A program made the translations under genes and the position numbers. The notes beneath the pieces were generated by a model, which was given only the letters and a program-made list of their open reading frames with translations, had not been told where the DNA came from and did not search any database. This document shows, in pieces, positions 1 to 5,699 of a stretch of DNA of 5,699 nucleotides. Every line of letters begins with the position of its first letter. Position 1 is the first letter of the stretch. This DNA comes from an uncultured archaeon (GTDB lineage Archaea > Iainarchaeota > Iainarchaeia > Iainarchaeales > CSSED10-239). The stretch covers positions 1-5,699 of the forward strand of contig CAYXWT010000044.1 of assembly GCA_964468895.1 (NCBI GenBank). The letters are read 5' to 3'.

Positions 1-11
1 CGCCAGAAGCT
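1..11 (+). repeat. Partial copy (3' 11 nt, CGCCAGAAGCT) of the boundary repeat; identical to 5689-5699, and 8 of the 11 nt (CGCCAGAA) also occur at 4201-4208
   Basis: Exact 11/11 string identity between the first and last 11 nt of the window. The 11-mer has 6 G/C in a window that is otherwise about 75% A+T. Confidence 0.7.
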
Positions 12-51
12 TTGTTATAATTAATTATTATTTTAATTCAATTAATACTTT

Positions 52-58
52 TTCTGGC
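52..58. repeat. TTCTGGC, inverted complement of GCCAGAA at 2-8, separated by a 43-nt almost pure A/T spacer
   Basis: Direct reverse-complement match of 7 nt. If the left arm is extended using the copy at 5678-5696, about 7 of the next 11 positions also pair once one base is bulged. Confidence 0.45.
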
Positions 59-259
59 TGAGAAATCAAGAATATTAAATTTGATAAATGTATTCTGTGA
101 TATATTATTACATACAAATTTTTTTTAAGTACTTAATTCAAATGTTTTTCTGTTTTCATATTATTATAGTTTTTAATAATTTTAATTATAGAAATAGGTA
201 AATAAAAGCTTTGTATTAAACTTGAAATTGCAAAGTTGTTTTCTTTTTTTGATGATAAT

Positions 260-280
260 CTATGTAACAATGTTACATAG
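260..280. promoter_or_regulatory. Perfect palindrome CTATGTAACA-A-TGTTACATAG; candidate PadR autoregulatory operator
   Basis: Arms of 10 nt with a 1-nt centre. It contains ATGT-N9-ACAT, close to the ATGT-N8-ACAT motif reported for PadR-family operators. It sits immediately upstream of a TATA-like box and 34 nt upstream of the padR-like ATG. Confidence 0.6.
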
Positions 281-281
281 G

Positions 282-290
282 TTTATATAT
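282..290 (+). promoter_or_regulatory. TATA-box-like TTTATATAT centred about 27 nt before the ATG at 314 (implies a leaderless or near-leaderless mRNA if the host is archaeal)
   Basis: Spacing to the start codon matches archaeal TATA-to-TSS spacing, and no Shine-Dalgarno motif precedes 314. Caveat: many A/T strings in this region look TATA-like. Confidence 0.35.
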
Positions 291-313
291 TTTTTGTTAT
301 ATATATTTCTATA

Positions 314-673
314 ATGGTTACTACAGAATATATAGATAATTATCCTGAAAAAATATGGTTGCAATTTCTTATATTGAGATTGATTTATGAAAATCCAACT
401 TATGGATATCAGTTAATTAAAGATATTCATAAAATAAGTCAAGGGAAACATATAGTTAAATCAGGTACTATGTATACTACTCTTAGACGAATGGAAAAAA
501 ATAATTTATTAAATTCTGTTTGGGAAAAAAATAAATCAGGTCCTAATAGTAGGATTTATAATATAACTATAAAAGGTAAATTAAAACTTAAGAGTTTACT
601 TAAAATGGTTGTTGAAAGAAAAACAATAATAGATAAAATGATTAAATTCTATAAAAAAGAATTTAAAGAATAA
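314..673 (+). CDS. PadR-family transcriptional regulator (short, ~119 aa, winged helix-turn-helix)
   Basis: Hallmark PadR pattern: YGYQLIKDI ... GTMYTTLRRMEKNNLLNSVWE ... G..RIYNITIKG, followed by a C-terminal helix. Size fits the short PadR subfamily (LmrR-like). Confidence 0.85.
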   Translation: MVTTEYIDNYPEKIWLQFLILRLIYENPTYGYQLIKDIHKISQGKHIVKSGTMYTTLRRMEKNNLLNSVWEKNKSGPNSRIYNITIKGKLKLKSLLKMVVERKTIIDKMIKFYKKEFKE

Positions 674-701
674 TAAAATATATGATTAATTAAGATGATT
701 T

Positions 702-926
702 ATGAAATTAAAACTACATAAAATTTTATTATGGATTACTATGATATCTTTATTTTTTTTAACTATTTCAACTATTCCTTTATTAGTTAGTTTTTTAAAA
801 AATGTTGATGTTAAGTTTCCAATTTTGGTGAATATTCACGTTTGGTCTGGTGTTGTATTATTATTAGTTATATTAATTAGAGTTTGTATTAATCGTAAAA
901 AATTAAAAATTATGCTTACTAATTAG
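702..926 (+). CDS. Small integral membrane protein, two predicted TM helices, unknown function
   Basis: Hydrophobic stretches ILLWITMISLFFLTISTIPLLVSFL and VWSGVVLLLVILIRVCI, with a basic tail RKKLK. It is co-oriented and lies 28 nt after the PadR stop. The H-x-W-x-G before TM2 is faintly reminiscent of DUF4405-type membrane proteins (weak). Confidence 0.55.
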   Translation: MKLKLHKILLWITMISLFFLTISTIPLLVSFLKNVDVKFPILVNIHVWSGVVLLLVILIRVCINRKKLKIMLTN

Positions 927-943
927 TTATTTTTTTAAAAATT

Positions 944-949
944 AAGGAG
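944..949 (+). promoter_or_regulatory. Shine-Dalgarno-like AAGGAG upstream of the surface-protein gene
   Basis: AAGGAG lies 4 nt before TTG at 954 and 13 nt before ATG at 963. Confidence 0.45.
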
Positions 950-953
950 TTTA

Positions 954-2150
954 TTGATTTGCATGTTTAATAAAAAAATTGTTTTTGTATTGTTTTTATT
1001 TTTATTTCTATCTTTTATTTCTGGATTCGTTTTTTCAGAAAGGTATATAGATAGTTCTTATGTACAAGTTATTGCGCAAGAAGTTAGCCCTGAACCAGTA
1101 GAACCAGGACAAGATTTTTTAATAAAAGTTAGAGTTCATAATTTTGGAACCGTTGATGCCACTAATGTAAAGGTTAATCTAAATTTAAATTATCCTTTTT
1201 ATCTAAAAAATACTAGTGAAGCGTTTGTTGATTTTAATAAAATTTGTTCTAATTGTTCTGCAGAAAATACATATTATTTTACAGTAGATAGTTCTGCAGT
1301 TTCAGGAATCTATCCTATACATTTTAATATTTCTGAAATTAATAATAAAACTGTATCTTTTAGGCCTCAAATAATAGATGTTTCTATTTTAGGTAAACCA
1401 GATTTAGTTTTAGAAACTAAACAAATTGATAAAAATATTTCTGCAGGAGATATTTTTAATATTTCTTTTCTTTTAAAAAATATCGGTACGGGAAACTCTA
1501 GAAATATTAAAGTGATTCCTAATTCAAAAGATTTTATGCTTTTAGGATCAAATACTAAATGGTTTGACAAATTAGGTCCTAATCAAGAGGTGTTATTTGA
1601 TTTAAATTTTATCTCTAATAAAGATCTAGTTGCAAACAGTTATTTATTCCCTATAAATTTAGAATTTTTAGGAGAAAAACAAAATATTCATACTTATTCT
1701 TATAACATTGGAATTAATCTTTTAGGAAAAGCAGATTTGTCTTTACAAAATCTAAAAATTAATCCCGTAAATCCTAATTTAAAAGATTTAGTTAGTTTTG
1801 AAGGTGTTATTGAAAATATTGGAAATGGTAAGGCAAATAATGTTTTTGTAGAATTATTTATTTTAAATGGAAATAATTATAAATATTTTATTGGACAATT
1901 AAATAAAGATGATGATGCTCCATTTTATTTTAATAAAATTAAATTTGATTCTTATGGAGATAATGAAGTTATTTTAAAAATAAACTATAATGATGATTAT
2001 GGTAATTATGAACTAGAAATACCATTTAATCAAAATGTGCAAAAATCTTCTAATTTGTCTTTATTTTTAATAATTTTGATGTTATTTTTAATTTTAGGTT
2101 CTAGTTTATATTTCTTAAAATTTAAAAAAAACAAAAAAACAAAAAAATAA
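954..2150 (+). CDS. Secreted, C-terminally membrane-anchored surface protein with three CARDB / COG1361 (S-layer-domain-like) beta-sandwich repeats
   Basis: N-terminal signal-like segment KKIVFVLFLFLFLSFISGFVFS. Three units with a 111-aa period (GKPDLVL at aa 147, GKADLSL at aa 258), each with the CARDB-like signature: P.PVEPGQDF.I.V.V.N.G...A.NV.V, then ISAGDIF.ISFLLKNIGTGNSRNIKV, then NPNLKDLVSFEGVIENIGNGKANNVFV. C-terminal TM LSLFLIILMLFLILGSSLYFL plus a KFKKNKKTKK tail. At least 7 N-x-S/T sequons. The start may be TTG 954 or ATG 963. Confidence 0.75.
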   Translation: MICMFNKKIVFVLFLFLFLSFISGFVFSERYIDSSYVQVIAQEVSPEPVEPGQDFLIKVRVHNFGTVDATNVKVNLNLNYPFYLKNTSEAFVDFNKICSNCSAENTYYFTVDSSAVSGIYPIHFNISEINNKTVSFRPQIIDVSILGKPDLVLETKQIDKNISAGDIFNISFLLKNIGTGNSRNIKVIPNSKDFMLLGSNTKWFDKLGPNQEVLFDLNFISNKDLVANSYLFPINLEFLGEKQNIHTYSYNIGINLLGKADLSLQNLKINPVNPNLKDLVSFEGVIENIGNGKANNVFVELFILNGNNYKYFIGQLNKDDDAPFYFNKIKFDSYGDNEVILKINYNDDYGNYELEIPFNQNVQKSSNLSLFLIILMLFLILGSSLYFLKFKKNKKTKK

Positions 2151-2169
2151 AGAAATGATTTAGACTTAC

Positions 2170-3369
2170 ATGAATAAAAAAGATTTAAAGTTAATGTTTT
2201 TTTTAGCTTATAAAAATATTGTGAAAAGCAAATCTACTTTTTTAGTAATCGTAGCTGTAATGGCTATGAGTTTTTTATCAATCACTTTTTTTTCTGCAAT
2301 TATTGATGGTCTTAGTTATGAGTTTGAAGACTCAATGATTAAAGGTCAAACTGGTCATCTAATGATTGAACCCTCATCAGAGGAAAGTTTCATTTTTAAT
2401 TCAAATAGGCTTGAAAAAAATATATTTAAAATTCCTGGAGTAGTTGGTGTTGCTTCAAGATTAGAATCAAATATTTTAATTACTTTTAAAAATGAAGAGT
2501 TAGGTGCTCCAGTATTTTTCATTGATCCTGTTGATGAACTAAAAGTATCTAATTTTCACGAAAGTATAATTGAAGGTAGTTTTCTTTCATATAAAGATAC
2601 AGATGAAATTATTGTTGGTGCTGATTTATTAGAACAGTATGCTCCAAAAGATGATACTAAAAAAAGATTTAATCTTAGAGTAGGAGATCATGTTAATTTA
2701 ACCTTTAATAATGGATATACAAAAGAATATAAGATTAAAGGAATTTTTAAAACTGGTTCGAAATTTAGTGATGATAAAATATTAATTAATAAAAAAGAAT
2801 ATTTTTCTATATTTAAAAAAGAAAATATATCTCATAAAATACTTATTAAACTTCCGTCAAGAGGTTTAGAAAAAGAGTATATTCAAAAAATAAAAGCTTT
2901 AGGTGTTACTGAACAAATAAATCCATGGGAAACAAAAATTGGAATGATTAAACAATTTATAGGAAGTCTTCAAATTACTAATCAAATTACTGGTTTTATT
3001 GGTTTATTAACTGCATTTGCAACCATATATATTATTATTTTTATAAATGTTACAAATAAAAGAAAACAAATTGGTATTTTAAAAGCAATTGGTATAAAGA
3101 AAATAATTATACTAGGCTCATATATAATGCAATCTTTTATGTATGGTTTTATAGGTGTTATTTTAGGAAATATTATTATGCAAATTTTATTAGCTTTATT
3201 TGTAAGTCATCCTTTAGCTATGCCAATTGGAGATGTAGTTCCTTTATTGACAACAACTAAATTATTAACTACATCTTTGATTTTAATTCTTGCATCTATA
3301 ATTGCTGGTTTTTTTCCTTCAAGAAAAGCAGCTAATGATAATATTCTAGATGCTATATTTGGTGGCTAA
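2170..3369 (+). CDS. ABC transporter permease, FtsX/MacB-type (COG0577): TM1, ~220-aa extracytoplasmic domain, three C-terminal TMs
   Basis: N-terminal YKNIVKSKSTFLVIVAVMAMSFL is typical of MacB/LolC-like permeases, followed by a long soluble insert. The FtsX-domain motif KRKQIGILKAIGIKK lies between TM2 and TM3, and the terminal FFPSRKAANDNILDAI matches the family C-terminus. Confidence 0.9.
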   Translation: MNKKDLKLMFFLAYKNIVKSKSTFLVIVAVMAMSFLSITFFSAIIDGLSYEFEDSMIKGQTGHLMIEPSSEESFIFNSNRLEKNIFKIPGVVGVASRLESNILITFKNEELGAPVFFIDPVDELKVSNFHESIIEGSFLSYKDTDEIIVGADLLEQYAPKDDTKKRFNLRVGDHVNLTFNNGYTKEYKIKGIFKTGSKFSDDKILINKKEYFSIFKKENISHKILIKLPSRGLEKEYIQKIKALGVTEQINPWETKIGMIKQFIGSLQITNQITGFIGLLTAFATIYIIIFINVTNKRKQIGILKAIGIKKIIILGSYIMQSFMYGFIGVILGNIIMQILLALFVSHPLAMPIGDVVPLLTTTKLLTTSLILILASIIAGFFPSRKAANDNILDAIFGG

Positions 3370-3372
3370 ATT

Positions 3373-4062
3373 ATGATTAAAAATATTATTGAAGTAAATA
3401 AACTTGAAAGAATATATTCTAATGGTATAATTAAAACATATGCATTAAGAGATGTGTCTTTTAACATTAAGTCTGGTGAGTTTATTGCAATTATGGGGCC
3501 AAGTGGGTCTGGAAAAAGCACCTTACTTCATCAATTAGGCTTACTTGATTCACCTACAAATGGAAGTATTAAAATAGATACTGAAGATGTTTCTAAATTA
3601 ACAGATAATGACAAAACTAATTTTAGATTAGATAAATTAGGTTATGTTTTTCAATCTTATAATTTATTGCCAGAACTTAATGTTATTGAAAATGTTTTTT
3701 TAACTTCAATGGCAAAAGGACTAGAACCTCAAGATTATATTCTAAGAGCAAAAGATATTCTTGAAAGAGTAGGTCTTAAAGATAGGCTTTATTATTATCC
3801 TTCTGAGCTTTCTGGAGGTCAGCAACAAAGAGTTTCTATTGCTAGAGCATTAGTTAACAAACCTAAAATATTATTTGCAGATGAACCTACTGCAAATCTT
3901 GATTCTGATTCTTCTAAAGATGTAATCGATTTGTTTAGAAAATTAAATAAAGAAATTAATCAAACTATTGTAATGGTAACTCACGAGATTGATGAAGGTA
4001 AAAAAGCAGATAAGATAATTTGGATTAAAGATGGAATTTTAGATAATTCTAAGAATGTTTAA
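3373..4062 (+). CDS. ABC transporter ATP-binding protein, COG1136 (LolD/MacB/FtsE-like) class
   Basis: Walker A GPSGSGKST (nt 3496-3522), Q-loop VFQSYNL, signature LSGGQQQR (from nt 3808), Walker B ILFADEPT (from nt 3868) and H-loop VTHE. It starts 3 nt after the permease stop, with GGTGG 7 nt upstream. Confidence 0.95.
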   Translation: MIKNIIEVNKLERIYSNGIIKTYALRDVSFNIKSGEFIAIMGPSGSGKSTLLHQLGLLDSPTNGSIKIDTEDVSKLTDNDKTNFRLDKLGYVFQSYNLLPELNVIENVFLTSMAKGLEPQDYILRAKDILERVGLKDRLYYYPSELSGGQQQRVSIARALVNKPKILFADEPTANLDSDSSKDVIDLFRKLNKEINQTIVMVTHEIDEGKKADKIIWIKDGILDNSKNV

Positions 4063-4090
4063 TTCCTTGTCATATTGAGTAAAAAATAAA

Positions 4091-4115
4091 AAAATTAACT
4101 AAATTAGTTAATTTT
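4091..4115 (+). terminator. AT-rich hairpin AAAATTAACTA-AAT-TAGTTAATTTT followed by T-runs (4121-4124, 4129-4133, T7 at 4159-4165); candidate end of the ABC operon
   Basis: Perfect 11-bp inverted repeat with a 3-nt loop, 29 nt after the stop at 4062. Oligo-T tracts downstream fit archaeal or intrinsic termination. The stem is almost all A-T, so its stability is low. Confidence 0.35.
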
Positions 4116-4166
4116 AAATATTTTAATGTTTTTATAAGAAGAAAACAAGATAAAGTGATTTTTTTA

Positions 4167-4209
4167 AAAAAAGAATGCTTTTAACTTTTAGCTTAACTTT
4201 CGCCAGAAA
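4167..4209 (+). repeat. Boundary repeat copy A (AAAAAAGAATGCTTTTAACTTTTAGCTTAACTTTCGCCAGAAA)
   Basis: Ungapped alignment with 5655-5697 (offset 1488): 32/43 identical, and all 11 differences are transitions. Invariant blocks are GCTTTTAAC and CGCCAGAA. Confidence 0.7.
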
Positions 4210-4233
4210 GATTACTGCCCAAAAAAGGTTTAT

Positions 4234-4254
4234 TTGTGCACTTAGAGTGCACAA
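4234..4254. promoter_or_regulatory. Palindrome TTGTGCAC-TTAGA-GTGCACAA (twin GTGCAC hexamers) abutting a TATA-like TTTAAAAA (4255-4262); candidate operator for the ATPase gene
   Basis: Perfect 8-bp arms with a 5-nt spacer. The TATA-like box is centred about 26 nt before the ATG at 4285. The layout matches the PadR promoter at 260-290. Confidence 0.45.
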
Positions 4255-4284
4255 TTTAAAAACAATTCTATTTCTATATATTAT

Positions 4285-5547
4285 ATGGATAAAAAATATC
4301 TTGAGCAAATAGTTCTAGATCAAAAACAAAGATTATCTAAATTAGAAAATGGATATTCTAGAGATAAGCTATCAGAAATATCGAATTTAATAAAACCTAA
4401 AATAAATATAGTTGTTACTGGTCATAGAAGAGTAGGGAAATCTACTTTTCTTTTACAATGGATGAATAAATATTATAGTTCTGACTTCTATTATCTTGAT
4501 TTTTCGGACGAAAGATTAGCTGGCTTTGAAACTAAAGATTTTCAAGTATTATATGAAATATTTCTTGAAAATTTTGGAGAAAAAAAGGTTTTCTTTTTTG
4601 ATGAATTACAAGGTAAAAGATATGATTGGAACAAGTTTGTAAATAGATTATATTCTGAAGGAAAAAGATTCTTTATAACTGGTTCTAATGCTGAATTATT
4701 AAGTAAAGAAATATCCACATATCTTACAGGTAGACACTTTGATATTAGCATGTATCCTTTTTCTTTTAAAGAGTATTTAGGTTATAATAGTTTCAATAAA
4801 AACTATAAATCTACTTCTGGAAAAGTAGAAGCAATTAAATATTTTAATAAATATATAAAAGAAGGGGGATTTCCAGAAGTTATAGTTTATGGAAATAAAG
4901 ACATATTAGAAAATATATATCAAGATGTTATAAATACAGATATTTTATCTAGATATAATATAAAAGAAGAAGTTGAATTTAAGAAAATGGCTTTGTTTCT
5001 AATATTTAACTTTTCAAAAGAATTTTCTTATACTTCTTTAAAGAATAACTATAATTTAGGAAGTACACATACTGCTAAAAAATATGTTTCATATCTAACT
5101 AATACATATTTATTATTTGAGTTAACAAAATATGATTATTCTTTAAAAAAACAAGAAAACTATAGTAAAAAAATTTATGTTATAGATCCTGGACTAATTA
5201 ATCAATTAGCTTTTGCTTTTTCAGATAATATTGGTAGATTATATGAAAACGTAGTTTTTATAGAACTTTTAAGAAGAGGAAAAAAAGTTTATTTTTTTAA
5301 GGATAAACTTGATTATGAAATAGATTTTATAACTTTAGAGAAAAATAAAATTGTTTCTTTGATACAAGTATGTTATGACTTAAATGATATAAAGACTAAA
5401 GAAAGGGAAATAAGAGGATTATTATCTGGATTAGATGAATTCAAACTAAAAGAAGGAATAATAATAACTCGAGATTTAGAAAAAGAAGAAAAAATAGATG
5501 ATAAAATAATTAAATTTACTCCTTTATGGAAATGGTTATTAGAATAA
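4285..5547 (+). CDS. COG1373-type AAA+ ATPase (AAA_14 N-terminal domain + DUF4143 C-terminal domain)
   Basis: Walker A GHRRVGKST (nt 4420-4446), Walker B FFFDELQ (D-E at 4600-4605), ITGSNA sensor-like motif, and a C-terminal YEIDFI ... IQVCY segment aligning with the EVDF ... IEVK nuclease-fold motif I recall for this family. Length of 420 aa is typical. Confidence 0.85.
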   Translation: MDKKYLEQIVLDQKQRLSKLENGYSRDKLSEISNLIKPKINIVVTGHRRVGKSTFLLQWMNKYYSSDFYYLDFSDERLAGFETKDFQVLYEIFLENFGEKKVFFFDELQGKRYDWNKFVNRLYSEGKRFFITGSNAELLSKEISTYLTGRHFDISMYPFSFKEYLGYNSFNKNYKSTSGKVEAIKYFNKYIKEGGFPEVIVYGNKDILENIYQDVINTDILSRYNIKEEVEFKKMALFLIFNFSKEFSYTSLKNNYNLGSTHTAKKYVSYLTNTYLLFELTKYDYSLKKQENYSKKIYVIDPGLINQLAFAFSDNIGRLYENVVFIELLRRGKKVYFFKDKLDYEIDFITLEKNKIVSLIQVCYDLNDIKTKEREIRGLLSGLDEFKLKEGIIITRDLEKEEKIDDKIIKFTPLWKWLLE

Positions 5548-5654
5548 AGTTATAAATATAAAAACAAAGATTAATGTGGAAAACTTTTTTATTAAAAATA
5601 TTTATAAATTAATTTTAATAATAGTTAATAGGCATTTTAATAGTTATGAATAAT

Positions 5655-5699
5655 AAAAAGGAGCGCTTTTAACCTTTGGTTCAATTCCCGCCAGAAGCT
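5655..5699 (+). repeat. Boundary repeat copy B (AAAAAGGAGCGCTTTTAACCTTTGGTTCAATTCCCGCCAGAAGCT); the last 11 nt equal window positions 1-11
   Basis: See copy A. It begins 108 nt after the ATPase stop, as copy A begins 105 nt after the ABC ATPase stop. Confidence 0.7.

Follow-up and report, generated by a model that had tools for sequence, protein, structure and literature searches.

A tRNA-Thr-like repeat bounds cargo blocks in a probable variable island of a DPANN archaeon

SSV1 integrates in a tRNA-Arg gene and SSV-type elements cause 'gene capture' (She et al. 2004, as cited in PMC3293823); in this type of element attP lies inside the int ORF and integration splits int into two parts, each overlapping a copy of the tRNA (PMC3293823). 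Among Prochlorococcus, tycheposon islands are tRNA-anchored additive genomic islands arising from repeated integration (10.1101/2020.12.28.424599), whereas the cis-mobilizable elements (CIMEs) of Firmicutes ICE/IME systems are decayed ICEs or IMEs that undergo tandem accretion at att sites (PMC5704250). Here we compare with these systems a stretch of archaeal DNA of 5,699 nt, hereafter called the window, using evidence that comes entirely from metagenome assemblies; the named organisms nearest to its source are Candidatus Iainarchaeum MAGs. With a probability of about 0.65, we consider the window to be part of a variable chromosomal island that is anchored at the tRNA-Thr(GGT) gene of a tiny DPANN archaeon with AT-rich DNA and delimited by att-like repeats. 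The att-like repeat of a tRNA-anchored genomic island is an already known kind of integration-site repeat.

The boundary repeat and its relation to tRNA-Thr(GGT)

The 11-mer CGCCAGAAGCT forms both termini of the window (positions 1-11 and 5689-5699, + strand). It has three matches in the window at up to two mismatches, against 0.14 expected, and none of 200 dinucleotide-preserving shuffles contained at least three, in agreement with the earlier note, which had judged the identity of the termini to be beyond chance and had correctly given the core spacings as 4,200 bp (position 1 to 4201) and 1,488 bp (4201 to 5689). The same 11-mer is found at both termini because co-occurring strain variants, and with them their assemblies, part ways exactly at the window ends, at successive copies of this core. 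It constitutes the 3' tip of a conserved intergenic repeat of 37-39 nt, hereafter abbreviated as REP, the full unit of which, (GA)GCGCTTTTAACCTTTGGTTCAATTCCCGCCAGAAGCT, occupies 5661-5699 at the window end. Including its preceding A-run, this copy B (AAAAAGGAGCGCTTTTAACCTTTGGTTCAATTCCCGCCAGAAGCT, 5655-5699, + strand) is retrieved by nhmmer with an E value of 1.4e-16; a decayed copy A (AAAAAAGAATGCTTTTAACTTTTAGCTTAACTTTCGCCAGAAAGA, 4167-4211, + strand) belongs to the same repeat family D1 with 76% identity and is retrieved with an E value of 6.1e-11. The core at 1-11 is what the window retains of a REP copy or of a tRNA, the remainder of which lies upstream of the window: a full REP directly precedes and ends in these positions in the parent contigs L001, L002, L003 and L006, and ARAGORN identifies them as the end of tRNA-Thr(GGT) in L008, L021, L022 and L029 (Rfam also calls this tRNA in L008 and L029, with 68-73 bits). 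In L008 the tRNA occupies 1399-1470 (Rfam 68 bits) and its last 11 nt are those of window positions 1-11.

The core matches the 3' end of tRNA-Thr(GGT) at 11 of 11 positions (L008, L022 and L029), corresponding approximately to the last 4 nt of the 3' strand of the T-stem, the 7-nt 3' strand of the acceptor and the discriminator. The last 22 nt of REP match the same 3' end, from T-loop to discriminator, at 21 of 22 positions, and the 5' half of REP is non-tRNA and common to all copies. The junction element derives from the 3' end of tRNA-Thr(GGT), and the boundary repeat is longer than the 11 nt described in the earlier note. REP is 95-97% conserved in lineages in which the ATPase genes are only 73-83% identical in DNA, a difference that argues for constraint on REP. 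Significant REP matches run in one direction per contig, that of the tRNA, with which all repeats of a contig are co-oriented, and the copies separate gene blocks of about 0.3-6 kb. An exact-pattern search, which misses diverged copies such as those of L014 and L018, found four JGI contigs and, across 185,579 species genomes, a single contig; within the reach of this search, and in contigs rather than complete genomes, all REP copies seen belong to this locus type in a single orientation, and REP appears to be confined to one locus.

Inverted copies of REP parts are present at several block starts. At the start of the first window block, an inverted copy of the core (2-58, + strand) allows GCCAGAAG (2-9) to pair with TTTCTGGC (51-58), and the junction of REP with this block folds with an 8-bp stem (z = -2.3). 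The block called X carries in the same place a different inverted repeat of 12 bp (GGTTCAATTCCC / GGGAATTGAACC; z = -3.0). Such inverted repeats may conceivably have a function.

Cargo blocks, block polymorphism and a neighboring integrase

The window comprises two blocks with the decayed REP between them. Block W1, about 4.2 kb of cargo defined by ORFs and Pfam (12-4200, + strand), combines PadR with an ABC exporter operon and encodes PadR (314-673; Pfam PadR, 1.6e-18), a small membrane protein (702-926), a CARDB-domain membrane protein (954-2150; Pfam CARDB, 1.7e-10), an FtsX permease (2170-3369; Pfam FtsX, 6.5e-14) and an ABC ATPase (3373-4062; Pfam ABC_tran, 6.4e-37). Block W2 (1.49 kb) carries a COG1373-type ATPase (4285-5547, + strand; Pfam AAA_14, 4.5e-32, and DUF4143, 1.5e-24), homologues of which recur after a REP or REP remnant in L009 and L014/L015. 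Upstream of this ATPase gene lies a palindrome, TTGTGCAC-N5-GTGCACAA (4234-4254), with a 9-bp stem. (Of note, a related TGTGCAC motif precedes the ATPase homologue of L009 in the same place). W1 and W2 were always together in the contigs examined, none of which has the two apart, and the decayed copy A thus looks fixed or inactive. Among the six proteins of the window, Pfam searches detected neither an integrase nor a transposase nor a Rep, as had been noted previously. The COG1373 ATPase, formerly put forward as the possible mobility enzyme, matches instead the PADLOC candidate defence family PDC-S01 (E = 8.1e-106, 352 bits) and is therefore probably cargo, namely a candidate phage-defence gene; at the tRNA locus itself, the same samples encode an integrase of SSV type. 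Rather than mobility functions, the window genes represent cargo, consisting of an ABC exporter under PadR control and an ATPase with a candidate role in defence.

The window is found with 100% identity inside the linear contig L002 (positions 396-6094 of 8,336 bp) and with 99.98% identity inside L001, a contig of 19.7 kb, and L003, with other genes on both sides. An intact proximal tRNA-Thr is followed by block X in L022, by the C-terminal part of an integrase, Int(C), in L021 and L029, and by W (W1 with W2) in L008, a k=31 Logan contig that could be chimeric, given that the identity between the tRNA and a tRNA fragment extends up to 47 nt (at least 36) and exceeds k. The related lineages of L009, L014, L018 and L034 present an N-terminal integrase part, Int(N), with the tRNA fragment, followed by REP-separated blocks (HicAB, NYN, Fic, ATPase).

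What distinguishes near-identical strains is whether given blocks are present, absent or paired with other neighbors, and these changes fall exactly where the 11-mer ends. In L007 the Int(N)-tRNA fragment is joined to W, whereas in L001 it is followed by X, REP and then W; the two contigs differ by the 2,018-bp X block, with 1 mismatch in 159 nt upstream of it and 1 in 2,785 nt downstream, and the junction of intact tRNA with X in L022 is identical at 68 of 68 positions. Beyond 5699, the window continues into block Y in L001 and L002 but into block V in L003 and L004, and other pairings join Y to Z (L001, L012), Y to V (L013), Q to V (L010) and the tRNA fragment to U (L035-L039, five assemblies). 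The polymorphism of W consists of differing neighbors on both sides together with an array variant that lacks W (L035-L039), an exact deletion of W only being absent from the contigs compared. SNPs near the core indicate no consistent crossover point, since a T/C position directly before the 11-mer and a C/A variant at its position 3 travel with different partners across pairs.

Integrated in the same tRNA-Thr, and in the same samples (L029 and L002 come from one sample), is an element, hereafter E, which encodes a tyrosine integrase of the SSV (self-partitioning) type. An ORF of L021 and L029 continues in frame from the 3' part of the tRNA (..RLRSRVQFPPEA followed by S[VI]TISLD..), and its products, P0133 and P0134, match PF16795 with 96 bits (cut-off 27), the SSV1 integrase structures 3VCF, 3UXU and 4DKS with an E value of 2.5e-8, and the SSV2 integrase with 37% identity (E = 6e-17). 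The matching N-terminal half is a 77-aa ORF that reads into the 47-nt tRNA fragment (L001, 1-159; L007, 467-697), giving a reconstituted integrase of 353 aa. Int(N) reads ..STLVRLRSRVQFSPEA through this fragment in L001, L007, L009, L014, L018, L019, L034 and L035, while Int(C) continues in frame from the rebuilt tRNA in L021, L029 and L030. Element E thus has an SSV1-family tyrosine recombinase with attP inside the int ORF and int split into N and C parts. Its att site spans 47 nt from the anticodon stem onwards, of which REP shares only the last 22; L007 and L035 each carry a REP that precedes the integrase start by about 100 nt. Both ends of W1 and of W2 are free of int fragments, and the unit formed by the window is itself no SSV-type element. 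The earlier note had considered an att-flanked integrated element and a cassette array as separate readings; these essentially hold when merged, with att-like direct repeats delimiting a stretch of a block array, but the cognate integrase is absent from the delimited unit and found only in the neighboring element E.

Proposed mechanism and rival explanations

We propose that the island would be a one-directional array of blocks, each ending in the 37-39-nt REP, in which recombination inside or adjacent to the core would add, remove and re-pair blocks. A block would excise as a circle with one REP and insert again into the tRNA or any of the REPs. As catalyst, a recombinase acting in trans would be most likely, and the SSV-type tyrosine integrase of element E is the best candidate for it, even if E may not use REP because its att site is 47 nt whereas REP shares 22 nt with it. 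Deletions between the direct repeats of a single long master array could also produce every variant observed, and ordinary homologous recombination could give these deletions. REPs would then be relics of old integrations, with RadA-type recombination or replication slippage between repeats of 22-45 nt deleting or duplicating blocks in the absence of any dedicated recombinase, an explanation that we regard as unlikely yet deserving serious weight. It is favored by the fact that the master order tRNA, E, X, W, Y, Z..Q, V, HicAB, U yields all arrangements by repeat-to-repeat deletion, as well as by the inconsistent crossover position inferred from SNPs and by the lack in REP of most of the 47-nt att of E. 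However, it leaves unexplained why the same 37-nt unit ends every block and why this unit is conserved above coding DNA across lineages. Moreover, events between tRNA and REP would have to rely on 22 nt with a mismatch (10 + 11 perfect positions), yet they are precise and recurrent, and the inverted copies of REP parts at several block starts are a feature of recombinase sites.

Other explanations concern the reality of the unit, of its junctions or of its role. REP could act mainly as a signal at the level of RNA or transcription, for example as a terminator, promoter cassette or tRNA-like site of processing between operons, with only a secondary link to rearrangement. REP is indeed intergenic, follows an A-run, contains T-runs, mimics the acceptor and T-loop portion of a tRNA and is followed by CCA in some copies. 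Nevertheless, this role is improbable: REP alone folds no better than shuffled sequences (z = 0.20), neither ARAGORN nor Rfam calls a tRNA or other RNA at REP, its orientation tracks the tRNA rather than the adjacent gene (block X is on the opposite strand), and it seems restricted to a single locus in the pattern search described above, diverged copies excepted. Assembly chimeras formed at the repeat in a genome with a single fixed gene order are still less probable. The repeats are short and identical, and the k=31 contig L008 cannot phase the tRNA/fragment identity, but most variant junctions lie in k=141 MEGAHIT or JGI contigs (L001, L002, L003, L007, L010, L012, L013, L021, L022 and L029), the k-mers of which span the whole 37-47-nt repeat, and junctions recur in independent samples and assemblies (W with V in two, tRNA fragment with U in five). 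The chances are slimmest for a small circular replicon of 5,688 bp with an 11-nt overlap of its assembled ends, one of the readings of the earlier note, or for an excised episome of that size. Although the termini are identical, and a block excised as a circle would carry one REP, a transient circle fits our proposed mechanism equally, while the window lies inside three longer linear contigs with differing genes on each side and an overlap of 11 nt is shorter than the assembly k-mers. Rep, partition and capsid genes are absent, IMG/VR and PLSDB contain nothing similar beyond a generic ABC ATPase, and the junction of W end, REP and W start occurs in no contig, no circular W molecule having been seen.

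Comparison with known systems

The likeness to SSV-type elements resides in element E, with its PF16795 catalytic domain and an att site inside the int ORF; on integration of E, Int(C) becomes fused with the rebuilt tRNA, and Int(N) with the 47-nt tRNA repeat. The window unit differs in having no int fragments and a repeat that combines only 22 nt of tRNA with a non-tRNA 5' half; moreover, the host is here a DPANN archaeon and not one of the Sulfolobales. Tycheposon-type islands share with this locus the proximal intact tRNA, co-oriented partial tRNA copies along the island, cargo together with defence genes and strong strain-to-strain heterogeneity. They contain assorted tRNA fragments, whereas here there is one homogeneous 37-nt unit, the blocks are small (0.3-6 kb) and free of integrase remnants, and the integrase is of the archaeal partitioning type.

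With CIMEs the locus shares integrase-less modules that have attL and attR and lie, in tandem arrangement, beside an element that encodes an integrase at the same tRNA-type site. Both could be excised by the integrase of a neighboring element, a putative process for the blocks described here. In contrast to CIMEs, however, these blocks lack any trace of mobility genes, and several of them are cassettes of one gene.

The block array may also be read as integron-like, for it runs in one direction and consists of small cassettes, most of them co-oriented and each terminating in a conserved repeat that resembles a recombination site, with toxin-antitoxin cassettes (HicAB in L013, L018 and L034) and a recombinase encoded outside the cassettes. 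The REP upstream of the integrase start in L007 and L035 would occupy an attI-like position, a resemblance that is at most suggestive. The attC site of integrons folds as a hairpin from an imperfect palindrome that contains R''/R' cores (RYYYAAC...GTTRRRY), whereas REP shows upon inspection neither the RYYYAAC nor the GTTRRRY core and forms no stable hairpin. Furthermore, the only recombinase found here is of SSV type rather than IntI, and many blocks are multi-gene units with their own upstream regions.

Embedding of the window and nature of its terminal repeat

The window starts and ends with the same 11-mer (CGCCAGAAGCT, positions 1-11 and 5689-5699), as the earlier note had recognised, and in this DNA, the G+C of which is only 17-29%, its recurrence is beyond chance: three occurrences with at most two mismatches are found against 0.14 expected, and 0 of 200 dinucleotide-preserving shuffles reach three. 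The right terminal copy lies in a longer unit (5655-5699, AAAAAGGAGCGCTTTTAACCTTTGGTTCAATTCCCGCCAGAAGCT) with a decayed relative, hereafter copy A, at 4167-4211 (repeat family D1; nhmmer E 6e-11), and the earlier note gave the spacings of 4,200 and 1,488 bp correctly. The six genes, all on the + strand, encode PadR, a 74-aa membrane protein, a CARDB-domain membrane protein, an FtsX permease, an ABC ATPase and an AAA_14 plus DUF4143 (COG1373) ATPase; as stated before, no integrase, transposase or Rep is found among them.

The parent context of the window was retrieved through exact-protein look-ups. Contig L002 (8,336 bp) contains it at 396-6094 with 100% identity, and L001 (from a 19.7-kb contig) and L003 contain it with 99.98% identity. 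In all three it is preceded by block X, whose CARDB gene is oppositely oriented, and followed by either block Y, encoding a 1,905-aa surface protein, or another gene (block V). Since longer contigs enclose the window and it has no relatives in IMG/VR or PLSDB beyond generic similarity of the ABC ATPase, its proposed reading as a circular 5,688-bp replicon has to be rejected. Its left end, at which the Logan contig L005 also begins, is the first base common to variants in which tRNA sequence with a last T or repeat sequence with a last C runs up to it, and its right end is the last base common to the variants continuing into Y or V. In an assembly graph the window would correspond, we infer, to a maximal unbranched path, and this accounts for the identical 11-mers at its termini.

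A full 37-nt intergenic repeat, hereafter abbreviated as REP, lies directly 5' of window position 1 in L001, L002, L003 and L006. Its place is taken by a complete tRNA-Thr(GGT) gene (ARAGORN; Rfam 68 bits) in L008, a k=31 contig that could be chimeric across the identity shared by the tRNA and the tRNA fragment described below. The 3' end of this tRNA (GGTTCAATTCTCGCCAGAAGCT) matches the last 22 nt of REP at 21 of 22 positions, and the 11-mer therefore corresponds to the last four T-stem bases, the acceptor 3' strand and the discriminator. The 5' half of REP (GCGCTTTTAACCTTT) is common to all copies and differs from the corresponding tRNA sequence; by eye it is plausible that REP was born from tRNA-Thr by an 18-nt internal deletion (AGAGYGC..AACCTT.GG plus T-loop to 3' end), in an alignment that is ambiguous. 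A tRNA, split-tRNA half or tRNA-like RNA within the window was discarded, ARAGORN finding no tRNA and Rfam no family there and REP alone being unstructured (z = 0.20), and so was an integron attC, the defining motifs and hairpin of which are absent from REP. The genome-wide spread of REP was probed with one exact pattern only.

Repeat-bounded blocks and their variation between strains

All contigs compared here are metagenome assemblies. Within each of them the copies of REP have a single orientation, according to both fuzzy search and an nhmmer profile, and every junction between blocks falls immediately 3' of ...AGAAGCT. The blocks, of about 0.3 to 6 kb, are found with different partners: X is followed by the window's blocks, collectively W, in L001, L002, L003 and L006; W by Y in L001 and L002 or by V in L003 and L004; Y by Z in L001 and L012 or by V in L013; and V also follows block Q in L010. 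Copy A was considered as a live breakpoint and dismissed: the two parts of W that it separates (the PadR gene with the ABC exporter, and the ATPase gene) occur together in all contigs read, and this decayed copy thus seems inactive.

Comparisons of close strains reveal the presence or absence of entire blocks. An intact tRNA is followed directly by block X in the JGI contig L022 (68/68 identical), which differs from L008 by one base across 1,400 nt upstream and is an empty site for the integrase element E presented below. L007 and L001, both with the N-terminal integrase fragment of E upstream, differ by exactly the 2,018-bp block X, with one mismatch in 159 nt of the left flank and one in 2,785 nt of the right flank. 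Block U directly follows the same kind of fragment in L035-L039 (five independent assemblies, one of them a MAG) and comes after V and a HicB/HicA block in L013. These strains are more than 99.6% identical, yet entire blocks are present in one and absent from another, and the breakpoints lie at the core. We put at roughly 90% the probability of the structural reading, in which repeats derived from the 3' end of tRNA-Thr are arrayed in a single direction and block-level variation has its breakpoints at them; the earlier suggestions of att-like repeats or a cassette array are upheld, and made specific as tRNA-Thr-derived repeats in a DPANN genomic island.

Single-base variants occur in or beside the core of strains otherwise more than 99.9% identical. 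The base just before window position 1 is T in L008 and L007, and C in L001, L022 and REP; further variants are TTTCC in L021 and a CGAC core at 13916 in L001, and T-stem pairing is kept in all tRNA variants. The CGAC variant travels with block Z and a TGTC variant sits upstream of block U. These changes resemble traces that recombination with various partners would leave; when used to map the crossover, the T/C base and the TTTCC, CGAC and TGTC variants each point differently, giving no consistent position.

The cargo of the blocks includes surface proteins, an Lnt-like enzyme, HicB/HicA pairs, a Zn-finger protein, NYN and Fic. Two REP-bounded blocks each encode a single giant protein, secreted or on the cell surface, with Fn3_assoc/CHB_HEX_C_1 repeats (1,905 aa, L001 8030-13747; 1,129-1,137 aa, L001 14288-17677 and L012 228-3641), and cell-surface variation thus belongs to the cargo of the island. 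HicB/HicA pairs form REP-bounded blocks of about 0.55-0.6 kb in three different lineages (L013 942-1385 on the - strand; L018 641-1083; L034 4112-4628). The COG1373 ATPase (window 4285-5547), which the earlier note had singled out as possible mobilising enzyme, matches the PADLOC candidate phage-defence family PDC-S01 (E 8e-106) and recurs 3' of REP or a REP remnant in L009 (1732-3042, 82% aa identity) and L014 (4054-5313, 62%). A REP remnant and a TGTGCAC-type palindrome lie upstream of it in both L009 and the window (4234-4254). The ATPase looks like conserved cargo of the island more than like the recombinase, and its proposed mobilising role finds no support.

Related lineages carry a recurrent GC-rich module (approximately AACTGGTTTCGCTCRGTTAACRCGCAAT) after the core or inside long REP variants (L014 2372-2442 and 3817-3850; L034 663-695, 3132-3166, 4049-4075 and 4658-4690; L009 1627-1690; L018 1130-1150). 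It folds into a small hairpin with a conserved loop (GTTTCGCT, GTTTCGGT or GTTACGTT) and stems that vary yet stay complementary (GAGCTG/CAGCTC, TTAACCG/CGGTTAA, AATTG/CAATT), and an 82-nt copy in L014-17 is flanked on both sides by CGCCAGAAGCT. The module has no Rfam match and is absent from the window.

An SSV-type integrase element in tRNA-Thr(GGT)

Several arrays are headed by an ORF of 77-97 aa, ribbon-helix-helix-like, that lies 5' of a 47-nt fragment of the tRNA-Thr 3' end and reads through it (..STLVRLRSRVQFSPEA). Its occurrences comprise L001 1-159 and L007 467-697 from this population and, from related lineages, L009, L014-17, L018, L019/20, L034 and L035-39. The fragment was also considered as a split-tRNA half; it fits better as attR carrying the N-terminal integrase part, Int(N), and this tRNA also occurs as an intact allele whose flanks are identical. 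The ORF was initially taken for an independent regulator and was reinterpreted as the N-terminal half of an integrase after the in-frame C-terminal part, Int(C), had been located through the gene next to the intact tRNA, which encodes an AdoMet synthase of archaeal type (PF01941).

Downstream of the intact tRNA-Thr in L021 and L029 (both k=141), an ORF continues the frame of the peptide that the tRNA encodes, reading ..RLRSRVQFPPEA and then SVTISLDAFK...LLLLFSGIRISEG...; this Int(C), fused in frame to the rebuilt tRNA, lies at L021 1-522 (- strand) and L029 4575-5477. The complete C-terminal parts, P0133 and P0134, reach 96 bits with PF16795 ('Archaeal phage integrase', cut-off 27) and align with the catalytic-domain structures of SSV1 integrase (3VCF, 3UXU, 4DKS; E 2.5e-8), the SGxRxxE, KYxRK, GR and HY motifs being in register. 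The integrase reconstituted from Int(N) (77 aa, fused to the 47-nt tRNA repeat) and Int(C) has 353 aa and matches fusellovirus integrases (SSV2 int, 37% identity, E 6e-17). Two hallmarks define the SSV type, an att site that lies within the int ORF and the partition of the integrase into Int(N) and Int(C) (PMC3293823). Element E is therefore an SSV-type element that occupies tRNA-Thr(GGT) in an Iainarchaeum-like DPANN archaeon, and it is shown to use the same tRNA from which the repeats derive. L029 and L002, the contig with the window at 100% identity, come from one sample. Among named records the nearest are MAGs with the labels 'Candidatus ainarchaeum sp.' and 'Candidatus Diapherotrites archaeon', the former of which we read as Candidatus Iainarchaeum (phylum Iainarchaeota, DPANN).

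A second, diverged Int(C) of the SSV type (L030 1394-2289, 62% identical), from another sample, also overlaps tRNA-Thr(GGT), which suggests an integrase lineage specific for this tRNA. The cargo beside Int(N) varies: L007 has NUDIX there, L035 a protein of 389 aa and L019 membrane ORFans. IMG/VR yielded no relevant match to free E or to REP. Other mobile elements, not linked to REP, are present nearby: an IS91/Y2-type transposase gene (L021 3096-4319; L029 778-2001) about 1.4 kb past the AdoMet synthase gene and 2.6 kb from the tRNA, on the side opposite to the island, and fragments that, judged from their translations, resemble DDE transposases of the IS4/IS5 type, on either side of Int(N) in a related lineage (L019 152-1219 and 7451-7798).

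Possible mobilisation of the blocks and comparison with known systems

The blocks are probably moved or lost through recombination in the 22-nt core. That the integrase of E mobilises them in trans seems to us a tentative proposal, with somewhat less than even odds. A site-specific process is favoured by the shortness of the homology between tRNA and REP (just 10 + 11 nt), by the conservation of REP (95-97%, versus 73-83% DNA identity of the ATPase genes) and by inverted copies of parts of REP at the start of block X (GGGAATTGAACC vs GGTTCAATTCCC, z = -3.0) and block W (TTTCTGGC vs GCCAGAAG, z = -2.3), with GGAATT at the start of Y and Z; against it speak the lack in REP of most of the 47-nt att of E, core-near SNPs that define no single crossover point, and the possibility that every variant arose by deletion from one master array.

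We also regard as possible, and rather unlikely, that the locus is an integron-like gene-cassette system of DPANN archaea. Element E would then supply the platform, formed by the int gene, a REP about 100 nt upstream and the tRNA-Thr site, for integrase-less cassettes of 0.3-6 kb, each with a dedicated tRNA-Thr-derived 37-nt recombination site. At this site the cassettes, with cargo such as toxin-antitoxin pairs, the candidate defence ATPase, exporters and giant surface proteins, would be gained, reshuffled and lost in natural populations. A REP with degenerate core is present about 100 nt upstream of the Int(N) start (L007 328-370; L035 1176-1217, also in L036-L039).

Little is known of how DPANN archaea of this kind, with their tiny genomes, acquire genes. 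The present results document, in Iainarchaeum-like members of this group, a flexible island that is anchored at a tRNA gene and varies actively, and they explain the terminally redundant look of a short contig from an uncultured archaeon, averting its filing as a miniature plasmid or virus. Should the homogeneous 37-nt repeat serve in trans as a dedicated site of recombination, it would constitute an archaeal cassette-capture system analogous to integrons, offering a concrete handle on how these symbionts exchange genes for surface, transport and defence functions.

A tRNA-anchored island with repeats at the integration site is of an already known kind, and it is this DPANN case that is new. 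An integrase acting in trans on the blocks would have parallels in CIMEs and tandem accretion (PMC5704250) and in additive islands seeded by tRNA genes (10.1101/2020.12.28.424599). With respect to integrons, REP would adjoin the integrase promoter in free E, an attI-like position, and the HicB/HicA blocks resemble the toxin-antitoxin cassettes that stabilise chromosomal integron arrays.

Follow-up and report, generated by a model that had tools for sequence, protein, structure and literature searches.

The window, i.e. the whole 5,699-nt stretch of DNA analysed here, has a GC content of 23% and contains six substantial open reading frames (ORFs), all on the plus strand. Positions of these ORFs, of the two cassette units to which they belong and of the sites at the unit ends are given in Table 1, together with the split integrase found in related contigs (designated by L numbers).

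Table 1. Positions of features in the window and, where a contig is named, in related contigs
Feature	Position	Strand	Assignment or remark
Upstream site, last 11 nt (CGCCAGAAGCT)	1..11	+	Part of T-stem 3′ strand, acceptor-stem 3′ strand and discriminator of tRNA-Thr(GGU)
Cassette unit 1	12..4172	+	PadR/ABC-transporter genes (Pfam); ends in decayed site 4173-4211
PadR regulator	314-673	+	Pfam
74-aa membrane ORF	702-926	+	Unit 1
CARDB-like secreted protein	954-2150	+	Pfam
FtsX permease	2170-3369	+	Pfam
ABC ATPase	3373-4062	+	Pfam
Degenerate 39-nt site, boundary of units 1 and 2	4173..4211	+	nhmmer E 1.8e-8
Cassette unit 2	4212..5660	+	AAA_14 unit; ends in canonical site 5661-5699
AAA_14/DUF4143 ATPase	4285-5547	+	Pfam E 4.5e-32 and 1.5e-24
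Canonical site, left arm (GAGCGCTTTTAACCTTT)	5661..5677	+	Preceded by A-run 5655-5660
Canonical site, right arm (GGTTCAATTCCCGCCAGAAGCT)	5678..5699	+	tRNA-Thr(GGU) positions 52-73
Split integrase parts	L090 21-884; L109 3499-4380; L114 9962-10825, 18928-19221; L007 467-706; L108 327-560	n/a	PF16795; tRNA-Thr(GGU) of AT-rich Iainarchaeota MAGs

The region upstream of the AAA_14 gene in unit 2 contains a palindrome at 4234-4254 and a TATA-like box. This palindrome (TTGTGCAC-TTAGA-GTGCACAA) is perfect and is partly conserved in L108. Upstream of the PadR gene, at 261-279, lies another perfect palindrome (TATGTAACAATGTTACATA), which L110 has conserved. The two palindromes probably act as operators. 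Within the CARDB-like gene, direct repeats at 1228-1268/1924-1964 and 1388-1430/1721-1763 fit an arrangement of tandem Ig-like domains; apart from them, no repeats in the window had a score comparable to that of the 43-nt pair described below. Pfam searches revealed no recombinase domain in the window ORFs or in the other cassette units.

The 43-nt repeat and its proposed fold

The original prediction described a repeat of about 43 nt behind each transcription unit, about 105 nt past a stop codon. Realignment of 4167-4209 and 5655-5697 bore out this description: the two copies aligned without gaps at 32 of 43 identical positions, all 11 differences were transitions, the blocks GCTTTTAAC and CGCCAGAA were the same in both full copies, and the copies begin 105 and 108 nt downstream of the stops at 4062 and 5547. 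Their similarity is not due to chance. Only one other pair of 43-mers in the window scored 32/43, and it lies inside the repetitive CARDB-like gene. The block CGCCAGAA occurred three times in the window versus 0.01 times expected, and if the sequences were unrelated and AT-rich, 11 transitions among 11 differences would have P ~4e-7. A third, truncated copy, overlooked in the original prediction, consists of window bases 1-11. Its sequence (CGCCAGAAGCT) is present at both ends, and the window thus begins and finishes within the repeat. The span 4167-4209 takes in an A-run ahead of the 39-nt site at 4173-4211.

We aligned 15 distinct copies from related contigs, counted the originally proposed base pairs and compared these counts with shuffles. 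Relative to the consensus, this family had accumulated 36 transitions and 15 transversions, so that a restriction to transitions does not hold as a property of the repeat. Changes from GC to AT accounted for 32 of the 36 transitions, an excess that represents the mutational bias expected in a genome with 23% GC. The copy at 4173-4211 differed from the consensus by 10 transitions (8 of them GC to AT). Hence, the all-transition pattern of the window pair results from AT-biased decay of copy 1 and not from structural constraint.

According to the original prediction, both copies adopt the same fold, as a selected RNA or single-stranded DNA (ssDNA) structure would. However, the minimum free energy (MFE) structures of the two copies differed from each other and from the proposed fold. 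Folding z-scores of the window copies were +0.25 to +1.5 as RNA and ~0 as DNA (either strand; dinucleotide shuffles), i.e. neither copy was more stable than its shuffles. The proposed outer pair 4175-4197 is A·C in copy 1, so that the double change at alignment positions 9 and 31 destroys this pair instead of keeping it, and the inner helix requires a register shift between the copies. Across the 15 copies, the proposed pairs were formed in 86.7% of the cells versus 86.4% in shuffles. The covariation score (0.150 versus 0.145 in shuffles) was equalled or exceeded by 237 of 500 shuffles, i.e. covariation did not rise above the shuffled background. The outer pair 6-34, previously regarded as compensatory, was paired in the two window copies only and unpaired in 13 of 15. 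Pair 20-24 was the sole pair that varied and was yet kept (CG in 10 copies, UG in three and UA in two).

A selected stem-loop acting in 3′-end processing or stability, as a small RNA or as a REP-like element would suit the location of the repeat 105-108 nt past the stops of co-oriented units. It would also suit the inner hairpin AACY-TTT-RGTT, which was paired in 96.7% of the cells and includes the pair that alternates between CG, UG and UA. The arms of this hairpin, however, are inherited tRNA segments (see below): AACC is the 5′ strand of the anticodon stem, GGTT occurs in both the anticodon stem and the T-arm, and the hairpin places AACC opposite the GGTT that opens the T-arm block. Descent from tRNA therefore explains why the AACC/GGTT hairpin is conserved. 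Moreover, some sites follow minus-strand genes (as in the CARDB unit of L001), and the left arm of the repeat is missing in L089 and L110. Rfam gave no match on the repeat at E ≤ 10 in the window and 10 related loci, and neither a curated family nor fold stability above shuffles nor covariation assigned it to structured RNAs or REP-like elements. We consider such a stem-loop very improbable, and with a fold equal to shuffles and no covariation the original claim of a selected structure was given up. Of the four roles that had been suggested for the repeat, comparative evidence favours the recombination site. The apparent compensatory changes are a two-sequence coincidence superimposed on tRNA-derived complementarity and GC to AT decay. 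These results correct the tempting view of the 43-nt repeat as a covarying RNA.

Similarity of the site to tRNA-Thr(GGU)

The 22-nt right arm of the site (GGTTCAATTCCCGCCAGAAGCT) comprises the T-loop, the 3′ strand of the T-stem, the 3′ strand of the acceptor stem and the discriminator of tRNA-Thr(GGU). It matched the intact tRNA-Thr at 22 of 22 positions in L109 and L090, and at 21 of 22 in L008. The left arm (GAGCGCTTTTAACCTT) aligned to tRNA positions 22-33 as GAGCGC----AACCTT, i.e. with 12 of 12 matches and a 4-nt insertion, and only 2 of 5000 shuffles equalled the score of this alignment. This arm was conserved in 13 of the 15 distinct copies, across several species, and the variant copies in L030 and L066 retained TAAGGTT, which corresponds to tRNA positions 36-42. 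Contiguous identity between site and tRNA extended over 22-24 nt, and the left arm was not colinear with the tRNA. Judged from these alignments, the site looks like a copy of tRNA-Thr without the anticodon, the variable loop and the 5′ strand of the T-stem. The left 17-19 nt are best explained as a rearranged remnant, or a mimic, of the D-stem/anticodon-stem region.

An intact tRNA-Thr gene was found at 1399-1470 of L008 (ARAGORN; Rfam score of 68 bits), directly followed by the sequence of the window from base 12 onward. In L114, the gene is located at 9962-10033, upstream of sites at 19706 and 20247. Hence, in both contigs one end of the array is occupied by the intact target tRNA, which has the orientation of the repeats. 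ARAGORN detected 0 tRNAs in the window, and the Rfam tRNA model recognised intact genes only, leaving the repeat unmatched. We rejected a tRNA gene, a split-tRNA half and an intron-bearing tRNA pseudogene as identities of the site, because the 5′ strands of the acceptor stem and the T-stem are absent and no Rfam or ARAGORN signal was obtained.

The T-loop reads TTCGACT in the resident attR47/tRNA-Thr of L108 (536-557) and L114 (10013-10033), whereas the cassette sites in these contigs (L108 3772-3810, L114 20247-20285) have retained TTCAATT or TTAAAGT. The cassette sites have not been homogenised with the resident tRNA, and they may have arrived with cassettes from another lineage.

Variable neighbours in near-identical contigs and distribution of the sites

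Exact-protein look-ups located the window within larger contigs. It corresponds to L002 396-6094 at 100% identity, and to L001 and L003 at at least 99.98%. At identities of at least 99.97%, the window had three upstream and two downstream contexts. Unit 1 (from base 12) was preceded by the intact tRNA in L008, by an integrase fragment, Int(N), with attR47 in L007, and by the site of a cassette with a CARDB gene in L001, L002, L003 and L006. Bases 1-11 close the intact tRNA in the first case, a 47-nt fragment of the tRNA, with which a 79-aa ORF overlaps, in the second, and a canonical 39-nt site in the third. On the other side, the AAA_14 unit was followed by a unit with a 1905-aa surface protein in L001/L002 or by an Lnt-like unit in L003/L004; the sequence downstream of the final T of the window reads tttggaatt in the former versus ccaggaaggg in the latter. 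The Lnt-like unit, in turn, had the AAA_14 unit (L003/L004), a 249-aa ORF (L021) or the 1905-aa unit (L083) as its upstream neighbour. The 249-aa ORF had a methyltransferase match below threshold only. The breakpoints between alternative neighbours are located at the sites, in DNA that is at least 99.7% identical.

The base preceding window position 1 was polymorphic (C/T) between contigs. The window ends inside the repeat because its ends coincide with branch points, marked by this polymorphic base upstream and by the divergent continuations downstream. We rejected the idea of a circular contig, based on the identical 11-nt ends, since L001-L003 embed the window linearly and its ends are branch points of the assembly graph.

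More divergent versions of the units were found in further contexts. The block of unit 1 recurred at 86% identity in L110, where a core-only fragment that has no left site is located downstream of the PadR-ABC block. The AAA_14 unit recurred at 82% identity in L108 (1689-3042), behind a Fic cassette, and the homology starts at window position 4193, within the decayed site. Chimeric half-sites break directly after GGTT in L108, directly after GGTTCAAT in L114, and directly before AGGTTCAA in L089 and L110.

A metagenome scan with the pattern GCTTTTAAC-N15-CGCCAGAA, which had been proposed as a search for further copies, yielded 76 matches. The scan did recover additional related copies, at six loci with 24-28% GC (L021, L030, L033, L035, L066 and L083); most matches, i.e. 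all the remaining ones, had arisen by chance in bacteria of normal GC content. When genomes were scanned with the 20-nt core, this led to DPANN Iainarchaeota (Ca. Iainarchaeum, Ca. ainarchaeum, Ca. Forterrea), and the core had 0 matches in viral contigs. In several Iainarchaeota MAGs, tRNA-Thr is followed by 39-45-nt sites that are co-oriented with the tRNA and located between cargo units. The order is attR47, Fic, site, AAA_14, site in L108, and tRNA-Thr, Int(C), ~9 kb, Int(N) with a 47-nt attR, HicA, half-site, ORF, site, NYN in L114. The same architecture of tRNA-Thr, sites and cargo was present in L030, L083, L066 and L106.

Cargo units ranged from 0.5 to 6 kb. They encode PadR-ABC, AAA_14/DUF4143, Fic/DOC, HicA/HicB, NYN and deaminase proteins, methyltransferases, a CN-hydrolase/Lnt-like protein, an FGE-sulfatase and giant Fn3_assoc surface proteins, which is typical island content. 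ORFs of 313-318 aa that abut sites were considered as integrases and turned out to be Fic/DOC and His-methyltransferase proteins. No PF00589-type protein was listed within ±10 kb of tRNA-Thr in L114 and L119, nor in L001. The literature that we searched describes no such arrays or suicidal integrases for Iainarchaeota or DPANN.

Archaeal termination uses oligo-T. A transcription terminator or insulator between cassettes, composed of the A-run, an AAAAG-AGCG-CTTTT hairpin and T-runs, with an incidental similarity to tRNA, would account for the position of the sites at unit ends. The AAAAG/CUUUU hairpin is indeed part of the MFE structure of the canonical copy, and runs of T4 and T3 follow it. 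However, the T-runs are short and the A-run is missing in several copies (L033, L030). A scan for consensus intrinsic terminators found none, which is weak evidence, as the model is bacterial. A terminator would also leave both the 22-nt identity to the tRNA 3′ end and the switching of contexts unexplained. We regard this alternative as highly unlikely.

Several other elements were noted near the sites. A conserved GC-rich non-coding element with a long hairpin (GATAGTTAGGAGGAGC...GCTCCCCTATC) is present at L089 3990-4175 (minus strand) and L110 3165-3340, and had no match in Rfam. In L089 a 24-nt core-only fragment of tRNA-Thr follows immediately downstream of this element, and in L110 an inserted PadR-ABC block separates the element from the core-only fragment. 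A GC-rich module of ~60 nt (TTGAGCTGGTTTCGG...CAATGGTTTTGATAATT) occurs at L108 1609-1706, at L030 3526-3588 and about 7346, and from L114 19731 onward. It is flanked by a left half-site on one side and by a degenerate right half-site on the other, and may be a gene-less mini-cassette or a remnant of a longer pseudo-tRNA. In L001, an inverted partial site at 160-185 (AAAGGTTCAATTCCC, minus strand) adjoins the 47-nt attR where the minus-strand cassette with the CARDB gene ends. An inversion may have left this trace, or it may stem from a different tRNA fragment.

Integration and proposed exchange of units at the tRNA-Thr locus

The Int(C) ORF of L090 (21-884) reads through the 3′ part of the tRNA (...VRLRSRVQFPPEA, continuing as CQEISLD...), and matched PF16795 (E 8.8e-24) as well as the catalytic domain of the SSV1 integrase (3VCF/4DKS; E 2.5e-8). 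The Int(N) ORF has a length of 79 aa in L007 and L001, 77 aa in L108 and 97 aa in L114, with the same att-encoded C-terminal peptide. A fusion of Int(N) and Int(C) aligned end-to-end (35% identity over 338 residues) with P0063, a 344-aa integrase from a circular 4.77-kb replicon that also carries a D5_N/DUF5906 primase-helicase. The 47-nt att extends from the anticodon stem up to the tRNA 3′ end, and L114 represents the complete integrated state of this split-integrase element. The integrase copy in L109 looks frame-broken.

The tRNA-Thr system is thus of the partitioning ('suicidal') SSV type described in PMC8371274 and PMC7253208. As in SSV1, pTN3 and pT26-2, where attP lies inside int and is split into int(N) and int(C) upon integration, the same system is present at the same tRNA-Thr in our related contigs. 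These two reviews report the SSV-type family from Sulfolobales, Thermococcales, Archaeoglobales and Methanosarcinales and do not mention DPANN, whereas here the host is an AT-rich, mesophile-like DPANN lineage. Our results show split SSV-type integrases at work in AT-rich Iainarchaeota. The tRNA-Thr locus is a proven integration hotspot, and because the SSV-type element inserts between the tRNA and the array, the array is the native downstream neighbour of the tRNA.

The repeat in the window differs from an SSV-type att. An att of this type has a block of 40-50 bp that is exactly identical to the tRNA (PMC8371274). The 47-nt att of L090, L007, L108 and L114 lies within int; in contrast, the window repeat is located outside int, falls short of this block length, is not colinear with the tRNA, is non-coding and is not flanked by int fragments. 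No ORF reads through the repeat, which carries a TAA in the Int frame. Given this stop codon, the position outside the integrase ORF and the 22-24 nt of tRNA identity, the site does not qualify as a canonical SSV-type att. We also rejected a decayed attR of the SSV type, because all copies share the non-colinear left arm and contain no coding remnants of Int(N).

We interpret the repeat as an att-type site derived from tRNA-Thr(GGU), which delimits mobile cassettes at a tRNA integration hotspot, and assign a probability of about 0.7 to this interpretation. It builds on direct observations of the tRNA identity, the sites at block boundaries, the differing block orders in near-identical contigs and the split integrase. 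From these we infer enzymatic, site-specific exchange by a trans-acting recombinase, with circular intermediates and the crossover point discussed below. Circles of DNA with a single site would recombine with the 3′ end of the tRNA or with any resident site. Each insertion would restore the end of the tRNA and leave a hybrid site at the distal end of the unit, and recombination between two direct sites would delete or excise the intervening units. The crossover would most likely take place in or beside the T-loop. The breaks of the half-sites listed above, together with an identity block in which GG is followed by TTCAATT, point to the T-loop as exchange zone.

The enzyme would most likely be a tyrosine recombinase and, as no such protein is encoded in the units, would act in trans. 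At the locus itself, the split SSV-type integrase with its own 47-nt att was the sole recombinase observed. Archaeal att sites are 3′ segments of tRNA genes that need nucleotides beyond the identity block of attB and attP, shifted to the 5′ side (PMC8371274), and the conserved left arm of the repeat fits this need. Several findings argue against the att interpretation. No recombinase was tied to the 39-45-nt site, and no circular cassette junction was observed. The placement of the PadR-ABC block in L110 does not agree with an integration that simply uses the core. An exchange with the resident tRNA that overlaps the T-loop would be mismatched in L108 and L114, because the tRNA or attR47 has TTCGACT there and the sites TTCAATT.

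Homologous recombination between 40-nt repeats could yield the same rearrangements and is a live alternative. In its full form, this alternative holds that the sites are passive scars, i.e. decayed fragments of tRNA-Thr, and that cassettes are shuffled by homologous recombination or gene conversion between direct repeats of ~40 nt. It agrees with the lack of an integrase in or beside the units, with the existence of half-sites and the decay of several sites through GC to AT transitions, and with the L110 placement, which is at odds with site-specific insertion. Furthermore, integrated elements that lie in tandem are described to exchange modules through homologous recombination in archaea (PMC8371274). 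However, the non-colinear left arm, with the same internal 'deletions', is kept across species whose coding regions are 82-86% identical, which speaks for constraint or for a functional site that was propagated repeatedly. The breakpoints of half-sites are concentrated at the T-loop and are not spread over the repeat, and gain of new units, beyond deletion, would require a circular or flanked donor. Hence, we consider purely passive scars unlikely and favour the att-type site.

The element belongs with the tandem att direct repeats of tRNA-targeting integrated DNA. Tandem islands at tRNA or tmRNA genes include the ssrA islands of Dehalococcoides (PMC3146451) and archaeal integrated elements (PMC8371274). 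As in these direct repeats, the repeat equals the 3′ end of the target tRNA, one end is formed by the intact tRNA, blocks acquired by horizontal transfer are set apart by co-oriented repeats, and presence/absence polymorphism occurs exactly at the repeats. In contrast to such elements, the units of Iainarchaeota lack an integrase, the tRNA identity is limited to 22-24 nt, and the conserved left arm resembles an internally deleted tRNA and is common to unrelated cassettes and several species.

The units themselves resemble the cis-mobilizable elements (CIMEs) that have been reviewed, with the accretion arrays of ICEs and IMEs, in PMC5704250. Like CIMEs, they are att-flanked, lack recombination genes, stand in tandem beside the integration site and are presumably mobilisable in trans. 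However, CIMEs are bacterial, originate from the decay of ICEs or IMEs and are linked to conjugation, whereas here the cargo units are archaeal, 0.5-6 kb in size, and their mobilisation in trans would follow from our model. Similar to integron arrays, the locus consists of short co-oriented cargo units that each end in an element resembling a recombination site, the cargo includes toxin-antitoxin and accessory genes, and the cassette order varies among close relatives. Unlike integrons, there is no IntI, the units have their own TATA-like promoters and regulators, and a tRNA gene serves as anchor. We rejected an integron attC: the site contains no imperfect palindrome of 57-141 nt, its only hairpin has 4-6 bp, DNA folding z-scores were at least 0 on both strands, and GTTCAAT violates the core motif GTTRRRY.

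A more specific model, which we put forward tentatively and regard as somewhat improbable, is that Iainarchaeota possess a tRNA-anchored, integron-like platform. In this model, a recombinase from another locus would act in trans to capture, excise and reshuffle integrase-less units with a 'mini-tRNA-Thr' site (positions 22-33 fused to 52-73). This recombinase could belong to the suicidal SSV-type family, which also targets tRNA-Thr. A search for the site or the tRNA-Thr core in the integrase contigs L115-L118 and L122-L125 found neither, except for the start of Int(N)/att at the end of L123-L125.

These findings place a recombination hotspot in the poorly known genomes of DPANN archaea, where accessory genes, including a transporter, an ATPase, toxin-antitoxins and surface proteins, are swapped between near-identical strains. 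If mobilisation in trans through a mini-tRNA site holds true, the system would represent the archaeal counterpart to integron cassettes or cis-mobilizable elements, and would offer a practical handle to delimit flexible regions in DPANN MAGs. An integron-like platform, if true, would give genome-reduced symbionts a dedicated route for the exchange of accessory genes.

Two types of contigs with full-length integrases or related replicons were noted. L116, noted together with L115, L117 and L118, is 4897 nt long with a terminal overlap of 127 nt, i.e. a circle of ~4.77 kb, and has 36% GC. It encodes the full-length 344-aa SSV-type integrase and the D5_N/DUF5906 primase-helicase mentioned above, and is a small integrative plasmid or virus. 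L122 (JGI 3300039186, from a sample shared with L003) is a 6-kb contig with 22% GC. It encodes a full-length PF16795 integrase of 320 aa (3006-3968) adjoining an AAA_25/DnaB_C-like protein, and may represent an episome from the organism of the window or from its community.
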